Shown here: positions 1-64,000 of the stretch, one piece after another
How the letters are laid out: every line of letters starts with the position of its first letter
Numbering within the stretch: position 1 is the first letter of the stretch
NCBI RefSeq assembly: GCF_044324785.1
Contig: NZ_CP172127.1
Length of the DNA stretch: 64,000 nucleotides
Reading direction: 5' to 3' (one strand)
Source of the DNA: Escherichia coli
GTDB lineage: Bacteria > Pseudomonadota > Gammaproteobacteria > Enterobacterales > Enterobacteriaceae
Notes under the pieces: model-generated
Databases searched by the model: none
Told to the model about the DNA's origin: nothing
Seen by the model: the letters and a program-made list of their open reading frames with translations, nothing else
Program-made: the position numbers and the translations under genes

Positions 1-90
1 TTTTTTTCGCAATTGTTTCCGCAATTTCTTTCGCGTTTTTTTTCGCAATTGTTTCCGCAATTTTTTGCGCAATTGTTTCCCGAGTTTTTG
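1..90. repeat. Tandem direct repeats (12-bp core, 36-bp higher-order unit) inside the 3' part of the edge gene
   Basis: gcaatt recurs at 9, 21, 45, 57, 69; positions 8-25 are identical to 44-61 (cgcaattgtttccgcaat). The repeats are in frame with the minus-strand ORF. Confidence 0.8.
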
Positions 91-919
91 ATTTTAGACT
101 AACACCATCGATGTCAACCGGTGTTGTTTTCAGATCTCTCTGCGCGTCTTTCAAATTTGTCTTATAGAGATCGGGCACTTTATCGGCAGATAAGTATCCG
201 GATGAAGAAATCTGGTGTGTACGCATGGGGGGCTGTTCACAAAGCATCGAGGCTATATCGTCTTTAAACTCTTTTACATTAAAGTTATCGGCATTAACCT
301 TCCCTGTTATAAACCCCGCATCGGCAATTTTCTTCTCTAATTGTTTTGTACGTTTAGAATTATGAGCGTTGTTATCATAAAACTTTTCAAGAAGGGCCCA
401 CTCCTCAAGTTGCCTTATGTGATTTTTCAACTGTTGATGATCTATTTTATATTCATGTGTACTAGAATCATTTTGATTGCAGGAGTTACAGATTTTTAAG
501 CATAATTTTCCATCAGATTTATCATCTATGGTATCAGTGAAAATATAGGACACTTCAATACTCTGCCCGTACTTATCAGACATCTCATATGACCATTGCC
601 CCGTTCGTTTCGCATTCTTAATGAATTCGATGGACTCTGCAGGACAACCATGAAGAATGGGCAGAATTTTATCAGGATGCTTAATGAGTAAAATTATTAT
701 ATTTACAACGTTTGAAAAGAAATTTTTGCCATTTTTTATTTCATCGATTTTTTCCGCTGAAATGTTTACTAAGTTTTCATTTCCGGAAATGAAAAGCAAT
801 TTGCCATGTGGGCTTTTTTTAAATTGTTCTTCTGTTTTAGAAAAGACATCCTCTTTAAAAGGTGGCAACTCAGTACCAGTAATAAACGGTTTCAATAAAT
901 TCGAATTTGAAATTGTCAT
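1..919 (-). CDS. Hypothetical protein, 5' complete and 3' truncated by the window edge (at least 306 codons); AT-rich; C-terminal part encoded by in-frame tandem repeats (ETIAKK-like)
   Basis: Manual minus-strand translation: ATG at 919-917, GGAG about 8 nt upstream, no in-frame stop through position 2 in markedly AT-rich DNA. Start of protein MTISNSNLLKPFITGTELPPFKEDVFSKTEEQFKKSPHGKLLFISGNEN; end in window RETIAQKIAETIAKKNAKEIAETIAKK. Not in the ORF track because it lacks a stop inside the window. No family recognised. Confidence 0.6.
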   Translation of the reverse strand, partial: MTISNSNLLKPFITGTELPPFKEDVFSKTEEQFKKSPHGKLLFISGNENLVNISAEKIDEIKNGKNFFSNVVNIIILLIKHPDKILPILHGCPAESIEFIKNAKRTGQWSYEMSDKYGQSIEVSYIFTDTIDDKSDGKLCLKICNSCNQNDSSTHEYKIDHQQLKNHIRQLEEWALLEKFYDNNAHNSKRTKQLEKKIADAGFITGKVNADNFNVKEFKDDIASMLCEQPPMRTHQISSSGYLSADKVPDLYKTNLKDAQRDLKTTPVDIDGVSLKSKTRETIAQKIAETIAKKNAKEIAETIAKK

Positions 920-1027
920 ATCTTTGCTCCACTACAGGGTTATCCTGGAGCATGTTGTACATAACATCATGGGCAAAGAATACCAAAAATCGCTCATATC
1001 GATCGGGACAAATATTTAACAAATTCA

Positions 1028-1071
1028 GCCCTGACATTGAGCAGCTTTTTTGCGCTGCGTAGTGTCAGGGC
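1028..1071. terminator. Nested inverted repeat between malZ 3' end and the edge gene start; possible bidirectional terminator or insertion scar
   Basis: GCCCTGACA ... TGTCAGGGC outer 9-bp perfect inverted repeat enclosing an inner GCAGC-ttttttgc-GCTGC hairpin. No clean U-tract immediately after the outer stem. Confidence 0.35.
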
Positions 1072-1106
1072 TGGTGACTAACGACGTAACAAATAAAACA
1101 GATGCT

Positions 1107-2921
1107 TTAGTTCATCCACACCGTAGCCGAAATGGCAGGCAAAGCCAGAATCCCGTCTGTCAGTTGCCCATGGCCTTCTTTGCGTTGCCATTGCACGACA
1201 TTAAGAAACGGTGACGCGGGTAGCACCACTTCACAGGCCTCGCCACGGTTGATTGCCACCAGTACACGCTGCTGATTCAGCACGCGGACAAATACCACCA
1301 CGTTATCTTCCGCATACAGCACCTGACAGCCGCCACGACGCAGCGCCTGACTTTTCTTACGCAGCGCAATCATTCGCTGGTACAACGCGAATAACGCCGT
1401 ATCCTGCTTTTCCACCTGCCAGGGGAACGGTTTACGGCAAAACGGATCGTTTTTACCATCCAGTCCCACTTCATCACCGTAATAAATGCACGGTACACCA
1501 GGCCAGGTGAACAACCAGACCACCGCCAGCGGCAGGCGCGCAATATCCCGACCGAGCAGCGTTTTAAATCGCGCAGTATCGTGGCTATCGAGCTGATTAA
1601 ACATACGTAATTGCTGTTGATGAGAAAGCCCTGCGCGGTAATTATCCATCCAGGCCATACAGGTTTGGGCGTCAATTTGCTGCGGATCATAAGAGATATC
1701 GGTGTTGGCGAGAAATCCCCACAACGGGAATGTGAAGCCGCGATAGTTCATGGCGGCATCTTCCACATCGGCCTGTAACCATTGCCGTGCATCGCCAAAA
1801 TGTTCGCCGACAATATACGCTTCCGGCTGGGTTTCTTTCGCCGCTTCGGTGATCCCAGCAACGTGCTGCATATTATTGCGCGCCCCACCCGCCTCCCCCA
1901 GCATATGCACCACATCCAGCCGCCAGCCGTCCATACTCCACGGCGCTTTCAGCCAGTGGCGGACAATACTGTCTTCCCCGCGATAAATTTCATTCACCAG
2001 ACTTTCCGACTGATAATCCAGCTTCGGCAAGCTGGCATAGCCCAGCCAGTCGAGCGCCGTGCCATCATCACTAAACGAGTACCAGTCGCGCCAGGGCGAT
2101 TCGGGGTTGTGACAAGCTCCTCCCGAGCCACGATTGTGCCTGTCAAACCAGGCATGGGAATCGCCACTGTGGTTAAACACGCCATCCAGCACCAGCCGCA
2201 TTCCCAGCTGCTGCGTATTGTGTCGCAAACGCAGCAACGCTCCATCACCGCCAAACTGCGGATCGACATGGCGATAATCCTCGGTATCGTATTTATGTAC
2301 GCTGGGAGCTTTAAACACCGGATTGAGATACAGCGCCGTCACGCCAAGTTTTTTCAGATACGGCAGTTTTTCGCTGATACCGTCCAGATCGCCGCCATAG
2401 AACGTTGATCCGCCCGCCTGCGCCGTGACCGGTTCATCCCAGTCACGCAATATGATCTCTTGTCCGGCTGCGTGATGGTAATAGACATGATCCTGTTCAG
2501 CTTCACGAGGAAGACTACGGGCGAAACGATCAGGGAAGATCTGATAAAAAATCTGATCCGCAGCCCATTGTGGGCCGATATCCGGTACATCGACGGCAAA
2601 CTGCTCCAGTCGTGCCGGCGGCATTCGGCTGAAGCCCTGCGGTGTAAACCAACGCTGGCGATCGTGCCACAGCAATTTGAAACTATAACGCCGCCGAGGT
2701 AGTCCGCTGGAGAGATCGATCGCCGCCCGCCATGCGGTAACGCCAGGCTGCGGCTGACTGCGCTGCTTATGCATCGCTACTGACGTTTCTTCGTTGTCGT
2801 GTTCTGTACGCAGCATAATGCGCTGCGGTGGGTCTTCGCCCGTCAGCCACAGTGTAATGAGCAGTTGATCTTTGCTTTGTTTAACAAATGGGGGTACCGG
2901 CAGGTGCCATGCATTTAACAT
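1107..2921 (-). CDS. malZ: Maltodextrin glucosidase
   Basis: 605-aa ORF ([22 protein letters not shown]...) recognised as MalZ; second Met taken as start to give the 604 aa I recall. Confidence 0.93.
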
Positions 2922-3079
2922 CATAATTCCCCTGTGATGAAAATCTGATCACCTTGCCATAGCCTAATGCAGGATCACTCATCATCTGAAGGATATTTGG
3001 GGGAGGAGGACGGGGGCGGATAACTTTCGGAATAGCCGGATCAGGATTTCCTCCTGAACCGGCTTACAGAACGCAAGGA

Positions 3080-4453
3080 TTACTGGTTTTCAGCCAGCTG
3101 ACGATCGTGGCGGCGCTTAAACATCCAGCCAATCAACAGCACAACAATCCACGCGAAACCGACATACAGCGAGATACGCGTATCAGGGTGATAACCAATC
3201 AACCCGATAATAAAGAGCAGGAAAATCAAACCGCCGATGGTCGTTGCTACCCCACCCGGCACTTTAAATTTCAGCGCCTTAACTTCTTCTGGCGGCAAAC
3301 GGCGACGGAAGGCAATTTGCGACAGCAGGATCATAATCCACACCCACACCGTGGCGAAGGTTGCCAGCGAAGCGATTACCAGGAAGACGTTTTCCGGCAT
3401 GATGTAGTTCAGATACACCGCAAACAATAGCGCGGTAGTCATCACCAGCACCGTAACCCACGGAATACCGCGACGCGACGTTTTGCTGAAAATTTTCGGC
3501 GCGCTGCCCTGCTCTGCCATACCGTGGAGCATACGGCCTACGCCAAATACATCACTGTTAATTGCCGACAGCGAAGCGGTCAGCACAACAAAGTTAAGAA
3601 TGCTGGCGGCAAAGGTAATGCCCATATGCTGGAACGTCAGCACAAACGGGCTACCGGCAGTGCCAACCTGATTCCACGGGTAGATAGACATAATGACGAA
3701 CAGCGTACCAACATAGAACACCAGAATACGCATCGGCACGGAGTTAATCGCACGCGGAATCGATTTCTCAGGATCTTTCGCTTCACCGGCGGTAATCCCG
3801 ATAATTTCGATCCCACCGTAAGCAAACATCACCATTTGCAACGACATCACCATCCCAAGCCAGCCGTTACTGAAGAAGCCGCCGTTGCTCCACAGGTTAT
3901 GAATACCGGTCGGTTGCCCGCCGTTGCCAATCCCCCAGATGATGATGCCGAAACCGGCGACAATCATGATGATGATAGTGGCGACTTTAAAGAACGAGAA
4001 CCAGAATTCCAGCTCACCGAAGACCTTCACGCTCATCAGGTTTACGGCGCAAATGATCAGCACCACGCTCAGTACCCAAATCCAGTGCGGCACCGTCGGG
4101 AACCAGACACCCATATAGATACCAAAAGCGGTCACATCGGCGATGGCGACAATAAGGATTTCAAAGCAGTAGGTCCAGCCGGTAATGTAACCTGCCAGCG
4201 GGCCGAGGTTTTCCTGCGCATAACGGGAAAAAGAGCTGGCGGCCGGGTTATGTACCGACATTTCCCCCAGCGCACGCATAATGATATACGCTGCGATACC
4301 ACCGATAATATAGGCCAACAACACGCTCGGACCAGCCATTTTGATGGCGTCTGCCGAACCGTAAAACAACCCGGTGCCAATTGCTGAACCCAGTGCCATA
4401 AAGCGTATGTGGCGGGTACTTAGCCCACGCTTTAGCTTGTTCTTACTTTCCAT
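3080..4453 (-). CDS. proY: Proline-specific permease (APC family amino-acid transporter)
   Basis: [45 protein letters not shown]... recognised as ProY; multi-pass membrane protein. Confidence 0.93.
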
Positions 4454-4476
4454 CAATTCCTAACCCATCAACACAA

Positions 4477-4507
4477 TAAAAAACCACGGGGCATCGCAGC
4501 CCCGTGG
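4477..4507 (-). terminator. Putative intrinsic terminator after brnQ
   Basis: Perfect hairpin CCACGGGGC-atcgca-GCCCCGTGG at 4484-4507, followed on the minus strand by a U-run (plus-strand A-run 4477-4483). Confidence 0.55.
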
Positions 4508-4528
4508 TTAAAACAAATGTTCAGTGAT

Positions 4529-5848
4529 TTAGTGAGCGCTGGAGGTCACCTGACGACCTGCCGCGCGATCCCAGATAATGGCCAGAACCACCATCACCAC
4601 TGTTGGCATTAACCACGCCAGACCTTGTTCGGCCAGCGGTAAACGCTGCGCCCAGGACGGTAAGATATCGCTGAATGCAGATGCTTTGATCCCGTCGAGA
4701 ATACCAAAAAGCAGGCTGATAAACATCGGCGGAGCAATCACGCGGGACGAATTATGCCACCATGAGCGTGTAAAACTTAATACAACCAGTGCGATACACG
4801 GCGGATAAATGGCGGTCAGCACCGGTACGGAGATCTGAATCAGCTGGCTCAAACCGAGGTTAGAAACCACCATCGAGAAGCCGCCGAGGATAAACACCAG
4901 CGTACGATAAGAGAGCGGTACGTACTGGGCAAAGAATTCTGCACAAGCACAGGTCAGGCCAACTGCCGTGACCAGGCAGGCGATGAAGATTAACGCCGCC
5001 AGCAGGAAGCTACCGCCGCCGCCAAAGGTGTGCTGAACGTAAGCATGCAGAATAGCAGCGCCGTTTGCAGACTGATCGACCAACGACGCGCTGTCTGAAC
5101 CCAGACGGAACAGCGCCAGGTACAGCAGAGTAAGACCAACACCCGCCATCAGGCCAGCCCAGACGGTATAACGGGTCAGCAGACGCGCTTCAGTAACGCC
5201 ACGAGAACGCGCCGCGTTAACAATAACGATACCAAACACCATCGCGCCCAGCGTATCCATGGTCAGATAGCCGTTGACGAAGCCGTTAGAAAACGCAGCG
5301 TTTTGATAAGCCTCAGTCGCCGTGCTGATAGAACCCGCTGGCCAGACAATTGCGGCAACAGACAGGATGACCAGCGCGATAATTTTCAGCGGCGCAAGGA
5401 AGTTGCCCACGGTATCCAGCAGCTTGCCCGGATAGAGCGAAACCAGAATAACGATAGCGAAATAGACCAGGCTGTAGATAAACAGCGGCAGCGCGGAATC
5501 ACCCGTCAGCGGCGCAATCCCCACTTCAAAAGAAACGGTAGCTGTACGCGGCGTAGCGAAAAGCGGCCCCACAGCTAGGTAACAAACCGTTGCCAGCAGC
5601 ACGCCAGCGACTTTACCGATTGGCGTGCTGAGGCTGTCAACACCGCCGCCAACTTTTGCCAGCGCCACTACCGTTAGTACCGGCAGACCAACGGCAGTAA
5701 TGAGGAAGCCGAATGCCGCAGTCCAGACGTGTTCGCCTGCCTGCAAGCCGACCATTGGAGGGAAAATAATGTTACCTGCGCCGACGAACAACGCAAATGT
5801 CATAAAGCCCAGAGCGATGATATCGCGCGATCTTAATTGATGGGTCAT
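4529..5848 (-). CDS. brnQ: Branched-chain amino acid transporter (LIVCS family)
   Basis: 439-aa [45 protein letters not shown]... recognised as BrnQ. Confidence 0.93.
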
Positions 5849-6198
5849 AAATCATACTGCCTGTGGATGTGGTGTTGTAACGTTAAATTTTTGTGCCAAT
5901 CCCTGGGGATGATACAGCGGTATATTTAAACAATTTTAGCGGGAAATACTCCCAACCAGGCGCGGCGAAGAATAGTTTTTCGATTTACCGCGTTAATGCA
6001 GTCAGTATGACAGCACCTGAAGCGCAATTTAAACGCTTATAACGTTTTAAAGCAAGGAGGGATCTAAAAACCAGAGGTATATAGCGATAAGAAATCGCCA
6101 ACCAGTATAAAACACTATTTCCGTGAAAAAGACATGGCTAATCATGCGAACAAAAAATCACCAACCGTTGTAAAATCTAACGCCCGTATTTTGACTGC

Positions 6199-6228
6199 AA
6201 AGAAAATAAGCCAGCATCGGCTGGCTTA
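6199..6228 (-). terminator. Intrinsic terminator of the phoBR operon
   Basis: Hairpin AAGCCAGC-atcg-GCTGGCTT followed on the minus strand by a U-tract (plus-strand agaaaat), directly after the phoR stop. Confidence 0.6.
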
Positions 6229-6254
6229 TGGCAATAAAAGATGACAAAGGCGGG

Positions 6255-7550
6255 TTAATCGCTGTTTTTGGCAATTAAACGTTCCGGGATAACAAAACTG
6301 AAACGTGTTCCTTTTCCTACTGTACTCTCAATATTCAGGCGACTTTCGTGATGATTCACCGCATGTTTCACGATCGCTAACCCTAATCCGCTACCGCCGG
6401 TTTGCCGGGAACGCGCTTTATCAACGCGATAAAAACGCTCGGTCAGGCGCGGAATATGCTCCGGTGCAATGCCCGGTCCGTTATCTTCAACGCTAAATTC
6501 GGCACCGTGCGGCACTCGCTGCCAGCGTACGGTGATATGCGTGCCTTCAGGCGTATGATTCACGGCGTTATAGACCAGGTTCGAAATCGCACTGCGTAGC
6601 TGATCTTCGTTGCCAGACACCTTGAGGCCGTTATCTATCTCAAAGGTAAATGTCTGTTTTTTCTGACTCAGAGTCTGAGCCTCGCGCTCAACAACGCGCA
6701 GCATCATCGGCACATCAACCTTTTCATTGAGCAAATGCGTCGGTGCGGCTTCTATTTTCGACAGCGTCAGCAATTGCTTCACCAACCCTTCCATCCGCTG
6801 GGTCTGCTCGCGCATGGTGTGCAACGCTTTTTCACGTACCGCGCCTTCCAGCGGTTGCTCATCCATCATCTCCAGGTAACCCTGTAACACGGTCAATGGC
6901 GTACGTAACTCATGGCTCACGTTGGCAAAAAAGTTACGCCGCGCCCCTTCCAGTTGATGCATTTGCGTGACATCACGCGCCACCATGAGCAACTGTTTGT
7001 GGGTATAAGGCATGACGCGAATTTCCAGATGCCGCCCGGTGTTGAGCACCAGATTGAGCGGGCGAGAAAAATCACGCATTTTCAGATATTGCGTAAACTC
7101 CGGGTAACGCAGCAGGTTAAGGATGTTCTGCCCGTTATCTTCCGGCCAGCGCAAACCAAGAATCTGTTGCGCCAGACCGTTACACCAGAAAATACCGCCC
7201 TCTTCCGTGGTCAGCACCACCGCGTCGGGTAGCGACTCCGCGCCGCTACGAAAGCGTTTAATCAGATTGCCCAGTTCACGGCGGCGTTTTTTATTTCGCA
7301 GCTGCATCTGGTGTAAGCCGTATAGTAGCGGTTCCCAGCTACCACGCCCCGGTGGCGGGGTCATACTACGATCCACCCACAGCCACCATGAAAGGCGCAA
7401 TAAATTCCAGAAATGCCAGATAAGCAGTCCCGTTACCGATGCCAGCAAAAACCAGGGCAGGTAACCAAAAAATGCACCCAGGATGAAAGCCGGGAGGCAA
7501 CAAAGTAGCAGCTCCAGCACCAGCCTTTTCCACGACAGCCGTTCCAGCAC
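6255..7550 (-). CDS. phoR: Phosphate regulon sensor histidine kinase
   Basis: 431-aa ORF with N-terminal membrane segments and a C-terminal HisKA/HATPase region ([20 protein letters not shown]); recognised as PhoR. Confidence 0.95.
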
Positions 7551-7607
7551 GTAAGATACTCCAGTTAAGAAATCATAAGCCCTGCTCTGCGTCCGATGAG
7601 CAAGGCG

Positions 7608-8297
7608 TTAAAAGCGGGTTGAAAAACGATATCCTGTACCGCGCACGGTCTGCACCATGCGGTCATGCCCGCCGGGCTCCAGTGCTTTACGCAGGCGACG
7701 AATGTGGACATCGACCGTGCGGTCTTCCACATACACGTTAGTTCCCCAGACGTGGTTTAACAGCTGCTCGCGGCTGTACACGCGCTCAGGATGCGTCATA
7801 AAAAAGTGCAGCAGTTTAAATTCTGTCGGCCCCATCTCCAGTGGCTCTTCGCCCGCCATCACCCGGTGAGATGTCGGGTCGAGGCTTAGCCCCTGCATCT
7901 CGATCACCTCTTCCACCGCCATTGGCGAAATACGGCGCATTACCGCTTTGATTCGCGCCACCAGCTCCTTCGGCGAAAACGGCTTGGTGATATAGTCATC
8001 CGCACCGGTTTCAAGGCCGCGCACGCGATCTTCTTCTTCCCCTCTGGCGGTCAACATCACCACTGGAATATCCCGGGTCATCGACTCGCGCTTGAGGTGT
8101 TTGATGAACTGGATACCGGAGCCGCCAGGTAACATCCAGTCAAGGAGAATTAAATCCGGCCAGGGTTCATTCAGTTGGTTCACAGCACTGTCATAATCTT
8201 CCGCTTCGACCGGCTGGAAGCCATTTTGCTCGAGCACGAAGCAGACCATTTCGCGAATTGGTGCTTCATCTTCTACGACCAGAATACGTCTCGCCAT
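7608..8297 (-). CDS. phoB: Phosphate regulon response regulator
   Basis: 229-aa [32 protein letters not shown]... recognised as PhoB (receiver plus winged-helix domain). Confidence 0.96.
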
Positions 8298-8345
8298 GAT
8301 TTGCCCTGTTGTAATAAATAGGTTGCGATCATTAATGCGACGTCA

Positions 8346-8379
8346 TTATGCGTCAGATTTATGACAGATTTATGAAAAG
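8346..8379 (-). promoter_or_regulatory. Pho box (PhoB binding site) in the phoB promoter
   Basis: Minus-strand reading CTTTTCATAAATCTGTCATAAATCTGACGCATAA contains the tandem CTGTCATA-type pho box repeats, upstream of phoB and divergent from sbcD. Confidence 0.75.
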
Positions 8380-8486
8380 CTCGTCGCACATATTTTCAGG
8401 TTATTGATTTCCGTGGCGCAGAAAAAAGCAAATGGCATATCTGTTTGGGTATAATCGCGCCCATGCTTTTTCGCCAGGGAACCGTT

Positions 8487-9689
8487 ATGCGCATCCTTCA
8501 CACCTCAGACTGGCATCTCGGCCAGAACTTCTACAGTAAAAGCCGCGAAGCTGAACATCAGGCTTTTCTTGACTGGCTGCTGGAGACAGCACAAACCCAT
8601 CAGGTGGATGCGATTATTGTTGCCGGTGATGTTTTCGATACCGGCTCGCCCCCCAGTTACGCCCGCACGTTATACAACCGTTTTGTTGTCAATTTACAGC
8701 AAACTGGCTGTCATCTGGTGGTACTGGCAGGAAACCATGACTCGGTCGCCACGCTGAATGAATCGCGCGATATCATGGCGTTCCTCAATACGACCGTGGT
8801 CGCCAGCGCCGGACATGCGCCGCAAATCTTGCCTCGTCGCGACGGGACGCCAGGCGCAGTGCTGTGCCCTATTCCGTTTTTACGTCCGCGTGACATTATT
8901 ACCAGCCAGGCGGGGCTTAACGGTATTGAAAAACAGCAGCATTTGCTGGCGGCTATTACTGATTATTATCAACAACATTATGCCGATGCCTGCAAACTGC
9001 GCGGCGATCAGCCTCTGCCCATCATCGCCACGGGACATTTAACGACCGTGGGTGCCAGTAAAAGTGATGCCGTGCGTGACATCTATATTGGCACGCTGGA
9101 CGCGTTTCCGGCACAAAACTTTCCGCCAGCCGACTACATCGCGCTCGGGCATATTCACCGCGCGCAGATTATTGGCGGCATGGAACATGTTCGCTATTGC
9201 GGCTCCCCCATTCCACTGAGTTTTGATGAATGCGGTAAGAGTAAATATGTCCATCTGGTGACATTTTCAAACGGCAAATTAGAGAGCGTGGAAAACCTGA
9301 ACGTACCGGTAACGCAACCCATGGCGGTGCTGAAAGGCGATCTGGCGTCGATTACCGAACAGCTGGAACAGTGGCGCGATGTATCACAGGAGCCACCTGT
9401 CTGGCTGGATATCGAAATCACTACTGATGAGTATCTACATGATATTCAGCGCAAAATCCAGGCATTAACCGAATCATTACCTGTCGAAGTATTGCTGGTA
9501 CGCCGGAGTCGTGAACAGCGCGAGCGTGTGTTAGCCAGCCAACAGCGTGAAACCCTCAGCGAACTCAGCGTCGAAGAGGTGTTCAATCGCCGTCTGGCAC
9601 TGGAAGAACTGGATGAATCGCAGCAGCAACGTCTGCAGCATCTTTTCACCACGACATTGCATACCCTCGCCGGAGAACACGAAGCATGA
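8487..9689 (+). CDS. sbcD: Nuclease SbcCD subunit D (Mre11-like phosphoesterase)
   Basis: [31 protein letters not shown]... recognised as SbcD; start chosen at the internal Met to give 400 aa; stop overlaps the sbcC start by 4 bp (ATGA). Confidence 0.93.
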
Positions 9690-12600
9690 AAATTCTCAGC
9701 CTGCGCCTGAAAAACCTGAACTCATTAAAAGGCGAATGGAAGATTGATTTCACCCGCGAGCCGTTCGCCAGCAACGGGCTGTTTGCCATTACCGGCCCAA
9801 CCGGTGCGGGGAAAACCACCCTGCTGGACGCCATTTGTCTGGCGCTGTATCACGAAACTCCGCGCCTCTCTAACGTTTCACAATCGCAAAATGATCTCAT
9901 GACCCGCGATACCGCCGAATGTCTGGCGGAGGTGGAGTTTGAAGTGAAAGGTGAAGCGTATCGCGCGTTCTGGAGCCAGAATCGGGCGCGTAACCAGCCC
10001 GACGGTAATTTGCAGGTGCCACGCGTAGAGCTGGCGCGCTGCGCCGACGGCAAAATTCTCGCCGACAAAGTGAAAGATAAGCTGGAACTGACGGCGACGT
10101 TAACCGGACTGGATTACGGGCGCTTCACCCGTTCGATGCTGCTTTCGCAGGGGCAATTTGCTGCCTTCCTGAATGCCAAACCCAAAGAACGCGCGGAATT
10201 GCTCGAGGAGTTAACCGGCACTGAAATCTACGGACAAATCTCGTCGATGGTGTTTGAGCAGCACAAATCGGCCCGCACTGAGCTGGAGAAGCTGCAAGCG
10301 CAGGCCAGCGGCGTCGCGTTGCTCACGCCGGAACAAGTGCAATCGCTGACAGCGAGTTTGCAGGTACTTACTGACGAAGAAAAACAGTTACTTACCGCGC
10401 AGCAGCAAGAACAACAATCACTAAACTGGTTAACGCGTCTGGACGAATTGCAGCAAGAAGCCAGCCGCCGTCAACAGGCCTTGCAACAGGCGTTAGCCGA
10501 AGAAGAAAAAGCGCAACCTCAACTGGCGGCGCTTAGTCTGGCACAACCGGCACGAAATCTTCGTCCACACTGGGAACGCATCGCAGAACACAGCGCGGCG
10601 CTGGCGCATACTCGCCAGCAGATTAAAGAAGTAAATACTCGCTTACAGAGCACAATGGCGCTTCGGGCGAGCATTCGCCACCACGCGGCGAAGCAGTCTG
10701 CAGAATTACAGCAGCAGCAACAAAGCCTGAATGCCTGGTTACAGGAACACGACCGCTTCCGTCAGTGGAACAACGAACTGGCAGGTTGGCGTGCGCAGTT
10801 CTCCCAACAAACCAGCGATCGCGAGCATCTGCGGCAATGGCAGCAGCAGTTAACCCATGCTGAGCAAAAACTTAATGCGCTTGCGGCGATCACGTTGACG
10901 TTAACCGCCGATGAAGTTGCTACCGCCCTGGCGCAACATGCTGAGCAACGCCCACTGCGTCAGCGCCTGGTCGCGCTGCATGGACAGATTGTTCCCCAAC
11001 AAAAACGCCTGGCGCAATTACAGGTCGCTATCCAGAATGTCACGCAAGAACAGACGCAACGTAACGCCGCACTTAACGAAATGCGCCAGCGTTATAAAGA
11101 AAAAACGCAGCAACTTGCCGATGTGAAAACCATTTGCGAGCAGGAAGCGCGCATCAAAACGCTGGAAGCTCAACGTGCACAGTTACAGGCGGGTCAGCCT
11201 TGTCCACTTTGTGGTTCCACCAGCCACCCGGCGGTCGAGGCGTATCAGGCGCTGGAGCCTGGCGTTAATCAGTCTCGATTACTGGCGCTGGAAAACGAAG
11301 TTAAAAAGCTCGGTGAAGAAGGTGCGACGCTACGTGGGCAACTGGACGCCTTAACAAAGCAACTTCAGCGTGATGAAAACGAAGCGCAAAGCCTCCGACA
11401 AGATGAGCAAGCACTTACTCAACAATGGCAAGCCGTCACGGCCAGCCTCAATATCACCTTGCAGCCACAGGACGATATTCAACCGTGGCTGGATGCACAA
11501 GATGAGCACGAACGCCAGCTGCGGTTACTCAGCCAACGGCATGAATTACAAGGGCAGATTGCCGCGCATAATCAGCAAATTATCCATTATCAACAGCAAA
11601 TTGAACAACGCCAGCAGCAGCTCTTAACGGCATTGGCGGGTTATGCACTGACATTGCCACAGGAAGATGAAGAAGAGAGCTGGTTGGCGACACGTCAGCA
11701 AGAAGCGCAGAGCTGGCAGCAACGCCAGAACGAATTAACCGCGCTGCAAAACCGTATTCAGCAGCTGACGCCGATTCTGGAAACGTTGCCGCAAAGTGAT
11801 GATCTCCCGCACAGCGAAGAAACTGTGGCGCTGGAAAACTGGCGGCAGGTTCATGAACAATGTCTCGCATTACACAGCCAGCAGCAGACGTTACAGCAAC
11901 AGGACGTTCTGGCGGCGCAAAGTCTGCAAAAAGCCCAGGCGCAGTTTGACACCGCGCTACAGGCCAGCGTCTTTGACGATCAGCAGGCGTTCCTTGCGGC
12001 GCTAATGGATGAACAAACACTAACGCAGCTGGAACAGCTCAAGCAGAATCTGGAAAACCAGCGCCGTCAGGCGCAAACGCTGGTCACTCAGACAGCAGAA
12101 GCGCTGGCACAGCATCAGCAACACCGACCTGGCGGGTTGGCTCTCACTGTGACGGGGGAGCAGATTCAGCAAGAGTTAGCGCAAACTCACCAAAAGTTGC
12201 GTGAAAACACCACCAGTCAGGGCGAGATTCGCCAGCAGCTGAAGCAGGATGCAGATAACCGTCAGCAACAACAAACCTTACTGCAGCAAATTGCTCAAAT
12301 GACGCAGCAGGTTGAGGACTGGGGATATCTGAATTCGCTAATAGGTTCCAAAGAGGGCGATAAATTCCGCAAATTTGCCCAAGGACTGACGCTGGATAAT
12401 TTAGTCCATCTCGCTAATCAGCAACTTACCCGGCTGCACGGGCGCTATCTGTTACAGCGCAAAGCCAGCGAGGCTCTGGAAGTCGAGGTTGTTGATACCT
12501 GGCAGGCAGATGCGGTACGCGATACTCGTACCCTTTCCGGTGGCGAGAGTTTCCTCGTCAGTCTGGCGCTGGCACTGGCGCTTTCAGATCTGGTCAGCCA

Positions 12601-12829
12601 TAAAACGCGTATTGACTCGCTGTTCCTTGATGAAGGTTTTGGCACGCTGGATAGCGAAACGCTGGATACCGCCCTTGATGCGCTGGATGCCCTGAACGCC
12701 AGCGGCAAAACCATCGGTGTGATTAGCCACGTTGAAGCGATGAAAGAGCGTATTCCAGTGCAGATCAAAGTGAAAAAGATCAACGGCCTGGGCTACAGCA
12801 AACTGGAAAGTACGTTTGCAGTGAAATAA
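9686..12829 (+). CDS. sbcC: Nuclease SbcCD subunit C (Rad50-like SMC ATPase)
   Basis: 1047-aa ORF with Walker A (GPTGAGKTT), long Q/L-rich coiled coil, central CPLC zinc-hook motif and a C-terminal LSGGE signature. Confidence 0.95.
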
Positions 12830-12954
12830 CTATTCAGCAGGATAATGAATACAGAGGGGCGAATTATCTCTTGGCCTCGCTGGCCGTTATCCTGCAAGCT
12901 ATCACTTTATTGGCTACGGTGATTGGTAGCCGTTCTGGTGGTTGTGATGGTGGT

Positions 12955-14139
12955 ATGAAAAAAGTCATTTTATCTTTGGCTCTGGGCACGTTTGGTTTGG
13001 GGATGGCAGAATTTGGCATTATGGGCGTGCTCACGGAGCTGGCGCATAACGTAGGAATTTCGATTCCTGCTGCCGGGCATATGATCTCGTATTATGCGCT
13101 GGGAGTGGTGGTCGGTGCGCCAATCATCGCCCTCTTTTCCAGCCGCTACTCACTCAAACATATCTTGTTGTTTCTGGTGGCGTTGTGCGTCATTGGCAAC
13201 GCCATGTTCACGCTCTCTTCGTCTTACCTGATGCTCGCCATTGGTCGGCTGGTTTCCGGCTTTCCGCATGGTGCATTTTTTGGCGTCGGCGCGATCGTGT
13301 TATCGAAAATTATCAAACCCGGCAAAGTCACCGCCGCCGTGGCGGGGATGGTTTCCGGGATGACAGTCGCCAATTTGCTGGGCATTCCGCTGGGAACGTA
13401 TTTAAGTCAGGAATTTAGCTGGCGTTACACCTTTTTATTGATTGCTGTTTTTAATATTGCGGTGATGGCATCGGTCTATTTTTGGGTGCCGGATATTCGC
13501 GACGAGGCGAAAGGAAAGCTACGCGAACAATTTCACTTTTTGCGCAGCCCGGCCCCGTGGTTAATTTTCGCCGCCACCATGTTTGGCAACGCAGGTGTGT
13601 TTGCCTGGTTCAGCTACGTAAAGCCATACATGATGTTTATTTCCGGTTTTTCGGAAACGGCGATGACCTTTATTATGATGTTAGTTGGGCTAGGGATGGT
13701 GCTGGGGAATGTGTTAAGTGGCCGGATTTCAGGACGTTATTCACCACTGCGCATTGCGGCAGTAACTGACTTTATTATTGTGCTGACACTGCTGATGCTC
13801 TTTTTCTTCGGCGGCATGAAAACAACGTCGCTTATTTTTGCATTTATTTGTTGCGCGGGATTATTTGCCCTTTCAGCACCACTGCAAATATTGTTACTGC
13901 AAAATGCCAAAGGCGGAGAGTTATTAGGTGCCGCTGGTGGGCAAATAGCGTTTAACCTCGGTAGCGCCGTCGGCGCATATTGCGGAGGTATGATGCTGAC
14001 GCTGGGGCTGGCATATAATTACGTGGCGCTGCCTGCCGCCCTGCTTTCGTTTGCTGCGATGTCATCGTTGCTGCTGTATGGTCGCTATAAGCGCCAGCAA
14101 GCGGCGGATAGTCCGGTGCTGGCGAAACCACTGGGGTAG
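12955..14139 (+). CDS. araJ: MFS transporter AraJ
   Basis: MKKVILSLALGTFGLGMAEFGIMGVLTELAHNVG... recognised as AraJ; the track ORF extends 28 codons further upstream, the internal Met gives 394 aa. Confidence 0.9.
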   Translation: MKKVILSLALGTFGLGMAEFGIMGVLTELAHNVGISIPAAGHMISYYALGVVVGAPIIALFSSRYSLKHILLFLVALCVIGNAMFTLSSSYLMLAIGRLVSGFPHGAFFGVGAIVLSKIIKPGKVTAAVAGMVSGMTVANLLGIPLGTYLSQEFSWRYTFLLIAVFNIAVMASVYFWVPDIRDEAKGKLREQFHFLRSPAPWLIFAATMFGNAGVFAWFSYVKPYMMFISGFSETAMTFIMMLVGLGMVLGNVLSGRISGRYSPLRIAAVTDFIIVLTLLMLFFFGGMKTTSLIFAFICCAGLFALSAPLQILLLQNAKGGELLGAAGGQIAFNLGSAVGAYCGGMMLTLGLAYNYVALPAALLSFAAMSSLLLYGRYKRQQAADSPVLAKPLG

Positions 14140-14167
14140 ATTACTGTCACGGTGCGCGTTGCTTATT

Positions 14168-14272
14168 GCCGGATGAGGCGTGAACGCGTTATCGGCCTGC
14201 GGTTCCGGCACATTTTGCAGGCCTGATAAGACGCGGCATCGCATCAGGCATGATGCGCCAATTGCCTACGTT
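14168..14272. repeat. REP/BIME element between araJ and mak
   Basis: gccggatgaggcgtgaacgcgttatcggcctg ... aggcctgataagacgcggcatcgcatcaggc: typical REP palindromic units. Confidence 0.7.
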
Positions 14273-14274
14273 TT

Positions 14275-15183
14275 TTACTCTTGTGGCCATAACCACGCAG
14301 CGCCGCGTACGCCGCTGGAATCACCGTGCTTCGCCTTACGCACCGGCGTTTCACATTCGCCGCCGAAGACAAATTGTTTAATCAACTGCGGAACCGTTTG
14401 ATATAAACGGTCTACATTGCTCATCCCGCCCCCCAGGACAATCACATCCGGATCGAGAATATTCACGACATGTGCCAGCGATTTTGCCAGCCGCAGCTCG
14501 TAGCGACGCAATGCCAGTTCCGCTACCGGATCACTTTCTTCAACCAGGCGGATAATTTCACTGCCTTTCAGCGCATGTCCGCTCAAACGACGATAATCCG
14601 TCGCGAATCCCGTGCCCGAAATAAAGGTTTCAATACAACCTTGTTTACCGCAATAACAAGGGACTTCCTCGCGATAACGCAGTTCGTCTTCGTCCATCCA
14701 CGGTAGCGGATTGTGTCCCCACTCACCTGCCGTGCCATTGCCGCCGATATGCGCCCGCCCATTGAATGCCACGCCCGCGCCGCATCCCGTGCCGATAATC
14801 ACGGCAAATACCGTCTGCGCTCCCGCTGCCGCGCCATCTACTGCTTCTGAAACCGCCAGACAGTTAGCGTCATTTGCCAGCCGCACTTCCCGCTGCAACC
14901 TCGCGCTTAAGTCTTTATCGAATGGCTGACCGTTGAGCCAGGTTGAATTGGCATTCTTCACCACACCGGTGTAAGGCGAAATTGAGCCAGGAATGCCCAT
15001 ACCTACCGTTCCGCGCTGCCCCGTCGCCTGCTCCGCCATATCAACCAACGTGGCGATCGTTTCAATAGTCTGCCAGTAATCATCACGCGGCGTGGGCAGA
15101 CGATGGCGGTACAACTGCTCCCCTGCATCGCCCAGTGCAATCACTTCAGTTTTGGTGCCGCCTAAATCGATACCTATACGCAC
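14275..15183 (-). CDS. mak: Manno(fructo)kinase, ROK family
   Basis: [36 protein letters not shown]... recognised as Mak; GTG start at 15183 chosen to give 302 aa. Confidence 0.9.
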
Positions 15184-15307
15184 GGTACTCTCCTTATTTT
15201 TTTCAATATCAATAGCGTAGAGACGGACAACCGGATTGGCAATGCAAGGCCGCCGACAATTCGTTATCATGCCCGCTAAATTTAACGACAAGGCCGTGGA
15301 AATTATC

Positions 15308-16219
15308 ATGCTGTGGTTCAAAAATTTAATGGTTTACCGTCTTAGCCGCGAGATTTCGCTGCGTGCAGAAGAGATGGAAAAACAGCTAGCCTCGATGGCA
15401 TTTACCCCATGCGGCAGCCAGGACATGGCGAAGATGGGCTGGGTTCCTCCGATGGGATCGCACAGCGATGCGTTAACGCACGTTGCCAATGGTCAAATTG
15501 TTATCTGCGCGCGCAAAGAAGAAAAAATCCTCCCGTCTCCGGTGATTAAACAGGCGCTGGAAGCGAAAATCGCCAAACTGGAAGCGGAACAGGCGCGTAA
15601 GCTGAAGAAAACCGAAAAAGATTCGCTGAAAGACGAAGTGCTGCATTCTCTGCTGCCGCGTGCTTTCAGCCGTTTTAGCCAGACAATGATGTGGATCGAC
15701 ACGGTTAACGGTTTGATTATGGTGGACTGCGCCAGTGCCAAAAAAGCGGAAGATACGCTGGCATTACTGCGTAAAAGCCTGGGGTCGTTACCGGTTGTAC
15801 CATTGAGCATGGAAAACCCGGTTGAACTGACGCTGACCGAATGGGTACGCTCCGGCAGCGCAGCACAGGGCTTCCAGCTGCTTGATGAAGCCGAGCTGAA
15901 ATCACTGCTGGAAGATGGCGGCGTGATCCGCGCGAAGAAACAAGATCTGACCAGCGAAGAGATCACCAATCACATTGAAGCCGGAAAAGTGGTGACTAAA
16001 CTGGCGCTCGACTGGCAGCAGCGCATTCAGTTTGTGATGTGCGACGATGGTTCGCTCAAGCGTCTGAAGTTCTGCGACGAGCTGCGCGATCAAAACGAAG
16101 ATATCGACCGTGAAGATTTCGCCCAGCGTTTTGATGCCGATTTCATCCTGATGACTGGTGAACTGGCAGCGTTAATTCAAAACCTGATCGAAGGATTAGG
16201 TGGCGAAGCTCAACGTTAA
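15308..16219 (+). CDS. rdgC: Recombination-associated protein RdgC
   Basis: [45 protein letters not shown]... recognised as RdgC (303 aa). Confidence 0.95.
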
Positions 16220-16236
16220 TTGCTGATTTTCCTTTA

Positions 16237-16285
16237 ATGCCGGATGCGACGCCTGCCGCGTCTTATCCGGCGTACGAAGCTACAC
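16237..16285. repeat. REP element downstream of rdgC
   Basis: atgccggatgcgacgcctgccgcgtcttatccggcgtacgaagc. Confidence 0.7.
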
Positions 16286-16296
16286 CAGGCATATAA

Positions 16297-16752
16297 TTAT
16301 TCGCTACGGCGGGCAATAATTTTTAGCGCAGCAATATTATGCGTTTTACGCCGTAACTGATCTAATCGTCTCATCCCTATTCGCCTGTCAGCAGCACGCA
16401 GAATATTCACTAACCCCCATTTATCGCTGGTAAATTGTTTTGTTAACAGCTCCGCTTTTGGAGTATCAATATATTCACGCAATAAATCTGAAATTGAACA
16501 AATATCCGTCAGGTATGGATACCAGCAAGTTTCACCGTGAAAATTACGCACTCCACCGTTACCTGCAATAAAGTCTTTCGGGTAATCCCAGATCACGTTT
16601 TTATCCAACGTGATCCAATAACGAGGTAAATCGGTGCTTCCACCATTTTGGCTGCGCATGGGATAACGGGTACAGTGAATTTGCAGGTTGATCGTTGGCG
16701 TCAGTATGTCATAGATCTCCCGTTGTAACTTGCTCCATGGGCGTTGTGTCAT
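16297..16752 (-). CDS. Hypothetical 151-aa cytoplasmic protein, Trp/Tyr-rich, downstream partner of the 762-aa secreted protein
   Basis: ORF MTQRPWSKLQREIYDILTPTINLQIHCTRYPMRSQNGG...; no signal peptide or hydrophobic segment; its ATG overlaps the upstream gene's stop (ATGA at 16749-16752); AT-rich; no family recognised. Confidence 0.65.
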   Translation of the reverse strand: MTQRPWSKLQREIYDILTPTINLQIHCTRYPMRSQNGGSTDLPRYWITLDKNVIWDYPKDFIAGNGGVRNFHGETCWYPYLTDICSISDLLREYIDTPKAELLTKQFTSDKWGLVNILRAADRRIGMRRLDQLRRKTHNIAALKIIARRSE

Positions 16753-19037
16753 TGTTTTTCCTCAAGCCGGTGACGCGCTTCACTGCGAATTTTCCGCGTT
16801 GCCCCTGTTTTCACTAAATCACGTAACAGCGAAAGATCGGGTTGATCGACAAATAAGAGTAATGATGGATCCTCTTTTAACCACGTCGTTTTCACATCGG
16901 CAGCCAACTGTGGATTATTAATAACCAACGCCCGATCCTGAGGCTCAGTCAATGTCGTTAACAAAGACGCCGGGGTATGTGCGTTGCGCAATGCCGTTTG
17001 GCGCAAATGATCATTGCGACTTTGCAGCAATGCACGCCACCATTCATCATCTGATTTATCTTTTATCGTAGCCAGTTCCGCAAAAATATCGCTATCCTCA
17101 CTGTTCCAGCGGTGTAGTCCTCTTTCACTTTGCCTACGGGTGCTATTTTTCATACTGACAACAGCCAGCGCCCAGTCAGAGTTGAAGCGATACTGTTGAT
17201 CGAGTTTGTTGATAATTCCGGAAGGTAAATCTTTATTATCAAATAATTGGTTACGCATTCGATAGCGGTATTCAGCGGGTAAATCAACCAGTAAATCAAT
17301 GGCATTATTTAACATCTCTTCGTCAACAACACCATTATCAATCAGCGCCAGCTGTACTTCATAGACTTGCTCTTGATCTTCTTGCCGTTTGCTCATCATT
17401 AAATTTAATGTGCGTTGCCATAATTGTTTTTTATATTCCAGCGGCAACAATTTATCGCGTGCCAGCTCATCCCAGACGGAGGGAATATCATGCTGAGTGA
17501 GTAGATAACTAATCACTTCCTTCGACGTCAGATAACGCGCACCTTCGCGTAAATTGTGCACATCTTCCTTTGCCAGAGACAGTTGACGCGACTCAGGTAA
17601 CGCTATCAATAACGCCTTCACGATATTTTTATTTTCTTTATTATCCAGATACATTTGTTCTGCGATACGTTCAATATCCTCTGTACGCAGGGTTGCTGAC
17701 AGTTGAGTAATTTTTAGTTCAGTAAGCGTCCGGGCTAATGCTTCACGAACTTTGAGTGATTTATCTTTACTCAACATCACAGCTTGTTGTGCGATTAAAT
17801 CTGCTCCGGTAATTCTTTCGCGTAACTCCGGGTCTTCACTATTTATCAACTCATCGACCACTGCAGTCGGAACCAGCCAGGCGTAATCGTAATGGCTAAT
17901 TAATGTCTTGCGCACACTGAGAAAAGGGCTATGACTTAATGCCGCAACAATATCAGGAGAAAGATTATCCTGTCTGGCCTGCTCCAGCTGTACGCTCTCG
18001 ACGGGTACAGACATTAATTTTTTATTCACTTCGGCGGAAATGTTACTGTTTTTAACCAGCCCTCTGGCAACAGCTTCATCTTTAATTAATTCATCGGTAA
18101 GCAAATGCATCTGTTGAGCGGGCCAGGACTGCGCCATCGATTCACGCGTCTGGTCATCGGGGTGCTGTAGCAGTTGCAGCATAACGGCGGTTGACAAACT
18201 TTCTATATGAGTCAGAAAACGTGCCACCAGTGGATCTTCATGCTTTATTTTATCCGCAGGGAAATTATCGAGTTTCCCCGTTTCAATCCATTTTAATTTC
18301 TCATTAATTTCAGGAGCGGCTTTATCTCGAAAAAGAGGTAAACCCTGAACGATATTGTCTGCGACGCTGTCATAGTCAGGATACGCATTGGAAATATTAT
18401 CGGTTTCGATTTCACTATGATCATAAAGATTAGGCGTCACCAGTGAATAGGCTTTTTGAATATTCTCATCCCAGTTATATTCTTCACCACTTCCATCTTC
18501 ATTGATATAAAATTCAGCTTTAATGACTTCAAATTGCGTTGCTTTATCGGAAACAATAATGCCTCGCGCACTAATTCCCTTCATCACTTCAAAGTTATGA
18601 TCATTGTAATCAGCATAAACTAAACCTTTCGCTGTCATCTGTCCTTTGACATACGCGAAATCATGATTAATAAAGTTATCGACAATAACATTACCTAATA
18701 CAATCAGATGACCATTACCTGACAGATAATCATCATAATCGCCGGAAATCGTTAAATTACCGTTCACCACCAGTTTATTTTGATTGCTGAAGTTAGCGGG
18801 TAATGATAGGTCACCATTATGATAATACCAGCGGATATTATCTTTTAGCATATAAGCAGCTTCCATACTATCGTCGGTTGCCGCTTTAACCACGTTGCGC
18901 TCATCTGCCGTCATAAGATGAAAGTCAGAGGTGATAAGGTCCTCGCTACTGATCCACTCTGTGGCACATGCATTGCCAGTCATAAAAAACACGACCATAC
19001 AGATGACCAATATTTTAATTCTATTCATAATCTTCAC
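16749..19037 (-). CDS. Hypothetical 762-aa exported protein with Sec signal peptide, N-terminal Gly/Asn-rich probable beta-rich segment and C-terminal helical (HEAT/LRV-like) repeats
   Basis: N-terminus MKIMNRIKILVICMVVFFMTGNACA has a basic n-region, hydrophobic core and Ala-X-Ala-like cleavage site. The C-terminal half shows recurring D/P...LR...A...L patterns (SEDPELRERITGADL, SLKVREALARTL, DHLRQTALRNAHTPASLLTTL). AT-rich relative to its flanks. Not recognised as any K-12 protein. Confidence 0.7.
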   Translation of the reverse strand: MKIMNRIKILVICMVVFFMTGNACATEWISSEDLITSDFHLMTADERNVVKAATDDSMEAAYMLKDNIRWYYHNGDLSLPANFSNQNKLVVNGNLTISGDYDDYLSGNGHLIVLGNVIVDNFINHDFAYVKGQMTAKGLVYADYNDHNFEVMKGISARGIIVSDKATQFEVIKAEFYINEDGSGEEYNWDENIQKAYSLVTPNLYDHSEIETDNISNAYPDYDSVADNIVQGLPLFRDKAAPEINEKLKWIETGKLDNFPADKIKHEDPLVARFLTHIESLSTAVMLQLLQHPDDQTRESMAQSWPAQQMHLLTDELIKDEAVARGLVKNSNISAEVNKKLMSVPVESVQLEQARQDNLSPDIVAALSHSPFLSVRKTLISHYDYAWLVPTAVVDELINSEDPELRERITGADLIAQQAVMLSKDKSLKVREALARTLTELKITQLSATLRTEDIERIAEQMYLDNKENKNIVKALLIALPESRQLSLAKEDVHNLREGARYLTSKEVISYLLTQHDIPSVWDELARDKLLPLEYKKQLWQRTLNLMMSKRQEDQEQVYEVQLALIDNGVVDEEMLNNAIDLLVDLPAEYRYRMRNQLFDNKDLPSGIINKLDQQYRFNSDWALAVVSMKNSTRRQSERGLHRWNSEDSDIFAELATIKDKSDDEWWRALLQSRNDHLRQTALRNAHTPASLLTTLTEPQDRALVINNPQLAADVKTTWLKEDPSLLLFVDQPDLSLLRDLVKTGATRKIRSEARHRLEEKQ

Positions 19038-19130
19038 TGATATTTATATCAACCTTGATGAATTATGAATATATCGGAAATCGAAAAAATCCCAGCAAAG
19101 GAAATATTATTATGGGTTAAAGAGAGGACA

Positions 19131-19164
19131 TTTCAGAAAAATGCCCTCCCGTTCAAGGGGAAGG
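19131..19164 (-). terminator. Putative intrinsic terminator after ppnP
   Basis: Minus-strand CCTTCCCC-ttgaac-GGGAGGG stem-loop (one G-U pair) followed by a U-run (catttttct), downstream of the ppnP stop. Confidence 0.5.
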
Positions 19165-19171
19165 CGAGGAA

Positions 19172-19456
19172 TTACAGATAGCGGCACAGATAAGAGGTGG
19201 GTTCGGCAACTTGCAGATGAAACTCGCTGTGACCGGGAACATTAAACACCGAACCGGCTTCATACACCTGCCAGTCGGTCGCGTCAGGCAGTAACACATT
19301 CAGAGCGCCACTGATTACCGTCATCTCTTCCGGCTCAGCGGTGCTGAAGGTGTATTCGCCTTCAACCATAACACCCACGCTGGCGCGACCAGTGCTGCTG
19401 CTGGAAAAGCCGATCGATTTCACTTTGCCGGAAAAGTACTCATTACTTTGAAGCAT
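19172..19456 (-). CDS. ppnP: Pyrimidine/purine nucleoside phosphorylase (formerly YaiE)
   Basis: 94-aa [40 protein letters not shown]... recognised as PpnP. Confidence 0.93.
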
Positions 19457-19527
19457 AAACTGGCCCTGTCTGGTAGTTGAACATCTACTTCACTATAGGG
19501 GCCAGAGGCGCTGGCTGTCACGCAAAA

Positions 19528-20205
19528 TTACACCAGTAATTCCGCAGCTAGCCGTGCAATCAATACGTTAGACAGCAAGACAGGAACATCGAGCTGTTTT
19601 TGCAGTAAATCGCGATGACGCTGGTTAAATCCCAAACAATCCAGCATGATGACATCAGCCCCTTTTGCCAGTAATTCTTTCCCGGCATCAATGATTTTTT
19701 GTTCCGAATCATGAATGGGGTTACCCAATGAAAATACTGGCGGTTTCTGCAAAATTTGCCATTTTTGCGCCTGAACGGTCAGCAACTCCTCAACCGGTAC
19801 GATAACCCCCACCTGATGATCTTCAACAATAGAGGAAACCAGCGGTGGCAATATCCGCGACGGCTCAAGAAAGATCGTATTACGCGCGGTCATACTACTA
19901 ATGTTTGCTGTACTCATTAATATAATGACGTCGTAACCCTGATTATCGAGCACTTCAACCACACCTTGCAGGTCTCGTTCCACTTTACGACGCGAAACAT
20001 GGGCCAGCTGGTTGTCATTTAATAATGTGAGAATTGTGTCTTCGCCTGCTTCTGGCGCGTACTCCGCCATCACTTCTTCGCGGCTTAACTTCCCCAGCAG
20101 GCTATGATGGGAAATATTATCTTCGTCAATGTATTCTGTCAGGAGCGGCAAAACTTCCTGCATAGGTACAATGCCGATGGTCAGGATCGCCAACGACGCA
20201 CTCAT
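19528..20205 (-). CDS. aroM: AroM family protein
   Basis: 225-aa [43 protein letters not shown]... recognised as AroM. Confidence 0.9.
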
Positions 20206-20462
20206 TGTTCTTCCACCTTACTTTTATTTCGTCGTTAATTACCGGGCAAGCGCTAAGCACCACTGCTGACACTTACCTGTGCTACAAATGACAAAAAGCG
20301 TAGCAGCAGACCTGCACGGCATAATGTAAAGATTCCAAATGATTCCAGTAATGGATTGTTATTGTTTAATATTCTAATTATTTGAAAAACATGAATTGTG
20401 AAAAATGTGACGCAGATCCCTTGTGGTGGCACTCAGAATCCCTTCCGAGCAGTCTGATGCGG

Positions 20463-20663
<201 letters not shown>

Positions 20664-20703
20664 TTATTTCACGGGATGAACGTTAAGTATAGGCGCTCGA
20701 AAA

Positions 20704-21228
20704 TCAACAATTGATCGTCTGTGCCAGGGCACTGCGAATTTCAGAAATCACCTGGCTGGGTTCGTTTGTTGCGTCGATGATAATATGCGCAACTTCGCGA
20801 TAAAGCGCATCGCGTTCTTCCAGCACTTCCTGAACTTCTTCGCTCAGCGGTTTCCCCGTTAAGGTTGGCCGTAAATCTTCTTCCGGTGCAGCTTGCAGTC
20901 GGTTAACCAGGACTGATACTGGCGCACACAAATAAACCACGATCCCGTTATTTTGCATGAAGTGACGATTAAATTCCGTCAGAATAATGCCGCCGCCTGT
21001 AGCGATAACGGTGGATGGCGCAGTTACCGCTTCCAGCGCCGCCGTTTCTCTGGCGCGAAATCCCGCCCACTCTTCCCTTTCGACGATCTCCGCGACCGTC
21101 ATATTGAGCTGTGATTGCAACCACTGATCGGTATCGACAAACCGACGGTTAAGCGAATCGGCAAGGGCCATTCCGACCGTTGTTTTACCACAGCCCCGAG
21201 GCCCGATCAGAAAAAGAGGTTGTGTCAT
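20704..21228 (-). CDS. aroL: Shikimate kinase 2
   Basis: 174-aa [40 protein letters not shown]... with Walker A; recognised as AroL. Confidence 0.95.
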
Positions 21229-21392
21229 CGTGGGTTTTCCCCAATAGGTCGCAATGCGGCGAAAGCCGGTGTCATGAGAATAGCGATCATACCATCAAAC
21301 TAGTACAATTTCGATTGTAAAGAAAAAATTCCACTTAAAGTGAAAATCTCAATACATCCCTTACTATACCAATAAATATTCAAGAATGAAGT

Positions 21393-21410
21393 GTAAATAA
21401 TAAATTACAT
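21393..21410. promoter_or_regulatory. Candidate TyrR box upstream of aroL
   Basis: TGTAAATAATAAATTACA matches the TGTAAA-N6-TTTACA TyrR consensus with one mismatch; about 165 bp upstream of the aroL start, so its assignment to aroL regulation is tentative. Confidence 0.4.
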
Positions 21411-21869
21411 TCAGCCACGACTACGTTGCACTTCCAGCCACCACTTCTCCAGCTCCGCGGCAAAGGCCTGGCGGTCACGTTGTGAAAGGCTATCTGGTCC
21501 CCCGGTCTGGATCCCACTGGCGCGTAAGGTATCCATAAAATCGCGCATCGTCAGGCGCTCACGAATGGTCGCTGGCGTGTAACGTTCGCCGCGCGGATTA
21601 AGCGCCGCAGCGCCTTTCTCGATGGCTTCAGCAGCCAAAGGTATATCTGCGGTGATCACCAAATCGCCCGCTTCACACTGCCGGACAATTTCGTTATCGG
21701 CAACGTCGAAACCTGCCGCGACGCGCAGCGTACGAATAAATCGCGATGGCGGCACGCGTAAACTCTGGTTTGCTACCAGTACCAGCGGCATCTGCATACG
21801 TTCCGCCGCGCGATACAAAATCTCTTTAATTACATTGGGACACGCGTCGGCATCCACCCAAATTGTCAT
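21411..21869 (-). CDS. yaiI: UPF0178 family protein YaiI
   Basis: [50 protein letters not shown]... recognised as YaiI; internal Met chosen to give 152 aa. Confidence 0.88.
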
Positions 21870-21988
21870 AAAGTCATCCTTTGTTGGGTAATCCTCTATT
21901 GTGTCGCGCTTTTGCCTTCCGGCATAGTTCTGTTTATGCTTCTGCCAGCGATTATCAAAACAATGAATTTCACGGCAGGAGTGAGGCA

Positions 21989-22798
21989 ATGGAAAAGAAA
22001 ATCGGTTTTATTGGCTGCGGCAATATGGGAAAAGCCATTCTCGGCGGTCTGATTGCCAGCGGTCAGGTGCTTCCAGGGCAAATCTGGGTATATACCCCCT
22101 CCCCGGATAAAGTCGCCGCCCTGCATGACCAGTTCGGCATCAACGCCGCAGAATCGGCGCAAGAAGTGGCGCAAATCGCCGACATCATTTTTGCCGCCGT
22201 TAAACCTGGCATCATGATTAAAGTGCTTAGCGAAATCACCTCCAGCCTGAATAAAGACTCTCTGGTCGTTTCTATTGCTGCAGGTATCACACTCGACCAG
22301 CTTGCCCGCGCGCTGGGCCATGACCGGAAAATTATCCGCGCCATGCCGAACACTCCCGCGCTGGTTAATGCCGGGATGACCTCCGTAACGCCAAACGCGC
22401 TGGTAACCCCAGAAGATACCGCTGATGTGCTGAATATTTTCCGCTGCTTTGGCGAAGCAGAAGTAATTGCTGAGCCGATGATCCACCCGGTGGTCGGTGT
22501 GAGCGGTTCTTCACCAGCCTACGTCTTTATGTTTATCGAAGCGATGGCCGACGCCGCCGTGCTGGGCGGGATGCCACGCGCCCAGGCGTATAAATTTGCC
22601 GCTCAGGCGGTAATGGGCTCCGCAAAAATGGTGCTGGAAACGGGAGAACATCCGGGGACACTGAAAGATATGGTCTGCTCACCGGGAGGCACCACCATTG
22701 AGGCGGTACGCGTACTGGAAGAGAAAGGCTTCCGTGCCGCAGTGATCGAAGCGATGACGAAGTGTATGGAAAAATCAGAAAAACTCAGCAAATCCTGA
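21989..22798 (+). CDS. proC: Pyrroline-5-carboxylate reductase
   Basis: [45 protein letters not shown]... recognised as ProC (269 aa); Rossmann GxGxxG motif. Confidence 0.95.
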
Positions 22799-22814
22799 TG
22801 ATTTTTGCCGGACG

Positions 22815-23930
22815 TCAGGCCGCCACTTCGGTGCGGTTACGTCCGGCTTTCTTTGCTTTGTAGAGCGCCAAATCTGCCGATTTCAACCACTCGCGATAGT
22901 GACTCATTTGTGGATTCAGCGGCGCAACCCCCACACTAATCCGTAATGTTACCTGTGGCGTATTCGGCAAACGTAACGTGTTTAGCCCTTCATGAACCCG
23001 TAACATGGCGGTAATGGCGCTCTCAGCTGGTGTACCGGACATGATTACCGCAAACTCATCGCCGCCAAACCGACCAATCACATCGCTACCGCGCAGGGTA
23101 ATTTGTAACTGTCGGGTAAGCGCCACAATCGCTTCATCGCCCACATCATGGCCCCAGGTATCGTTGATGCTCTTGAAATGGTCGATATCGATAATCAGTA
23201 ACGTTGCATCGCGATTATGCCGCCGACAGTTATCAAATTCATTGCGTAACATAGTTTCCCAATGACGTCGGTTATACACGCCCGTCATGCCGTCGCGGGT
23301 ACTCATGACCTGCAACCTGCGTTTATGTTCCGCCAGTTTGGTTGCCGTCTGGTAGCTGACCCAGCCAAACAGCAGAGGATAAATGACAATAATGGGAAGG
23401 GAGAGCCACCATTCCAGCGGCGCACTATTGAACGACACGGTGATGCCCGTCAGTTCGAGGGTGACAAGGCAGGAAACCACCATCAACACCAGACCCGCGA
23501 CAAACAGACGGGGGCCGCCTGCCCCCATCAAATTCAGACACATAATCATCAACATCGCGGTGGAAGGCAGCACGTTTACGCCCATTACGCCTACCCACAT
23601 TCCCGCTAATACTGCATCGGTTTTTAAGTTGTAAATTTCCCGGCTAAGCGGATCGACGGCCCTGCTCGCTATCTGCCAGGCTAAATGCGGCCAGACGAAC
23701 GCCCAGCCGACCAACACCAGCCACCACCAGCCCGGCGGCGGGTGCGAAACCAGTGTTGAAGCAATCGGTAAGAACATGCCAGCCAGGCCAACCGCGCGGG
23801 GTAGTCTGACGCGACGGGCGAAGCGCAGCCCGGATCGCTGATGTTCGTTTTGAGGAGTTAAAGGAGGTTCCTCCCCATGCGCCGCCGCTTTTTTGAAAAA
23901 GTTTTCATCATTCATTATTTTTGGGAACAT
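22815..23930 (-). CDS. dgcC: Diguanylate cyclase (membrane-anchored GGDEF protein; AdrA/YaiC)
   Basis: 371-aa ORF with N-terminal membrane segments and a C-terminal GGDEF domain (RFGGDEFAVIM); recognised as DgcC/AdrA. Confidence 0.92.
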   Translation of the reverse strand: MFPKIMNDENFFKKAAAHGEEPPLTPQNEHQRSGLRFARRVRLPRAVGLAGMFLPIASTLVSHPPPGWWWLVLVGWAFVWPHLAWQIASRAVDPLSREIYNLKTDAVLAGMWVGVMGVNVLPSTAMLMIMCLNLMGAGGPRLFVAGLVLMVVSCLVTLELTGITVSFNSAPLEWWLSLPIIVIYPLLFGWVSYQTATKLAEHKRRLQVMSTRDGMTGVYNRRHWETMLRNEFDNCRRHNRDATLLIIDIDHFKSINDTWGHDVGDEAIVALTRQLQITLRGSDVIGRFGGDEFAVIMSGTPAESAITAMLRVHEGLNTLRLPNTPQVTLRISVGVAPLNPQMSHYREWLKSADLALYKAKKAGRNRTEVAA

Positions 23931-24031
23931 TCAGAAACAATTTTCCCAAATTATAGAGACGGGGCTAAAGGCAGAAGTATGAAATTTCGGGTGAGCCATT
24001 TTCGTAGCTCACCCGTTAGCACTATCAGGTA

Positions 24032-24352
24032 TCAGGCGGCTTTCTTGAGGCAGGCGCTCATAAACTTATTACGATCATCACCTTTCAGAGATTGTTGCGT
24101 TGCTTGATTATTACATTCGCGCATCTTTTGTTGCTGTGGCGTCAAACTTTTTTCACCAGGCGCAGACTTGCTGTTCTTCAGGCAATCACTCATGTAGGTC
24201 TTACGAGCATCCCCTTTCAACGCCTGCGCCGTCGCCTGCTGATTACAGGAGGTCATACGCTGTTGTTGCGGGGTTAAGGTTCTCTCGGCAGCGCCGACGG
24301 TGGTTAAAAAAACCAGTCCGAAAAGCAAGGTAACCAGTAATGTTATTTTCAT
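24032..24352 (-). CDS. psiF: Phosphate starvation-inducible protein PsiF
   Basis: MKITLLVTLLFGLVFLTTVGAAERTLTPQQQRMTSCNQQATAQALKGD... with signal peptide and duplicated motif; recognised as PsiF, downstream of phoA. Confidence 0.9.
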   Translation of the reverse strand: MKITLLVTLLFGLVFLTTVGAAERTLTPQQQRMTSCNQQATAQALKGDARKTYMSDCLKNSKSAPGEKSLTPQQQKMRECNNQATQQSLKGDDRNKFMSACLKKAA

Positions 24353-24470
24353 AGCACCATCCCTCTTCATGTTTTAACCATGAGCGTTTGCGCCCGTGAT
24401 CTGCCATTAAGTCTGGTTGCTAACAGCAAAAAAACCACCCGACAGCGAAAATTCACCGCCGGGCGCGGTT

Positions 24471-25886
24471 TTATTTCAGCCCCAGGGCGGCTTTCATGGT
24501 GTAGAAGAGATCGGTCTGGTCGGTCAGTCCAACGACATTGGCGGCATGTGGGCCATACGCCGCAATACGCAGCTGACTACCGGTATGTTCTTGTGAATCC
24601 TCTTCGGAGTTCCCGTAACTCATCACCATCACTGCGCCATCTTTGGTATTTAGCGCCTGGGTGAGGCCCGGCGCTTTGGTGTCCGGCGCGACAATCTGGC
24701 TGGCGTGGGCGTGATCAGCGGTGACTATGACCAGCGTGTTACCCTCCTTTTTAGCGAATTCCAGCGCACGTTGTACGGCTTCATCGAGATCGACCGTCTC
24801 GCCAATTTGCCCACAAGGATTCGCAGCGTGATCCTGTTTATCGATTGACGCACCTTCAACTTGCAGGAAAAAGCCTTTCTCATTTTTACTCAACAATTCA
24901 ATGGCTTTGTCGGTCATCTGCGCCAGGGTCGGTACGCTGTCATTACGTTGCGGATTAGGCGTACAGGTAACTGCGGGCTTGTCGATATTGCCGTGGTACG
25001 TTGCTTTCGGTCCTTGCCAGCGCACTGGCATATTGCCGTCAGCAAACAGTCCTAGCAGGGGTTTTTGCTGGTTCGCTTCCGTCACCGCATTCAGTGAGGC
25101 AGCATCGCTCACCAACTGATAACCACGCGCCTGTGCCTGTTCACGCAGCGTTTTTCCCTGCCATTCACCGGCGGTTGCCGTTTCAGCAAAGGTTTTTGCG
25201 CCGCCGCCAAGCGTAACATCGGCACGAGCGTTAAGCAGCTGTTCGGTAATCGATCCTCTCCCGCCTTTTTCTAGCGCGTTACCCGGACATTTTTCACTGG
25301 TCGCGCTGGGACCGTAGCATTTGCGCGAGGTCACATGCGCCACCAGCGCAGCGGGCGTGGCATCCTGCAACTCTGCGGTAGAAACGTTACCGGTCGCCAG
25401 ACCTGCGGCTTTTGCCATCTCCAGAATCGTTGGGTGATCTTTTTCATGAATATCGACGCCCAGCGCGCCGTTATAGGTTTTGACACCAGTTGACCAGGCG
25501 GTTGCTGATGCAGCCGAGTCGGTGACGTAGTCCGGTTTGCCGGTTTTTTTATTCAGCGCATAGTGAGTGTATTGCCCGGTAAGCGGTAATGCATCGATAC
25601 CTTTAAAAAAGCCGCCCGCACCTTCGGCATAATTGCGTGCAGCAGTAATTTCCGAGTCCCCCATCCCATCGCCAATCAGCAAAATAATATTTTTGGCAGG
25701 TTTATCGCTAAGAGAATCACGCAGAGCAGCGGTCTGATCACCCGTTAAGCGGCGAGCACCGCCGGGTGCAGTAATATCTCCCTGAGCAGCCCGGTTTTCC
25801 AGAACAGGCATTTCTGGTGTCCGGGCTTTTGTCACAGGGGTAAACAGTAACGGTAAGAGAGCCAGTGCAATAGTGCTTTGTTTCAC
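24471..25886 (-). CDS. phoA: Alkaline phosphatase
   Basis: [47 protein letters not shown]... recognised as PhoA; GTG start at 25886 taken to give 471 aa; the track ORF carries a 14-codon upstream extension. Confidence 0.96.
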
Positions 25887-25948
25887 TTTATTTTCTCCAT
25901 GTACAAATACATTAAAAAATAAAAACAAAGCGACTATAAGCCTCGGCC

Positions 25949-25966
25949 GTGACAGCTTTATGACAG
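25949..25966 (-). promoter_or_regulatory. Pho box of the phoA promoter
   Basis: Minus-strand CTGTCATAAAGCTGTCAC upstream of the phoA start, matching my memory of the phoA pho box (with one base difference from the K-12 sequence as I recall it). Confidence 0.75.
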
Positions 25967-25986
25967 CTGTTGAAAAGATTAACTTT

Positions 25987-26247
25987 TTACTGACGAGGAT
26001 GCTTCAATAACTTCTTTACATAATTGCGCAGCAGCTCCGTATCGTCGTCAGGAATGCTGGCATCGGGCTTTACCTCGTACAGTGCCCCCTCTACCTGATC
26101 AATCAACCTTTGTTGGTCATTTTGCGCCATATTGCGAAGCATTGCAGTGACGATAATCTCCAAAGCTTCTACCTGCGCGCACAGTTCTTTCGACTCTTCT
26201 TCTTTTTGGGCAAGCTTAAATAACAACTCAGCAATGAGATTTTTCAT
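25987..26247 (-). CDS. iraP: Anti-adapter protein IraP
   Basis: 86-aa [43 protein letters not shown]... recognised as IraP (YaiB). Confidence 0.93.
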
Positions 26248-26709
26248 GTCTGTATTTCCTTATCCAAAGTATGGAGAAGTTAACATTATGTTTCACAACT
26301 TCATAGTGTCTGGAAGTATTATTTTTATGACAAAGGAAATACTTTGCGCAAATATTTTTTGTTTGATTACCAGCGAAACGTTTCTCTTATTTAAATAATT
26401 ACCCACACAAAATATAGGCTTTTAATTATCAACCTTTATTATAAATAAAAGTTATGAAATATATTCTCTTCGTTAACTTATAATTAAGAGAAAAAAACTC
26501 ACTGCATGGCCATTTAAGCCAGGAATAAATTAGCTTCCCGTTCATCATTTTTGTGATCTTGCGCACATCATTGAGATAACGCACTTTCTTCACCAGTACG
26601 TTGCACGCTTTGTCAGCAGAAGATTGCAACATTCTGTCAGAAGGCCGCGAATCCCCCGTTTTGTCGTGGTAATGTATGCACTTTGTGTTAGACGGGATAG
26701 GTTTTTAAG

Positions 26710-27804
26710 ATGGAAAAACTGCGGGTAGGAATCGTTTTTGGTGGTAAATCAGCGGAACATGAAGTGTCTCTGCAATCGGCAAAAAACATTGTCGATGCCA
26801 TTGATAAAAGTCGCTTCGACGTTGTGCTGCTGGGCATTGATAAACAAGGGCAATGGCACGTCAGCGATGCCAGCAATTATCTGCTAAATGCAGACGATCC
26901 TGCCCATATTGCGTTGCGCCCTTCGGCGACCAGCCTTGCGCAGGTGCCTGGTAAACATGAACATCAGCTTATCGACGCGCAAAACGGTCAGCCGTTGCCG
27001 ACGGTGGATGTCATTTTCCCGATTGTCCACGGTACGCTGGGCGAAGATGGTTCCTTGCAGGGAATGCTGCGGGTCGCCAATTTACCGTTTGTAGGTTCTG
27101 ATGTTCTGGCTTCAGCGGCCTGTATGGATAAAGATGTCACCAAACGTCTGCTGCGCGATGCCGGGCTGAACATTGCGCCATTTATTACCCTGACGCGCGC
27201 TAATCGTCACAACATCAGTTTTGCCGAAGTGGAGTCTAAACTGGGGTTACCGCTGTTTGTAAAACCAGCTAATCAGGGCTCTTCTGTTGGTGTCAGCAAA
27301 GTAACCAGTGAAGAACAGTACGCAATTGCCGTCGATCTGGCGTTCGAGTTCGATCATAAAGTGATCGTTGAGCAAGGGATCAAAGGTCGTGAGATCGAAT
27401 GCGCAGTTCTGGGCAACGACAATCCGCAAGCCAGCACCTGTGGCGAGATCGTACTAACCAGCGATTTTTATGCCTACGACACCAAGTACATTGACGAAGA
27501 TGGCGCGAAAGTGGTAGTTCCGGCAGCCATTGCGCCAGAAATCAACGATAAGATCCGGGCGATTGCCGTTCAGGCTTATCAGACGTTGGGATGCGCAGGC
27601 ATGGCGCGTGTAGACGTGTTTTTAACCCCAGAGAACGACGTGGTGATCAACGAGATCAACACACTGCCTGGCTTCACCAACATCAGTATGTATCCGAAGC
27701 TGTGGCAAGCCAGCGGTCTGGGTTACACCGACCTGATCACCCGTTTGATTGAGCTGGCGCTGGAGCGTCACGCTGCGGATAACGCATTGAAAACCACAAT
27801 GTAA
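26710..27804 (+). CDS. ddlA: D-alanine--D-alanine ligase A
   Basis: 364-aa [50 protein letters not shown]... recognised as DdlA (ATP-grasp). Confidence 0.95.
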
Positions 27805-27860
27805 TTTTTAAATGCCTGATAACTTTTATTGGGCATTTAAGACTGATAGCAAACGTAAGA

Positions 27861-27965
27861 TTGCCTGATGCGCTTTGCTTATCAGGCCTACCAGATAATT
27901 GCAATATACTGATTTTGCATGATTTTGTAGGCAGGGTAAGGCGTTCGCGCCGCATCCGGCAAAAA
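27861..27965. repeat. REP/BIME element between ddlA and yaiZ
   Basis: tgcctgatgcgctttgcttatcaggcctac ... aggcgttcgcgccgcatccggcaaaa: two REP units. Confidence 0.7.
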
Positions 27966-28006
27966 CAACGAGCACTTTGTCAGCCCCCAGAACGCCCAAT
28001 CCTCTG

Positions 28007-28219
28007 TTATTGGGCGTTTTCAGTTTCTTCATCGCGACGACGAATAATCAACCCCGCCAGCCAGAAACTAATCACCCACGTCACCAGACCGACGACATAG
28101 GTCTGCCAACCTTTTGCTTCAAATCCCAGTAAACCCACCACGCCATTAAGAATGAATATAAGGCCAATGGCGAACGCATAGTAGTGCCAGTCACGGCGGA
28201 TTTTTACAGGCAAGTTCAT
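28007..28219 (-). CDS. yaiZ: Small inner-membrane protein YaiZ
   Basis: MNLPVKIRRDWHYYAFAIGLIFILNGVVGLLGFEAKGWQTYVVGLVTWVISFWLAGLIIRRRDEETENAQ (70 aa, two transmembrane helices); internal Met chosen as start. Confidence 0.8.
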   Translation of the reverse strand: MNLPVKIRRDWHYYAFAIGLIFILNGVVGLLGFEAKGWQTYVVGLVTWVISFWLAGLIIRRRDEETENAQ

Positions 28220-28478
28220 GGCAGCTCCGTTAACGAAAAACAACATCCTTGCATATTCTGCAACAACCGTCTGTGGCGTAGACAACATTTCCGTAATTGT
28301 TAATAAATTTAACTTAAGGTTGTCATTTTGTGACTCACGACGAAGATTCACGCTTCGGGAATATTCCCAACATCAATTTACCATGATTCTGATATTGACA
28401 ATCTTAATGTCCTGTCAGACTTGCCATAAGCCGCTGGTATCACACCAGAAGAGAAGCAGATGACTTCCGGAGGTTTTT

Positions 28479-28787
28479 ATGGCTGATTTCACCCTGTCAA
28501 AATCGCTGTTTAGCGGAAAATATCGCAATGCCTCTTCAACGCCTGGCAATATTGCCTATGCGTTGTTTGTGCTGTTTTGCTTTTGGGCTGGGGCGCAATT
28601 GCTGAACCTATTAGTGCATGCGCCCGGCGTCTATGAGCGTTTAATGCAGGTCCAGGAAACAGGTCGCCCACGGGTGGAAATTGGTTTAGGTGTCGGCACC
28701 ATTTTCGGGCTGATCCCGTTTTTAGTAGGCTGCCTCATTTTTGCAGTGGTGGCGCTATGGCTGCACTGGCGACATCGCCGCCAGTAA
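28479..28787 (+). CDS. yaiY: Inner-membrane protein YaiY
   Basis: 102-aa [48 protein letters not shown]... recognised as YaiY. Confidence 0.85.
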
Positions 28788-28845
28788 GATTTACGTTGCC
28801 AGATAGGGCCTAAAACGCCTTATCTGGCATGACATTCCTGTTTGA

Positions 28846-29940
28846 TCACTGTTTCATACAACGCGCCCGCCGTTCGTCTACGCGCTTCGCAAACCAGGCC
28901 GTAGTCAGGTTGCGGGTGATTTTCGGGCTTTCCAGTTGAATGCCAGGCAACATTTCGCGGGGTAGTGATTTACCCGTTTTCGCTTCGGCAAGTTGATAAA
29001 CTTTCTTGTACAGCGCCGTCTCCTCAAAAGAGAAGCTGTCCCCTTTCTCTAACTGGCGGCGAATTTCACTGTCGCTCATCCCCAGTTTTCCCGCCAGTTT
29101 GCGCGTTGCCAGTTCGGTTTTCCCGGGCTCTTTACTGTCGTAACGAATTAAATCACCGTCCAGTGCCAGCTTCACGCCGCTGGCCTTACTGACCGCGTTC
29201 TGAAACGCGGCATTACGGCTGGCGTACCAGCCAGCGTTAAAATCAGCAAAACGGTATATCGGCGCGCTATAGCTGGCGGGATAATTCAGTAAATGGTAAG
29301 TACCAAACCACAACCCGCCGCGGCGACTGAAGACTTCCTGACGGACTGTACCGTCCATTTTCCACGGATACCCTTTGGTATGCTGTTCGGCAAAGGCAAT
29401 GCTGACCTGCATCGGCCCACCGGTGCGCACCGGATTAAGCGAACCAAACAACGTCTGCCCCATTGGCACCATGCTGATCAGATCGTCAAAAATCGCGCTC
29501 AATTGCTTTTCAGTACGCACCGAATCTAACCGTTCGCTATAGCTTTTGCCGTTTGGCGATTTGATTTTTAGCGCGGTATGCACCAGAAAAGCAGGAATGT
29601 GCATCCGTTCAGCACGACGGTCAATCTCTTGCCAGGCGATCTTGCTTAAGCCCGGAACGGCCGGATCTGCCTGATAATTTGACTCCTGCTGCGCCACCGC
29701 CAGCACCGAGCAGACGTTTTCCAGCGTCGGTGCCAGCCCCTGACTTTCAAACGTGGTGGCGAGATCTTTCGCCCAGGCATCGCGGTCTTTCACGCTCGCA
29801 GGCATCTTCTGCCGCACGACGCTCGCCACATCTATCGCTTTTTCGCCCTTTTTCAACGGTTGCGGAGCCTGACTACTACACCCCGCTAAAACCAGAACCG
29901 CCAACAATGACAGCGAAGATAGATGATTGACGCGCGACAT
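28846..29940 (-). CDS. yaiW: Surface-exposed outer-membrane lipoprotein YaiW
   Basis: 364-aa ORF MSRVNHLSSLSLLAVLVLAGCSS with a lipobox (LAGC); recognised as YaiW, immediately downstream of sbmA. Confidence 0.9.
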   Translation of the reverse strand: MSRVNHLSSLSLLAVLVLAGCSSQAPQPLKKGEKAIDVASVVRQKMPASVKDRDAWAKDLATTFESQGLAPTLENVCSVLAVAQQESNYQADPAVPGLSKIAWQEIDRRAERMHIPAFLVHTALKIKSPNGKSYSERLDSVRTEKQLSAIFDDLISMVPMGQTLFGSLNPVRTGGPMQVSIAFAEQHTKGYPWKMDGTVRQEVFSRRGGLWFGTYHLLNYPASYSAPIYRFADFNAGWYASRNAAFQNAVSKASGVKLALDGDLIRYDSKEPGKTELATRKLAGKLGMSDSEIRRQLEKGDSFSFEETALYKKVYQLAEAKTGKSLPREMLPGIQLESPKITRNLTTAWFAKRVDERRARCMKQ

Positions 29941-29952
29941 TACTTCTCCTTT

Positions 29953-31173
29953 TTAGCTCAAGGTATGGGTTACTTCCTGAATTTTGTCACCATCCAGCTC
30001 ATGTTCAAAGCTGCGCAGACGTTTGTAGATAGACATCAACTCAACCAGTGTGGTCCATGAGTTAATCAGGTACTGGAAAGCTCCGCGAACCTGACCAAAA
30101 ACGTTGGTAATCTGCGTCATCAGGCCGAGTGTAATCGTACCGGCAACAATTGACGGAAACAGCAAGAACAAACCGAAAACGTTATCGACCTGCAAATAGA
30201 GAATGCGGGCGATGTTGAAATACATATAGTGAAAATAGAGGCGGAAATAGTTTTTCCGTACGGCGCAAAACAGCTCGCGTACCGTAGGCGGCGTCGCGCG
30301 CGTGGCATCGTCTTCACCATAAACCAGCTCTTTACGGTAGGCAGCCTCTACTCGCTGGTTTTTAAACTCCAGCCCCGGCAGTTTGATCCCTACCACTGCC
30401 AGTAATCCGGTCCCCATCAGCGACCAGACGATAGCGGCAATCACCAGACCATACGGAATGTGCCCGACAATCGGCAGCTCCGGCACATGCGCGGAGAGCG
30501 TTACCAGCACCGGCAGGAAGGCGATCAACGTCATGATGGCGTTGATAAAACTGACGCCCATATTCTCCAGCGTTGAAGCAAAACGCATGGTGTCTTCCTG
30601 CACACGTTGGGCGGCACCTTCGATATGACGCAGTTGTTGCCAGTTCGCCATGTAATATTCGTTCATCGCTGTACGCCAGCGGAACACGTAGTGACTGACA
30701 AAGAAGTTGTTCAGCACACTGATCACTACCGCGATCAGCGCAATCCCCAGAAAGACGCCCACTTCGCGGTAAAATTGTTCGATGGTGACTTTATGCGGCG
30801 AACTTAGCGCGGTTTGAATCAGATCATAGAACGGCGCATACCAGGCGTTGACGGCGACCCCGACTTCCACCAAAAACCAGGTGACGAAGATGATCAGTGC
30901 AGTACCGAGTATTGACCAGTATTGCCAACGATGCGGGCTGTAGATAAACCAGAACAATGCAAAAAGTCCTACGCAAACAATGTAGTAAGCGTAAAAAATC
31001 AGGAAATCCAACGACCAGAAACGCGCGGCGCTAATCGGGATCTGCCCGGAAGCTCCGGTGATACGCGCCACCCAATCACCCCCACCGGCTTGCCAGAAGA
31101 TAACGGCAATCAATGCCCAAACAAAGGCCGAGAGAAAAAACGGTCCCGGCTTTGGGAAAAAAGACTTAAACAT
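29953..31173 (-). CDS. sbmA: Peptide antibiotic/peptide uptake transporter SbmA
   Basis: [40 protein letters not shown]... recognised as SbmA (406 aa from the second Met). Confidence 0.93.
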
Positions 31174-31524
31174 ATGCACTCCTGCTAACTTCTTATCGTT
31201 TTAACAACTGCTGTGTATTAACCGCATGACCGCTACAAAGCGTCAGCCAAATGAAACCGCCCATTGTGACCCATAGCAAGGCGCTTAGTTCGCCAGCCTT
31301 GCCATAAGAATTGTTTCGACGGATTTCACAAACCAAAGATTGTTTACATAAGCGGATTAACACGCGCAGGATCACAAATGCAGGCATTGGTGAGCAGGAA
31401 AAAGATCGTGTTTACGCGCCGTTACGTTTTTAACACTATTATTGCACTAATTCGCCCTTTGCAATCCATCAATGAGTAGTATAAATACGCTCAGTTACCT
31501 TCATTCAATCTATGGACACCACCG

Positions 31525-32682
31525 TTGAAACGTAGTCTGCTTTTTTCTGCCGTGCTGTGTGCGGCGTCATTGACCTCCGTCCATGCGGCGCAGCCGATCA
31601 CTGAACCGGAGTTTGCCTCTGATATTGTCGATCGTTATGCCGATCATATTTTTTACGGCAGCGGTGCCACGGGGATGGCGCTGGTTGTTATCGACGGTAA
31701 CCAGCGCGTCTTTCGCAGTTATGGCGAAACGCGACCTGGTAATAACGTTCGCCCGCAGCTGGATTCGGTCATACGTATTGCTTCCCTCACCAAGCTAATG
31801 ACCAGTGAGATGCTGGTGAAATTGCTCGACCAGGGGACCGTGAAGTTAAACGATCCGCTAAGTAAATATGCTCCGCCAGGCGCACGCGTACCGACTTACA
31901 ATGGGACTCCCATTACGCTGGTGAATCTGGCAACCCATACCAGCGCCCTGCCCCGTGAACAGCCCGGTGGCGCGGCACATCGTCCGGTATTTGTCTGGCC
32001 AACGCGCGAGCAACGCTGGAAATACCTTTCCACTGCCAAACTAAAAGCCGCGCCGGGCAGCCAGGCCGCGTACTCCAACCTCGCATTCGATCTGCTGGCA
32101 GATGCACTGGCGAATGCGTCCGGCAAGCCTTATACCCAGTTGTTTGAAGAGCAGATTACCCGTCCATTGGGGATGAAAGACACCACCTACACCCCCTCGC
32201 CGGATCAGTGCCGCCGTTTAATGGTTGCTGAGCGCGGTGCCAGTCCGTGCAATAACACGCTGGCGGCAATTGGCAGCGGCGGAGTCTATTCCACGCCTGG
32301 CGATATGATGCGCTGGATGCAGCAGTATTTGTCATCTGATTTTTATCAGCGCAGTAACCAGGCAGATCGCATGCAGACGTTGATTTATCAGCGAGCGCAG
32401 TTTACAAAAGTGATTGGCATGGATGTCCCCGGCAAAGCGGATGCGCTTGGTTTAGGCTGGGTATATATGGCCCCGAAAGAGGGTCGTCCAGGGATTATTC
32501 AGAAGACAGGTGGTGGTGGCGGTTTCATTACCTATATGGCGATGATCCCGCAGAAGAACATTGGCGCATTTGTGGTGGTCACTCGTTCGCCATTGACGCG
32601 CTTTAAAAATATGAGCGATGGCATCAATGACCTGGTGACCGAACTGAGCGGGAATAAACCGTTGGTCATCCCCGCGTCCTGA
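31525..32682 (+). CDS. ampH: Penicillin-binding protein AmpH (class C beta-lactamase-like DD-peptidase)
   Basis: 385-aa ORF with signal peptide and SxxK motif (IASLTKLMT); recognised as AmpH. Confidence 0.93.
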   Translation: MKRSLLFSAVLCAASLTSVHAAQPITEPEFASDIVDRYADHIFYGSGATGMALVVIDGNQRVFRSYGETRPGNNVRPQLDSVIRIASLTKLMTSEMLVKLLDQGTVKLNDPLSKYAPPGARVPTYNGTPITLVNLATHTSALPREQPGGAAHRPVFVWPTREQRWKYLSTAKLKAAPGSQAAYSNLAFDLLADALANASGKPYTQLFEEQITRPLGMKDTTYTPSPDQCRRLMVAERGASPCNNTLAAIGSGGVYSTPGDMMRWMQQYLSSDFYQRSNQADRMQTLIYQRAQFTKVIGMDVPGKADALGLGWVYMAPKEGRPGIIQKTGGGGGFITYMAMIPQKNIGAFVVVTRSPLTRFKNMSDGINDLVTELSGNKPLVIPAS

Positions 32683-33365
<683 letters not shown>

Positions 33366-33379
33366 AACCTATTTCTTCA

Positions 33380-36301
<2,922 letters not shown>

Positions 36302-36452
36302 TTGTCATCCCTCCTCAGGGACGTAATAAGTTGATCCATCAATTATCAATGCATAGAAAACATATTATGTTTCGCGTTGACGATTATGCGGCGTTATAGA
36401 GGAATGGTTCAATTATTCTTTCCCCTAAGTCCGATTGCGGACATATATAAAG

Positions 36453-37647
<1,195 letters not shown>

Positions 37648-38025
37648 AAAGCACGTGAACACACACACAGAAAGAAATAACAAAAACACAATATTTCAAT
37701 ACGTTAATGAAAGCGTTAATTTTAAAACATAGACCATGAAAATATAAAACAACCATAACAGACAAATAATGTATCAATAAGCAATGAACTTTAAGTTATT
37801 CACTTTTTGAAAACGTCACCAAATCCCCAAAAACAATAATCTATGGCTATAAATAAAAATTAAAAATATTTTCAATGAATATAAATTTATTGCTATTTCT
37901 ATTACAAAGATGTCCTGGCCTCTCTTTCATTCTCTTCTTGTCAACATCGCGACAACTTTCGTAAAACATCCCCACCCTGCTTCAGGTATACTATGCCCCT
38001 CGATTCCACAAACATCAGGCAGACC

Positions 38026-39000
38026 ATGACAGACTTAATCCAACGCCCTCGTCGCCTGCGCAAATCTCCTGCGCTGCGCGCTATGTTTGAAGAGACAACA
38101 CTTAGCCTTAACGACCTGGTGTTGCCGATCTTTGTTGAAGAAGAAATTGACGACTACAAAGCCGTTGAAGCCATGCCAGGCGTGATGCGCATTCCTGAGA
38201 AACATCTGGCACGCGAAATTGAACGCATCGCCAACGCCGGTATTCGTTCCGTGATGACTTTCGGCATCTCTCACCATACCGATGAAACCGGCAGCGACGC
38301 CTGGCGGGAAGATGGACTGGTGGCGCGTATGTCGCGCATCTGCAAGCAGACTGTGCCAGAAATGATCGTCATGTCAGACACTTGTTTCTGTGAATACACT
38401 TCTCACGGTCACTGCGGTGTGCTGTGCGAGCATGGCGTCGACAACGACGCGACTCTGGAAAATTTAGGCAAGCAAGCCGTGGTTGCAGCTGCTGCAGGCG
38501 CAGACTTCATCGCCCCTTCCGCCGCGATGGACGGCCAGGTACAGGCAATTCGCCAGGCGCTGGACGCTGCGGGCTTTAAAGACACGGCGATTATGTCGTA
38601 TTCGACCAAGTTCGCCTCCTCCTTTTATGGCCCGTTCCGTGAAGCTGCCGGCAGCGCATTAAAAGGCGACCGCAAAAGCTATCAGATGAACCCAATGAAC
38701 CGTCGTGAGGCGATTCGTGAGTCACTGCTGGATGAAGCCCAGGGCGCAGACTGCCTGATGGTTAAACCTGCTGGAGCGTACCTCGACATCGTGCGTGAGC
38801 TGCGTGAACGTACTGAATTGCCGATTGGCGCGTATCAGGTGAGCGGTGAGTACGCGATGATTAAGTTCGCCGCGCTGGCGGGTGCTATAGATGAAGAGAA
38901 AGTCGTGCTCGAAAGCTTAGGTTCGATTAAGCGTGCGGGTGCGGATCTGATTTTCAGCTACTTTGCGCTGGATTTGGCTGAGAAGAAGATTCTGCGTTAA
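38026..39000 (+). CDS. hemB: Porphobilinogen synthase (delta-aminolevulinic acid dehydratase)
   Basis: [45 protein letters not shown]... recognised as HemB; internal Met chosen to give 324 aa. Confidence 0.95.
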
Positions 39001-39039
39001 TGTTCATTATGCCGGGTTATCCAACCCGGCATTTCCCCC

Positions 39040-39891
39040 TTACCCCGCCCGATAAAACGGTTTATCCCCAAGGATCGTCGCCCGATGCATTATCCGCCGC
39101 TGTGGCAGGTAATCCGCATTGGCATAGTGCTGGGTTACGCGGTTATCCCAAATCGCAATATCATTTGGTTGCCAGCGCCAGCGCACCTGAAACTCCGGTT
39201 TGGTGATGTGGGCAAACAAAAAACCTAACAAGGCTTCGCTCTCTTTCTCGCTGACATCAACAATTCGCGTGGTAAAGCCTTCATTCACAAACAGCGCCTG
39301 TTTACCGCTCACCGGATGCGTTCGCACCACCGGATGTAGCAACGGCGGATTTTTCGCGACCGCCTCGCGCCAGCGTTGATGCTCCTCCTCCGTTTTGCGG
39401 TATTTGTATTCCGGGAACGATTTACGGAAATCATGCTCCGCACGCAGCCCGCTCAACAGCTGGCGGAAGGGAACAGAGAGCGCCTCATAGGCCGCAATGC
39501 CGCTGGTCCAGAGCGTATCGCCGCCGGTTGAGGGTAACTCTTTCGCCGCCAGAATCGCCCCAGCAGGAGGCGTTTCAATAAATGTCACATCGGTATGCCA
39601 GTTGTCGTTATCCGGCGGATTATCGTTATGAGTATCCAGTACGATAATCTCGTCAACCCCTTCGGCATGAGGGTAAACAGGATGAATATGCAGTTCGCCA
39701 AAACGTTGGGCCAGCGCGCGTTGCTGCTGCGGCGTAATGGCCTGTTCACGCAGAAACACCACCTGATGGCGCAGTACCGCATGGTAAAGCTGTTCAAACT
39801 GGTTATCACTTAACGGGCGCGTCAGGTCAGCACCCGTAATTTGTGCGCCAATATACGGCCCCAGCGGGGTAATGCTCAGACGTTCACTCAT
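39040..39891 (-). CDS. tauD: Taurine dioxygenase (alpha-ketoglutarate dependent)
   Basis: 283-aa [51 protein letters not shown]... recognised as TauD. Confidence 0.95.
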
Positions 39892-40715
39892 TGTACTTCT
39901 CCATGCCAGGGCGTCAGGCGGCGCTGTAACGCGCGCAGACCCAGTTCTAAAAGAAAGGCGATAATCGCAATCACCGCGATCCCCGCCAGCACCACGTCAG
40001 TCGCGAGAAATTCACCCGCTGACTGAACCATAAATCCTAAACCGCGCGTCGCGGCAATCAGCTCCGCCGCCACCAGCGTAGACCAGCCCACACCCAGACC
40101 AATACGTAATCCGGTGAGGATTTCCGGCAGCGCGCCGGGCAAAATGACAAACCACAGCACCTGCGCACGGCTGGCACCCAGAGACTGGGCGGCACGAATG
40201 CGAACCTGCTGCGCGCTTTTCACCCCCGCCAGCGCCGACATCGCCACCGGTGCAAAAATCGCTAAATAGATCAGTAAGATCTTCGAGGTTTCGCCAATAC
40301 CAAACCAGATCACCATCAGCGGCAAATAAGCCAGCGGCGGCACCGGACGATAAAGCTCGATTATCGGATCCAGAATGCCGCGCACCGTCGGGCTTAGCCC
40401 CATGGCGATCCCGACCGGAATACCGATCAACACCGCCGCGAGTAGCGCCAGCAAAATGCGCGTCAGGCTGGCGGCCAGATGCTGCCACAAGGTGGCGTCC
40501 ATAAATCCTTGAGGTCCGGCAATAGTAAGCAGTTTTGCCAGTACCTGTTGCGGCGGCGGTAAAAACAGCGGGCTAATCAGTTGCAGCGCCGCCACTGCCC
40601 ACCATACAGTGAGTAAAATCGCTAACGTGCCAATGCTTAAGGTCACCTGACGCGAGAGCGGCCAGCGCCATTTCAGCCGACGCGAATGCAGTTTTTCATT
40701 GATGAGCACACTCAT
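39888..40715 (-). CDS. tauC: Taurine ABC transporter permease
   Basis: 275-aa membrane ORF; start overlaps the tauB stop and its stop overlaps the tauD start by 4 bp each; recognised as TauC. Confidence 0.93.
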
Positions 40716-41479
40716 GAGAATGCCTCCCGTTGCTCAAATACGCGGCTTAAAACATATTCGCGCATGGCGATGAATTGTGGATCGGACTTGATGCTGCGGC
40801 TCGGTTCCCCGGCAACAAAGCGGCGGGCGAAGTTGAGCGGCAGCCGCTCCAGCACACGGCCAGGGCCGGGTGAAAGCAGAACCAGTTCGGTTGCCATAAA
40901 CACCGCTTCTTCTATATCGTGGGTAATCAACAGCACCTGCTTACCTGTCTCCTGCCAGAGTTTCAGCAGCAGAGTTTGCATCTGGTCGCGGGTGAAGGCG
41001 TCCAGCGCACCAAACGGTTCGTCGAGTAATAACAGCTGGGGATTCGCCGCCAGCGCGCGGGCAATCCCCACCCGCTGACGTTGACCGCCGGAAAGCTGCC
41101 AGATGTAGCGTTTTTCTGCCCCTTCCAGCCCCACTTTTTTCAGCATATGGTGCGCGATTTCCAGTCGCTGCATTTTCTCAACACCTGCCAGTTGCAGGCC
41201 GAACGCCACGTTGTCCCGTACATTGCGCCACGGTAGCAGCCCTTCATTCTGAAAAACTACGCCACGCTCTGCTCCCGGCCCCTCAATGCGTTTGCCCGCC
41301 AGTTGAATACTGCCGTGCTGATAAGGCACAAAACCGGCAATCAGATTCAGCAGGGTGGTTTTACCGCAGCCGGACGGCCCCAGCACCACCAGTAGCTCGC
41401 CGCTTTCCAGCGTCAGGTTGATATCTTCCAGCGCCGGTTTGCCGCCATAATCGGCATAGAGATGAGAGATTTGCAGCAT
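40712..41479 (-). CDS. tauB: Taurine ABC transporter ATP-binding protein
   Basis: 255-aa ORF with Walker A (GPSGCGKTT) and ABC signature ([15 protein letters not shown]); recognised as TauB. Confidence 0.95.
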
Positions 41480-41491
41480 CTGCGCCTCCTT

Positions 41492-42454
41492 TTATTGCAC
41501 GAAGCGCGAGGTAACGTACTGGCTGTAATCGTTCGCTACAGCCGGGACTTTGCCCTGCTCTTTCAAAAACTGCGCGGTGTCGATGATCGCTTTGTTCACC
41601 GGTCCGATCAGTTCTGCCGTTTGCTGCTGCGGCGTCAGATAGGTATTCCCCTTCACCAGCCCCGGAACGTCACCTTCAGGCACGCCGCTTAACCGCGCCA
41701 GTTTGCTGATGTTTTCAGGCTGTTTCAGCCACGCGTCTGGGTTAGCAATGTACGGTTGCTGAGCATCGATGGCGCTTTTGGCGAACGCTTTCACGACCTC
41801 TGGATGTTTCTCGGCAAAATCTTTGCGCACCACCCAGACGTCCAGTGTCGGCGCGCCCCACAGCCCGACCTGTTCAGAATCGGTCAGCACCTTGCCGTCT
41901 TTTTCCAGGGCGTTAACCGCCGGTGCCCAGACATAAGCACCATCAATGTCTCCCCGTTGCCATGCGGCGATAATCGCGGGTGGCTGCAGGTTCACTATCT
42001 CCACTTGTCCGGGTTTTATACCCCAGTGTTTCAGCGCCGCCAGCAGGCTGTAGTGGGTGGTGGAGATAAACGGTACGGCGATGCGTTTGCCAATCAGATC
42101 TTCCGGTTTGCTGATAGTTTTCTTTACCACCAGCGCTTCGGAGTTACCCAGTTTTGACGCCAGCAAGAAGACTTCAATCGGCACCTGTTGGCTGGCTGCA
42201 ACCGCTAATGGGCTGGAACCGAGGTTGCCGATTTGCACGTCGCCTGAAGCCAGCGCCCGCACGATGCTGGCTCCGCTGTCAAACTTACGCCAGTCAACGC
42301 TCGCCCCACTCTCTTTAGCAAAGGTGTTATCAGCCTGAGCCACTTTCGCCGGTTCAGCGGAGGTTTGATAGGCCACGGTGACGTTCACCGCCTGTGCCTG
42401 AAAAGCGATGAATGCCAGTGCGGCAAGAAGTGTGTTACGCGATGAAATTGCCAT
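41492..42454 (-). CDS. tauA: Taurine ABC transporter periplasmic binding protein
   Basis: MAISSRNTLLAALAFIAFQAQAVNVTVAYQTSAEPAKVAQ... recognised as TauA; internal Met chosen to give 320 aa. Confidence 0.92.
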   Translation of the reverse strand: MAISSRNTLLAALAFIAFQAQAVNVTVAYQTSAEPAKVAQADNTFAKESGASVDWRKFDSGASIVRALASGDVQIGNLGSSPLAVAASQQVPIEVFLLASKLGNSEALVVKKTISKPEDLIGKRIAVPFISTTHYSLLAALKHWGIKPGQVEIVNLQPPAIIAAWQRGDIDGAYVWAPAVNALEKDGKVLTDSEQVGLWGAPTLDVWVVRKDFAEKHPEVVKAFAKSAIDAQQPYIANPDAWLKQPENISKLARLSGVPEGDVPGLVKGNTYLTPQQQTAELIGPVNKAIIDTAQFLKEQGKVPAVANDYSQYVTSRFVQ

Positions 42455-43060
42455 GATTGTCTGCTCCCCTGTCTTGTTATAGGAGCAGTATTCAGGAATA
42501 AAAACATTCATTAAAAGAATTAGTCGTTATCGCACAGATGATTTTATTCTTAGCAAAAAAGCGGCAAAGGAAAGATTAAATATGCAATTACACCCACTCT
42601 GACAATTCAGTAAGTTACTGCACTTCATTTTATTAATGCATAAACAAGCAGATTATAATGTCTTTTATTTTATTAACAGCAATACATATAATGAAACCAT
42701 CATATTCACATCGCATATATAACTGTGTCATTCTCAATCAACCACATAATATATTCACATCATGTATATAATCCATATTTGCGCATAGAACATATTTTTA
42801 AATGTAATTAATTGACAAACTAAATCACATCTAAATACAATATATAAAACAAAATAACTATACAAACCAAACACACAAACACTTAACATATGAACTACAT
42901 AAAAGATTACGCAGTCGTATCCACGTACCTGAAAGCCCCTTATTTTTCAGCTATCAGTAATTTTTAACACTTAAATATTAGCATCTATCTGCGCCAGAGA
43001 TTACGTCTCTGCGGGCATCGTTGTGCTTGTAGTATAATAAATAAAATGGAGTGTCATTAA

Positions 43061-43732
43061 GTGGATAAGGTTTTAGATTCAGCCATCCTTTCTTCAGCAA
43101 ATAAAAGAAAGGGTATCCTTGCTATTGGCGCACATCCTGACGATATAGAATTGGGCTGTGGCGCGTCGCTCGCTCGTCTTGCAAAAAAAGGGTTCTATAT
43201 TGCAGCGGTAGTGATGACATCGGGTAATTCCGGCGTGAGTGAAATAATTAATCGACATCAGGAATCACTCGAAGCATTAAACATTTTGGGGTGTCAACAA
43301 ACTATTCATTTTAATTTTGCTGACACCCGTACTCATTTACAACTTAATGATATGATTTCCGCTCTGGAAGATGTCCTTAAAAAACAAATTCCGTCTGATG
43401 TAGAAATCATTCGTGTATACACCATGCATGATGCTGACCGCCATCAGGATCATCTTGCAGTCTATCAAGCCTCAATGGTTGCCTGTCGCGCTATTCCGCA
43501 AATTCTCGGCTATGAAACGCCAAGTACCTGGCTTTCATTTATGCCACAGGTTTTTGAATCCGTGGAAGAGGAATATTTCACCATTAAACTGGCTGCATTA
43601 AAACAGCATAAGAGCCAGGGCCATCGTGATTATATGCGCCCGGATCGCCTGCGTGCAGTTGCACAATTTCGCGGGCAACAGGTCAATAGCGATCTGGGTG
43701 AAGGCTTTGTAATTCATAAAATGATTCTTTGA
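43061..43732 (+). CDS. yaiS: PIG-L/LmbE-family N-acetylglucosaminyl deacetylase-like protein
   Basis: ORF from GTG at 43061 with GGAG 9 nt upstream; AHPDDIELGCGA motif typical of the PIG-L/LmbE deacetylase fold; recognised as YaiS-like. Exact start is uncertain. Confidence 0.8.
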   Translation: MDKVLDSAILSSANKRKGILAIGAHPDDIELGCGASLARLAKKGFYIAAVVMTSGNSGVSEIINRHQESLEALNILGCQQTIHFNFADTRTHLQLNDMISALEDVLKKQIPSDVEIIRVYTMHDADRHQDHLAVYQASMVACRAIPQILGYETPSTWLSFMPQVFESVEEEYFTIKLAALKQHKSQGHRDYMRPDRLRAVAQFRGQQVNSDLGEGFVIHKMIL

Positions 43733-43741
43733 GCAAATTGC

Positions 43742-44938
43742 ATGAAAACCTGGATATTTATCTGTATGTCCATAGCAATGTTGCTATGGTTTTTAAGTAC
43801 GCTAAAACGTAAACCCAGTCAAAAGAAAGGCTGTATTGACGCCATTATACCTGCGTATAACGAAGGCCCGTGTCTGGCACAGTCACTGGATAATCTGCTG
43901 CGTAACCCTTATTTTTGCCGGGTAATTTGCGTAAACGACGGCTCCACGGACAATACCGAATCGGTCATGGAGGAAGTCAAACGCAAATGGGGCGACCGCT
44001 TTGTTGCCGTCACGCAAAAAAATACCGGTAAAGGTGGTGCGCTGATGAATGGCCTCAATTACGCCACCTGCGACCAGGTTTTTTTAAGTGATGCCGACAC
44101 CTATGTTCCGCCCGATCAAGACGGAATGGGCTATATGCTGGCAGAAATTGAGCGCGGTGCCGATGCCGTAGGCGGCATTCCCTCTACTGCGTTGAAAGGC
44201 GCGGGTCTGTTACCACACATCCGCGCGACCGTAAAGTTGCCGATGATTGTTATGAAGCGCACGCTACAGCAGCTCGTGGGCGGCGCACCGTTTATTATCA
44301 GCGGTGCCTGCGGGATGTTCCGTACTGATGTATTGCGTAAGTTCGGTTTCTCGGATCGTACTAAAGTCGAAGACCTTGATCTCACCTGGACATTGGTGGC
44401 AAACGGCTACCGTATTCGGCAGGCGAATCGCTGCATCGTATACCCGCAGGAATGCAACAGCCCGCGTGAGGAGTGGCGTCGCTGGCGGCGTTGGATTGTG
44501 GGCTACGCGGTCTGTATGCGCCTGCATAAAAGACTTTTATTTAGCCGCTTCGGTATCTTCAGTATATTTCCTATGCTGTTGGTTGTGCTTTATGGCGTTG
44601 GGATTTATCTCACTACCTGGTTTAATGAATTCATCACCACCGGGCCGCATGGTGTGGTGTTGGCAATGTTTCCGCTTATCTGGGTCGGCGTAGTTTGTGT
44701 TATTGGTGCTTTTAGCGCCTGGTTTCATCGTTGCTGGTTGTTGGTGCCTTTAGCGCCGCTTTCCGTTGTGTATGTATTATTAGCTTATGCCATCTGGATT
44801 ATTTATGGACTTATTGCCTTTTTTACTGGACGCGAACCTCAGCGCGACAAACCCACCCGCTATTCCGCACTGGTGGAAGCGTCAACCGCTTATTCCCAAC
44901 CTTCTGCTACAGGAACTGAAAAACTATCTGAAGCTTAA
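43742..44938 (+). CDS. yaiP: Family 2 glycosyltransferase with C-terminal transmembrane segments
   Basis: 398-aa ORF; GT2-like N-terminal domain (AIIPAYNEG, VICVNDGSTDNT, LSDADT) followed by hydrophobic helices; recognised as YaiP-like. Confidence 0.85.
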   Translation: MKTWIFICMSIAMLLWFLSTLKRKPSQKKGCIDAIIPAYNEGPCLAQSLDNLLRNPYFCRVICVNDGSTDNTESVMEEVKRKWGDRFVAVTQKNTGKGGALMNGLNYATCDQVFLSDADTYVPPDQDGMGYMLAEIERGADAVGGIPSTALKGAGLLPHIRATVKLPMIVMKRTLQQLVGGAPFIISGACGMFRTDVLRKFGFSDRTKVEDLDLTWTLVANGYRIRQANRCIVYPQECNSPREEWRRWRRWIVGYAVCMRLHKRLLFSRFGIFSIFPMLLVVLYGVGIYLTTWFNEFITTGPHGVVLAMFPLIWVGVVCVIGAFSAWFHRCWLLVPLAPLSVVYVLLAYAIWIIYGLIAFFTGREPQRDKPTRYSALVEASTAYSQPSATGTEKLSEA

Positions 44939-45497
44939 TGTTAAAGAGAAAAACATTCAGATTGCAGACCAGGTAATTATTGATGAAACTGCAGGTGAAG
45001 TTGTTATCGGCGCGAATACCCGTATTTGTCATGGTGCCGTTATTCAGGGTCCGGTAGTGATTGGCGCAAACTGCCTGATAGGTAATTATGCGTTTATTCG
45101 TCCTGACACAATAATCAGCAATGGCGTAAAAATTGGTTTTGCCACCGAAATTAAAAATGCGGTTATTGAAGCGGAATCAACGATTGGTCCGCAATGTTTT
45201 ATTGCTGACTCGGTAGTTGCAAACCAGGCATATTTGGGCGCACAAGTACGTACCAGTAATCATCGTCTGGATGAACAGCCTGTGTCTGTTCGAACTCCAG
45301 AGGGAATTATCGCTACCGGATGCGATAAATTAGGTTGTTATATCGGGCAGCATTCACGCCTTGGCGTACAAGTTATTATTTTGCCCGGGCGAATTATTTC
45401 CCCGAACACGCAACTTGGCCCACGCGTGATTGTAGAACGTAATTTACCTCCCGGAACTTATTCACTCCGACAAGAACTTATCCGTACAGGAGATTAA
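44787..45497 (+). CDS. yaiX: Hexapeptide-repeat (left-handed beta-helix) acyltransferase, apparently intact
   Basis: 236-aa ORF with repeated [LIV]-G-x-x-x-x hexapeptides (VIGANTRICHGAVIQGPVVIGANCLIGNYAFIRPDT...). The only in-frame ATG starts (44787, 44805) lie inside the 3' end of yaiP, so the true start is uncertain. Confidence 0.7.
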   Translation: MPSGLFMDLLPFLLDANLSATNPPAIPHWWKRQPLIPNLLLQELKNYLKLNVKEKNIQIADQVIIDETAGEVVIGANTRICHGAVIQGPVVIGANCLIGNYAFIRPDTIISNGVKIGFATEIKNAVIEAESTIGPQCFIADSVVANQAYLGAQVRTSNHRLDEQPVSVRTPEGIIATGCDKLGCYIGQHSRLGVQVIILPGRIISPNTQLGPRVIVERNLPPGTYSLRQELIRTGD

Positions 45498-45498
45498 A

Positions 45499-46272
45499 AT
45501 GATAAAACGGACGTTATTAGCGGCGGTCATTTTTAGCGCATTGCCCGCTTATGCCGGGTTAACTTCCATTACCGCGGGCTACGATTTCACCGATTATTCT
45601 GGCGATCATGGCAACCGTAATTTAGCGTATGCTGAACTGGTGGCGAAAGTTGAAAACGCAACGCTGCTTTTTAATCTTTCCCAGGGGCGTCGTGATTATG
45701 AAACTGAACATTTCAATGCCACTCGCGGTCAGGGTGCGGTCTGGTATAAATGGAATAACTGGCTGACAACCCGAACGGGTATTGCCTTTGCGGATAATAC
45801 GCCGGTCTTTGCCCGCCAGGATTTTCGTCAGGATATTAACCTGGCACTGTTGCCAAAAACGCTTTTCACGACCGGTTATCGCTACACGAAATATTACGAT
45901 GATGTCGAAGTCGATGCCTGGCAAGGCGGCGTATCACTCTATACTGGCCCGGTGATCACCAGCTATCGCTATACCCATTATGACTCCAGCGATGCAGGTG
46001 GTAGTTACAGCAATATGATTTCCGTGCGTCTGAATGACCCCCGCGGCACTGGTTATACTCAACTATGGCTAAGCCGCGGCACAGGTGCTTACACCTATGA
46101 CTGGACGCCAGAAACACGCTACGGCAGCATGAAGAGCGTCAGTTTGCAACGTATTCAACCGCTGACTGAGCAACTTAATCTCGGGCTGACGGCAGGTAAA
46201 GTGTGGTACGACACCCCAACCGATGATTATAACGGTCTGCAACTTGCAGCCCATCTGACCTGGAAATTCTGA
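45499..46272 (+). CDS. yaiO: Outer-membrane beta-barrel protein YaiO
   Basis: 257-aa ORF MIKRTLLAAVIFSALPAYAGLTSITAGYDFTDYSGDHGNRNLAYAEL... with signal peptide and C-terminal Phe; recognised as YaiO. Confidence 0.9.
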   Translation: MIKRTLLAAVIFSALPAYAGLTSITAGYDFTDYSGDHGNRNLAYAELVAKVENATLLFNLSQGRRDYETEHFNATRGQGAVWYKWNNWLTTRTGIAFADNTPVFARQDFRQDINLALLPKTLFTTGYRYTKYYDDVEVDAWQGGVSLYTGPVITSYRYTHYDSSDAGGSYSNMISVRLNDPRGTGYTQLWLSRGTGAYTYDWTPETRYGSMKSVSLQRIQPLTEQLNLGLTAGKVWYDTPTDDYNGLQLAAHLTWKF

Positions 46273-46384
46273 TTCCTTCTGCCGCCCGCTATCCGGGGCG
46301 GCCTTCCCTGCCGATTAGCCCCACCACCTTTCCTCTTTGTTTTCCGACCACATTCACCGGATAAATTTTATTCTCCAGTGTTAT

Positions 46385-46435
46385 ATACTATAGGGGGGTA
46401 TGCATTGACATATAGAATACCCCCCCTATAGTATA
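46385..46435. promoter_or_regulatory. frmRAB promoter-operator: inverted repeat with G6/C7 tracts flanking a TTGACA -35-like hexamer (FrmR operator)
   Basis: ATACTATAGGGGGGTAT (46385-46401) and ATACCCCCCCTATAGTAT (46417-46434) are near-perfect inverted repeats separated by gcattgacatataga, 26 bp upstream of the frmR start. Confidence 0.75.
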
Positions 46436-46460
46436 TTGCATGCAGATGATGAGGTGCGAA

Positions 46461-46736
46461 ATGCCCAGTACTCCGGAAGAGAAGAAAAAGGTCCTTACTC
46501 GAGTTCGTCGTATTCGGGGGCAGATTGATGCTCTGGAACGGTCGCTGGAGGGTGATGCCGAATGCCGTGCCATACTCCAACAGATCGCTGCCGTTCGGGG
46601 CGCGGCTAACGGGCTGATGGCAGAAGTGCTTGAAAGCCATATCCGGGAAACGTTTGACCGAAATGACTGCTACAGCCGCGAAGTCAGCCAATCCGTTGAC
46701 GACACTATTGAACTGGTTCGTGCCTATCTTAAATAG
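46461..46736 (+). CDS. frmR: Formaldehyde-responsive repressor FrmR (CsoR/RcnR family)
   Basis: [65 protein letters not shown]... recognised as FrmR (91 aa). Confidence 0.93.
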
Positions 46737-46740
46737 CTGA

Positions 46741-47880
<1,140 letters not shown>

Positions 47881-47971
47881 TTTCCCGCAGGTTTACCCGT
47901 CCAGTTCAGACGGGGTTCTTAATACTCTCCCCGGGCAGCCGTCCGGGGGATTAACCGTGAGATAATGACTG

Positions 47972-48805
47972 ATGGAACTCATTGAAAAACATGCCAGCTT
48001 TGGCGGCTGGCAAAATGTGTATCGGCATTATTCCCAATCACTGAATTGTGAAATGAATGTCGGCGTCTATCTCCCACCAAAAGCCGCGAATGAAAAATTG
48101 CCGGTACTGTACTGGCTTTCGGGCCTGACCTGTAACGAGCAGAATTTCATTACTAAATCGGGGATGCAGCGTTACGCGGCTGAGCACAACATTATTGTTG
48201 TTGCGCCAGACACCAGTCCACGAGGCAGCCATGTCGCAGATGCCGACCGTTACGATCTCGGGCAAGGTGCCGGGTTTTACCTGAACGCAACGCAAGCGCC
48301 GTGGAATGAACATTACAAAATGTATGATTATATCCACAACGAGCTGCCGGATTTAGTAATGCAACATTTTCCGGCAACGACCAGAAAGTCTATCTCAGGT
48401 CATTCTATGGGTGGGCTGGGCGCGCTGGTGCTGGCGTTACGTAACCCAGATGAATATGTCAGCGTCTCGGCGTTTTCGCCCATTGTCTCCCCATCGCAAG
48501 TACCGTGGGGACAGCAAGCCTTTGCCGCATATCTTGGTGAAAATAAAGATGCCTGGTTGGATTACGATCCGGTGAGTCTTATTTCACAAGGTCAACGCGT
48601 TGCGGAAATCATGGTTGATCAGGGGTTGAGTGATGATTTTTACGCAGAACAGCTGCGGACTCCAAATCTTGAAAAGATCTGCCAGGAGATGAATATCAAG
48701 ACGTTAATCCGTTATCACGAGGGTTACGACCACAGCTATTATTTTGTCTCCAGTTTTATTGGCGAGCATATTGCCTACCACGCCAATAAACTGAATATGC
48801 GTTGA
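47972..48805 (+). CDS. frmB: S-formylglutathione hydrolase
   Basis: 277-aa ORF MELIEKHASFGGWQNVYRHYSQSLNCEMNVGVYLPPKAANEKLPVLYWLSGLTC... with GHSMGG esterase motif; recognised as FrmB. Confidence 0.95.
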   Translation: MELIEKHASFGGWQNVYRHYSQSLNCEMNVGVYLPPKAANEKLPVLYWLSGLTCNEQNFITKSGMQRYAAEHNIIVVAPDTSPRGSHVADADRYDLGQGAGFYLNATQAPWNEHYKMYDYIHNELPDLVMQHFPATTRKSISGHSMGGLGALVLALRNPDEYVSVSAFSPIVSPSQVPWGQQAFAAYLGENKDAWLDYDPVSLISQGQRVAEIMVDQGLSDDFYAEQLRTPNLEKICQEMNIKTLIRYHEGYDHSYYFVSSFIGEHIAYHANKLNMR

Positions 48806-48818
48806 TAATAGTGCACGG

Positions 48819-48920
48819 CTGCCGGATGCGGCGTGAACGCCTTATCCGCCTACATTTCGCCCGCAGGCCGTAGGCATGATAAGACGCGGCAGCGTCGTAT
48901 CAGGCATCTGCGCACGACTT
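48819..48920. repeat. REP/BIME element between frmB and yaiL
   Basis: gccggatgcggcgtgaacgccttatccgcctac ... gcctgatacgacgctgccgcgtcttatcatgcctac-type units readable on either strand. Confidence 0.7.
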
Positions 48921-48928
48921 ATCTATGT

Positions 48929-49468
48929 TTACCACATCAAATCATCAGGCACTTTGAAGTCGGCATACGGATCGTCTTCATCCTGCTCTTCGGCACTGAG
49001 CGCGCTGTGCAACACAATACTGCTGGCATCACGCTGAGCAATTTTATCGGCAACGCTGGCAGGAATAATGGCGTATTCACCTTCGCTATTGTTATCGACC
49101 AACAAGCGGGCAATCGCCAGACGACCATTAATCAACTGCGCTTGCGTGAGCTTATCGACAAAGATTTTCTTAATCAGATTACCGTCAGTGAAGTTAAAAC
49201 CAATATCGCCATTAGCAATGGTGATTCGGTTCATTTCAATGAGCTGCTTCACCTGAGCTTTATATTCTTTCGCCAACGCCGCTTGTTTTTGCTGCTCGCT
49301 AAGCTGTTTATCACGTTCAAGCTGTGCCTTTTTATTTTCTTCTACCGCCGCCCGAGCTTCACGCGCCTGAACGCGCGATTTTTTCGCCGTTCTCTCGACC
49401 TTCGCCGCTTTTTTGCTGGTGACTAATCCTGCTTTGAGCAACTGCTCTTGTAAGGTAAGTTTTGCCAT
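48929..49468 (-). CDS. yaiL: DUF2058-family nucleoprotein/polynucleotide-associated protein YaiL
   Basis: MAKLTLQEQLLKAGLVTSKKAAKVERTAKKSRVQAREARAAVEENKK... recognised as YaiL; internal Met chosen to give 179 aa. Confidence 0.88.
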   Translation of the reverse strand: MAKLTLQEQLLKAGLVTSKKAAKVERTAKKSRVQAREARAAVEENKKAQLERDKQLSEQQKQAALAKEYKAQVKQLIEMNRITIANGDIGFNFTDGNLIKKIFVDKLTQAQLINGRLAIARLLVDNNSEGEYAIIPASVADKIAQRDASSIVLHSALSAEEQDEDDPYADFKVPDDLMW

Positions 49469-49569
49469 CTTTGTTTCCAAACCCGCTGAATAATTTTTAG
49501 CGAGTATACCTGTAAACGCCGTAGGTGTATTGGGGGCAAGTCCCTTTCGCCCCTACTTAATAAGGCGCG

Positions 49570-50781
49570 TCAGGCATCGGCGCACGGCTGCATTCGTGAT
49601 CTCCGGCTCATCAAAATAAACACCGCCAACCCCGCAACAAGAATACCCGGCGCAGAAGCGGCCATTACGCCAACTGTGCCAGTACCTAATGCCAGCATTT
49701 TCCCGGCCAGTAACGGACCGCTCATAGCCCCCAGACGCCCTACCGCCACGGCTGTTCCCACACCTGTTGCGCGAATCTGCGAACTGTAAAACAACGGTGC
49801 CAGGGCATACAAAACGCTTTGCCCACCTGTCGCAAACAACCCCGCGACGAATCCCGCCAGCAACATACCGTTAAATGACGACACCGTTCCCAGCGCCAGC
49901 AGCGAAGCTAACATGCCGCTATAAATCAGTAGCGACATGGTTACTGGACGCAGCTTATCCATCAATGCGCCCAACATTAACGTCCCGCTTGCCGCACCCA
50001 TTTGCAGTGCAAACATCACCCCTGCCGCCTGCGATGGCTGGAATCCTTGCTCCACCAAAAGCAGCGGTAGCCAGTTGATCAACATGTAGACCACCAGCAG
50101 AGTGAAGAAATAACACAACCACAGCAGCAGCGTCGCGGTTGCCGTTTCTGGCGCAAATAACGCACGCAGTGGTGGCGCAGCCTGTTTTTCGCCAGCGAAA
50201 ACCGCCGACTCCGGCAGCCAGCGCATTAATAGCGGCACCAGAATCAACGGCACCACACCACCTACCCAAAACACCGTTTGCCATGCTAAGTTTGCCCCCG
50301 CGAAACCCAGCGTCGCCGCCAGCGCCGCGCCAATGGGGACACCGCAATACATCAGGCTCACTGCCGTCCCACGAAAACGTGGCCCCGCGGCTTCAGACGT
50401 CAGGGCGATCAGATTCGGCAACGCCGCCCCCAGCCCGACACCGGTCATCAGCCGCGCAAAGACCAGCGAGGGAAAATCCCAGGCAATCGCCGTTGCCAGT
50501 GAGAACAAACCAAACAGCGCAACTGAGCCAATCAAAATTCGCTTGCGACCATAACGGTCCGCCAGCATTCCGCCAACCAACGCGCCGGGTAGCAAACCGA
50601 GTATTCCGGCGCTGAATATCCAGCCCATTTGCATTTTATCGAGTGCAAAAGCCTGGGCGATGCCACCCGCCGCAATGCCAGCCGCCTGAAGATCCAGCCC
50701 TTCCATCAGAGCGACCAAAAAACAAAGCCCGATAGTCAGCATCAGGCGGGATGAAGATGATGAAGGGGTACGAGTCGACAT
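49570..50781 (-). CDS. mhpT: 3-(3-hydroxyphenyl)propionate transporter (MFS)
   Basis: MSTRTPSSSSSRLMLTIGLCFLVALMEGLDLQAAGIAAGG... recognised as MhpT; internal Met chosen to give 403 aa. Confidence 0.9.
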   Translation of the reverse strand: MSTRTPSSSSSRLMLTIGLCFLVALMEGLDLQAAGIAAGGIAQAFALDKMQMGWIFSAGILGLLPGALVGGMLADRYGRKRILIGSVALFGLFSLATAIAWDFPSLVFARLMTGVGLGAALPNLIALTSEAAGPRFRGTAVSLMYCGVPIGAALAATLGFAGANLAWQTVFWVGGVVPLILVPLLMRWLPESAVFAGEKQAAPPLRALFAPETATATLLLWLCYFFTLLVVYMLINWLPLLLVEQGFQPSQAAGVMFALQMGAASGTLMLGALMDKLRPVTMSLLIYSGMLASLLALGTVSSFNGMLLAGFVAGLFATGGQSVLYALAPLFYSSQIRATGVGTAVAVGRLGAMSGPLLAGKMLALGTGTVGVMAASAPGILVAGLAVFILMSRRSRMQPCADA

Positions 50782-50873
50782 AAGATGAACCTCGTTGCGA
50801 GTGCAGGTGAATCGCGACTGATACATTGCCAGCCACGTAATCAGAACCATTTAATGACTGCCTACGGGCGAAA

Positions 50874-50911
50874 TGTAGGCCGGACAAGACGTTTACGCCG
50901 CATCCGGCAGT
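50874..50911. repeat. REP element between mhpE and mhpT
   Basis: gtaggccggacaagacgtttacgccgcatccggcag. Confidence 0.65.
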
Positions 50912-50956
50912 CGTGTTGGGATGGGCATACAAAATGCACGTTCTCGGCAGTCATCA

Positions 50957-51966
50957 TTATTTGTTGTTGCGCAGATCCAGCGCCACGTCGACGATCATAT
51001 CCTCCTGGCCGCCAACCATCCGGCGTTTGCCCAGCTCAACGAGAATATCCACCGCGCTTAAGCCATAACGCGCCGCCGCCGTTTCACAGTGACGCAGGAA
51101 GCTCGAGTAAACACCAGCGTATCCCAGCGCCAGCGTTTCGCGATCGACTCGTACCGGTCGATCCTGCAACGGACGCACCAGGTCGTCAGCGGCATCCATT
51201 AACGCATAGAGATCGGTCCCATGCTGCCAACCCAGTTTATCCGCGGCGGCAATAAACACTTCCAGCGGCGCGTTACCTGCGCCCGCGCCCATTCCCGCGA
51301 GACTGGCATCGATTCGGTCGCAGCCCTCTTCCACCGCCGCGATAGAGTTCGCCACGCCAAGACTCAGGTTATGGTGAGCGTGCATGCCGGTTTGCGTTTC
51401 TGGTTTCAGCACTGCTTTCAGAGCGCGGAAACGGTCACGGATATCGCTCATGTTCATCGCACCGCCAGAATCCACCACATAAATACAGGTCGCACCGTAG
51501 CCTTCCATCAGCTTTGCCTGCTTTGCGAGATTCTCCGGCGTGGTCATATGGCTCATCATCAGAAAACCAACGGTGTCCATTCCGAGCTCGCGGGCATACT
51601 GAATATGCTGGGCGGAAACATCGGCTTCGGTACAGTGCGTTGCCACACGAACCACCCGCGCGCCAGCCTGCCAGGCATTTTTCAAATCGTGAATAGTGCC
51701 GATTCCAGGCAGCAACAACGTCGCGATTTTGGCGTGCTTCACCACATCCGCCGCTGCTTCAATCCATTCAAGGTCGCTATGTGCGCCGAAACCATAGTTA
51801 AAGCTGGACCCCTGCAAACCGTCGCCATGGGCCACTTCAATCGAATCCACGCGGGCATCGTCCAGTGCTTTGGCAATCTGGCGAACGTTTTCCAGCGAAT
51901 ACTGATGACGAATGGCGTGCATACCGTCACGCAACGTGACGTCCGAGATATATAGTTTTTTACCGT

Positions 51967-51970
<4 letters not shown>
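50957..51970 (-). CDS. mhpE: 4-hydroxy-2-oxovalerate aldolase
   Basis: 337-aa [55 protein letters not shown]... recognised as MhpE. Confidence 0.95.
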
Positions 51971-53732
<1,762 letters not shown>

Positions 53733-54599
53733 TTAAGGGCGTGCGAGGAAATTCAGCACCAGTTGATTGAAAGCGTCGGCATGTTCCCACTGCGCCCAGT
53801 GACCACAGTCGCGGAAGATATGCAGTTCAGAACCGGCAATGCCGGACAGCAGACGCAGACCCGCATCCATCGGCACAAAGCGGTCGTTGCGCCCCCAGAC
53901 AATCAGGGTTTGCGCTTTGATTTCCGCCAGACGTGGGCCAAAATCCGGGAACTGTTTCGGATTGGCTTCCAGGCTCTTAACGAAGTTTTCCAGGTGATCG
54001 CGGCGCGACAGCATATTATTCAGGCGCGCTTCAAACAGGGCGTCGGTCAAATCGCTGGTATCAAAAACGAAGATATCCATCATCAGCTTCAGGTTTTCGA
54101 TAGTCGGCTGACGATAAAGCTGATTCAGTCGCTTAATACCTTCGGTTGGCATCGGCGTAAACAAACTCATGCCGCCCGTACCACCGCCCATCAGCACCAG
54201 TTTGCCGACGCGCTCCGGCCAGTTAAGGGTGAACGCCACAGAACTATGGCCGCCCATCGAGTTGCCCAGCAGGTGGATTTTGGCGATATCCAGTTGATCC
54301 ACCACGCTTTTCAGGATTCGTGCATTAAGATCCGATCGCGAACCATTATTAACGATCGAATCGCTCTTACCCCAACCCGGGCAATCCAGCAGGATCACCC
54401 GGTAGCCCGCCTCTACCAGCGGATCGATATTGCGGCTGAAGTTCGCCCAGCCAGTAGCACCCGGGCCGGAACCGTGCAGCAGGACAACGGTTTCGTCGCC
54501 TTGTCCGCAGTCATTAAAATGGATGCGCAGCGTTTTACCCGCTTCTTCTACATTCAGAAAACGGCTGGTGGCGGCTTCGGTTTGTGGCTGATAACTCAT
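53733..54599 (-). CDS. mhpC: 2-hydroxy-6-ketonona-2,4-dienedioate hydrolase (alpha/beta hydrolase)
   Basis: [51 protein letters not shown]... with GNSMGG nucleophile elbow; recognised as MhpC; start taken at MSYQ (288 aa), the track ORF has a longer upstream extension. Confidence 0.9.
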
Positions 54600-54616
54600 C
54601 ATCTTCTCCTGCATAT

Positions 54617-55561
54617 TCAGTTCTCTGTTCTGGCGCTTAACGAGCCAAATCCGGCAATCCACTCCGGGATTGGGCGGTAATAACGCCCTTCGCTACGCCA
54701 GTTGCCAAACGCAGAAATAGCGGCAAAAGCGGCGACCCAGGTTTTGATTTCATGTGTCGACTTTCCGGCAATGACGGAAAGCTCTTCGTTACTGACGGCA
54801 TCCAGTTCCTGTATGCGTCCCTGCTCCAGCAAAGTCATGAACTGGTTATCCCAAATCGGGTTGAGCGGATGCAGCGTTCTCTGATCCTCAACAAACTTCT
54901 CAGCGGCGCTAATCACCCGTTGCTGACGCAATTCGCGCTCACTGGCGGGTAAATCTTTCCCGCTCCCCAATAGACGGTCGCGCATATGGGCATCGGCTTT
55001 CGCCAGTTCTGGCACCGGCGGCTGATGGGAAAGCCCACCGGACCCAAGGAACAGCACGCGTTTATTGAGAGTGCTGGTGAAACGTCCAATGGCTTCCCCC
55101 AACATGCGGGTACGCTGGAAACCGGGCAACGGCGTGGCGACACCGTTGATGAACACAGGCAGAACCGGCACCTTATCCAGCCCACCGAGCAGGAACTCCA
55201 GCGGCTGGGCGAACCCGTGGTCCACCTGCATACAGTAAGAAACGGCAAGATCGATCCCGCTCTTCATGACGGCATGCGCACAGGCCTCCGCCAGCTCCAC
55301 AGGCACGGGCAGCTCACCTGCCGCACTGCCGAAATCACCAATTGCCGTCGCTCCAACGCCTAAACAGAACGGTGGCATCACGTCATAGAAAAAGCCGTTG
55401 TAGTGATCTGGCGCAAACAGCACCACCAGTTCAGGGGAGAAAGCCGCAATACGCTCGCGGGCGCTGGCAATCACGCCATTGACCTCATCGAGTACCTCTT
55501 GCGCCGGGTCGATATACCCCACCAACGGCGAGTGGGAAAGACAGTGAAGATAAGCGTGCAT
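54617..55561 (-). CDS. mhpB: 3-carboxyethylcatechol 2,3-dioxygenase (extradiol dioxygenase)
   Basis: 314-aa [58 protein letters not shown]... recognised as MhpB. Confidence 0.95.
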
Positions 55562-55562
55562 A

Positions 55563-57227
55563 TCAGGCTACCTTTTCGACAGAAACGTCGGCATCAGGGC
55601 GGGTCAGCGTCATTACCGACGCCAGTTTATTCAGCGTATTGCCCAGGGTTTGCGGAATGGCGGTGGCGGCAACAAAGCGATCCGGGCGCATCACCACCAG
55701 CGAAGCATTGTGTTGCGCGAACCAGCTACGCAGGCGACCTTGCGTATCGCCCACGCGTAGTACGCCGTCGTGGTTATCCTGTGCGGTATGAATTTGCACT
55801 TCCGGCACCACCTGAATGAAGCGTGTGCCCAACGCGCGCCACTGCTGGATTTGCTCGTCGCTCATCCCCCACAGTGGATTGCATCCCCAGCCAATTACCG
55901 CGAAGTTCGCGCCGATCGCGTTATCGAGCAGCGTCACGTCGCCGTTTTCCAGCGTGACTTTCGGCTGAATAAACATCTTGCCGACCGGAGAGTGCTTCGC
56001 TTCAGCCTCACGCACCAGCGCACCGCCGTAATATTGCGGCATCGGCTTGAAGCGCATTTCGAGGAAGTAGCGTTTTACTGGCGGCAGATAATTCAGCAGC
56101 CAGGAAATGCCGTCACGTAACGTACCCTGCCAGCGTTTCGGCGGAGCCAGCACGTTGCCCGCCGTCACAGACAGGTCAATCATCGCTTTGGCGTGATCGC
56201 GACGTTCTTGTTGATAGGTATCGAGCAGCGCATCGCGGGCTTTCCCCTGGATAACCAACGCCAGTTTCCATGCGAGGTTAAAGGCGTCGCGCATACCACT
56301 GTTATAGCCCTGCCCCTGCCACACCGGCATGATGTGCGCGGCATCGCCCGCCAGCAGTACGCGATCAATACGAAAACGTTGCGCCAGTCGCGCGTTGTGG
56401 GTGTAGACACGCTGGCGAATCAATTCAACATTGTCCGGATTAGGCAGCACTTTGCTTAACAGCTTGCGCATATTTTGCGGCTCACGCAGCTGTTCTTCGG
56501 TTTCTCCCGGCATCACCATAAATTCAAAGCGACGTACCGCATGAGGCAGCGCGGCAGAAACATACGGGCGCACCGGATCACAACACAAATAGATATGCGG
56601 CGTACTTAACGGATCGTTGGCGATATCTACCACAATCCACTGATTTGGCGCAGTTTTACCTTCAAACGGCACATTCAGGGTGCGACGGACAAAACTTGCC
56701 CCACCATCACAGGCCACCAGCCACTGGGCTTTGACCGTTTCCCGCTGCCCTTCTTCCGTTTTCAGGTGCAAGGTCACTTCGTCATCTTGCTGGCTGAAGG
56801 CCTCCAGCTCGCGGGAAAACAGGCAGCGCACATTCGGAAAACGCGACAATCCTTCCAGCATCACCGCATCGACCTGAGGCTGAATAAAGGCGTTACGGCG
56901 CGGCCAGCCAAATTCATCGGTCATTGGCTGAATATCAGCAAAACAGCGACCTTTTGGGGTGAGAAAACGCATCGCGTGCCACGGCGTAGTGTGCGGCAGA
57001 ACATTATCGACCAGGCCAACCGACTGCATGGTGCGCAGCGCCTCGTCATCAATACCAATCGCACGCGGGTAGTCGATCAACTTATCGAGTTTCTCCACCA
57101 CCAGCACGTCAATGCCCATCTGGCCGAGATAGTTCGCCATCATCAGCCCGACCGGACCGGCACCAGCGATCGCCACCTGAACGCTATGGTTAACAGCAGG
57201 CTGGATGTCAGGGTGTTGTATTGCCAT
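55563..57227 (-). CDS. mhpA: 3-(3-hydroxyphenyl)propionate hydroxylase (FAD monooxygenase)
   Basis: 554-aa [49 protein letters not shown]... with FAD-binding GxGxxG; recognised as MhpA. Confidence 0.95.
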
Positions 57228-57417
57228 TTCAGTACCTCACGACTCGGACAAAATGCCGTTGCGCGCACAGTACAGCGCAACTTATTTTGTTAAAAACATG
57301 TAAATGATTTTTTATTGTGCGCTCAGTATAGGAAGGGTGTTTTCGGCTACAATCAAAACATGCCCGAATGTGCACCAGGTGCACCACGTTGTTTTAACTA
57401 TAGAAATGTCAATTAAT

Positions 57418-58251
57418 ATGCAGAACAATGAGCAGACGGAATACAAAACCGTGCGCGGCTTAACCCGCGGTCTAATGTTATTAAATATGTTAAATAAACT
57501 TGACGGCGGTGCCAGCGTCGGGCTGCTGGCGGAACTCAGCGGCCTGCATCGCACCACTGTGCGGCGACTGCTGGAGACGCTGCAGGAAGAGGGATATGTC
57601 CGGCGTAGTCCCTCCGATGACAGTTTCCGTTTGACCATCAAAGTGCGGCAATTAAGCGAAGGATTTCGTGACGAACAGTGGATTTCTGCACTGGCGGCCC
57701 CGCTGCTGGGCGATCTGTTGCGCGAAGTGGTTTGGCCAACAGATGTGTCCACCCTGGATGTTGATGCAATGGTGGTACGCGAAACCACCCACCGTTTCAG
57801 CCGCTTATCCTTTCACCGGGCAATGGTCGGGCGACGGTTACCGCTTCTGAAAACCGCCTCGGGCCTGACCTGGCTGGCCTTTTGCCCGGAACAAGAACGC
57901 AAGGAATTAATCGAAATGTTAGCCACCCGTCCCGGTGATGACTATCAACTGGCACGGGAACCGTTAAAACTGGAAGCCATTCTGGCGCGGGCGCGCAAAG
58001 AGGGGTACGGACAGAACTACCGCGGCTGGGATCAAGAAGAAAAGATCGCCTCTATTGCCGTACCGCTGCGCAGTGAACAACGGGTGATTGGCTGTCTGAA
58101 TCTGGTGTATATGGCGAGCGCAATGACCATTGAACAGGCAGCGGAAAAGCATCTTCCGGCGCTACAACGGGTGGCAAAACAGATCGAAGAAGGGGTTGAA
58201 TCGCAGGCTATTCTGGTGGCCGGACGGCGAAGCGGCGTGCATTTACGTTGA
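57418..58251 (+). CDS. mhpR: Transcriptional activator of the mhp operon (IclR family)
   Basis: MQNNEQTEYKTVRGLTRGLMLLNMLNKLDGGASVGLLAELSGLHRTTVRRLLETLQEEGYV... recognised as MhpR; internal Met chosen to give 277 aa; divergent from mhpA. Confidence 0.9.
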   Translation: MQNNEQTEYKTVRGLTRGLMLLNMLNKLDGGASVGLLAELSGLHRTTVRRLLETLQEEGYVRRSPSDDSFRLTIKVRQLSEGFRDEQWISALAAPLLGDLLREVVWPTDVSTLDVDAMVVRETTHRFSRLSFHRAMVGRRLPLLKTASGLTWLAFCPEQERKELIEMLATRPGDDYQLAREPLKLEAILARARKEGYGQNYRGWDQEEKIASIAVPLRSEQRVIGCLNLVYMASAMTIEQAAEKHLPALQRVAKQIEEGVESQAILVAGRRSGVHLR

Positions 58252-58327
58252 CACCATCGAATGGCGCAAAACCTTTCGTGGTATGGCATGATAGCGCCCG
58301 GAAGAAAGTCAATTCAGGGTGGTGAAT

Positions 58328-59410
58328 GTGAAACCAGTAACGCTATACGATGTCGCAGAGTATGCCGGTGTCTCTTATCAGACCGTTTCCCGCGTGGTGA
58401 ACCAGGCCAGCCACGTTTCTGCGAAAACGCGGGAAAAAGTGGAAGCGGCGATGGCGGAGCTGAATTACATTCCCAACCGCGTGGCACAACAACTGGCGGG
58501 CAAGCAGTCGTTGCTGATTGGCGTTGCCACCTCCAGTCTGGCCCTGCACGCGCCGTCGCAAATTGTCGCGGCGATTAAATCTCGCGCCGATCAACTGGGT
58601 GCCAGCGTGGTGGTGTCGATGGTAGAACGAAGCGGCGTCGAAGCCTGTAAAGCGGCGGTGCACAATCTTCTCGCGCAACGCGTCAGTGGGCTGATCATTA
58701 ACTATCCGCTGGATGACCAGGATGCCATTGCTGTGGAAGCTGCCTGCACTAATGTTCCGGCTTTATTTCTTGATGTCTCTGACCAGACACCCATCAACAG
58801 TATTATTTTCTCCCATGAAGACGGTACGCGACTGGGCGTGGAGCATCTGGTCGCATTGGGTCACCAGCAAATCGCGCTGTTAGCAGGTCCATTAAGTTCT
58901 GTCTCGGCGCGTCTGCGTCTGGCGGGCTGGCATAAATATCTCACTCGCAATCAAATTCAGCCGATAGCGGAACGGGAAGGCGACTGGAGCGCCATGTCCG
59001 GTTTTCAACAAACCATGCAAATGCTGAATGAGGGCATCGTCCCCACTGCGATGCTGGTTGCCAACGATCAGATGGCGCTGGGCGCAATGCGCGCCATTAC
59101 CGAGTCCGGGCTGCGCGTTGGTGCGGATATCTCGGTAGTGGGATACGACGATACCGAAGACAGCTCGTGTTATATCCCGCCGTTAACCACCATCAAACAG
59201 GATTTTCGCCTGCTGGGGCAAACCAGCGTGGACCGCTTGCTGCAACTCTCTCAGGGCCAGGCGGTGAAGGGCAATCAGCTGTTGCCCGTCTCACTGGTGA
59301 AAAGAAAAACCACCCTTCCGCCCAATACGCAAACCGCTTCTCCCCAGGCGTTGGCAGATTCTTTAATGCAGCTGGCGCGACAAATTTCCCGACTGGAAAG
59401 CGGGCAGTGA
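58328..59410 (+). CDS. lacI: Lactose operon repressor
   Basis: GTG start at 58328 giving VKPVTLYDVAEYAGVSYQTVSRVVNQASHVSAKTREKVEAAMAELNYIPNRVAQQLAGKQ... (360 aa). The C-terminal region differs from my memory of K-12 at three positions (LPPNTQTASPQ…RQISRLESGQ versus LAPNTQTASPR…RQVSRLESGQ). Confidence 0.97.
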   Translation: MKPVTLYDVAEYAGVSYQTVSRVVNQASHVSAKTREKVEAAMAELNYIPNRVAQQLAGKQSLLIGVATSSLALHAPSQIVAAIKSRADQLGASVVVSMVERSGVEACKAAVHNLLAQRVSGLIINYPLDDQDAIAVEAACTNVPALFLDVSDQTPINSIIFSHEDGTRLGVEHLVALGHQQIALLAGPLSSVSARLRLAGWHKYLTRNQIQPIAEREGDWSAMSGFQQTMQMLNEGIVPTAMLVANDQMALGAMRAITESGLRVGADISVVGYDDTEDSSCYIPPLTTIKQDFRLLGQTSVDRLLQLSQGQAVKGNQLLPVSLVKRKTTLPPNTQTASPQALADSLMQLARQISRLESGQ

Positions 59411-59423
59411 GCGCAACGCAATT
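59403..59423. promoter_or_regulatory. lac auxiliary operator O3
   Basis: GGCAGTGAGCGCAACGCAATT overlapping the lacI stop codon. Confidence 0.85.
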
Positions 59424-59444
59424 AATGTGAGTCAGCTCACTCAT
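59423..59444. promoter_or_regulatory. CRP (CAP) binding site of the lac promoter
   Basis: TAATGTGAGTCAGCTCACTCAT; the TGTGA…TCACT half-sites are intact, and the central gtCagc differs from the gtTagc I recall for K-12. Confidence 0.9.
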
Positions 59445-59458
59445 TAGGCACCCCAGGC

Positions 59459-59488
59459 TTTACACTTTATGCGTCCGGCTCGTATGTT
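59459..59488 (+). promoter_or_regulatory. lac promoter P1 (-35 TTTACA, -10 TATGTT)
   Basis: TTTACA at 59459-59464 and TATGTT at 59483-59488 with 18-bp spacing; wild-type (not UV5) -10; the spacer carries gcGtccggctcg versus the gcTtccggctcg I recall for K-12. Confidence 0.9.
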
Positions 59489-59494
59489 GTGTGG

Positions 59495-62607
<3,113 letters not shown>

Positions 62608-62613
62608 TAATAA

Positions 62614-63912
<1,299 letters not shown>

Positions 63913-63920
63913 GCAATCAA

Positions 63921-63956
63921 TGTCGGATGCGGCGCGAGCGCCTTATCCGACCAACA
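63921..63956. repeat. REP element between lacY and lacA
   Basis: gtcggatgcggcgcgagcgccttatccgaccaacat. Confidence 0.7.
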
Positions 63957-63977
63957 TATCAGGACGGAATGATCGCA

Positions 63978-64000
63978 ATGAACATGCCAATGACCGAAAG
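63978..64000 (+). CDS. lacA: Galactoside O-acetyltransferase, 5' fragment (truncated by the window edge)
   Basis: atgaacatgccaatgaccgaaag encodes MNMPMTE, the LacA N-terminus; only 7 codons fall inside the window. Confidence 0.8.

Follow-up and report, generated by a model that had tools for sequence, protein, structure and literature searches.

An AT-rich orphan gene with a variable internal repeat occupies the malZ-acpH junction in about one-fifth of Escherichia coli genomes

The gene described here begins in the first bases of a 64-kb window, by which we mean the whole stretch of Escherichia coli DNA analyzed, next to the conserved gene malZ (Table 1). On the minus strand, the ATG at 919-917 opens 306 codons that run stop-free down to base 2 at the window edge, and it is the earliest possible start because an in-frame TAG lies at 934-932. 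GC content in 1-1050 is 0.32-0.40, compared to 0.51-0.58 in malZ, and the lowest-GC kilobase of the window is its first. The frame is missing from the ORF list because the listing leaves out frames that run off an end. An original prediction from the sequence had described this arrangement as a minus-strand gene starting at ATG 919 behind a GGAG ribosome-binding site, open for at least 306 codons to the edge, more AT-rich than malZ, overlooked by the ORF caller for want of an in-window stop and lying where K-12 carries acpH directly beyond malZ. All of these points stood up to direct reading of the minus strand, to the composition data, to the rules of the ORF listing and to the K-12 locus, where the convergent malZ and acpH genes have stop codons separated by 4 bp. 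The predicted continuation beyond the edge was also borne out by orthologs in 1,126 genomes, which place ~160-200 further codons there; the window portion covers the N-terminal domain (amino acids 1-275) and the start of a repeat region. The possibility that extension would expose a pseudogene or frameshift did not materialize for the nearest full-length allele, P0002, which is intact, encodes 489 amino acids and is 99% identical to the window copy across all 306 residues, whereas frameshifted copies proved to be common in other lineages. An antisense ORF at 657-1019 (+) was rejected as a gene because it is closed in the allele of strain Sakai, and the other AT-rich ORF of the window (16749-19037) bears no relation to the orphan gene.

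Table 1. Features at the malZ side of the insert, with coordinates in the window, and pN/pS values by segment of the orphan gene (eight alleles).
Feature	Position	Strand	Basis	pN/pS
malZ (maltodextrin glucosidase), conserved flank; its stop codon at 1107-1109 is the insert boundary	1107-2924	-	ORF list, annotation of the orthologous locus, junction alignment	
Non-coding leader, 187 nt, part of the insert, single-copy	920-1106	-	One copy in each of the 1,126 carrier genomes and in no other genome	
Strong hairpin, 11-bp GC-rich outer stem and 5-bp inner stem, 34 nt past the malZ stop	1026-1073	-	RNA fold	
Start codon ATG 919-917 with Shine-Dalgarno GGAG 930-927 (7 nt upstream)	917-930	-	Direct sequence reading	
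Orphan gene, first 306 codons (ECs_0454 is the O157:H7 Sakai ortholog)	1-919	-	Open translation and full-length orthologs	
Invariant Cys cluster C140-x3-C144-x2-C147	479-502	-	Spotted by eye; columns invariant in alignment	
Start of 12-bp in-frame tandem repeat, tetrapeptide units KIAE/TIAK/KNAK	1-89	-	Tandem Repeats Finder, period 12	
Orphan gene segment	codons 1-100			0.57
Orphan gene segment	codons 101-200			0.80
Orphan gene segment	codons 201-275			0.69
Orphan gene segment (repeat)	codons 276-345			1.19
Orphan gene segment	codons 346-400			0.46
Orphan gene segment	codons 401-420			1.68
Orphan gene segment	codons 421-440			1.74
Orphan gene segment	codons 441-505			0.27

Full-length copies from other strains define the complete locus. 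In strain F2_81, the gene spans 1,518 bp, encodes a 505-amino-acid ‘hypothetical protein’ and lies between malZ and acpH, with 20 bp from its stop to acpH. ECs_0454 of O157:H7 Sakai (NP_308481.1, 481 amino acids) and the RefSeq orthologs represent the same gene at the same malZ-acpH locus, with DNA identities of 92-98%, and differ from the window copy only as alleles do, in the number of repeat units, at a hypervariable patch and in the length of a poly(A) tract; a described function was found for none of them. Alignment of occupied and empty junctions yielded one clean indel of ~1,720 bp with a single gene inside, positioned exactly between the malZ stop codon and the CGTT preceding the acpH stop codon. 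The insert has a GC content of 0.36, as compared with 0.52 outside it. Junction alignment detected no direct repeats or duplication at the boundaries, and no integrase, tRNA, transposase or defense gene lies nearby, with mobility genes absent within 9 kb on each side. The combination that defines a genomic island or integrative element (a mobility gene, a tRNA or att site, repeats and several cargo genes) is lacking here. As the indel is clean, 1.72 kb long and contains a single gene, it is a one-gene insert and not the edge of an island. Import together with diverged flanks was also considered; in the flanks of carrier genomes, sequence differences rise only mildly next to the junction.

The leader between malZ and the start codon presumably holds the promoter of the gene, a putative element for which a promoter consensus scan of the gene’s strand returned no sigma-70 consensus site. 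Unusual conservation of this leader was considered and rejected, its divergence of 2.3% being close to the 2.8-3.0% of the flanking genes. The hairpin embedded in it folds with −33.8 kcal/mol (z = −4.5), which none of 200 shuffles equaled. It belongs to the insert, and K-12, whose two stops are only 4 bp apart, is devoid of such an element; a role as malZ terminator or insulator is possible. Rfam searches assigned no RNA families anywhere in the window.

Coding status was assessed with eight alleles drawn from BLAST matches irrespective of intactness, frameshifted copies included. At least 154 substitutions distinguish these alleles and none is a nonsense change; by chance, ~4.9% of all substitutions that could occur introduce a stop (P ≈ 4.4 × 10−4). 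In a spectrum-matched simulation of one allele pair, the frame stayed open in 41 of 5,000 runs. Across the full gene, the five remaining frames stay open for 42-108 codons at most, versus 505, and codon position 1 has a higher GC content than the other two (0.42 versus 0.31 and 0.33). The lack of nonsense changes, the simulation and the short alternative frames together argue that the ORF is maintained by selection. In-frame indels of the repeat were discarded as evidence for selection because its unit is 12 nt, which makes them a mechanical consequence. The frame at the edge represents the 5′ portion of a genuine accessory gene that codes for a protein.

Selection along the gene is a mosaic. 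Pooled over the eight alleles, pN/pS is 0.74, with pairwise dN/dS values of 0.2-2.0 and many pairs at or above 1. Since the leader and the flanking genes diverge by 2.3-3.0%, the coding sequence is an outlier only in amino acid changes. A hypervariable patch falls in the C-terminal domain at approximately amino acids 401-440; L, S, C and T all occur at the single codon 411, and across codons 401-418 the F2_81-type alleles differ from the others at about half of the nucleotides.

Full-length orthologs comprise 466-505 amino acids, and the product is predicted to be a soluble protein of ~470-505 amino acids in three parts. No signal peptide or membrane helix was identified in it, the maximum hydropathy being 1.56. 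The N-terminal region, delimited from the sequence and ortholog alignments, covers amino acids 1-275 and contains, besides the cysteine cluster, an invariant WxxxE motif at W174-x3-E178 that was recognized by eye in the ortholog alignment. The cysteine cluster was accompanied by no radical-SAM or zinc-finger match in Pfam; a radical SAM enzyme was thus rejected, the CX3CX2C at amino acids 140-147 being present yet without a PF04055 match. Assignment to the WxxxE effector family (Map, IpgB, EspM and SifA) was likewise rejected, as the motif is there but the N-terminal domain matches no Pfam profile. Ser, Thr, Asn and Pro abound among the first 16 residues, MTISNSNLLKPFITGT, which include no acidic residue. 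The central repeat region at amino acids ~276-345, predicted to be helical, measures 30-66 amino acids among strains through changes in copy number, presumably by 12-bp slippage; ortholog lengths vary in four-residue steps, and many repeat variants exist. It is followed by a C-terminal domain of ~155 amino acids, the last 65 residues of which form the most constrained part of the protein.

The partial and full-length proteins, the individual domains and an ortholog profile all served as queries against Pfam, NCBIfam, PADLOC, PHROGs and PDB sequences. Pfam returned nothing at E ≤ 0.001, with DUF2252 in the repeat region as the best match (i-E 0.008), and the N-terminal domain had no Pfam match of any kind even at E ≤ 10. 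No NCBIfam family was hit by the full-length protein or by any domain, and no significant match emerged among PDB sequences. The sole PHROGs match, phrog_31618 of unknown function, was not significant (E = 0.002-0.005 over 32 amino acids). A PADLOC match to Cas7e (E = 0.0084) was rejected because it lies inside the low-complexity repeat and vanishes in the domain-wise search; the weak matches of all these searches are confined to that repeat. A phmmer search of 1.84 billion cluster representatives recovered one full-length cluster and its own fragments, with nothing outside Escherichia and Shigella. AlphaFold models were of low confidence and too weak for use. Orthologs in databases are all named ‘hypothetical’ or ‘uncharacterized’ (for example, WP_096220370.1 and WP_000155934.1), and the locus tag is mentioned in no searchable paper, the O157 literature included, with no expression or phenotype reported.

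Using the first 1,110 bases of the window, we detected the gene in 1,126 of 5,426 complete E. coli genomes (~21%), in every case as a single chromosomal copy adjoining malZ and with 90-98% DNA identity. The K-12-like 4-bp empty junction is contiguous in 4,295 complete genomes. As the two states together account for nearly all genomes, the locus represents a presence/absence polymorphism. Carriers include O157:H7, O145, O55:H7, MS 69-1, pig enterotoxigenic E. coli (ETEC) isolates and Shigella dysenteriae; commensal, ExPEC-type and pig strains without LEE have the gene as well. Among species-representative genomes, the protein is encoded in no other species, and homologs were found neither in phages nor in true plasmids; two ‘plasmid’ matches were rejected as mislabeled 4.9-Mb chromosomes. 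The core DNA of the window shows at most 98.6% identity to any complete E. coli genome, which points to an E. coli or Shigella lineage without a close representative in that set.

Loci anchored on acpH revealed tight junctions of 4 nt in E. albertii and in three further Escherichia lineages outside E. coli, and similarly tight ones in Siccibacter and Pseudenterobacter. With the junction empty in E. albertii and the other Escherichia, the empty state is ancestral and E. coli is where the gene was gained. At the same position, Salmonella, Citrobacter, Enterobacter and others carry 0.8-4.9 kb of unrelated content, which marks the malZ-acpH junction as a recurrent insertion site in the family. Comparing the junction across E. 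coli and searching the protein families also settled the remaining parts of the original prediction. A protein without a known family was correctly anticipated. The proposal of a strain-specific acquired gene survives in part: the gene is accessory, AT-rich and acquired, but at about one-fifth of complete genomes it is neither rare nor strain-specific. An island edge is contradicted by the one-gene extent of the insert and by the position of acpH 20 bp past the gene’s stop. The suggested defense function drew no credible match from PADLOC, and the integrase or defense-associated neighbors that might have accompanied it are missing from the malZ-acpH locus.

Many database proteins end at ~322-344 amino acids, with altered tails that match the +1 and −1 shifts predicted at one tract. 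This main tract, G-A7-C in the codons GAA AAA AAC, directly follows the repeat and is A7 in intact alleles; it lies beyond the window edge, and its states were read from alleles of other strains. Its A8 form produces a tail ending in EKKQERNKS before the stop (P0172, on 937 contigs of O145:H28). The A6 form, with a tail ending in EKTRKKQILRIILS before the stop, occurs in P0170, P0171 and P0142, which have differing allelic backgrounds. At a second tract, a change from A8 to A7 explains tails ending in EEQKN before the stop (P0169 and P0173), and P0168 is accounted for by a 4-nt slip. On the DNA level, A8 is present in UTME-3 and O145 RM11626-C1 and A7 in O145 RM12275-C1. This tract is the only difference between the two O145 strains and the sole hint of switching within a clone, although in long-read assemblies it may also reflect an error in sequencing the homopolymer. 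When one A is removed from the UTME-3 and RM11626-C1 sequences, the frame is open to the normal stop, with no secondary lesions. Given this fully open downstream frame after repair, the C-terminal domain has been switched off repeatedly, in events that are recent or reversible. The tract shares with contingency loci the defining property of an in-ORF homopolymer that has independently gained and lost 1 nt (+1 and −1 variants) among natural isolates. A different lesion was found in one O55:H7 strain, in which a deletion of the malZ 3′ end and the 5′ part of the gene fuses malZ to the gene’s 3′ part.

Our preferred interpretation, of low confidence, is that the gene encodes a fast-evolving conflict or interaction protein with the C-terminal domain as the active module. 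Such a protein would interact, in an antagonistic or fluctuating manner, with a host, a phage or a competing cell. The C-terminal domain might serve as an active or recognition module carried on a spacer of variable length, and its expression might be repeatedly lost, and perhaps regained, by +1 and −1 slippage at the A7 tract behind the repeat. We arrived at this reading because of the xenogeneic base composition, the modular architecture, the variable spacer, the constrained C terminus beside a hypervariable patch and the repeated on/off frameshifts that leave the downstream frame intact. Within it, a delivered effector or toxin-like protein is weakly favored over anti-phage defense. A more specific version, in which an E. 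coli-specific protein of so far unrecognizable fold would serve as a delivered effector or as a module recognizing phages or competitors, with the repeat tuning the reach of its hypervariable C-terminal domain and poly(A) slippage toggling expression of that domain, we consider improbable; if true, O157:H7 and other lineages would carry an interaction gene of the contingency type that has not been described before. Several observations speak against an interaction protein in general. No homology, fold or neighborhood points to an activity or a partner, and 79% of E. coli live without the gene. Seven A residues are few for a genuine contingency switch, and a run of this length is to be expected by chance in a gene so rich in Lys codons and in AT, and pN/pS near 1 combined with repeated inactivation equally fits a weakly selected gene nearing loss.

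This last point leads to a serious, if on balance unlikely, alternative, a dispensable xenogene that was acquired once, now has little or no function, evolves near-neutrally and is being lost slowly and piecemeal by frameshifts at mutational hotspots, deletions and recombination with the empty allele. High pN/pS and frameshifts are explained by decay as well as by interaction: the overall value of 0.74 and the many pairwise values at or above 1 would be expected, as would at least six independent frameshift types, one of them near-fixed in O145:H28 (937 contigs), the O55:H7 deletion that takes the malZ 3′ end and the gene’s 5′ part, the 79% of genomes without the gene and a searchable literature that reports expression or phenotype nowhere. 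Decay is at odds with the absence of nonsense mutations among at least 154 changes (P ≈ 4 × 10−4) and with the regional constraint, as pN/pS falls to 0.27 in the C-terminal 65 codons and to 0.46-0.57 in codons 1-100 and 346-400. Moreover, frameshifted copies are free of secondary lesions, and most alleles sampled across diverse lineages are intact.

A more concrete alternative, which we regard as clearly unlikely, is an effector secreted by a type III secretion system (T3SS; LEE or ETT2), with the polar N terminus as secretion signal and the C-terminal domain active inside host cells. The N terminus, MTISNSNLLKPFITGTELPP, loosely fits the polar, non-acidic composition of T3SS signals, and the 16 leading residues lack any acidic side chain, but N-terminal composition is a nonspecific feature and weak evidence. 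The invariant WxxxE at amino acids 174-178, seen by eye, would suit an effector; this motif is short and easily matched by chance. An AT-rich orphan that is limited to E. coli and Shigella, present in O157:H7, O145, O55:H7 and S. dysenteriae, devoid of a Sec signal and membrane helix and equipped with an internal repeat whose copy number varies, as in some effectors, is compatible with this role. Against it, Pfam, NCBIfam and PDB contain no similarity to an effector family, the gene is located outside any prophage, pathogenicity island or LEE with no chaperone gene, and carriers extend to LEE-less strains such as pig ETEC and ExPEC-type isolates.

We are highly doubtful of a single-gene anti-phage defense or abortive-infection protein. 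Such a function would be in line with a gene that is accessory, variably present and located at a conserved junction, a site filled by 0.8-4.9 kb of other content in other genera, and likewise with the fast evolution, the hypervariable patch and the frequent loss. The sole PADLOC match, however, was the Cas7e hit at E = 0.0084 in the low-complexity repeat, a recognizable nuclease, ATPase, TIR, SIR2 or other typical defense domain is absent, and the neighbors are malZ and acpH instead of components of a defense island. Finally, the idea that the frame is open by chance and the AT-rich DNA non-coding, which would account for the missing homologs and domains and the low-confidence structure predictions, is effectively refuted by 505 open codons in DNA of 36% GC with other frames at 108 codons or fewer, by a frame kept open without nonsense changes across alleles that differ by ~5-8%, by a proper ribosome-binding site and start and by the GC peak at codon position 1.

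Small AT-rich, strain-variable inserts that encode an ORFan are an ordinary kind of locus, and this one has been carried as hypothetical since the first O157 genomes; new are its strict taxonomic restriction, its gain between convergent genes whose stops lie 4 bp apart, the mosaic of selection, the repeat of varying copy number and the poly(A) frameshift hotspot. The gene has no name and no relatives, yet it resides in the major pathogens O157:H7, O145:H28, O55:H7 and S. dysenteriae and in about one-fifth of E. coli. If the selection mosaic, the patch and the frameshifts reflect interaction with a host, phage or competitor, the gene would offer a new handle on E. coli ecology and an inexpensive typing marker with three readouts, namely whether the gene is there, how long its repeat is and whether the tract is A6, A7 or A8. 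Should the gene merely be decaying, it would be a clean natural case of a horizontally acquired orphan that entered a tight convergent junction and has eroded since. In both cases it is one among many uncharacterized accessory genes and no anomaly.

Comparison with known systems helps to place these features. AT-rich xenogeneic genes of E. coli are typically silenced by H-NS, and small strain-specific segments are referred to as ‘O-islands’ or ‘S-loops’. The orphan insert resembles these in being short, AT-rich, variably present, free of mobility genes and located at a conserved backbone junction; it departs from most of them in that the encoded protein has no homolog outside the species. EspF and TccP/EspFu are encoded by lineage-restricted AT-rich genes and have polar N termini, no Sec signal and internal tandem repeats that vary among strains. 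Their repeats are proline-rich modules of ~47 amino acids with known host ligands, and their genes lie in the LEE or in prophages. The orphan gene shares the lineage restriction, AT richness, lack of a Sec signal and variable repeat, with an N terminus of loosely similar polar composition, but its repeat unit consists of four residues (Lys, Glu, Ile and Ala), and it forms a stand-alone chromosomal insert without sequence similarity to EspF or TccP. In contingency loci of Haemophilus, Neisseria and Campylobacter, 1-nt changes in a mononucleotide run within an ORF toggle the frame. The natural +1 and −1 variants with an intact downstream frame correspond to this behavior, whereas the tracts of A7 and, at the second site, A8 are shorter than those of classic switches, and the pattern may be a mere mutational hotspot in a Lys-rich gene. 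A further difference from a classic contingency switch lies in the outcome of the frameshift, after which the N-terminal two-thirds of the protein would still be made.

At the insert boundary, E. coli genomes with and without the orphan gene between malZ and acpH (carriers and non-carriers) differ in the last codon and stop of acpH, which read CTC TGA in carriers versus TTA TAA in non-carriers. This 6-nt stretch thus holds three changes, each either synonymous or affecting the stop. Such differences point either to an old age of both junction haplotypes or to an exchange tract that extended into acpH. Across other Enterobacteriaceae, surveyed using acpH-anchored loci (L014–L089), the length of the malZ–acpH junction differs greatly between genera, and malZ does not adjoin acpH at all in many of the loci from Citrobacter and Klebsiella. 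Within E. coli, the O55:H7 strain USDA5905 has lost the malZ 3′ end together with the orphan gene's 5′ portion by a deletion; what remains of the two is a malZ–orphan fusion beside acpH, which is intact.

Features and junction classes examined (L-handles denote retrieved loci)
Feature	Location or length	Strand	Source or context
Second AT-rich ORF, 762 aa, GC 0.40-0.43	window 16749-19037	(-)	
969-aa ORF in lower-GC stretch	window 33392-36301	(-)	
malZ–orphan fusion remnant	L009:1540-3280		E. coli O55:H7 USDA5905
Frameshift-prone tract of orphan gene	L001:10187-10195; equivalent site in L004, L005, L090		F2_81 (L001); beyond window edge
parDE-type toxin–antitoxin pair	L001:17018-17534; L003:16258-16774		F2_81 (L001), Sakai (L003); outside window, beyond acpH–secF
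Junction comparison	window 1107-1112 vs L002:3330-3345		acpH 3′ end in carriers, outside window
malZ–acpH junction	4-25 nt		Escherichia, Siccibacter, Pseudenterobacter
malZ–acpH junction	~0.8-1.6 kb		Salmonella arizonae, Leclercia, some Citrobacter
malZ–acpH junction	~4.1-4.9 kb		many Enterobacter, Buttiauxella, Phytobacter

Read in frame, the frameshift-prone tract of the orphan gene has the sequence GA A_AAA_AAC, which matches the form of the canonical X_XXY_YYZ −1 slippery heptamer. Downstream, inspection by eye revealed a weak 5-bp stem and nothing stronger. Ribosomal or transcriptional slippage at this tract would yield, from intact alleles, the very truncated isoform that the frameshifted A6 alleles encode. 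Further along the chromosome, a parDE-type toxin–antitoxin pair lies between secF and yajD in F2_81 and in Sakai, the two carrier genomes inspected; the pair is not known from K-12.

Two other ORFs were analyzed in the window. For the 762-aa ORF, the only domain detected was a C-terminal DUF2773 (E = 1.8e-41), and an NCBIfam search returned no match; its appearance is that of a full-length version of the gene left in K-12 as the ykiA remnant. Kinship with the orphan gene beside malZ was considered and rejected, the two being unrelated. The 969-aa ORF matches TIGR01414, the beta-barrel domain of autotransporters, at E = 9e-87 and is probably the counterpart of the gene disrupted in K-12 as yaiT. 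An Rfam scan of positions 1-64000 gave no family at threshold.

In a comparison with 5,426 complete E. coli genomes, the window's backbone (malZ, proY, brnQ) reached no more than 98.6% identity to a single one of them, and the nearest relative of the orphan allele in the window (P0002) is known only from raw-read assemblies. Together, these sequence comparisons indicate that the lineage of the source strain is poorly represented among complete genomes.

What the first reader, a model, noticed from the sequence alone, without database searches (positions are those of the whole stretch)
1..90. In-frame 12/36-bp tandem repeats encoding an (E-T/I-I-A-K/Q-K)n C-terminal tail
gcaatt recurs with 12-bp spacing and an 18-bp block (cgcaattgtttccgcaat) recurs exactly at a 36-bp offset. 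The repeat is in frame with the edge gene, giving an ETIAKK/EIAETIAKK-type low-complexity, probably helical tail that continues beyond the window. Because the unit is a multiple of three, copy-number change by slippage would alter tail length without frameshifting. Repeats at a contig edge are also a common cause of assembly breaks.
Basis: seen in the sequence. Interest (0 to 1): 0.35.

Follow-up and report, generated by a model that had tools for sequence, protein, structure and literature searches.

The report
Variable repeat linker in orphan gene
The repeat is real, but it is not a tail: it is the start of a copy-number-variable, probably helical linker in the middle of an Escherichia-only gene of unknown function, and its poly-A runs also cause frameshifts in wild isolates. 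This is an ordinary kind of coding tandem repeat in an unstudied gene.

Summary
Observation confirmed. Window 1-90 holds seven 12-nt units, and an exact 27-nt block (1-27 = 37-63) recurs at a 36-nt offset. It is the only tandem array in the 64 kb.

The repeat lies on the minus strand, in frame with a gene that starts at 919 and runs off the window start. Related genomes show the full gene: 461-506 aa, "hypothetical protein", ECs_0454 in O157:H7 Sakai. It sits as a 1.7-kb low-GC insert between malZ and acpH in about 21% of complete E. coli genomes.

The repeat is an internal linker, with about 165 more residues after it, so "C-terminal tail" is wrong. In-frame slippage is supported. Linker length is 27+4n residues, and near-identical backgrounds carry alleles that differ by 12, 36 or 72 nt.

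The A8 runs inside the repeat are also -1 frameshift sites. Two independent truncating alleles and two compensated double shifts exist. The window's closest relatives differ from it only by A8 to A7.

The ORF is maintained: no nonsense change among at least 250 mutations. It evolves fast, with dN/dS 0.6-0.75 against 0.05-0.08 for malZ. No homologue exists outside Escherichia/Shigella, no family matches and no structure prediction was usable, so function is unknown. Modest interest.

The parts
2..85 (-). Seven complete 12-nt coding repeat units (TRET IAQK IAET IAKK NAKE IAET IAKK). Units 3-5 and 6-8 form a 36-nt higher-order unit. The array continues past the window start.
1..63 (-). Exact 27-nt direct repeat at a 36-nt offset (1-27 = 37-63), the substrate for gain or loss of 36 nt.
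   Evidence: Alleles differing by -36 and -72 nt occur in a background at least 99.7% identical (L015, L016).
36..43 (-). A8 run (T8 on the + strand) made by Lys-Lys-Asn codons AAA AAA AAC. It is a -1 frameshift site. L021 and L022 are identical or nearly identical (0 or 1 mismatch) to the window over 3 kb but carry A7 here, which gives a 342-aa truncated product.
1..7 (-). Second poly-A run (T7 visible, cut by the window edge). It is A8 in full-length relatives and A7 in L023, an independent frameshift.
2..919 (-). First 306 codons of an Escherichia-restricted orphan gene (ECs_0454 family; the full gene is probably 501 codons, as in P0140). ATG at 919-917, GGAG 7 nt upstream.
920..1106 (-). 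Intergenic part of the 1.7-kb low-GC insert that K-12 lacks. It contains a stable hairpin at 1029-1071 just downstream of malZ.
1107..2924 (-). malZ, the core gene that marks the right border of the insert.

Best explanation
Window 1-90 is the promoter-proximal part of a coding minisatellite in the middle of a real protein gene of unknown function. The array is built of 12-nt units, partly organised as 36-nt super-units. The gene is about 1.5 kb, is restricted to Escherichia and Shigella, and corresponds to ECs_0454 of O157:H7 Sakai. It lies in a low-GC 1.7-kb insert between malZ and acpH.

The units encode four-residue repeats of the type (I/N/T)-A-(E/K)-(K/T/E). They form a linker free of Pro and Gly and rich in Lys, Glu, Ala and Ile. 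The linker is probably alpha-helical and joins an N-terminal region of about 275 aa to a C-terminal domain of about 165 aa.

Shown: replication slippage or unequal recombination between units adds or removes 12, 36 or more nt, always in frame, so linker length varies as 27+4n residues among strains. Also shown: the A7-A8 runs created by Lys codons are -1 frameshift sites. A shift truncates the protein just after the repeat, or, when a second shift compensates, rewrites a few units.

Inferred: the linker acts as a tolerant spacer whose exact length matters little. On this view the variation is mostly a mutational by-product of an AT-rich, low-complexity coding tract, not a programmed switch.
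For: Repeat and frame. Full gene and internal position of the repeat. Length classes 466-506 aa are almost all in steps of 4 aa. Identical-flank pairs differ in unit number: P0002/P0003, P0059/P0073, P0062/P0092 and P0119/P0081. Arrays of 141, 177 and 213 nt occur in backgrounds at least 99.4% identical to the window. Frameshifts at two different A8 runs are seen in L021/L022 and in L023. Compensated double shifts are seen in L001/P0148 (TRKKTRKK) and P0153. Genuine coding: at least 250 mutations among 12 alleles with no nonsense change (10.5 expected, P = 2e-5), and every indel is a multiple of 12 nt. 11 of the 12 complete-genome loci examined (10 from an even spread of DNA hits, plus L002 and Sakai) are intact. 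Helix: no Pro or Gly, 39-51% charged residues, and AlphaFold models 277-307 as a helix. Tolerance of the linker: the L013 allele replaces the repeat with a shorter, non-repetitive linker and keeps the ORF. Stability where units are degenerate: about ten O157:H7 genomes all have the same locus length.
Against: The protein's function and fold are unknown. AlphaFold gave pLDDT 36 for the full protein and 47 for the C-terminal domain, so the domain boundaries and the helical linker are weakly supported. dN/dS of 0.6-0.75, against 0.05-0.08 for malZ in the same genomes, shows weak constraint and could mean the gene is sliding towards loss. The frameshifted allele P0144 is on more contigs (43) than the intact P0140, which the cluster table puts on 17 contigs and the index lists in 32 blocks. 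That pattern could reflect a sampled clone, selection for the OFF state, or a systematic sequencing error; I could not inspect reads. No expression data were found.
Confidence: 0.72

Rival explanations
1. Contingency locus. The repeat is a selected hypermutable cassette. A8 slippage switches the full-length protein ON and OFF, and unit gain or loss tunes linker length. This would give E. coli populations heritable, reversible diversity in a gene involved in conflict, for example with phages.
For: There are two independent -1 frameshifts at two A8 runs and two compensated double shifts. The window and L021 have no mismatches over 3 kb except A8 versus A7. Three array lengths occur in near-identical backgrounds. 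dN/dS is high, and a hypervariable patch in the C-terminal domain shows 6.8 non-synonymous against 0.9 synonymous differences per 30 codons. The gene is a low-GC accessory singleton.
Against: A7-A8 runs and imperfect units in few copies mutate far more slowly than classical contingency tracts. About ten O157:H7 genomes share one length. No PADLOC, Pfam, NCBIfam or PHROGs family matches. No reversion or switching rate was measured. A8 runs are an expected by-product of Lys-rich coding in 35% GC DNA. The 43 OFF contigs may be one clone.
Confidence: 0.12
2. Decaying or non-functional ORF. The gene is a dispensable relic, and the repeat polymorphism, frameshifts and amino-acid changes are neutral decay.
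For: 79% of complete E. coli genomes lack it, and K-12 has a clean junction. O55:H7 USDA5905 has deleted most of it. Truncated alleles are common in one lineage. dN/dS is 0.6-1.0 and reaches 1.5 in one C-terminal comparison. There are no homologues elsewhere.
Against: No nonsense change among at least 250 mutations, against 10.5 expected (P = 2e-5). All indels among the 12 sampled alleles are multiples of 12 nt. 11 of the 12 complete-genome loci examined are intact. dN/dS is still below 1 on average.
Confidence: 0.12
3. Assembly artefact or collapsed repeat at a contig end.
For: The window begins inside the array.
Against: The same array lies inside 1,126 complete chromosomes and inside short-read contigs of 21-132 kb. 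The longest exact repeat is only 27 nt, which is too short to break ordinary assemblies.
Confidence: 0.03

Closest known systems
In-frame coding VNTRs used for E. coli/Shigella MLVA typing (general class; from my own knowledge of the MLVA literature, not checked here)
   Same: Tandem units that are a multiple of three lie inside an ORF. Copy number differs among lineages and is stable within clones.
   Different: I found no paper naming this locus. The units are imperfect and few. In O157:H7 the locus appears invariant.
Simple-sequence contingency loci of Haemophilus and Neisseria (homopolymer or tetranucleotide tracts in ORFs; established knowledge)
   Same: A homopolymer (A8) inside an ORF has natural +/-1 variants that truncate the product.
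   Different: The tracts are short (7-8 nt). The main repeat unit is in frame, so it changes length and does not switch expression. No switching rate or phenotype is known. The organism is E. coli, where such loci are rare.
Lys/Glu/Ala-rich helical spacers, such as the central domain II of E. coli TolA and ER/K single alpha-helices of myosins (established knowledge)
   Same: A Pro/Gly-free repeat rich in K, E and A lies between two domains. It has many i/i+4 opposite-charge pairs (4-9 per linker) and is modelled as a helix.
   Different: It carries Ile-Ala every four residues (hydrophobic period 4.0). Charged fraction is only 39-51%. There is no sequence homology. Helicity is unverified.
Taxonomically restricted (orphan) genes of E. 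coli in AT-rich inserts
   Same: It is a low-GC singleton insert, found in a minority of strains, with no homologues outside the genus.
   Different: It is unusually long for an orphan (about 490 aa), and statistics show the ORF is maintained.

Membership tests
Coding (in-frame) VNTR / minisatellite | Head-to-tail tandem copies beyond chance | tested here: met
   TRF period 12 and 36. Motif spacing found 3 times against 0.02 expected.
Coding (in-frame) VNTR / minisatellite | Unit length a multiple of 3 and located inside a maintained ORF | tested here: met
   Units of 12 and 36 nt lie in frame with the ORF from 919. No nonsense change among at least 250 mutations.
Coding (in-frame) VNTR / minisatellite | Copy-number polymorphism among isolates | tested here: met
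   Linker of 27-63 aa in steps of 4. Arrays of 141, 177 and 213 nt in near-identical backgrounds.
Phase-variable contingency locus | Simple-sequence tract in the ORF with natural out-of-frame variants | tested here: met
   A8 to A7 at two different runs (L021/L022, L023). Compensated shifts in L001 and P0153.
Phase-variable contingency locus | High-frequency, reversible switching within a clone | not testable with these tools
   This needs fluctuation assays or read-level heterogeneity. The only evidence is one ON/OFF difference in a background with no mismatches.
Phase-variable contingency locus | Product acts at a host, phage or environment interface | tested here: inconclusive
   No family match in Pfam, PADLOC, NCBIfam, PHROGs or PDB sequences. 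I saw no obvious signal peptide or membrane segment by eye in the sequence.
Heptad coiled coil | Hydrophobic periodicity near 3.5 residues (about 103 degrees) | tested here: not met
   The hydrophobic moment spectrum peaks at 90 degrees (0.46) and is about 0.04-0.05 at 100-105 degrees.
ER/K single alpha-helix | Very high E/K/R content with dense i/i+4 salt bridges and few hydrophobic residues | tested here: inconclusive
   Charged fraction is 0.39-0.51, with 4-9 i/i+4 opposite-charge pairs, but Ile recurs regularly every 4 residues.
Known anti-phage defence proteins (PADLOC-DB v2) | Significant match to a defence-system model | tested here: not met
   The only hit is a low-complexity match to Cas7e, E = 0.008-0.03, confined to the repeat.

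The most novel reading that the evidence does not exclude
ECs_0454 and its relatives could form a genuine contingency gene of E. coli. On this reading it is a genus-specific protein under diversifying selection. Its domain spacing would be tuned by 12/36-nt unit slippage, and its expression would be toggled by A8 frameshifting, as part of an undescribed conflict system such as phage defence or counter-defence.
Probability: 0.1. Interest if true: 0.65.

Novelty: new member of a known kind. Interest (0 to 1): 0.27.

Why it matters
In-frame coding tandem repeats and homopolymer frameshift sites are well-known mutational phenomena, so the mechanism is not new. Three points are of modest value.

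1. The finding corrects the reading of the locus: the repeat is an internal linker, not a tail.
2. It documents a long, clearly maintained, fast-evolving orphan gene. The gene is present at one fixed site in about a fifth of complete E. coli genomes, including O157:H7, and I found no literature on it.
3. Wild isolates carry both length alleles and ON/OFF frameshift alleles generated inside the same array. That makes the locus a usable strain-typing marker and a tractable case for asking whether E. coli has simple-sequence contingency genes.

Tried and rejected
- **Family assignment.** Pfam, PADLOC, NCBIfam and PHROGs scans of full-length relatives gave only sub-threshold, low-complexity hits to the repeat. 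A PDB sequence profile search gave nothing below E = 0.07.
- **Distant homologues.** An exhaustive phmmer search of 1.84 billion representatives found one full-length cluster plus fragments and nothing distant. tblastn against phages found nothing. Against plasmids it found only two mislabelled 4.9-Mb chromosomes.
- **Structure.** AlphaFold2 on the full protein (24-sequence alignment) gave pLDDT 36, and on the C-terminal domain alone pLDDT 47. Both are too poor for a fold search, so none was run.
- **Literature.** Searches for WP_000155947, ECs0454, NP_308481, Z0503 with O157, the malZ-acpH junction, and malZ with hotspot and defence found nothing relevant. The Z0503 locus tag was a guess from memory.
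- **Compensated frameshift as the cause of the variable patch.** I checked whether the hypervariable C-terminal patch arises from a pair of compensating frameshifts. It does not: the DNA itself is divergent there.
- **Promoter scan.** The scan of 1-1300 found no minus-strand promoter-like site for the gene.
- **Protein fragments.** The fragments P0121-P0138 are mostly contig-end or low-coverage products and were not used as evidence.
- **Rfam.** The whole window gave no matches.

Full report
**1. The observation**

Window 1-90 contains a genuine tandem array. Tandem Repeats Finder gives period 12 at 4-80 (6.4 copies, 76% matches) and period 36 at 1-70 (1.9 copies, 94% matches, score 126). It is the only array scoring at least 50 in the 64-kb window. 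GCAATT-N6-GCAATT occurs three times, all within 9-74, against 0.02 expected from shuffles. The exact repeat is in fact 27 nt (1-27 = 37-63) and is cut by the window edge.

**2. Strand, frame and gene**

The repeat belongs to a minus-strand ORF. Its ATG is at 919-917, with GGAG 7 nt upstream, and it runs off the window start after 306 codons. In gene orientation the visible array is seven 12-nt units: TRET IAQK IAET IAKK NAKE IAET IAKK. No plus-strand ORF crosses the region.

The first kilobase has 36% GC, against 52-58% for its neighbours malZ, proY and brnQ, and is the lowest-GC kilobase in the window.

**3. The full gene, seen in relatives**

Megablast finds the segment in 1,126 of 5,426 complete E. 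coli genomes. It is always chromosomal and single-copy. There it is a "hypothetical protein" of 461-505 aa lying between acpH and malZ. In O157:H7 Sakai it is ECs_0454, 481 aa.

K-12 lacks the gene. Its malZ and acpH stop codons are 4 bp apart, and the insert is 1,719 bp in strain F2_81. Window 1-1106 therefore lies wholly inside the insert.

In every full-length copy the repeat occupies about residues 278-340. A conserved C-terminal region of about 165 aa follows it. The repeat is an internal linker, not a C-terminal tail.

The window's protein fragment is 99% identical to P0002. Its repeat units match those of P0140 (501 aa; loci L017 and L018), so the window's own gene most likely encodes 501 aa.

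**4. Copy-number variation**

Among 120 cluster representatives, lengths are 466 to 501 aa, almost all in steps of 4 aa. The segment between DIDGVSLK and NPEDNF is 27+4n residues, from 27 to 63.

Proteins with identical flanks differ in unit number:
- P0002 and P0003 differ by 12 aa.
- P0059 and P0073, P0062 and P0092, and P0119 and P0081 each differ by 4 aa.

At the DNA level, three backgrounds at least 99.4% identical to the window over 3 kb carry arrays of 141, 177 and 213 nt. These are steps of the 36-nt super-unit, the same unit that carries the 27-nt exact repeat.

Where the units are degenerate, the locus is stable. The longest exact repeat in the O157 allele is 10 nt, and about ten O157:H7 genomes share one locus length.

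One divergent allele (L013, 461 aa) has a shorter, non-repetitive linker in the same place. This suggests the array is a lineage-specific expansion of a tolerant linker.

**5. Frameshifts inside the array**

The Lys-Lys-Asn codons AAA AAA AAC create A8 runs. On the plus strand of the window these appear as T8 at 36-43 and T7 at 1-7, the second cut by the edge.

- L021 and L022 are short-read contigs of about 56 kb. L021 has no mismatches to the window over 3,000 bp and L022 has one; each also has a single 1-nt gap. That gap is A8 to A7 at the first run.
- The product, P0144, shifts frame to ...IAKKTRKKLRKQL... and stops at 342 aa. It is recorded on 43 contigs.
- L023 carries A8 to A7 at the second run (P0146). 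This is an independent event.
- L001/P0148 (TRKKTRKK) and P0153 carry compensated double shifts within the array.

Caveat: I could not inspect reads. Contigs tens of kilobases long do argue against error-prone data.

**6. Is it a real gene?**

Twelve alleles from complete genomes differ by at least 250 mutations, none of them nonsense. Neutral evolution would predict 10.5 (P = 2e-5). Every indel is a multiple of 12 nt. Of the 12 complete-genome loci examined (10 from an even spread of DNA hits, plus L002 and Sakai), 11 are intact. The exception is O55:H7 USDA5905, where a deletion removes the 5' part of the gene and the 3' end of malZ.

Constraint on the amino-acid sequence is nevertheless weak. 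Mean dN/dS is 0.6-0.75, against 0.05-0.08 for the adjacent malZ in the same genomes. dS is similar or lower, at 0.03-0.06 against 0.04-0.11.

**7. What the protein is**

Its function is unknown.
- No significant match in Pfam, PADLOC, NCBIfam, PHROGs or PDB sequences.
- An exhaustive phmmer search of 1.84 billion representatives finds one full-length cluster and fragments only.
- All named hits are Escherichia or Shigella.
- No phage or true plasmid copy exists.
- AlphaFold2 models are unreliable, at pLDDT 36 and 47, so no fold search was run.
- No paper mentioning the locus was found.

**8. The linker**

The linker has no Pro or Gly, is 39-51% charged, and has 4-9 i/i+4 opposite-charge pairs. 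AlphaFold models it as a helix at pLDDT about 50. Its hydrophobic periodicity is exactly 4.0 residues (peak at 90 degrees) with nothing at 100-105 degrees. It is therefore not a heptad coiled coil, and "helical" remains an inference.

**9. Interpretation**

The best reading (confidence 0.72) is an in-frame coding VNTR that forms a variable, probably helical spacer between two regions of a maintained but fast-evolving orphan protein. Slippage produces length alleles, and the A8 runs produce occasional truncations, mainly as mutational by-products.

The rivals are:
- a selected contingency locus (0.12);
- a decaying, non-functional ORF (0.12);
- an assembly artefact (0.03).

The phenomenon is a known kind. 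The locus itself appears undescribed. Interest is modest.

Noticed in passing
window 1029-1071 (minus strand): A stable hairpin (dG -31.4 kcal/mol, z -4.7 against shuffles) lies 35 nt downstream of the malZ stop and is followed by a partly U-rich stretch. It lies inside the insert that K-12 lacks and may terminate malZ in carrier strains.
   Followed up: partly
L013:316-1701 (E. coli ECNB21-M121, WP_023307680.1): This divergent 461-aa allele has a shorter, non-repetitive linker (TRRHLADIIHVKCMREKNYTTDQGFELPEE) in place of the repeat, and a C-terminal domain only 73% identical to the window-like allele.
   Followed up: partly
L001:7680-7719 (codons about 401-414 of the 505-aa allele; outside the window): A hypervariable patch in the C-terminal domain has at least four haplotypes (IDLCSSTATKLQG, AGLLRQIASKTAI, AGLLHQIASNSEI, ADLIEQIGSNSEK) between near-identical flanks. 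There are about 6.8 non-synonymous against 0.9 synonymous differences per 30 codons. It is not a frameshift artefact.
   Followed up: partly
L014:2516-4256 (E. coli O55:H7 USDA5905): A deletion removes the 5' three-quarters of the orphan gene together with the 3' end of malZ. Both genes are annotated as partial pseudogenes.
   Followed up: no
L022:996-2813 (Logan SRR31140545): malZ is split into two called ORFs (184 + 411 aa) in a genome otherwise near-identical to the window, which suggests a disrupted malZ in that isolate.
   Followed up: no
window 479-502 (minus strand; codons 140-147): An invariant Cys motif C-x3-C-x2-C (CLKICNSC), together with an invariant HGC at 90-92, occurs in all alleles. 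There is no radical-SAM or other family match. Its significance is unknown.
   Followed up: no
L001:576-1092 and L004:16258-16774, compared with L002: A ParD/RelE-type toxin-antitoxin pair lies between secF and yajD in F2_81 and O157:H7 Sakai and is absent from VE-T9. This is a second small accessory insert near the same core region, outside the window.
   Followed up: no
L003:3333-3338 (K-12 MG1655): The convergent malZ and acpH stop codons are only 4 bp apart in K-12. The string 'malZ-acpH' occurs once in a 2025 paper on overlapping transcription (PMC12288877), which I did not read. The 1.7-kb insert separates this pair in carrier strains.
   Followed up: no
window 17001-19000, 26001-27000, 35001-36000, 42001-44000: These are other kilobases of low GC (0.40-0.44) in the window and may be further accessory segments.
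   Followed up: no
orphan gene alignment (12 alleles): Transitions and transversions are about equal among segregating sites (109 to 108). I recall E. coli genes as transition-biased (not checked here), so this looks unusual.
   Followed up: no

Follow-up and report, generated by a model that had tools for sequence, protein, structure and literature searches.

malZ, the gene for maltodextrin glucosidase, lies close to the left end of the 64,000 nt stretch of Escherichia coli DNA analysed here (the window, from contig NZ_CP172127.1), on the minus strand and with proY and then brnQ upstream. Beyond it on the same strand is the 5′ part of an orphan gene, which continues past the edge of the window and is annotated as encoding a hypothetical protein of 469–505 aa (ECs_0454 in strain Sakai, EDL933_RS02335 in EDL933). 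The two are separated by a hairpin, and the order in the malZ-sense RNA is the malZ stop codon, 33 nt, the hairpin, 108 nt and the ATG of the orphan gene. The features of this region, numbered from the first base of the window, are as follows.

1–917, minus strand: 5′ part of the orphan gene (ECs_0454/EDL933_RS02335), ATG at 917–915, continuing past the left window edge
918–1010, minus strand: leader of the orphan gene, without a consensus promoter and with the RBS predicted to be paired
1011–1025, minus strand: A/U-rich tail after the stem on the malZ-sense strand (AAUUUGUUAAAUAUU), with a weak U-tract
1026–1073, minus strand: complete stem-loop, 48 nt in total, made up of an 11 bp outer stem, a 4×4 internal loop, a 5 bp inner stem and an 8 nt loop
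1026–1036, no strand assigned: left outer arm CAGCCCTGACA, invariant in 12 alleles (originally given as 1028–1036)
1041–1058, no strand assigned: inner hairpin GCAGC-TTTTTTGC-GCTGC, in which the length of the T-run in the loop differs between strains
1063–1073, no strand assigned: right outer arm TGTCAGGGCTG, invariant in 12 alleles (originally given as 1063–1071)
1074–1106, no strand assigned: 33 nt of insert DNA from the hairpin to the malZ stop codon, with the insertion boundary at 1106/1107
1107–2924, minus strand: malZ, stop codon at 1107–1109

Structure and conservation of the hairpin

The original prediction described a nested inverted repeat at 1028–1071, and the letters there, GCCCTGACA-TTGA-GCAGC-TTTTTTGC-GCTGC-GTAG-TGTCAGGGC, match it exactly. 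The outer arms of 9 bp that it listed do pair perfectly, but their true length is 11 bp, 2 bp more than was recognized. The inner stem (1041–1045 paired with 1054–1058) encloses the loop of 8 nt at 1046–1053. The RNA of the minus strand, which is the malZ sense, gave a fold of −31.4 kcal/mol (z = −5.85) that was equalled by none of 200 shuffles, and that of the plus strand a fold of −36.8 kcal/mol (z = −6.9). The plus-strand fold is the stronger of the two: its internal loop is closed by two G-U pairs and one A-U pair (in order U-G, U-A and G-U), leading to a nearly continuous stem of 20 bp. When folds of 60 nt were ranked over both strands of the 64 kb, the hairpin was the most stable of approximately 32,000, despite its AT-rich surroundings, and on its own strand the malZ-sense fold falls within the top 0.05 %, as is appropriate for the GC-rich, stable stem of an intrinsic terminator. 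The exact pattern of the arms was expected 0.00 times in the shuffled window. Hence, the nested inverted repeat is no product of chance but a genuine hairpin of very high stability.

Among 12 diverse alleles, all 32 of the 32 stem positions were invariant, whereas 16 of the 155 other intergenic columns varied (Fisher P=0.04), and in the neighbouring non-coding DNA about 10 % of columns vary. Alleles differ from one another in both loops (terminal and internal) and in the flanks, and within the element only the length of the T-run (variants T5C, T6C, T6GC and T7GC) and one base of the internal loop were affected. Across 56 nt, approximately 1,102 of 1,126 genomes were at least 95 % identical and only about 2 of the 1,126 fell below 90 %. 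A rare allele, found in strain 19KM1831, carries a G1064T mismatch near the top of the outer stem. Covariation was not seen in the 12 alleles and, because all 16 pairs never vary, the comparative support for the structure is one of conservation only. A search of positions 1000–1100 with the covariance models of Rfam 15 returned no match, even at E-values up to 10.

An insert between convergent stop codons

To place the hairpin in the population, 5,426 complete E. coli genomes were compared. Positions 1–1300 of the window were matched in their entirety in 1,125 of them, and in every other genome the match broke off exactly at the final base of the malZ stop codon (1107), the point at which homology to the insert-free genomes ends. 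A probe for the empty site of K-12 was continuous in 4,295 of the 5,426. At this empty site (acpH-TAA-aacg-TTA-malZ) the convergent stop codons of acpH and malZ are 4 bp apart and there is no hairpin; a terminator-like site was also looked for at the K-12-type junction and none was found. The same 4 bp gap was present in E. albertii, in two Escherichia sp. isolates and in one divergent strain labelled E. coli. As the empty site is shared by these four other Escherichia lineages, it is the ancestral state in the genus, and the additional segment of 1.65–1.72 kb is an insertion.

The insert is AT-rich, consists of one orphan gene and the hairpin, and is present in approximately 1,126 genomes, about a fifth of E. 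coli, including those of O157:H7, O145, 042 and SMS-3-5. The hairpin region was found once per genome in 1,126–1,127 genomes, always at the malZ/acpH locus even when the E-value limit was raised to 10, and hairpin and orphan gene co-occur one-to-one. According to the original prediction, the repeat would simply be the native malZ terminator if it were also present at the malZ 3′ end in genomes that lack the insert. It was absent from all insert-free genomes, both those of E. coli with the empty site and the four other Escherichia lineages, and a native malZ terminator is therefore ruled out; as the hairpin is missing wherever the AT-rich gene is missing, it arrived with the insert. The repeat had also been placed exactly where conserved DNA meets AT-rich DNA, a position that needs correction, as homology ends at 1107 and the 33 nt of insert DNA at 1074–1106 intervene. 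With the end of homology 34 nt from the hairpin, the hairpin is cargo of the insert and not the breakpoint.

The alleles of the insert differ by 3–5 %. The best match to positions 1–1300 among the complete E. coli genomes was 97.7 % identical (96.9 % for Sakai), and the strain from which the window comes therefore has an allele of the orphan gene that is absent among the 5,426 complete genomes, while O157:H7 has the identical sequence over the 89 nt around the hairpin. In one genome, HS-02 (NZ_CP172818.1; locus L003, 1940–3000), approximately 1.1 kb of poly-T and low-complexity sequence replaces the insert, and the same region has a garbled remnant of the hairpin and a lengthened acpH reading frame. 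This partial match to the hairpin was set aside, as the poly-T sequence is almost certainly an assembly or base-calling artefact.

Elsewhere in the Enterobacteriaceae the junction of malZ and acpH is occupied by 0.4–1.6 kb of other DNA (nine loci), which in Salmonella includes an AhpC/TsaA-like gene; in Siccibacter malZ and acpH abut. Given the gap of 4 bp in Escherichia versus 0.4–1.6 kb in other genera, the site has repeatedly gained and lost DNA.

The orphan gene is a more curious object than the hairpin, with no known relatives and a repeat of variable copy number. A search of 1.84 billion representative proteins recovered only fragments of the gene itself, from E. coli and Shigella; it was not found on phages or true plasmids; the protein had no match in Pfam, NCBIfam or PADLOC; and its AlphaFold model (pLDDT 36) was unusable. 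No mention of ECs0454 or Z0502 was found in literature text. Within the gene, a 12 bp (4 aa) tandem repeat (window positions 1–80 and continuing leftward; locus L001, 11930–12090) codes for a stretch rich in lysine, alanine, isoleucine and glutamate, and its copy number depends on the strain, so that protein length ranges from 469 to 505 aa in 4 aa increments. In some strains, e.g. O145 RM9154, the gene is frameshifted.

Possible roles of the hairpin at the malZ 3′ end

The hairpin begins 34 nt past the malZ stop codon in the sense orientation, which is the placement at a gene end that an intrinsic terminator has. On the malZ-sense strand the stem is followed by AAUUUGUU..., also given as AAUUUGUUAAAUAUUU. 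U makes up 5 of the first 8 nt, and the U-tract is interrupted and starts only after two A residues. We scored this tail with a re-implemented TransTermHP-style score and obtained −2.48, a value equalled by approximately 20 % of all window positions; the default tail cut-off of TransTermHP is −2.5, so that the hairpin falls just short of it. A simple scan of the window for terminators did not report the hairpin because its stem is interrupted. After the plus-strand stem, the sequence is GUGACUAACGACG (GUGACUAACG in a shorter quotation), which has no U-run and scores −2.04. A terminator acting in both directions, as had been suggested originally, is not what this arrangement indicates, since a U-containing tail is found on the malZ-sense strand only and both of the flanking genes lie on the same strand.

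The reading that we favour, with about even confidence, is that the hairpin serves malZ in one direction only, as a probably leaky intrinsic terminator or as a stem-loop protecting the 3′ end of the malZ mRNA, and so would keep malZ read-through out of an orphan gene that is silent and off the antisense strand of acpH. The insert landed in the 4 bp gap between the convergent malZ and acpH stop codons in part of the E. coli population, bringing a single orphan gene and, as the upstream end-piece of its 1.65–1.72 kb of AT-rich DNA, the hairpin. A polymerase exiting malZ would then transcribe the hairpin 34–81 nt past the stop codon, and the GC-rich stem (−31 kcal/mol) together with AAUUUGUUAAAUAUUU would most likely cause factor-independent termination in that direction, with the weak U-tract suggesting that efficiency is only partial. 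The stem-loop may also shield the 3′ end of the malZ mRNA against exonucleases, and maltose-induced transcription of malZ would largely be kept from the orphan gene and from the acpH antisense strand. As a gap of 4 bp leaves no room for a terminator, a barrier to read-through would be needed only once a gene sits downstream. We counted in favour of this role the structure and its strength, the position on the sense strand, the strand asymmetry of the tail and the invariance of the stem, and against it the poor U-tract, the lack of covariation and the stronger fold on the antisense strand.

Several loci of other genera that have a gene between malZ and acpH carry a GC hairpin and a T-run at the same place, and the tail scores of these terminators beside malZ are −3.7 to −4.3. 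The closest comparison is with the intrinsic terminators that follow malZ in Salmonella, Leclercia and Citrobacter, which, like the hairpin described here, are formed by a GC-rich stem-loop on the sense strand some tens of nt past the stop codon, with A/U-rich sequence and a further gene beyond it. The stem of our hairpin is, however, much longer and is interrupted (48 nt in total), and its U-tract is weak and begins 2 nt past the stem (−2.48 versus −3.7 to −4.3). Protection of an mRNA end also has a counterpart in the mal regulon, where the REP elements in the malE-malF intergenic region are 3′ stem-loops that stabilize the mRNA. The hairpin shares with these its great stability as an extragenic palindrome and its location in the 3′ untranslated region of a gene of the mal regulon, and could likewise block 3′-to-5′ exonucleases with or without termination, but differs from REP/BIME in its unrelated sequence and in being present as a single copy per genome. 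A repeated-element family of the REP/BIME or ERIC type was considered and rejected, as each of the 1,126 genomes had the hairpin exactly once, even with E-values up to 10 allowed, and Rfam gave no match. A third parallel is found in IS200, whose left end carries a terminator hairpin that stops outside transcription from entering the element. Here too a strong hairpin lies near the upstream end of acquired DNA, placed against read-through from a host gene, though, unlike IS200, the insert has no transposase, no second end structure and nothing that indicates mobility.

The hairpin could instead be an inert passenger with no present role, a remnant terminator or palindrome of the donor DNA that was copied in with the orphan gene. 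We consider this unlikely, though it accommodates the location of the hairpin inside the insert in one-to-one association with the gene, the degenerate U-tract, the absence of covariation and the lack of detectable relatives of the insert that might point to a function. It does not account well for stems that are invariant where about 10 % of the columns in adjacent non-coding DNA vary, nor for the orientation of the A/U tail, which agrees with the direction of malZ transcription. Moreover, the 3–5 % divergence between alleles implies time for decay, but identity is below 90 % in only about 2 of the 1,126 genomes.

Evidence on transcription comes from Cappable-seq data for EDL933. Under 8 conditions, no sense transcription start was recorded for the orphan gene (PMC10469882, supplements 6 and 7), while starts were recorded for malZ (484,466 and 484,476) and also for acpH (PMC10469882). 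An antisense start within the orphan gene was seen in 6 of the 8 conditions, at 487,650 of NZ_CP008957.1 on the minus strand (PMC10469882); this is approximately 230 nt to the left of position 1 and hence outside the window. That no sense start was recorded is consistent with an orphan gene that is silent and insulated. Between the hairpin and its ATG no consensus promoter was found, and short, perfect inverted repeats in the leader (921–927 with 973–979 and 925–931 with 946–952) are predicted to pair the RBS and the start codon, which suggests that translation is masked. A regulatory element for the gene at the window edge, another of the options raised originally, is retained only in the form of a read-through barrier or an attenuator; no transcription start was detected for that gene in the EDL933 data.

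In the attenuator form, ECs_0454 would have no promoter of its own and be expressed by read-through from malZ, and the hairpin, as part of its leader, would set the level of read-through or else stabilize or process the 5′ end of the downstream RNA. The lack of a consensus promoter before the ATG, the missing start in all 8 conditions, the leaky termination predicted from the weak U-tract and the predicted sequestration of the RBS in a second local structure would all be in keeping with such an arrangement. Nevertheless, we regard it as distinctly unlikely, as no anti-terminator pairing was found and the hairpin persists when the whole intergenic RNA of 209 nt is folded, there is no Rfam match, and expression of the orphan gene is itself without evidence.

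It is improbable that the hairpin is a barrier for the opposite strand (and thereby a two-way terminator), stopping or stabilizing antisense RNA from the orphan gene or acpH before it reaches malZ. The stronger plus-strand fold (−36.8 kcal/mol, nearly continuous 20 bp stem with G-U pairs) would suit such a role, and the antisense start at EDL933 487,650 is directed toward the hairpin. However, no U-tract follows the plus-strand stem (GUGACUAACGACG, tail score −2.04), and two G-U pairs falling on one strand are expected by chance about 1 time in 4.

The hairpin is an ordinary feature, an unannotated element of a familiar kind with little importance beyond annotation, and by itself it opens no new question. 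It does mean that malZ has two 3′ ends in E. coli, one K-12-like without an intergenic terminator and one O157:H7-like with an imported hairpin, and that the orphan gene, also imported, is preceded by a strong RNA structure. This should be useful in studies of the malZ mRNA, of antisense transcription over acpH and of the origin and silencing of the orphan gene.

The hairpin and the question of mobility

Two further readings would give the hairpin a larger part. It is highly improbable that hairpin and orphan gene make up an undescribed, self-contained cassette that inserts between convergent stop codons via a sub-terminal hairpin, or that the hairpin is a tuned attenuator which, via read-through from malZ, places the gene under maltodextrin control. 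Least probable of all is that the hairpin mediated the insertion, as a site of recombination or attachment or as a mobile-element end. It is indeed near one end of a precisely bounded insert without target duplication, but the breakpoint lies at the malZ stop codon, at a distance of 34 nt, and neither a hairpin nor a matching repeat is present at the opposite end. There is no transposase or integrase, and the sole gene matches no family. The 1,126 genomes and the 29 metagenome contigs each have a single copy, always at this locus, and phages and true plasmids have none. The suggestion of a recombination or attachment scar is unsupported on these grounds.

In particular, no terminal direct or inverted repeats were found in the insert, the hairpin being its only significant inverted repeat, and at the other end the 20 bp from the orphan-gene stop codon to the acpH stop codon gave a fold that was not significant (z = −1.8). 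No target duplication was found at the junctions, where the overlap with the empty site is at most 1 nt. Near the right end, the sequence ATAAAAC is similar to the stop region of acpH in K-12, but 6–7 extra nt lie between it and the junction, and it was treated as a chance resemblance. No recombinase, transposase or integrase gene was found in the insert, its single gene being the one without a Pfam, NCBIfam or PADLOC match, and none of the 1,126 genomes had a second copy of the hairpin elsewhere. IS200/IS605-type elements carry sub-terminal hairpins, and the insert is loosely reminiscent of them. Core sites like those of attC were examined by eye and rejected, as only one half-site of the pair (ATTTAAC) was seen.

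Viral contigs scanned for the 11 nt arms contained no match. The same scan of metagenomes returned 45 loci. The E. coli locus itself accounts for 29 of them, and the others are hairpins without relation to it or arrays that resemble iterons. In one of the other loci, the terminator of a convergent gene pair has a partly similar inner sequence; this was judged to be a coincidence given the abundance of natural hairpins. Four metagenome contigs contain arrays of a short unit that includes CCAGCCCTGAC. The arrays look like iterons and have no relation to the E. coli locus; among them, a 48 nt hairpin with the same 11 nt arms as the one in the window occurs twice, at a spacing of 169 bp.

Follow-up and report, generated by a model that had tools for sequence, protein, structure and literature searches.

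Does a PhoB-binding site that lies between phoB and the divergently transcribed sbcDC genes also govern sbcDC? The earlier note on this DNA had raised the possibility of phosphate-dependent cross-talk with the SbcCD hairpin nuclease, on the grounds that the PhoB-binding repeats lie in a short region which must also hold the sbcDC promoter on the opposite strand. Were PhoB to control SbcCD, phosphate starvation would alter the cleavage of DNA hairpins and the processing of palindromes, which would tie genome stability to nutrient sensing in a novel way; the evidence considered below indicates that this is not the case, at least under the conditions that have been assayed.

The locus and the phoB promoter

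The window, i.e. the whole 64-kb stretch of DNA that was analysed, is E. coli chromosome in reversed orientation relative to MG1655. Its segment 7600-9700 is matched in 5424 of 5426 complete E. coli genomes at identities of 95-99.4%, with the annotations phoB, sbcD and sbcC (phoB is annotated as such in 5424 genomes). The four genes concerned are full length and score well over their NCBIfam cut-offs:

6255..7550, minus strand: phoR, sensor kinase, second gene of the phoBR operon (NCBIfam NF008235 PhoR, 888.8 bits, full length)
7608..8297, minus strand: phoB coding sequence, 229 aa (NCBIfam NF007546 PhoB equivalog, 540 bits against a cut-off of 471)
8298..8486, between the divergent genes: phoB/sbcD intergenic region, 189 bp, bounded by the open reading frame coordinates
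8487..9689, plus strand: sbcD coding sequence, 400 aa, ATG at 8487 (NCBIfam NF008206 SbcD, 641 bits)
9686..12829, plus strand: sbcC coding sequence, 1047 aa (NCBIfam NF007600 SbcC, 1930 bits)

The span 8298-8486, which the earlier note had put forward as the shared control region, coincides exactly with the 189-bp gap between phoB and sbcD. As sbcC overlaps the sbcD stop by 4 nt, sbcDC is taken to form one operon. The intergenic region differs from that of MG1655 by only two SNPs (8394 and 8438), both of which fall outside the pho box and the two -10 hexamers described below, and an Rfam scan of 7500-9000 returned no match at E <= 1. Elsewhere in the window, the interval between rdgC and ppnP (16297-19037, minus strand) holds two intact open reading frames, one of 762 aa whose C-terminal part is a DUF2773 domain, the other of 151 aa and belonging to the SF0329 family, at a place where the closest annotated genome has only ykiD and a frameshifted DUF2773 fragment; these two additional frames explain some 2.3 kb by which the window exceeds that genome here.

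Read on the minus strand, positions 8379..8345 run C TTTTCAT AAAT CTGTCAT AAAT CTGACG CATAAT, in which the following elements can be distinguished:

8361..8378, minus strand: main pho box TTTTCATAAATCTGTCAT, two 7-bp direct repeats with a 4-bp spacer, in place of the phoB -35 (2 mismatches to the consensus)
8350..8367, minus strand: second 18-mer CTGTCATAAATCTGACGC, overlapping the main box and contributing a weaker third repeat of 11 bp (2 mismatches; 13.2 bits)
8345..8350, minus strand: phoB promoter -10 hexamer CATAAT, read from the sequence and at least 90% conserved in 73 aligned intergenic regions

Thus the PhoB-binding repeats that the earlier note had placed in a shared region of 190 bp are real, extending over 8378..8350 on the minus strand, with the 18-bp box 10 bp upstream of the phoB -10. 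The phoB promoter shows the repeat structure of a pho box, the replacement of its -35 by that box and a -10 hexamer at 10 bp, the 10-nt spacer (8360..8351) separating the 18-bp box from the hexamer on the same strand. A search of the whole 64-kb window with the 18-bp consensus CTGTCATAWAWCTGTCAY, allowing up to 3 mismatches, gave 4 matches against 0.13 expected, a number reached in none of 100 shuffles; two of the four are the overlapping registers of the phoB box and one, at 25949-25966, is the box upstream of phoA. We also scanned the window with a weight matrix derived from the ChIP-seq sites of Fitzgerald et al. 2023 (PMC10294691), 57 of the 59 being used and the two at the phoB locus left out. 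On this matrix the register 8360-8377 (minus strand) scores 21.1 bits, joint top among approximately 128,000 positions scanned, and the register 8349-8366 (minus strand) scores 13.2 bits. The main box is identical in sequence to the ChIP-chip and ChIP-seq site at K-12 position 417093, and its centre lies 72.5 nt from the phoB start codon and 117.5 nt from that of sbcD, values equal to those in Table 2 of Yang et al. 2012 (PMC3465305). In K-12 the box is occupied by PhoB in vivo according to ChIP-chip (PMC3465305), ChIP-exo (bioRxiv 10.1101/2020.06.23.168344) and ChIP-seq (PMC10294691), and phoB RNA in low phosphate falls from 32,731 in wild type to 34 in ΔphoB (PMC10294691).

Further PhoB motifs were recorded in the window. 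The box that shares the top score of 21.1 bits, CTGTCATAAAGCTGTCAC at 25948-25966 (minus strand), is near-consensus (1 mismatch) and lies just upstream of a minus-strand open reading frame (24471..25928), identified as phoA by synteny with the annotated best-matching genome; it reads AAAGCTG in the window strain where K-12 has AAAGTTG. The fourth-best matrix match, AGTCACGACGTTGTAATA at 59564-59581 (minus strand, 15.1 bits), corresponds to none of the 59 sites in Table 1 of Fitzgerald et al., and is therefore probably due to chance. Another motif lies within phoB itself:

8178..8195, plus strand: PhoB motif GTTCACAGCACTGTCATA inside phoB, antisense to phoB and facing sbcD (16.2 bits, ChIP-derived matrix)

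This motif corresponds to the K-12 intragenic ChIP-seq peak at 417245, ATTCACAGCACTGTCATA (PMC10294691), with G in the window strain and A in K-12 at its first position.

The putative sbcDC promoter and its distance from the pho box

A scan of 8200-8600 on both strands for consensus sigma-70 promoters found none. It misses the phoB promoter because the pho box stands in for the -35, and it misses that of sbcD because the -35 there is poor: no -35 is recognisable in the sequence upstream of sbcD, and none is conserved in the corresponding aligned region. A candidate -10 can nevertheless be assigned by comparison across species:

8450..8455, plus strand: putative sbcDC -10 hexamer TATAAT, 37 nt 5' of the sbcD ATG, proposed from cross-species conservation

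In an alignment of 73 intergenic regions of up to 200 bp each (among the matches listed), the columns corresponding to TATAATC at 8450-8456 are at least 90% conserved, and in 89 of 102 Enterobacterales loci, again among the matches listed, a TATAAT stands 36-43 nt before the start codon of sbcD. From a conserved -10 without a conserved -35 we infer an sbcD promoter that would depend on its -10, start transcription at about 8462 and give a leader of some 25 nt. The suggestion in the earlier note that the shared region contains the sbcDC promoter is itself an inference, and it gains backing from the conserved hexamer. The supplements of Romero 2014 and of Fitzgerald 2023 contain no entry for a mapped sbcD transcription start site. 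The putative 5' leader of sbcD folds no better than shuffled sequences (z = -0.15). A terminator-like hairpin followed by a T-run, TGGG-TATAATCGCG-CCCA, occurs at 8446-8463 (plus strand), where it overlaps the putative sbcD -10; because of this overlap, and because its stem bases vary across genera, we regard it as probably a chance occurrence rather than a terminator.

The comparative material was gathered with the 20-mer TTTCATAAATCTGTCATAAA, searched for in a single genome of each species; it is present exactly in at least 120 loci, almost all of them from Enterobacterales (among the matches listed) and including Escherichia, Salmonella, Citrobacter, Enterobacter, Klebsiella, Kluyvera, Buttiauxella, Pectobacterium, Dickeya, Photorhabdus, Edwardsiella, Erwinia, Mixta, Hafnia and Serratia. 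Among the matches listed, 102 loci have both gene starts within reach, and in these sbcD adjoins phoB divergently. Two blocks are prominent in the 73-sequence alignment, one comprising the phoB -10 and the pho repeats, the other the TATAATC of sbcD. The 20-mer stands mostly 45-65 nt from the phoB ATG and anywhere from 102 to 320 nt from the sbcD ATG in the 102 species (among the matches listed). In 92 of these 102 loci a TATAAT lies no more than 60 nt from the sbcD start, and there the gap between box and TATAAT ranges from 65 to 283 nt (among the matches listed), with intermediate values that include 65, 67, 69, 70, 71, 72, 73, 74, 79, 81-84 and 92, so that no helical phase is kept. The geometry of the box relative to phoB is therefore fixed, and its spacing from the sbcD promoter is unconstrained. 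In some Citrobacter, Klebsiella and Entomohabitans species, represented by five loci, the phoB/sbcD gap is 278-398 bp long, an additional 100-200 bp being inserted after the pho box and before the -10 of sbcD.

The same preference for phoB is seen in the orientation of the motifs. In 100 of the 102 orthologous regions (among the matches listed) a second motif overlaps the main box at offset -11, and in approximately 20 of the 102 species (among the matches listed) a further phoB-oriented pho box of 10-15 bits, e.g. GGTCATAAGACCGTCATC, starts 19-20 bp upstream of the main box (offset +19/+20), equivalent to about 8380-8400 of the window, where E. coli has no motif. Extra boxes are almost all oriented towards phoB, and across the 102 regions (among the matches listed) no sbcD-oriented site was found at a recurring position. 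Within the E. coli gap, all motifs of at least 7 bits on the ChIP-derived matrix lie on the phoB strand, and the sequence from the box to sbcD holds none at this threshold on the strand of sbcD. Moderate conservation is also seen in a block at 8403-8411, ATTGATTTC; its counterpart in Salmonella, Citrobacter, Klebsiella, Buttiauxella and Cedecea is TTGAATTATGACAC, which holds a pho half-site or a CATAAT-like sequence on the phoB strand. As a second element this block was set aside, being degenerate in E. coli (less than 4 bits on the matrix).

With respect to the two promoters, the centre of the box lies at approximately -31 from the phoB start, in the activating orientation. Its edge is about 70-72 bp from the sbcD TATAAT, and, taking the start proposed above, its centre would fall at approximately -92 from the sbcD start, in reverse orientation. 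A PhoB-bound site is hence present upstream of sbcD, with its centre 117.5 nt before the ATG (binding from PMC10294691), and it has neither the orientation and -35 placement nor the conserved spacing to the promoter that are expected of a Pho-regulon member. Orientation, position and the unconserved spacing to the sbcD -10 argue against a direct PhoB mechanism at sbcDC.

The following mechanism would accommodate these observations. Phosphorylated PhoB would bind the direct repeats head to tail at the -35 position, 10 bp before CATAAT (8350..8345), and the bound protein would recruit sigma-70 RNA polymerase for leftward transcription of phoB; sbcDC would be transcribed rightward from a promoter of its own, with its -10 TATAAT at 8450-8455. 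For PhoB bound as far away as about -92 we know of no route to contact with the polymerase, and for this reason we consider it likely that the pho box at 8378..8350 (minus strand) is solely the phoBR autoregulatory site and that sbcDC is essentially PhoB-independent. The shared control region would then be a matter of old phoB/sbcD synteny in Enterobacterales and not of regulatory design.

PhoB and the expression of sbcDC

The earlier note did not recall sbcDC as a member of the Pho regulon, a view that is out of date, since direct action of PhoB on sbcD was put forward by Yang et al. 2012 (PMC3465305). In that study a ChIP-chip peak was obtained, and sbcD was one of ten "novel PhoB targets", with a microarray log2 value of -0.64, i.e. 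1.56-fold lower expression with PhoB activity; a luciferase plasmid carrying the sbcD promoter differed significantly between wild type and phoB knockout. Choudhary et al. 2020 (bioRxiv 10.1101/2020.06.23.168344) placed both sbcC and sbcD in a category of "hypothetically functional binding", comprising genes of the published regulon (by comparison with RegulonDB) that have a ChIP-exo peak and no differential expression. Fitzgerald et al. 2023 (PMC10294691) labelled the ChIP-seq site at 417093 "sbcD/phoB" and, in their revised PhoB regulon, do not include sbcD. The experiment by which the earlier note would have had the idea checked, i.e. a comparison of sbcD RNA between wild type and a phoB mutant under phosphate limitation, is in fact published in the latter study, and gave 274 for wild type and 271 for ΔphoB in low phosphate, at an expression level that is very low (about 270 units) and, as in the other RNA-seq study, for one growth condition. 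A PhoB effect on sbcD is consequently absent from two RNA-seq studies and seen only, as a small one, in the microarray and plasmid reporter of 2012. Of the proposal in the earlier note, the anatomy stands, in that a pho box and an sbcDC promoter share one divergent region, whereas control of sbcDC by phosphate or PhoB finds little support; the idea of cross-talk is already in the literature and is mostly contradicted there.

Several ways in which PhoB could still influence sbcDC were weighed against this reading. PhoB at the pho box might weakly repress or otherwise modulate sbcDC, making the operon a minor or condition-specific member of the Pho regulon that perhaps requires RpoS-dependent stationary phase. 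The log2 value and the luciferase difference of 2012 speak for such an effect, as does the fact that Choudhary et al. 2020 count sbcC and sbcD among the genes of the published regulon, and Fitzgerald et al. 2023 concede that sites bound without regulation may in some cases be condition-specific (PMC10294691). However, the 2012 effect is small and comes from a multicopy plasmid, and the ChIP-chip data of that study were rated by Fitzgerald et al. 2023 as substantially lower in sensitivity and resolution (PMC10294691). The near-identical RNA levels in wild type and ΔphoB, the lack of differential expression in the second RNA-seq study, the placement of the site some 92 bp before the putative start in the wrong orientation and the unconstrained spacing to the sbcD -10 in 102 species (among the matches listed) all weigh against it, and we judge weak modulation unlikely. 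A related thought comes from what is said of sbcDC itself, whose transcription reportedly depends on starvation and RpoS (Darmon et al. 2007). A PhoB effect confined to stationary phase is for that reason conceivable, and PhoB, acting either on the shared region or on the intragenic plus-strand site, might modulate sbcDC only in another state, such as RpoS-dependent stationary phase during prolonged phosphate starvation, which we consider very unlikely; if it did, the handling of hairpins and palindromes by SbcCD would be coupled to phosphate status.

Influence without contact was also considered. Strong transcription can affect a nearby divergent promoter through twin-domain supercoiling, and the induction of phoB (about 1000-fold) might in this way, or through polymerase traffic, alter the activity of the sbcD promoter. 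The putative phoB and sbcD starts lie back to back at a distance of only about 125 bp, and the induction is very large (PMC10294691), as this would demand; yet deletion of phoB silences the phoB promoter (34 units) and leaves sbcD RNA the same, a result which counts against supercoiling as much as against direct regulation and makes coupling of this kind highly improbable. Lastly, the motif inside phoB (8178-8195, plus strand) might drive an antisense transcript into sbcDC under phosphate limitation. It faces sbcD, scores 16.2 bits and is bound by PhoB in vivo in K-12, and the test of sigma-70 occupancy at the intragenic site is confounded by the phoB deletion (PMC10294691). On reading the sequence, however, no -10-like hexamer was found at the required spacing of 10 bp downstream of the motif, intragenic PhoB sites in general do not lead to regulation according to Fitzgerald et al. 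2023 (PMC10294691), and ΔphoB strains, which lose phoB DNA and most likely the site with it, show unchanged sbcD RNA (PMC10294691), so that we give antisense read-out hardly any credence. The reading of the pho box as the site of phoBR autoregulation, with sbcDC essentially independent of PhoB, is the one that we favour.

Comparison with known systems

What is seen here is the familiar autoregulatory promoter of phoBR, back to back with an sbcDC promoter that is likely to be independent, and as such is an already known feature. It has the same pho box, -10, flanking genes and orientation as the K-12 phoBR promoter (phoBp), from which it differs by the two SNPs outside these elements and in nothing functional, the window being from another strain of E. 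coli. PhoB autoregulation at the phoBR promoter was reportedly described by Makino et al. in 1986.

The listing of sbcD as a PhoB target by Yang et al. 2012 and Choudhary et al. 2020 expresses the identical idea to that pursued here, with the box 117.5 bp before the sbcD ATG. Set against this listing, later RNA-seq from two laboratories finds no PhoB dependence of sbcD or sbcC, and our comparative data show no positional constraint between the box and the sbcD promoter. Regulon lists that are compiled from ChIP peaks and weak changes in expression can accordingly retain unconfirmed members.

Close parallels are found among other divergent gene pairs that have a PhoB site in common, of which none of 12 in Table 1 of Fitzgerald et al. 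2023 (PMC10294691) is marked as significant on both partners. At phoE/proB, cusR/cusC, yoaI/yeaL and feaR/feaB (PMC10294691) there is likewise one divergent PhoB site, and only the correctly placed partner responds. The phoB/sbcD locus is a clean textbook case of this arrangement, in which a strongly bound divergent site regulates only the gene with the right orientation and spacing; it differs from cusR/cusC and feaR/feaB in that the regulated partner is new in those pairs, whereas here it is the classic phoB.

Follow-up and report, generated by a model that had tools for sequence, protein, structure and literature searches.

The AT-rich intergenic region between tauA and yaiS of Escherichia coli as a probable divergent control region at the edge of an accessory gene cassette

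Between tauA and the divergently transcribed yaiS of E. coli lies a long and AT-rich stretch of DNA, which raises the question of whether it controls the genes on its two sides or is little more than filler at the border of imported genes. We analyzed this spacer within a window of 64 000 nt of one E. coli chromosome (the whole stretch of DNA examined) by comparing its extent, composition, variation between strains, promoter-like sites and predicted structure with the rest of the window, with other E. coli genomes and with published data on the K-12 counterpart.

Extent, composition and accessory status of the spacer

The positions of the spacer, of its flanking genes and of the surrounding accessory segment in the window are as follows.

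41492–42454, minus strand: tauA, taurine ABC transporter periplasmic binding protein (open reading frame list and RefSeq orthologs in W3110, N3, ABU 83972 and MG1655)
42455–43060, no strand: tauA–yaiS divergent intergenic region, 606 bp, 30.5% GC
43061–43732, plus strand: yaiS, PIG-L family deacetylase of 223 aa, first gene of the cassette
43061–46272: cassette yaiS–yaiP–acetyltransferase–yaiO
42493–46356, no strand: segment of 3,864 bp, swapped for 164 bp in strains in which tauA adjoins frmR (BLAST junctions against E302, O157:H7 and BL21)

According to RefSeq, tauA starts with the ATG at 42454 (MAISSRN..., with a signal peptide), and yaiS starts with the GTG at 43061. An earlier note on this DNA had let the AT-rich region run from 42512 to 43060 (about 550 bp), because an in-frame ATG at 42511, upstream of the RefSeq start, was taken for the start of tauA. 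The AT-rich stretch itself is real, but its left edge lies at 42455 and the spacer measures 606 bp; this corrected left boundary is one practical gain of the analysis. The K-12 counterpart has 615 bp, and none of four RefSeq records (W3110, MG1655, N3 and ABU 83972) contains an annotated feature inside the spacer.

That long, strongly AT-biased non-coding DNA separates tauA (minus strand) from yaiS (plus strand), as the earlier note had put it, was borne out. The GC content of the spacer is 30.5% compared to 51.1% for the 64-kb window, the GC minimum of the window, calculated for stretches of 606 bp, falls in the spacer, and only 0.09% of all such stretches are equally low. When we compared 50 kb with strain N3, the spacer was the longest of all gaps between annotated genes (606 bp, followed by 525, 406 and 351 bp). 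Both the AT excess and the TpA richness typical of H-NS-bound DNA were found, with 69.5% AT compared to 48.9% in the window and 11.9% TpA steps compared to 4.6%.

The spacer is part of an accessory segment. We observed the spacer together with yaiS in ~4,250 of 5,426 complete E. coli genomes (~78%), while in the remainder it is absent or replaced. In 594 genomes, ST131 strains among them, tauA adjoins frmR at a distance of 305 bp; in O157:H7 and O55:H7 the similarity ends at the same point, and the place of the segment is taken by a two-component system, a uhpC-like gene and genes of ABC transporters; BL21 shows an IS1-mediated deletion beginning at 42564, and further strains have IS1 and IS3 insertions in or near the spacer region. 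For yaiO–yaiS a strain-specific insertion adjoining tauA has been listed before (Higashi 2016, PMC4720273, S6 Table). The 3,864-bp segment begins at −13 of the tauA promoter, runs through the spacer and the four-gene cassette, and ends 84 bp past the latter. Its left junction coincides exactly with the upstream edge of the candidate tauA −10, and the only direct repeats found at both junctions are 7-mers. The cassette encodes the PIG-L deacetylase YaiS, the GT2 glycosyltransferase YaiP, a hexapeptide acetyltransferase and the outer-membrane barrel YaiO. Citrobacter sp. FP75 has the four genes in another context with 77.6% nucleotide identity; the similarity to the window begins exactly at the yaiS start codon, and the region upstream of yaiS in this strain shows no similarity to the spacer. 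A phage or plasmid origin of the spacer was considered as well and rejected, as we obtained no true matches (five ‘plasmid’ matches are megabase-sized and apparently chromosomes).

Divergence between strains and promoter-like sites

Compared to K-12 (383841–384455) the spacer aligned with 100% query coverage and 86.5% identity, decreasing to 71% over 42640–42730. Among 4,365 matching genomes the spacer identity was at least 99% in 4, between 95 and 99% in 612, between 90 and 95% in 499 and between 80 and 90% in 3,251. We sampled 12 E. coli haplotypes, which fall into three clades (a K-12-like clade, a clade of the window with N3, DG351-2 and FDAARGOS_448, and an ABU 83972-like clade), and divided the spacer into three conserved (B) and two variable (V) blocks, listed here with the differences between window and K-12 and with one motif inside the first block.

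42455–42592, minus strand: conserved block B1, tauA leader, candidate −10 and the region expected to carry Cbl/CysB sites; 4 differences in 138 bp (97% identical, 3% inter-clade divergence)
42546–42569, minus strand: 24-bp motif TTCTTAGCAAAAAAGCGGCAAAGG, candidate Cbl/CysB recognition element (local alignment 20/24, shuffle p ~0.001)
42593–42806, no strand: variable AT-rich core V1, ~25% GC, within the K-12 promoter-island stretch; 56 differences in 224 positions (25% divergence)
42807–42903, plus strand: conserved block B2, near-consensus promoter and G-free, CA-rich leader; 6 differences in 97 positions (6% divergence, flanks 20–25%)
42904–43022, no strand: variable segment V2; 24 differences in 120 positions (20% divergence)
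43023–43060, plus strand: conserved block B3 with TATAAT (43033–43038) and GGAG (43048–43051); 0 differences in 38 positions (0–1 in 38 bp between clades)

The block edges were drawn post hoc on the same 12 sequences, and the Fisher p values (4e-9, 7e-5 for B2 and 1e-4) are descriptive only. As a local neutral yardstick we used the neighboring genes, for which we obtained a dS of 0.34–0.5 for yaiS (dN/dS ~0.1) and of 0.08–0.28 for the tau genes. Because the local synonymous divergence is high, V1 and V2 look unconstrained and B1–B3 look constrained in these alignments, which yields a map of putatively constrained bases covering 270 of the 606 bp.

At the tauA end, B1 contains the tauA Shine–Dalgarno sequence GGGGAG (42464–42469) and the candidate −10 AATACT (42487–42492), so that transcription of tauA would start at about 42480. 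It had been predicted that the spacer must hold the tauA promoter, which is supported by the 97% conservation of these 138 bp while haplotypes differ by 20–25% farther in. In cassette-less strains the sequence upstream of −12 is replaced by an alternative one with 50 of 108 identical positions; this second version (~46% identical) occurs in ~1/5 of E. coli genomes. The motif TTCTTAGCAAAAAAGCGGCAAAGG is common to both tauA-upstream alleles in the same register and with the same junction offset, and for a start at 42480 it would span −66 to −89. A second element, TAATTCyTTTA near −35, is also in register between the two alleles. The tauA promoter was reportedly characterized by van der Ploeg et al. 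in 1997, who described several CysB sites and a Cbl footprint spanning −112 to −68. The strain-to-strain replacement upstream of −12 could matter when sulfur-starvation responses are compared among E. coli lineages.

Part of the remaining spacer corresponds in K-12 to promoter island 383994_309, yaiS(−)/tauA(+), which is associated with predicted foreign genes (Panyukov & Ozoline 2013, PMC3661553). Promoter islands bind RNA polymerase and give little full-length RNA, only short oligonucleotides (PMC3661553). In our alignment K-12 383994–384302 maps to ~42610–42905 of the window, and with 100% coverage and 86.5% identity the spacer is orthologous to the listed island. The association with horizontally acquired genes expected of such islands was found as well, in the form of a cassette present in ~78% of the genomes and also in Citrobacter. 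The K-12 spacer is moreover among the genomic-SELEX sites of the RpoD holoenzyme, where it is flagged ‘HNS’ (Shimada 2014, PMC3946193). The definition of an island rests on PlatProm (predicted starts packed at extreme density over 300 bp or more), for which we used a relaxed count of hexamer pairs as a proxy. The highest count for 300 bp is 17 sites, a value at the 99.6th percentile for the window, and the whole spacer has 24 sites compared to 23.6 in shuffled sequences of matched composition. A stricter consensus scan found 2 sites compared to 4.0 in shuffles. By the proxy count, the promoter-like density of the spacer is purely compositional. The hexamers TTGAGA-16-TACAAT, listed as tauA-ward in K-12 (Shimada 2014, PMC3946193) and located ~265–290 bp upstream of tauA in V1, are no conserved promoter, because the −10 reads TGCGAT in the window.

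These data bear on a reading of the locus in which only the tauA promoter and the ribosome-binding region of yaiS have a function and the rest is filler at an imported edge, with H-NS and RNA polymerase binding incidentally to its AT-richness. The divergence of V1 and V2 (20–25%) is indeed similar in magnitude to, if lower than, the local synonymous level of 0.34–0.5, the promoter-like density equals the compositional expectation, the K-12 tauA-ward −10 is destroyed in the window, and other strains tolerate IS1/IS3 insertions and the IS1-mediated deletion. However, B2 is conserved well under the neutral level and its promoter is unchanged in all but one of the 12 sampled haplotypes, which is why we consider it unlikely that the spacer is filler.

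Leader, curvature and small reading frames

The plus-strand features in and next to B2 are as follows.

42812–42841, plus strand: sigma-70 promoter match TTGACA-18-TACAAT (11 of 12) facing yaiS (promoter scan and alignments)
42815–42891, plus strand: G-free run of 77 nt; no other single-base-free run of the 64-kb window exceeds 48 nt
42890–42967, plus strand: 25-codon open reading frame MNYIKDYAVVSTYLKAPYFSAISNF; coding is improbable, and any role would be that of an upstream open reading frame acting independently of its sequence

The hexamers TTGACA-18-TACAAT are assigned to yaiS in K-12 by the RpoD genomic-SELEX table (Shimada 2014, PMC3946193); among the sampled haplotypes only P276M differs, which has extra spacer bases. 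Over 42820–42897 the C/G ratio is 17. Closer to yaiS, a SELEX peak of the RpoS holoenzyme has been placed at K-12 383868, 28 bp upstream of yaiS (Shimada 2017, PMC5493296), a position that maps to ~43033 in our alignment and thus on the TATAAT of B3. In V2 the alignments contain a conserved dyad, CAGAGA-N5-TCTCTG (42995–43011), whose center precedes by ~43 bp the transcription start predicted for this TATAAT, at ~43045.

One could read B2 and the 25-codon frame as a leader-type attenuator of the yaiS operon: transcription would start at ~42848, the unstructured G-free leader would load ribosomes (at the frame starting at 42890) or Rho, and translation of the upstream frame would gate yaiS. Promoter and leader are 94–98% conserved while the flanks diverge by 20–25%, the G-free run (77 nt) exceeds every other single-base-free run of the window, and the frame, the most persistent of nine spacer frames of at least 20 codons, retains ATG, stop codon and 25-codon length in all but one of the 12 haplotypes, in the K-12 clade despite two frameshifts, a compensating +1/−1 indel pair. 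Against this, the frame is preceded by no Shine–Dalgarno sequence, 7 of the 8 codons that differ between the window and ABU 83972 carry nonsynonymous changes, the stop codon is gone in strain UTME-8, and similar ‘preservation’ is seen for three of the nine frames. The MNYIKDYAVVSTYLKAPYFSAISNF peptide was absent from a collection of 15 billion proteins and matched no Pfam or NCBIfam family; we regard the frame as probably non-coding. This is in line with the former statement that the spacer has no open reading frame of convincing coding character; the 25-codon frame shows no sign of purifying selection, and we rejected the small frames as genes. The folding of the putative yaiS leader is not better than that of shuffles (z = −0.88). 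A long-range pairing between the start of the upstream frame and the yaiS ribosome-binding region was suggested by RNAalifold but rejected (−14.5 compared to −14.7 kcal/mol in shuffles, no covariation). The plus strand of the spacer contains no intrinsic terminator, the only terminator-like hairpin being weak and on the minus strand, Rfam covariance models gave no match at E ≤ 1 over 41500–44000, and the portion of the supplementary text of the Adams 2021 3′-end mapping that we consulted names no yaiS or tauA 3′ end. The supplementary files that we searched for tables on transcription start sites, 3′ ends and H-NS yielded only primer lists or nothing for yaiS and tauA. We regard an attenuator as improbable, and hold just as little confidence in the wider view that 42807–42903, rather than being a silenced pseudo-promoter, genuinely controls a cryptic surface-polysaccharide cassette under particular conditions, with leader and upstream frame gating Rho or translation and H-NS as an outer layer.

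The earlier note had called the spacer low-complexity and had suggested, from its length and composition, intrinsically curved DNA bound by nucleoid proteins that may silence yaiS–yaiO. We calculated k-mer diversity (k = 4–8) and zlib size and compared both to dinucleotide-preserving shuffles; diversity and compressibility matched the shuffles (z −1.4 to +1.4), so the description as low-complexity DNA had to be given up. Tandem Repeats Finder detected no tandem repeats in the spacer, and the sole repeats are three dispersed copies of 21–24 nt (ATATTCACATC...TATATAA) at 42699, 42748 and 42824. Repeated acaca/caaac motifs had also been described. CAAAC does occur more often than expected (4 compared to 1.3, p ~0.02), but ACACA does not (2 observed, 1.9 expected), and the motifs cited stem from one CA-rich tract at 42863–42882; the string quoted at the time lies at 42866–42899. 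The density of A-tracts in the spacer is 2.2-fold the window average, and one segment, 42480–42605, which covers the tauA promoter and the putative Cbl-site region, is moderately bent (8th percentile of the end-to-end ratio); both would favor curvature as the feature that draws nucleoid proteins. Yet AA/TT dinucleotides show no periodicity at 10–11 bp in the spacer, the mean bend angle is under the window mean, and in a wedge model the ratio of end-to-end to contour length over 42560–42925 is 0.984–0.990, straighter than ~80–94% of the window. The controls of this model behaved as expected, with 0.34 for phased A6 tracts and 0.98 for unphased tracts, although the absolute values are approximate. 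The AT-rich core thus belongs to the straighter DNA of the window, and recruitment by intrinsic curvature appears very unlikely.

Finally, we can hardly credit the idea that the minus-strand frame 42889–42755 (MLSVCVFGLYSYFVLYIVFRCDLVCQLI...) encodes a small hydrophobic protein resembling type I toxins, with an antisense RNA from the plus-strand promoter: although its codons 1–28 lie within conserved B2, its 5′ end would be crossed by transcription from that promoter and it appears as a hypothetical protein in a few older annotations of genomes, its hydrophobicity follows from the C-free, T-rich strand, its C-terminus varies (30, 35, 44 or 45 aa), the minus strand upstream has neither a Shine–Dalgarno sequence nor a promoter-like site, the terminator-like hairpin lies just upstream of the frame, and it has no Pfam or NCBIfam match and no RefSeq annotation.

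H-NS, a working model and comparison with known systems

The claim that the spacer is bound by nucleoid proteins holds for its K-12 ortholog: island 383994_309 is H-NS-bound in all three compiled ChIP sets, namely those of Grainger, Kahramanoglou and Oshima (PMC3661553). The binding of H-NS and of RNA polymerase is taken here from the K-12 literature, and these data stem from a haplotype that differs by ~15% from that of the window; for the window haplotype (~85% identical) H-NS binding is presumed from base composition. The best match to the high-affinity H-NS motif TCGATAAATT is TCAATTAATT with two mismatches (42806–42815), which runs into the −35 hexamer of the distal promoter, and matches to this motif are no commoner in the spacer than in shuffles. 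In the literature that we searched we found no report of a rise of yaiS–yaiO in an hns mutant. The strong conservation of the near-consensus promoter in B2 is not easily squared with a region that is silenced and nothing else, and suggests expression of the cassette under certain conditions.

Starting from the observed sequence identity, composition, conservation pattern and accessory status, we consider it likely that the spacer is a divergent control region, in which H-NS-bound AT-rich DNA separates the tauABCD operon, which belongs to the core genome, from an accessory cassette of four horizontally acquired genes. In this model the 138 bp adjacent to tauA would be a promoter of the conventional activator-dependent kind, on which Cbl/CysB act when sulfate is scarce. 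The other ~470 bp would be AT- and TpA-rich DNA of foreign type, which binds RNA polymerase and H-NS in K-12 and has many −10- and −35-like hexamers because of its AT-rich composition. H-NS might polymerize across the AT-rich stretch and into yaiS, and might occlude or trap RNA polymerase at the distal TTGACA-18-TACAAT and the proximal TATAAT, which would keep the cassette quiet. The C-rich and G-free leader past the distal promoter may in addition let Rho terminate those transcripts that escape. A silencing of yaiS–yaiO by H-NS is plausible, and a role of Rho is inferred from the G-free leader.

For K-12 the locus is already known as AT-rich, H-NS-bound DNA edging acquired genes. It is an ordinary, unusually strain-variable example of this class, a textbook case whose significance beyond housekeeping is small.

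Several known systems resemble the locus. The first is the Cbl/CysB-dependent tauABCD promoter itself, as the 138 bp upstream of tauA share 97% identity with those of K-12, the strain in which the promoter was mapped; here, however, the promoter fills less than a quarter of the spacer. A similar arrangement is found in the ssuE–elfA intergenic region of K-12, where the other Cbl-activated operon faces a fimbrial operon of H-NS type. There, too, AT-rich DNA separates a sulfate-starvation operon from divergent genes for surface structures, and the region is likewise listed as a promoter island (996773_328); in a direct comparison its sequence showed no significant similarity to the tauA–yaiS spacer, nor did we find a significant common Cbl motif with the ssuE promoter. 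With the promoter islands (Shavkunov 2009; Panyukov & Ozoline 2013) the spacer shares an orthologous locus, AT-richness, dense promoter-like sites by the proxy count, adjoining predicted foreign genes and, in K-12, binding of H-NS. It differs from the K-12 island 383994_309 in that its haplotype is only ~85% identical (71% over 42640–42730) and in that its motif density, by the proxy count, is purely compositional. Xenogeneic silencing by H-NS, as at the ybdO promoter (Higashi et al. 2016), offers a further parallel: AT-rich DNA lies upstream of acquired genes, the divergence between strains is raised and the position next to a core gene is conserved. H-NS-bound upstream intergenic regions of E. 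coli are known to diverge faster between strains (Higashi 2016, PMC4720273). Compared to the medians of 0.016–0.022 given there, the divergence of the tauA–yaiS spacer is far higher (15% overall, with a yaiS dS of ~0.5), and it looks like the result of ancient alleles or imported segments rather than of faster local mutation.

A replaceable segment beside tauA

Window 42493-46356 (3,864 bp), which carries the AT-rich tauA-yaiS spacer and the yaiS-yaiO cassette, is polymorphic: comparison with loci from other genomes (L085, L086 and L087) showed that it may be present, absent or replaced by other DNA. In 594 genomes, ST131 among them, 164 bp replace this segment and tauA adjoins frmR. O157:H7 and O55:H7 carry another island at the same left junction, composed of a response regulator, a MASE1 kinase, a uhpC-like gene and an ABC transporter, and BL21 shows an IS1-mediated deletion at the tauA-yaiS locus.

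The cassette itself (window 43061-46272) encodes a deacetylase, a membrane GT2 glycosyltransferase, an acetyltransferase and an outer-membrane barrel. This gene set resembles a small module for exopolysaccharide synthesis and export; the papers found report no function for it. The same four genes occur in one Citrobacter species (sp. FP75) with 77.6% nucleotide identity, where they sit behind an unrelated AT-rich spacer of 410 bp:

Locus L005 (Citrobacter sp. FP75), 4001-7212: four-gene cassette, products of 223, 398, 230 and 270 aa

The next-closest relative of YaiS among the species-representative matches listed is from Stenotrophomonas and only 48% identical.

Divergence of yaiS and the tau operon

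Two overlapping reading frames lie at the start of the cassette:

Window 43061-43732, plus strand: yaiS, intact ORF of 223 codons
Window 43598-43717, minus strand: 39-codon ORF, antisense to the yaiS 3' end

The yaiS ORF is intact at this length in the window and in 11 of the 12 sampled E. coli strains, and its Citrobacter homolog likewise has 223 codons; the shortened product of 185 aa is restricted to K-12. Despite the intact ORF, RefSeq labels yaiS a C-terminally truncated pseudogene in all sampled non-K-12 records. The antisense ORF is the counterpart of the K-12 small protein gene ykiC and is annotated in the nearest strain as 'hypothetical protein' only.

The yaiS allele shared by the window and N3, a strain of the same clade, differs from all others at dS ~0.5 with dN/dS ~0.12. 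Strains that share 97% identity in the spacer are no exception to this divergence, which implies recombination breakpoints near the start of yaiS. On the other side of the spacer, the tau operon (window 39040-42454) is itself a mosaic. Its 100-bp windows are between 87% and 100% identical to K-12, and its dS varies with gene and strain pair between 0.08 and 0.28; Higashi 2016 quote E. coli medians of ~0.055, which these values clearly exceed.

Promoter alleles and sequence elements of the spacer

Upstream of position -12 we observed two alleles of the tauA promoter with an identity of only ~46% (window 42493-42600 compared to 5594-5700 of L087, which carries the other allele). The break between them falls at the exact edge of the candidate -10 element AATACT. 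Two elements are common to both alleles and lie in register, namely a 24-bp motif (TTyTTAGmAAAAAAkCGGCAAwGG, plus strand) and TAATTCyTTTA near -35.

Towards yaiS the spacer contains two further elements:

Window 42815-42891, plus strand: G-free run of 77 nt
Window 42995-43011: perfect dyad CAGAGA-N5-TCTCTG, conserved

Nowhere else in the 64 kb is a single base missing over so long a stretch (the second longest such run has 48 nt); the G-free run lies within a conserved block, directly downstream of a near-consensus promoter. The proximal TATAAT predicts a transcription start ~43 bp downstream of the dyad centre, and the dyad could be a binding site for a yaiS regulator.

Other low-GC spacers and the ssu operon

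The strongest predicted curvature anywhere in the window (37481-37606, end-to-end/contour 0.77) is found within the low-GC ehaB-hemB spacer (37501-38025, 525 bp), upstream of the autotransporter gene ehaB. The window's top density of promoter-like hexamer pairs, 20 per 300 bp, occurs in another low-GC trough at ~18540-18840, around the end of mak and the mak-rdgC spacer.

A comparison of the tauA-yaiS spacer with the K-12 ssuE-elfA spacer (locus L097) found no sequence similarity. The K-12 ssuEADCB operon, the other Cbl-activated operon, faces a fimbrial operon and, like tauABCD, also a listed promoter island, here 996773_328. Both sulfate-starvation operons therefore adjoin H-NS-type spacers.

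Follow-up and report, generated by a model that had tools for sequence, protein, structure and literature searches.

Gene layout and the AT-rich upstream spacer

The window, by which we mean the whole stretch of Escherichia coli DNA that was analysed (64,000 nucleotides), contains at positions 43061-46272 four intact, co-oriented plus-strand ORFs of the ORF list, yaiS, yaiP, yaiX and yaiO. These genes are preceded by an AT-rich spacer that separates yaiS from tauA. The features are as follows.

42512..43060, no strand assigned: tauA-yaiS spacer with divergent promoters, presumed to be an H-NS-bound silencing region; 549 bp, 29.7% GC
42812..42841, + strand: sigma-70 promoter-like site for yaiS, TTGACA-18-TACAAT; 11 of 12 consensus positions
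43061..43732, + strand: yaiS, 223 aa, GTG start, with GGAG about 9 nt upstream
43742..44938, + strand: yaiP, 398 aa, ATG start
44805..45497, + strand: yaiX, 230 aa counted from the conserved ATG (start codons compared across homologues)
45499..46272, + strand: yaiO, 257 aa, ATG start, with a signal peptide

The packing is operon-like. The yaiS stop and the yaiP ATG are 9 nt apart, the 3' end of yaiP is overlapped by yaiX over 134-152 nt, and a single nucleotide lies between the yaiX stop and the yaiO ATG, so that these ORFs and junctions bear out the sequence-only reading of four closely spaced, intact genes. The Shine-Dalgarno sequence of yaiO (AGGAG) is located within yaiX. No recognisable Shine-Dalgarno sequence was found for yaiX in the window, in agreement with a recent report (PMC13058169). 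Alternative starts of yaiX are provided by the longest ORF, from 44787 (236 aa, the form used in PMC13058169), and by the RefSeq annotation, from 44916. Promoter-like and terminator-like sites inside the operon did not exceed in number what is expected by chance.

The spacer has the lowest GC content among 1270 sliding 549-bp windows of the 64 kb (whole-window mean 51.1%, sd 5.7%), in full accordance with the earlier description of about 550 bp of very AT-rich DNA ahead of the locus. The promoter-like site at 42812..42841 implies a yaiS 5' UTR of approximately 210 nt. Across the region such sites are not enriched (6 seen vs 9.1 expected in shuffles), and support for this promoter therefore rests on its published match, a yaiS 'constitutive promoter' from genomic SELEX with the same hexamers at the same spacing (PMC3946193). 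The same work located an H-NS site and RpoD promoters in the K-12 tauA-yaiS spacer (PMC3946193), of which the H-NS site supports the proposal of a silenced operon with H-NS acting upstream.

Protein families and predicted folds

Profile matches agree with the families that had been proposed for the four products, namely a PIG-L/LmbE-type enzyme, a membrane GT2 glycosyltransferase, a hexapeptide-repeat protein and an outer-membrane beta-barrel.

YaiS matches the Pfam PIG-L family (PF02585, E = 9e-23) and contains the (A/V)HPDD and HxxH motifs of PIG-L/LmbE zinc deacetylases; its two metal motifs, AHPDD (residues 24-28) and HQDH, do not vary among six cassette homologues. Among solved structures, diacetylchitobiose deacetylase (1e-10) and BshB1 are the nearest relatives, while the scores against the BshB1, BshB2, MshB and Mca equivalog models all fall far under the cut-offs. 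Neither a signal peptide nor a transmembrane segment could be read from the sequences of YaiS and YaiX. YaiS is thus predicted to be a cytoplasmic PIG-L/LmbE-family zinc deacetylase.

The top NCBIfam match of YaiP is PgaC_IcaA (TIGR03937, E = 3.7e-29), although its 101.9 bits are below the equivalog cut-off of 422.3 bits and YaiP is not a member of that family. Pfam families PF00535, PF13641 and PF13632 are found on proteins 97% identical to YaiP. The AlphaFold2 model (pLDDT 85.8) contains one N-terminal and three C-terminal transmembrane helices, the latter preceded by a helix spanning residues 241-261. Foldseek returned hyaluronan synthases (TMq 0.61-0.67) and BcsA (0.59) as best matches with full-length superposition, whereas GtrB, ArnC and DPMS were matched over the GT domain alone (TMq 0.33-0.39; 0.33-0.37 for GtrB and ArnC). 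Residues D66, D117xD119, E210-D211 and R247-W-R-R-W251 followed by xxG are invariant in the family, and YaiP has the layout of processive, channel-forming GT2 enzymes: a GT-A domain with D, DxD and ED motifs, an interface helix and a transmembrane bundle. At the Q(Q/R)xRW motif, placed here by position and not by residue-level structural alignment, R and W are kept and Q is replaced by R. As modelled, YaiP matches channel-forming synthases, not polyprenyl-phosphate transferases.

YaiX, which was still termed uncharacterised in the literature up to 2026 (PMC13058169), in line with the earlier remark that the product of the locus is uncharacterised, matches Hexapep (PF00132, E = 3e-9) and other left-handed beta-helix (LbH) Pfam families, non-catalytic ones among them. 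Among solved structures it is closest to the C-terminal domain of Sulfolobus ST0452, a GlcN-1-P N-acetyltransferase domain (E = 2e-24), and it has the left-handed beta-helix of GlmU-type N-acetyltransferases, pointing to a cytoplasmic LbH protein. In the ungapped HMMER alignment, ST0452 H308, the catalytic His corresponding to E. coli GlmU H363, falls on the Pro of IGPQCF, and the catalytic His is accordingly absent from YaiX. The Gly-Pro of this motif is kept in 9/9 homologues, and the residue corresponding to Asn331 (RTSNHRLD) is conserved. Given the Pro in place of the catalytic His and the non-catalytic LbH matches, YaiX may not be an acyltransferase; of the previous assignment as a hexapeptide-repeat acyltransferase, the hexapeptide fold stands.

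YaiO belongs to TIGR04390 (PF19413), scoring 184.3 bits against a curated NCBIfam cut-off of 32 with residues 22-257 covering the full profile (1-230 of 230), and its outer-membrane location has been reported in the literature. AlphaFold2 predicts a 14-strand barrel (pLDDT 93.7) with very short loops and no TPR domain, which is closer to CymA and OmpG than to PgaA. None of the four proteins matched a family in the PADLOC anti-phage defence models.

Distribution, selection and intactness of the cassette

The order yaiS-yaiP-yaiX-yaiO recurs in 15 complete loci, and every complete context examined agrees. These are the window, an IncF plasmid, an E. coli island, a Salmonella plasmid-like contig, three Citrobacter loci and those from Superficieibacter, Stenotrophomonas, Acinetobacter, Pseudoxanthomonas and metagenomic contigs or MAGs, thus spanning Enterobacteriaceae, Xanthomonadales, Acinetobacter and metagenomes. 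The order holds down to 24-35% YaiO identity, at differing chromosomal sites and on plasmids, and YaiP retains at least 60% identity across Gammaproteobacteria versus about 35% for YaiO. Short, incomplete contigs of three further YaiO homologues (24-31% identity) have an LbH gene directly upstream of yaiO, and no exception to this linkage was seen in those contigs. The Pseudoxanthomonas cassette is flanked by EAL and GGDEF-EAL genes.

Two monoderm Clostridia carry yaiS, yaiP and yaiX in the same order and lack yaiO. In one of them, Anaerosolibacter, the cassette is directly followed by a gene for a CE4 (NodB-type) deacetylase with an N-terminal membrane anchor, which was found in this locus only among the loci examined. 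The co-occurrence of the four genes across lineages, plasmids and islands supports their earlier treatment as a unit, and they constitute one functional module that is conserved and horizontally mobile.

Purifying selection acts on each of the four genes (dN/dS 0.03-0.21). The locus is present in 4970/5426 complete E. coli genomes (~92%). Intactness, which had been put forward as a notable feature of this strain, turned out to be ordinary: in 10/10 sampled E. coli genomes (IS-free, picked from an evenly spaced listing of matches) all four ORFs are full length, and K-12 is the exception. It carries two lesions, a stop codon in yaiS and an IS2 in yaiX; the earlier statement that IS2 interrupts yaiX in K-12 was correct, as its transposase splits the gene in K-12-derived records. 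IS insertions at several positions of the locus in differing strains indicate that its loss is tolerated.

Proposed role and comparison with known systems

Our favoured interpretation, held with slightly better than even confidence, is that yaiS-yaiP-yaiX-yaiO is a self-contained mobile operon whose products make and export an amino-sugar glycan for the cell surface, most likely derived from GlcNAc. YaiP, as a membrane-embedded family-2 synthase, would polymerise, on the cytoplasmic side, sugar taken from a nucleotide-sugar donor and thread the product through its own membrane-spanning portion. YaiS and YaiX, both in the cytoplasm, would edit the N-acyl group of the amino sugar ahead of synthesis or in its course, YaiS by stripping the N-acetyl group and YaiX by re-acylating the free amine or, alternatively, by binding and regulating the synthase. 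With a deacetylase and an N-acetyltransferase in one compartment, the two steps would cancel out unless they differed in acyl group or in substrate. YaiO would provide passage across the outer membrane. In E. coli, a single promoter in the AT-rich, H-NS-bound spacer would normally leave the operon nearly silent, and its expression would make cells stick together. We infer the polymeric product, its GlcNAc or GlcN sugar, the order of the enzymatic steps and export rather than import by YaiO.

An exopolysaccharide-like role, as first proposed from the sequence, is supported by the whole-protein fold match of YaiP to hyaluronan synthases and BcsA, by the outer-membrane gene being missing exactly in the two monoderm Clostridia that keep the other three genes, by the secreted-type CE4 polysaccharide deacetylase after a Clostridial cassette, and by YaiP-dependent clumping: according to a meeting abstract as quoted in EcoGene 3.0, K-12 with a repaired yaiX clumps and YaiP is needed for this (PMC3531124). 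Amino-sugar chemistry is suggested by the resemblance of YaiS to GlcNAc-glycoside de-N-acetylases with the metal motifs kept, by that of YaiX to the GlcN-1-P N-acetyltransferase domain and by the CE4 enzyme adjoining the Anaerosolibacter cassette. The lack of a periplasmic scaffold, a TPR domain and a c-di-GMP receptor in the cassette counts against polymer export, as it leaves a polymer no obvious route across the periplasm. The putative Q-to-R change in YaiP, the Pro for His in YaiX and the tolerated IS insertions were also weighed on that side.

A rather unlikely alternative is a glycolipid or small-glycoconjugate pathway, which would start with the transfer of a single GlcNAc by YaiP onto a membrane lipid or small acceptor, continue with N-deacetylation by YaiS and acylation of the free amine by YaiX, and leave to YaiO the movement or display of the hydrophobic product at the outer membrane. 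To our knowledge, every characterised PIG-L pathway follows this logic: GPI (PIG-A, PIG-L, PIG-W), mycothiol (MshA, B, C, D) and bacillithiol (BshA, B, C). The relatives of YaiS, BshB1 and chitobiose deacetylase, are cytoplasmic enzymes acting on small GlcNAc glycosides, the cytoplasmic location of both modifying enzymes fits a small precursor, periplasmic polymer-handling proteins are not encoded in the cassette, and monoderms retain the first three genes without YaiO. However, the YaiP fold, including its transmembrane part, is that of channel-forming polymerases and not of GtrB, ArnC or DPMS (TMq 0.59-0.67 vs 0.33-0.39), its top family match is PgaC/IcaA, a CE4 polysaccharide deacetylase is appended to the Anaerosolibacter cassette, and the clumping described in the quoted abstract is more usual for a polymer. 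A Nod-factor-like product is improbable, namely a short chito-oligosaccharide carrying a terminal N-modification, made by YaiP in the manner of NodC, YaiS in that of NodB (at the non-reducing end) and YaiX in that of NodA, with exit via YaiO. NodC has a topology of 1 + 3 transmembrane helices, the same as YaiP, the nearest solved relative of YaiS deacetylates the non-reducing GlcNAc of chitobiose, and a 14-strand channel of the CymA/OmpG type fits oligosaccharides; but YaiP scores only 29 bits against NodC TIGR04242 (cut-off 550), neither YaiS nor YaiX is related to NodB or NodA or matches a CE4 or NodA family, YaiX has no obvious catalytic base, and an inner-membrane exporter such as NodIJ is not encoded.

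Uptake or salvage of GlcNAc oligosaccharides, with YaiO importing and YaiS deacetylating the imported sugars, would be consistent with the likeness of YaiO to the sugar-import channels CymA and OmpG and of YaiS to the chitobiose deacetylase of an archaeal chitin-catabolic pathway. We regard it as highly improbable, as an inner-membrane transporter, kinase, hydrolase or deaminase was linked in none of the loci examined, the membrane synthase is the most conserved member, Clostridia keep the cassette without the porin, and clumping needs YaiP according to the quoted abstract. That the locus is a functionless remnant in decay, or a chance neighbourhood of four unrelated genes, is strongly disfavoured and has hardly any probability: silence in laboratory conditions, IS insertions at several sites in differing strains, the two K-12 lesions and the missing Shine-Dalgarno sequence of yaiX could be read in that way, but they stand against the low dN/dS of all four genes, the intact ORFs in all sampled genomes, the carriage by 92% of complete E. 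coli genomes and a gene order identical across phyla and mobile elements.

E. coli is the best-studied bacterium, and yaiO is used as a species-specific PCR marker. About 92% of its complete genomes carry the operon, which is under purifying selection. A surface glycan, if real, would shape aggregation and biofilm formation unnoticed, and perhaps also recognition by phages or the immune system; it would have escaped detection in K-12, where two lesions inactivate the locus, and wherever H-NS silences it. In Salmonella, Citrobacter and Acinetobacter baumannii the module is carried by plasmids and islands, and it is also found in Stenotrophomonas; it could therefore be relevant to several pathogens. 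More tentatively, and as a possibility we would not bet on, yaiSPX(O) may represent an unrecognised, phylum-spanning glycan machine, in which a compact channel-type GT2 works with two dedicated cytoplasmic partners, a PIG-L de-N-acetylase and an LbH protein without the usual catalytic His, to build a glycan whose amino sugars receive a non-acetyl N-substituent or free amines before export, to which Gram-negatives add a minimal, scaffold-free 14-strand exit pore, and which would provide E. coli with a further, silent but near-universal adhesin glycan at its surface. Outside Nod factors, GPI anchors and lipid A, such pre-export chemistry is not known to us. Cytoplasmic N-deacetylation and re-acylation combined with such a pore would widen the known designs of polysaccharide secretion.

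The suggested parallel with pgaABCD is valid in logic only, as no protein reaches the Pga cut-offs and the deacetylase is predicted to be cytoplasmic. Like the PNAG systems pgaABCD and icaADBC, the yai locus combines an inner-membrane GT2, a de-N-acetylase and an outer-membrane barrel in a small operon, and shares with them cell aggregation, as far as the quoted abstract goes; unlike them, it has the PIG-L enzyme YaiS in the cytoplasm instead of the periplasmic CE4 enzyme PgaB, no PgaD-like c-di-GMP-dependent partner and an extra LbH protein. YaiP shares with class I hyaluronan synthases and BcsA the GT-A domain, the interface helix with a putative xxxRW motif and the transmembrane bundle, but at 14-18% identity it is smaller, with four transmembrane helices, no PilZ domain and R instead of Q as the first residue of the putative motif. 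The logic of NodABC is likewise similar (a GT2 GlcNAc-oligomer synthase with a cytoplasmic de-N-acetylase and a cytoplasmic N-acyltransferase), whereas homology is limited to the GT2 and distant: NodB is a CE4 and YaiS a PIG-L enzyme, NodA has its own fold and YaiX is an LbH protein, and an outer-membrane barrel takes the place of the NodIJ exporter. The PIG-L pathways (GPI, MshABCD and BshABC) share the sequence of GlcNAc addition, PIG-L deacetylation and amine acylation; they use GT4 or PIG-A transferases for small soluble or lipid products, without the membrane channel-type GT2 and the outer-membrane barrel that are both present in yai. CymA and OmpG, 14-stranded monomeric channels with 7-11% sequence identity to YaiO, import (cyclo)oligosaccharides and are found in catabolic operons, whereas YaiO is always synthase-linked in the loci examined. 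A porin with a periplasmic TPR scaffold and a periplasmic or extracellular polymer-modifying enzyme, as in Pga, Bcs, Alg and Pel, are both absent from the window locus, and PilZ, PgaD, Alg44 and PelD-type c-di-GMP domains were not found in the four proteins with NCBIfam and Pfam, where the Pfam families considered for YaiP and YaiO are those of near-identical proteins. The yai cassette is thus read as a candidate variant of the synthase-dependent glycan systems.

Layout and regulation of the locus

The cassette lies on the E. coli chromosome in the order tauDCBA (minus strand), a 549-bp spacer, yaiS, yaiP, yaiX, yaiO (plus strand) and frmRAB, and its four genes were found as follows:

43061-43732, plus strand: yaiS, intact ORF of 223 aa with a GTG start (PIG-L/LmbE deacetylase)
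43742-44938, plus strand: yaiP, intact ORF of 398 aa (GT2 glycosyltransferase)
start within 44787-44938, end at 45497, plus strand: yaiX, intact ORF (left-handed beta-helix, LbH, hexapeptide-repeat protein)
45499-46272, plus strand: yaiO, intact ORF of 257 aa (outer-membrane barrel)

Neighbouring genes are separated by 9 nt (yaiS/yaiP) and 1 nt (yaiX/yaiO) or overlap (yaiP/yaiX), the AGGAG of yaiO sits within the 3' end of yaiX, and promoter-like and terminator-like sites are no more frequent within the four-gene block than in shuffled sequence. The tauA-yaiS spacer has a GC content of 29.7%, the minimum among all 549-bp windows of the 64 kb (mean 51.1%, sd 5.7%). Genomic SELEX has assigned to yaiS a constitutive RpoD promoter, TTGACA-18-TACAAT, and placed an H-NS site within the yaiS/tauA spacer (PMC3946193); the same promoter sequence is present in the window at 42812-42841. 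The sequence-only reading of four co-oriented, closely spaced intact genes behind AT-rich DNA was thus confirmed in every detail, and the silencing-type upstream region that it proposed is supported by the published H-NS site together with the low GC content. An Rfam scan of 42300-46500 gave no credible RNA family, and PADLOC no defence-system match for the cassette.

A GC-rich hairpin 3' of yaiO (about 46281-46302) was rejected as an intrinsic terminator, being no better than shuffles (z = -1.17) and without a T tract, and no convincing terminator was found before a long G/C-tract palindrome, TATAGGGGGGTAT ... ATACCCCCCCTATA (46380-46434), which begins about 110 nt past the yaiO stop. This palindrome is presumably the FrmR operator and contains the frmR promoter TTGACA-16-TATAGT at 46405-46432. 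The start of yaiX is ambiguous: a conserved ATG ('MDLLPFLLD') at 44805 gives 230 aa, the longest ORF from 44787 gives 236 aa, and RefSeq uses a CTG at 44916. Distant YaiX homologues begin with M-W-W in a 14-nt overlap with the GT2 stop; in Enterobacteriaceae this ATG is replaced by CAC (H-W-W) and the yaiP frame is longer by about 19 codons, the dual-coding yaiP/yaiX overlap amounting to 134-152 nt. A 39-codon ORF on the minus strand (43598-43717), antisense within the 3' end of the intact yaiS, is a homologue of YkiC, a K-12 small protein detected by epitope tagging (PMC6001520), and an antisense RNA inside yaiP has also been mentioned (PMC4666370).

Intact and disrupted alleles in E. coli

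Of 5426 complete E. coli genomes, 4970 have the locus. All four ORFs are full length in each of ten IS-free genomes picked out of an evenly spaced hit listing. Pairwise dN/dS values are 0.03-0.21 for all four genes. K-12 does carry the IS2 within yaiX that the sequence-only reading had named, whereas yaiX of the window is intact. In K-12, codon 186 of yaiS is also an in-frame stop (L094, the K-12-type record NZ_CP043183.1, 1071-1745), where the window has Gln, and the frame beyond it is open up to the end of the 223-aa protein. The stop is therefore a second K-12 operon lesion beside yaiX::IS2, and the annotated 185-aa K-12 YaiS, which is without the conserved C-terminal segment, is a truncation. 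K-12 is the unusual case: an intact operon, as in the window, is what E. coli normally has, and its loss can be tolerated without being widespread.

Independent IS insertions at differing positions were seen in other E. coli lineages (e.g. strain 3908), with IS3 in yaiS, IS1A between yaiX and yaiO, and ISEc20 and IS1 elsewhere, and IS elements seem to strike the locus repeatedly, inactivating it or rewiring its expression. RefSeq/PGAP labels yaiS a pseudogene 'missing C-terminus' in all 11 genomes sampled (L001, L096-L105). Translation of the DNA led us to reject this label, as every one of the 11 genomes checked, K-12 excepted, has the 223-aa ORF intact; the label has the look of an annotation artefact, to which the calling of the small antisense gene ykiC may be linked. 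Compared with other E. coli, the yaiS gene of the window and its upstream spacer (42500-43732) show strong divergence (dS about 0.5, dN about 0.06), dS being about 0.05 for yaiP, yaiX and yaiO (43742-46272), and identity over the locus is at least 99% in only 38 of about 5000 records. The comparison suggests that the 5' end of the window locus is mosaic or recombinant, or that there are two old allele classes.

According to the EcoGene 3.0 account of a 2011 meeting abstract, repair of the K-12 yaiX' 'facilitates clumping during vegetative growth', and this clumping needs YaiP (PMC3531124). A 2026 paper, in which the 71-aa K-12 YaiX fragment was overexpressed, notes the 236-aa form of other strains and still calls YaiX function and substrate unknown (PMC13058169), in agreement with the earlier view that the product is uncharacterised. 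Literature searches on the YaiO family, TIGR04390 and PF19413, and on PIG-L, GT2, hexapeptide and exopolysaccharide combined, returned nothing, and no paper describing the cassette as a family was found in the literature searched.

Distribution of the module

A YaiP-alignment profile scan of genome contigs gave at least nine true orthologous loci, the other matches being unrelated GT2 genes. The order PIG-L, GT2, LbH, YaiO is maintained in every complete context retrieved:

L002, 9691-12891: E. coli IncFIB plasmid pMTY9754, second copy, about 90% identical
L003, 9824-13030: E. coli chromosomal island beside cobUST, second copy, about 90% identical
L007: Salmonella plasmid-like contig, PapB-family regulator just upstream (5208-5498)
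L004: metagenomic contig, MvaT/H-NS-like gene just downstream
Further metagenomic contigs
Three Citrobacter loci, Superficieibacter, Stenotrophomonas maltophilia and two MAGs
Acinetobacter baumannii: adjoining a MobA relaxase
L108: Pseudoxanthomonas sp., EAL and GGDEF-EAL (c-di-GMP turnover) genes on both flanks (3834-4637, 9879-13146)

Even beside YaiO homologues at 24-31% identity, on short, incomplete contigs, the LbH gene is still directly 5'. The co-occurrence extends from Enterobacteriaceae to Pseudoxanthomonas, Acinetobacter and metagenomes, and the four genes are one module. Full-database phmmer placed YaiO relatives in only 118 clusters among 1.84 billion representatives, so the family is rare. 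The regulatory genes beside the cassette vary by host, as in Pseudoxanthomonas, Salmonella and the metagenomic L004. The second copy occupies 31 plasmid places in E. coli as well as the genomic island, and some strains therefore hold two cassettes.

Around the cassette of Citrobacter, Superficieibacter and other loci, neither tauA nor frmRAB turned up within about 7 kb, and the E. coli tauA-frmR site was for this reason rejected as the ancestral position of the family. In the Enterobacteriaceae relatives the cassette lies elsewhere than between tauA and frmR, its GC is below that of the flanks and AT-rich DNA precedes it, which argues that it is mobile as a unit. Two Clostridia, Herbivorax and Anaerosolibacter, carry yaiS-yaiP-yaiX homologues that are 33-44% identical and identically ordered, with YaiO absent; if YaiO carries the product of the other three across the outer membrane, it is precisely YaiO that should be lost where this membrane is absent. 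In Anaerosolibacter carboniphilus a CE4 (NodB-type) gene (L023, 9748-10563) directly follows, 20 nt 3' of the yaiX homologue, and its 271-aa product, which is membrane-anchored at the N terminus and has the NodB/CE4 motifs TFDDG ... NHTVHH, looks like an extracellular polysaccharide deacetylase added to the three-gene core of a monoderm.

Proteins, proposed pathway and known systems

YaiS matches PF02585 (E = 9e-23), retains the metal motifs AHPDD and HQDH and is without a signal peptide; among solved structures it is closest to archaeal diacetylchitobiose deacetylases (1e-10) and BshB1. The top curated family of the GT2 enzyme YaiP is PgaC/IcaA (E = 3.7e-29), yet far under the equivalog cut-off. 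When YaiP was searched against the PDB by sequence and by profile, the matches covered only the first half of GT-A and left the RW motif unaligned to HAS (hyaluronan synthase), BcsA and PgaC, fold search alone being informative. In an AlphaFold2 model built on a 59-sequence alignment (pLDDT 85.8), a single N-terminal transmembrane helix precedes the GT-A domain, which is followed by an interface helix and, at the C terminus, three more transmembrane helices; Foldseek ranked hyaluronan synthases top (TMq 0.61-0.67), with BcsA at 0.59, and the polyprenyl-phosphate transferases GtrB, ArnC and DPMS superpose through the GT domain only (0.33-0.39). For YaiX, the closest similarity is to a domain of Sulfolobus ST0452, its C-terminal GlcN-1-P N-acetyltransferase (E = 2e-24). 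As a conserved Pro replaces the catalytic His308 in the ungapped alignment, YaiX is a plausible but uncertain acyltransferase. YaiO founded the family TIGR04390, in which it scores 184 bits (cut-off 32); it is modelled as a short-looped barrel of 14 strands that has no periplasmic domain (pLDDT 93.7), and a published outer-membrane localisation is cited in PMC4453288.

A compact synthase-dependent glycan system is the best-supported reading, and we hold it to be somewhat probable. YaiP would polymerise and translocate the glycan, YaiS and YaiX would act on an amino-sugar N-acyl group from the cytoplasmic side, YaiO would provide passage through the outer membrane, and H-NS would silence the operon, whose expression would lead to aggregation. 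Four features suggest GlcNAc chemistry: the synthase is PgaC-like, YaiS is a PIG-L enzyme, the LbH protein resembles GlmU, and a CE4 enzyme is appended in Anaerosolibacter.

In the main rival, classical PIG-L logic, with glycosyl transfer and deacetylation followed by N-acylation, would yield a glycolipid or small glycoconjugate; the PIG-L and LbH proteins would suit it, the HAS-like fold of YaiP less so, and we consider it rather unlikely. A Nod-factor-like oligosaccharide, a special case, is improbable. Uptake, to which an outer-membrane barrel might lend itself, is disfavoured beside a synthase-like YaiP and seems very improbable, and a functionless remnant, which the K-12 lesions might suggest and the low dN/dS does not, is the least credible.

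Surprise is limited, since annotation of the genes goes back a long time and the hint of clumping dates from a decade ago; new relative to the literature searched is the comparative evidence, namely the 3 + 1 architecture, the mobility and the conservation across phyla. The proposed parallel to pgaABCD stands in part: the synthase-dependent glycan system would work like Pga, Bcs and HAS, but it belongs to none of them. YaiP scores under the PgaC and NodC equivalog cut-offs, the cassette is without a c-di-GMP receptor and a TPR scaffold, the enzymes that would modify the glycan are cytoplasmic instead of periplasmic, the YaiO barrel differs in strand number, and the QxxRW position is an invariant RWRRW in the YaiP family, a correspondence drawn from position relative to the end of GT-A and the interface helix.

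Follow-up and report, generated by a model that had tools for sequence, protein, structure and literature searches.

The overlap of holD and rimI in Enterobacteria, at 32-56 nt, was named in a 2008 survey as the longest genuine co-directional one, and in the same survey overlaps of the category "5' and 3' extension" (category v) were put down to errors of annotation or sequencing (Palleja et al. 2008, PMC2478687). In a model of their origin, unidirectional overlaps appear when a gene loses its start or stop codon and takes up a new one within its neighbour (Fonseca et al. 2013, PMC3887535). The yaiP/yaiX junction of Escherichia coli, analysed here within a stretch of 64,000 nt (the window), is like holD/rimI a same-strand, out-of-frame overlap of operon neighbours that is conserved across enteric genera, with both protein ends conserved. 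It differs from holD/rimI in its length, which is at least 68 nt wherever yaiX starts (W-W codons of yaiX through yaiP stop) and, on the favoured model, 134 nt, in being derived, with an origin traceable to a 14-nt overlap enlarged at both ends, and in showing two-frame constraint in the first third of the overlap only. As in the start/stop-loss model, the yaiX start would have moved upstream, and the yaiP stop has been lost with read-through to the next stop; unlike the category v cases, these extensions are real sequence fixed throughout the clade, and the new 5' extension carries a selection signature. AUU start codons are used in E. coli by infC and pcnB, a class that would take in yaiX under models starting at CTG 44916 or ATT 44862, but comparative evidence favours a normal AUG.

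The gene families of the yaiS-yaiP-yaiX-yaiO operon suggest a four-gene system for polysaccharide synthesis and export. Its genes and the candidate yaiX starts in the window are as follows.

43061..43732, + strand: yaiS, PIG-L family deacetylase, first gene of the operon
43742..44938, + strand: yaiP, family-2 glycosyltransferase, 398 aa (ORF list; Pfam PF00535, E = 7e-28; RefSeq annotation of identical loci)
44787..44789, + strand: upstream in-frame ATG, start of the KEGG 236-aa model
44796..44798, + strand: weak Shine-Dalgarno (SD)-like GGA, 6 nt 5' of ATG 44805, from the invariant yaiP Trp codon and the next base
44805..44807, + strand: most likely yaiX start codon, an ATG embedded in yaiP TAT-GGA (Tyr-Gly)
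44805..45497, + strand: proposed yaiX CDS, 230 aa plus stop, 134-nt overlap with yaiP (conserved ATG, yaiP synonymous constraint, Hexapep E = 5e-18, dN/dS 0.07-0.15)
44862..44864, + strand: ATT where several relatives carry ATG, candidate non-canonical start
44916..44918, + strand: CTG, the RefSeq yaiX start (193-aa model, 23-nt overlap)
44936..44938, + strand: yaiP stop codon TAA (ORF list)
44973..44975, + strand: GTA in the window; GTG in ST131/B2 strains and the RefSeq start there (174-aa model)
45000..45494, + strand: predicted left-handed beta-helix (hexapeptide-repeat) acetyltransferase body of YaiX (Pfam PF00132, AF2, structure homology)
45499..46272, + strand: yaiO, outer-membrane beta-barrel protein, starting 1 nt after the yaiX stop with a good SD (dG -7.4)

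One base ahead of the yaiP frame, an open hexapeptide-acyltransferase ORF extends over 44787-45497. The original prediction held that its only in-frame ATGs are those at 44787 and 44805, both within yaiP, which ends at 44938, and that neither ATG, GTG nor TTG follows the yaiP stop before the beta-helix; the ORF layout bears this out, the two ATGs giving overlaps of 152 and 134 nt, respectively, and the first such codon 3' of the stop being GTG 45057, within the Pfam Hexapep region (from about 45000). An in-frame TTG at 44814, absent from that prediction, also occurs in the yaiX frame. The ribosome-binding candidates are as weak as had been supposed, with an SD:anti-SD dG of -3.1 kcal/mol at 6-nt spacing for ATG 44805 and of +0.9 for ATG 44787. 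In a consensus scan, the sole strong promoter-like site near the operon was located at 42812-42841, upstream of yaiS, and no promoter-like site was found inside 43000-45600, on which ground an internal promoter or leaderless transcript at 44805 was rejected.

The junction was compared across 25 loci, 16 of them enteric and nine from a non-enteric outgroup. Outgroup yaiX begins with M-W-W, has a GAGG ribosome-binding site and overlaps yaiP by 14 nt: ATGTGGTGGNNTGA. An ATG or GTG stands directly 5' of W-W in 9/9 outgroup loci, GAGG is seen in the proteobacterial ones, yaiP terminates 11 nt past the beginning of the W-W codons in six of the seven proteobacterial loci, and the yaiP Arg codon is AGG or AGA in 6/6; dozens of metagenomic homologues of about 206 aa also begin MWW. 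As shown from the outgroup, the ancestral junction read ATG-TGG-TGG-NNT-GA, a 14-nt overlap, and its GAGG ribosome-binding site was formed by the yaiP Thr-Arg-Tyr codons ACG-AGG-TAC. The outgroup loci carry two separate genes, and the CPR homologues are likewise separate or stand-alone proteins. A fused or frameshifted ancestor, which had been offered as one origin of the pair, is refuted by this two-gene arrangement with its 14-nt overlap, ATG/GTG start and, in proteobacterial loci, GAGG.

Alignment of the enteric yaiS-yaiP-yaiX-yaiO loci indicates that the boundaries of both genes have shifted in this lineage. The positions concerned in the window are these.

44804..44836, + strand: two-frame constrained segment, yaiX M-D-L-L-P-F-L-L-D-A-N / yaiP Y-G-L-I-A-F-F-T-G-R-E
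44819..44824, + strand: run of six T (yaiP Phe-Phe; yaiX Pro-Phe-Leu), read from the sequence
44837..44870, + strand: yaiP-dominated segment P-Q-R-D-K-P-T-R-Y-S-A, the yaiX frame being a variable linker L-S-A-T-N-P-P-A-I-P-H
44868..44870, + strand: ancestral yaiX start position, now CAC (His), from outgroup comparison
44871..44876, + strand: W-W codons TGG TGG, the first YaiX residues common to distant homologues and the conserved N-terminus
44879..44881, + strand: ancestral yaiP stop position (TGA in the outgroup), now GCG (Ala)
44879..44935, + strand: YaiP read-through tail, 19 poorly conserved residues over the conserved yaiX N-terminal region

W-W itself is retained in 25/25 loci. The ATG before it is missing in all 16 enteric loci, where CAC (at 44868 in the window), TAC, CCT, CGG, CGT and other codons stand instead, and the ancestral ribosome-binding site and ancestral yaiP stop are lost in the same 16, the present yaiP stop lying anywhere from +17 to +83. 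The ribosome-binding site has been erased by changes synonymous in yaiP (ACC-CGC-TAT), the yaiX ATG has been lost in the enteric clade, and loss of the yaiP TGA has extended YaiP by 19 residues, to 44938. An ATG is found at -63, -66 or -69 from the W-W codons in 16/16 enteric loci, ATG 44805 being the one in the window (66 nt). This geometry is shared by Escherichia, Citrobacter, Salmonella, Enterobacter and Superficieibacter, both ORFs being intact in the 16 loci from at least five genera at yaiP identities of 62-96% and dS up to 2.3. Most enteric loci also carry ATT, ATA, ATG or TTG two to four codons 5' of W-W. In Superficieibacter, Enterobacter PGRG2 and a Salmonella/E. bugandensis subclade an ATG occurs near W-W (equivalent to 44862) and is the NCBI start, and the upstream ATG and open frame are kept even in lineages with this nearer ATG. 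Of 5426 complete E. coli genomes, 4826 (~89%) carry the junction at 95% identity or more; a sequencing error or chance ORF behind the overlap was rejected from these population data together with the cross-genus recurrence. As for the 40-50 N-terminal residues that had been called uncertain, the orthologue alignment splits them into a 22-residue enteric extension (M7-H28 in the 236-aa ORF) and, starting with W29, the ancestral N-terminus.

Selection within the overlap was assessed from identity at yaiP synonymous sites. Over the 11 codons at 44804-44836, yaiP third-position identity among the 13 non-redundant enteric loci is 0.814 vs 0.447 in the background (p = 2.8e-6 from a pairwise statistic, an approximate value because the loci are phylogenetically related), and the highest 10-column synonymous identity elsewhere in yaiP is 0.627; the outgroup shows no effect over the same columns (0.329 vs 0.387). 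The freeze sets in at the TAT-GGA codons that form ATG 44805, of which the T in TAT/CAT and the A in GGA are invariant in 13/13 non-redundant enteric loci, and the yaiP synonymous sites just upstream, at 44786-44803, are at or near background. Under a codon-shuffle null in which the yaiP protein is fixed and the loci are taken as independent, retention of the ATG in 13/13 loci has a probability of about 10^-1.9 and retention of an open yaiX frame about 10^-3.3. At 44804-44836, the yaiX frame has an amino-acid identity of 0.81 and the yaiP frame one of 0.84. Over 44837-44870, yaiP synonymous identity equals background (0.436), with amino-acid identity 0.46 for yaiX and 0.88 for yaiP, and from W-W to the yaiP stop (44871-44936) the corresponding values are 0.60 for the yaiX frame and 0.37 for the yaiP frame; yaiP synonymous-site identity reaches 1.0 over 44861-44878. 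The overlap falls into three parts, with its first 11 codons constrained in two frames, the next 11 governed by yaiP and the last 22 governed by yaiX. Judged by these alignments it would qualify as dual-coding, both ORFs being intact across taxa, yaiX residues being conserved inside yaiP, and synonymous variation being suppressed without a counterpart in the outgroup. The yaiX gene itself is live: it is under purifying selection, with a dN/dS of 0.07-0.15 at dS 0.4-2.3, and the K-12 copy, which IS2 disrupts, caused clumping that depended on YaiP once it had been repaired (EcoGene 3.0, PMC3531124).

On this evidence we consider it likely, though well short of certain, that YaiX is a 230-aa protein starting at ATG 44805 and that the 134-nt co-directional overlap with yaiP is real. 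Translation of yaiX would now begin 66 nt upstream of the W-W codons, at an ATG formed by yaiP TAT-GGA in an A/U-rich, unstructured stretch, with the weak GGA 6 nt upstream as its putative ribosome-binding site. The local MFE at 44805 is -3.9 vs a mean of -13.3, which makes this the least structured 60-nt stretch sampled in yaiP, and GGA, GGAG, GGGG or GGGUG occupies the SD position in 16/16 enteric loci. The product would carry a new N-terminal extension of 22 residues (MDLLPFLLD and the variable linker) in front of the ancestral protein, which starts with W-W; in Escherichia, a minor 236-aa form might in addition start at ATG 44787.

Several observations speak against a start at 44805. It has a poor ribosome-binding site; the extension of 22 residues is predicted to lack order, and one half of its protein sequence shows no conservation; the synonymous freeze at 44804-44836 could be a signal at the nucleotide level and not one of translation; and a second ATG occurs two to four codons before W-W in several relatives (ATT in the window), so that the start may vary by lineage or be multiple. 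The record of co-directional overlaps that exceed 60 nt, most of which turned out to be misannotated (Palleja et al. 2008, PMC2478687), also counts against it.

Among the other possible starts, the ATT at 44862 (211 aa, 77-nt overlap) lies near the ancestral site and would keep the whole conserved N-terminus, the conserved segment upstream then being a non-coding translation-enhancing or standby sequence. The start-like codons that most enteric loci carry shortly before W-W, a true ATG in some of them, agree with such a start, as does the yaiP Tyr codon supplying its A and T, which is TAT in 12/12; however, ATT 44862 has no SD (dG +0.4) and stands in a GC-rich structured context in the window (MFE -16.8), the 24 nt upstream show background synonymous variation and therefore hold no conserved ribosome-binding site, and the upstream ATG and open frame are retained even where a nearer ATG exists, which leaves this start unlikely. 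It is decidedly unlikely that translation starts mainly at ATG 44787 (236 aa, 152-nt overlap), as KEGG-derived models have it: no ATG precedes it in the ORF, it stands in an A/U-rich stretch, and a 236-aa construct was active on overexpression (PMC13058169), but among enteric loci it is confined to Escherichia and C. cronae, it lacks an SD, and the yaiP synonymous sites around it (44786-44803) vary at or near the background rate. The RefSeq model, in which yaiX starts from CTG 44916, 23 nt inside yaiP and perhaps by re-initiation after the yaiP stop (GTG 44973 in B2 strains), is the annotation of the NCBI pipeline; its overlap is short and ordinary, an AGGA (dG -4.3) lies just upstream, and an NTG codon (CTG, GTG, TTG or ATG) occupies the position in 12/13 E. 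coli-type loci. We regard it as very unlikely, since it would remove W-W, present in every locus compared, and about 15 residues conserved in the yaiX frame (0.60 vs 0.37) and predicted to be folded, the spacing of the AGGA is 1 nt only, the codon is GTA in C. cronae and the position absent in the Salmonella P0056 subclade, the RefSeq start differs among E. coli strains, and the frozen synonymous sites at 44804-44836 remain without explanation. Initiation at either CUG or AUU runs at about 1-2% of that at AUG (Hecht 2016, 10.1101/063800). With conserved yaiX-frame residues, predicted to be folded, upstream of CTG 44916, and with no conserved ribosome-binding site for ATT 44862, yaiX does not fit the infC/pcnB type.

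Two further explanations were considered. Ribosomes translating yaiP could slip by +1 on CC-TTT-TTT-A (44819-44825) and produce a YaiP-YaiX fusion, as in prfB-type frameshifts; a TTT-to-TTT slip on the T run 44819-44824 does reach the yaiX frame, and the run is conserved in most enteric loci, inside the frozen segment. Against this, the constraint begins upstream of the run, at the ATG-forming TAT-GGA, which a frameshift site would not need, no Rfam match to a known RNA element was obtained in 44500-45200 at E up to 1, the run is broken (TTC-TTT) in the Salmonella P0056/P0048 subclades and in E. whittamii while the arrangement persists, and homologues from the outgroup and from CPR occur as proteins of their own, separate or stand-alone; slippage would be very improbable. 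Alternatively, yaiX could be a decaying gene without a start, or the overlap an error of sequencing or assembly; the ancestral start and SD are indeed gone, and K-12 and BL21 carry an IS insertion or deletion here, but the recurrence of the same junction in thousands of complete genomes, an ORF intact in 16 enteric loci despite dS up to 2.3 with a dN/dS of 0.07-0.15, and the phenotype of the repaired K-12 copy (PMC3531124) make this highly improbable. Of the three possibilities raised in the original prediction, the one with comparative support is initiation inside yaiP with a long overlap, specifically at 44805 and not at 44787. A non-canonical start is disfavoured, CTG 44916 and GTG 44973 deleting W-W and conserved residues, and the fused or frameshifted ancestor falls with the outgroup; nor does the orthologue alignment support any start-capable codon after the yaiP stop, where a downstream non-AUG start had been envisaged.

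YaiX, in its proposed 230-aa form, is a predicted hexapeptide-repeat LbH acyltransferase by both profile and fold. Pfam PF00132 (Hexapep) matches with E = 5e-18 and 64.4 bits vs a cut-off of 27, and the AF2 model has a mean pLDDT of 85, exceeding 90 over the repeat region with its periodic short strands. Like the C-terminal LbH domains of GlmU-type proteins, YaiX has hexapeptide repeats, and residues 62-218 align with the LbH domain of the closest solved structure, that of S. tokodaii ST0452 (5z09, 2ggo; residues 241-397), with a phmmer E = 3e-24; it differs in being a stand-alone LbH protein without a nucleotidyltransferase domain, and nothing in the solved structures corresponds to its N-terminal ~60 residues, which comprise the W-W segment and the enteric extension. 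Along the chain the pLDDT rises from about 43 over residues 1-20 to 74 over residues 21-30 and to at least 90 beyond, the linker encoded at 44837-44870 also scoring about 43; because the confidence climbs from there, the fold is modelled to begin around W-W, upstream of the RefSeq start, while over the extension the alignment is shallow and the model silent on function.

YaiX N-termini in the databases follow four models, of 236, 230, 193 and 174 aa, and by comparison with orthologues the RefSeq starts CTG 44916 and GTG 44973 would cut off conserved residues. Phenotypes of yaiX overexpression have been reported (PMC13058169), and in this study and that of the repaired gene (PMC3531124) the start codon is not addressed. 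K-12 has IS2 within yaiX, and yaiS-yaiP-yaiX are missing from BL21(DE3). Retapamulin start-site data sets were reportedly obtained in strains K-12 BW25113 and BL21, and are uninformative for the yaiX start because of these two lesions, which leave the operon broken in both common laboratory strains.

The correct yaiX start is needed by anyone expressing or repairing the gene. The junction also offers a natural case in which one can trace how a 14-nt coupling overlap may lengthen into an extended two-frame one when a start, its ribosome-binding site and a stop are lost, and it indicates that trimming every same-strand overlap longer than about 60 nt can be wrong. A bolder reading, which we put forward tentatively as possible but not probable, is that the 134-nt overlap is a genuine dual-coding region whose first 11 codons specify a newborn, selected peptide (MDLLPFLLD) giving YaiX a new property. 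This peptide would be overprinted where the last membrane segment of YaiP ends, and might serve, for example, in docking to the YaiP synthase or the membrane. If true, the overlap would be more than twice as long as any bacterial co-directional overlap so far accepted as genuine, and the peptide would be more than start-site context.

The window carries the E. coli gene order tauA, yaiS, yaiP, yaiX, yaiO, frmR and frmA, with the genes at the junction placed as follows.

Features of the yaiP-yaiX junction
43742-44938: yaiP, family-2 glycosyltransferase
44787-45497: open hexapeptide-repeat reading frame of yaiX, one base ahead of the yaiP frame
45499 onwards: yaiO

In agreement with the original prediction, the in-frame ATG codons of yaiX, 44787 and 44805, both lie within yaiP (overlaps of 152 and 134 nt, respectively), and past the yaiP stop the earliest in-frame ATG, GTG or TTG is GTG 45057, within the Pfam Hexapep region that starts near 45000; a further start-type codon, TTG 44814, had gone unmentioned. 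A sequencing error, which had been considered as a source of the overlap, is ruled out, since 4826 of the 5426 complete E. coli genomes carry the junction at ≥95% identity. Four YaiX N-termini are in circulation among databases and the literature: RefSeq places the start at CTG 44916 in most strains (193 aa, 23-nt overlap) and at the GTG of position 44973 in ST131/B2 strains (174 aa; the window has GTA there), metagenome gene callers produce a 230-aa protein from 44805 (cluster P0001, 1737 members), and a 236-aa variant appears in KEGG-derived work (PMC13058169). Neither a promoter-like site nor an Rfam element was found near the junction. Upstream of yaiS, a near-consensus sigma-70 promoter-like site (42812-42841; TTGACA, 18-nt spacer, TACAAT, 11/12 matches) is a candidate operon promoter, and a similar site (46405-46432) precedes frmR.

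The best-supported model, which we regard as probable on sequence grounds, is a 230-aa YaiX that starts at ATG 44805 and shares a genuine 134-nt co-directional overlap with yaiP. YaiX homologues at ~50% identity, mostly 204-208 aa long, open with M-W-W-R-E-L, which aligns to H28-W29-W30-K31-R32 of the 236-aa ORF; the orthologue alignment proposed as a check thus places the conserved N-terminus inside yaiP. The two Trp codons (W-W, TGG TGG) are located at 44871-44876, 68 nt ahead of the yaiP end. Whichever start is used, the overlap amounts to 68 nt or more, since both Trp codons are read in the yaiX frame and yaiP runs on without a stop until 44936. For the 230-aa protein, an AF2 model (83-sequence alignment, mean pLDDT 85) has a confidence of ~43 over residues 1-20, 74 over residues 21-30 and ≥90 thereafter; the predicted fold therefore begins close to W-W, far 5' of the start annotated by RefSeq. 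The YaiX body belongs to the GlmU-type beta-helix acetyltransferase domains, with S. tokodaii ST0452 as closest solved relative (E = 3e-24). Between 45100 and 45400 the window differs from P0008, the E. coli RefSeq cluster representative, by D for G (IRP-D-T), H for R (GQ-H-S), S for A (EAE-S-T) and P for A (LP-P-GT); at most of these four sites it also departs from most relatives.

DNA was gathered for 25 loci, all anchored on the W-W codons, from which signed positions are counted. The loci outside enteric bacteria comprised Pseudomonas, Acinetobacter, sphingomonads, other proteobacterial MAGs and two CPR homologues. In the proteobacterial outgroup an ATG or GTG lies directly 5' of W-W, and in 6 of 7 loci the yaiP TGA ends 11 nt past the start of W-W, giving a 14-nt overlap (ATG-TGG-TGG-NNT-GA); the GAGG ribosome-binding site is carried by the yaiP codons ACG-AGG-TAC, the Arg codon being AGG or AGA in 6/6. 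The CPR homologues start with (A/G)TG-TGG-TGG, without yaiP upstream. In Sphingomonas MAG locus L013 (~2950-3130) the 3' end of the yaiP homologue lies in a frame used there by no other locus and terminates 46 nt past W-W, probably through a frameshift or assembly error in the MAG. The 16 enteric loci comprised E. coli (two types), E. whittamii, four Citrobacter, Superficieibacter, four Salmonella, two Enterobacter, one MAG binned as Ignatzschineria and one record named Yersinia. All 16 have lost the ATG 5' of W-W (CAC at 44868 in the window), have yaiP-synonymous codons (ACC-CGC-TAT) in place of the old ribosome-binding site, have the yaiP stop shifted to +17 to +83 (+68 in the window), and possess an ATG at -63, -66 or -69, corresponding to 44805. 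The outgroup, with its separate genes and 14-nt overlap, and the enteric junctions together refute the fused or frameshifted ancestor that had been suggested; the comparison instead shows a short coupling overlap that has grown from both sides.

Within the overlap, the third codon position of yaiP doubles as the second position of yaiX, so that yaiP synonymous sites should be frozen where selection acts on the yaiX frame. Pairwise third-position identity was determined at same-amino-acid columns in 13 non-redundant enteric loci.

Third-position identity along yaiP
Remainder of yaiP (285 columns): 0.447, background
44804-44836: 0.814 (p = 2.8e-6 versus background)
44837-44860: 0.436, no difference from background
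44861-44878: 1.0 (p = 0.0017 versus background)

The top 10-column window elsewhere in yaiP reached 0.627. The onset of the rise coincides precisely with the TAT-GGA pair forming ATG 44805, whose T and A are unchanged in 13/13 loci; the six columns immediately 5' differ little or not at all from background. Over the segment equivalent to 44804-44836, outgroup loci scored 0.329 (background 0.387), and the constraint is thus confined to the clade without the old start. With each YaiP protein held fixed, codon shuffling kept the ATG in 13/13 loci with a probability of ~10^-1.9 and the yaiX frame open with ~10^-3.3, both assuming independent loci, which is tolerable but not exact given dS values of 0.8-2.3 between most enteric pairs. 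Among seven ungapped loci with the window's geometry, identity in the yaiX and yaiP frames was 0.81 and 0.84 over 44805-44837 (governed by both), 0.46 and 0.88 over 44838-44870 (governed by yaiP), and 0.60 and 0.37 over 44871-44936 (governed by yaiX); the YaiP tail past the old stop is variable read-through.

Candidate starts were compared for SD:anti-SD pairing energy and for the local folding energy of the region between -30 and +30; 60-nt windows over yaiP have a mean MFE of -13.3 (sd 4.3).

Context of candidate yaiX starts (SD:anti-SD dG in kcal/mol; MFE)
ATG 44805: -3.1; -3.9; GGA with 6-nt spacing
ATG 44787: +0.9; -6.0; no SD
ATT 44862: +0.4; -16.8; no SD, GC-rich
CTG 44916: -4.3; -5.3; AGGA just 1 nt from the codon

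The context of ATG 44805 is the least structured 60-nt stretch among those sampled in yaiP. Initiation inside yaiP, one of the options originally proposed, is favoured at this codon by its presence in 16/16 enteric loci and the frozen synonymous sites, and not at ATG 44787, which is limited to Escherichia and C. cronae. A start at CTG 44916 would cut off conserved residues, although 12 of 13 E. coli-type loci have NTG (CTG, GTG, TTG or ATG) at this position. The T of this codon is a yaiP third position, and the YaiP amino acid there varies freely (L005-L028 alignment); the NTG pattern shows that a hydrophobic residue (L/V/M) is selected for in YaiX, and could also allow a minor internal start. 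Four lineages have a true ATG at the position of ATT 44862, but the window has no ribosome-binding site for this codon and is locally structured. Initiation from CUG or AUU reaches ~1-2% of the AUG level (10.1101/063800). A +1 slip on the T run 44819-44824 leaves the conserved ATG 5' of that run unexplained.

The view that yaiX is undergoing decay is contradicted by a dN/dS of 0.07-0.15 in its non-overlapping part among enteric loci. Repair of the IS2-disrupted K-12 gene led to vegetative clumping that needs YaiP (EcoGene 3.0; PMC3531124), and yaiX is a live gene. The operon is broken in both common laboratory lineages: K-12 has IS2 within yaiX (window ~45085-45089; L004), and BL21(DE3) has IS1 between yaiO and tauA, with yaiS, yaiP and yaiX lost (L029 19404-21120). 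The yaiS gene (window 43061-43732; L001 and L002 962-1618) has a mosaic of alleles: the window and strain VCSW5 diverge by ~10% over ~43140-43650, with identical flanks and 99.8% identity otherwise; RefSeq annotates yaiS as a C-terminally incomplete pseudogene, with a 39-aa antisense ORF (YkiC-like), in VCSW5 and SCEC020001, and the window ORF is full length, ending 9 nt 5' of yaiP. In Enterobacter sp. PGRG2 (L023 3141-3226) yaiX as called (241 aa) is extended at its C-terminus, and the extension overlaps yaiO by 86 nt, a second long overlap at the opposite end of the gene; this tail also occurs in proteins P0036 and P0040. The yaiS-yaiP-yaiX-yaiO operon behaves like a mobile island. Citrobacter braakii ATCC 51113 has two diverged copies in one genome (L006, L008), the Salmonella and Enterobacter operons adjoin fimbrial genes and IS elements (L020, L021, L027, L028), 27-30 copies among E. 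coli records are plasmid-borne, and a second E. coli type of the locus exists at 62% identity (P0050).

Among 715 co-directional overlaps examined by Palleja et al. (2008), none was both genuine and longer than 60 nt, the longest real one being holD/rimI with 32-56 nt (PMC2478687); in contrast, the yaiP/yaiX overlap spans 134 nt in the best model and at least 68 nt regardless. Overlaps are known to arise when a start or stop is lost and another one within the neighbouring gene takes its place (PMC3887535), and this is the route followed here, both start and stop having been lost and replaced. The yaiP/yaiX pair is therefore a new, unusually long example of a known overlap type with a traceable history, rather than a new type of system, and it bears on annotation practice.
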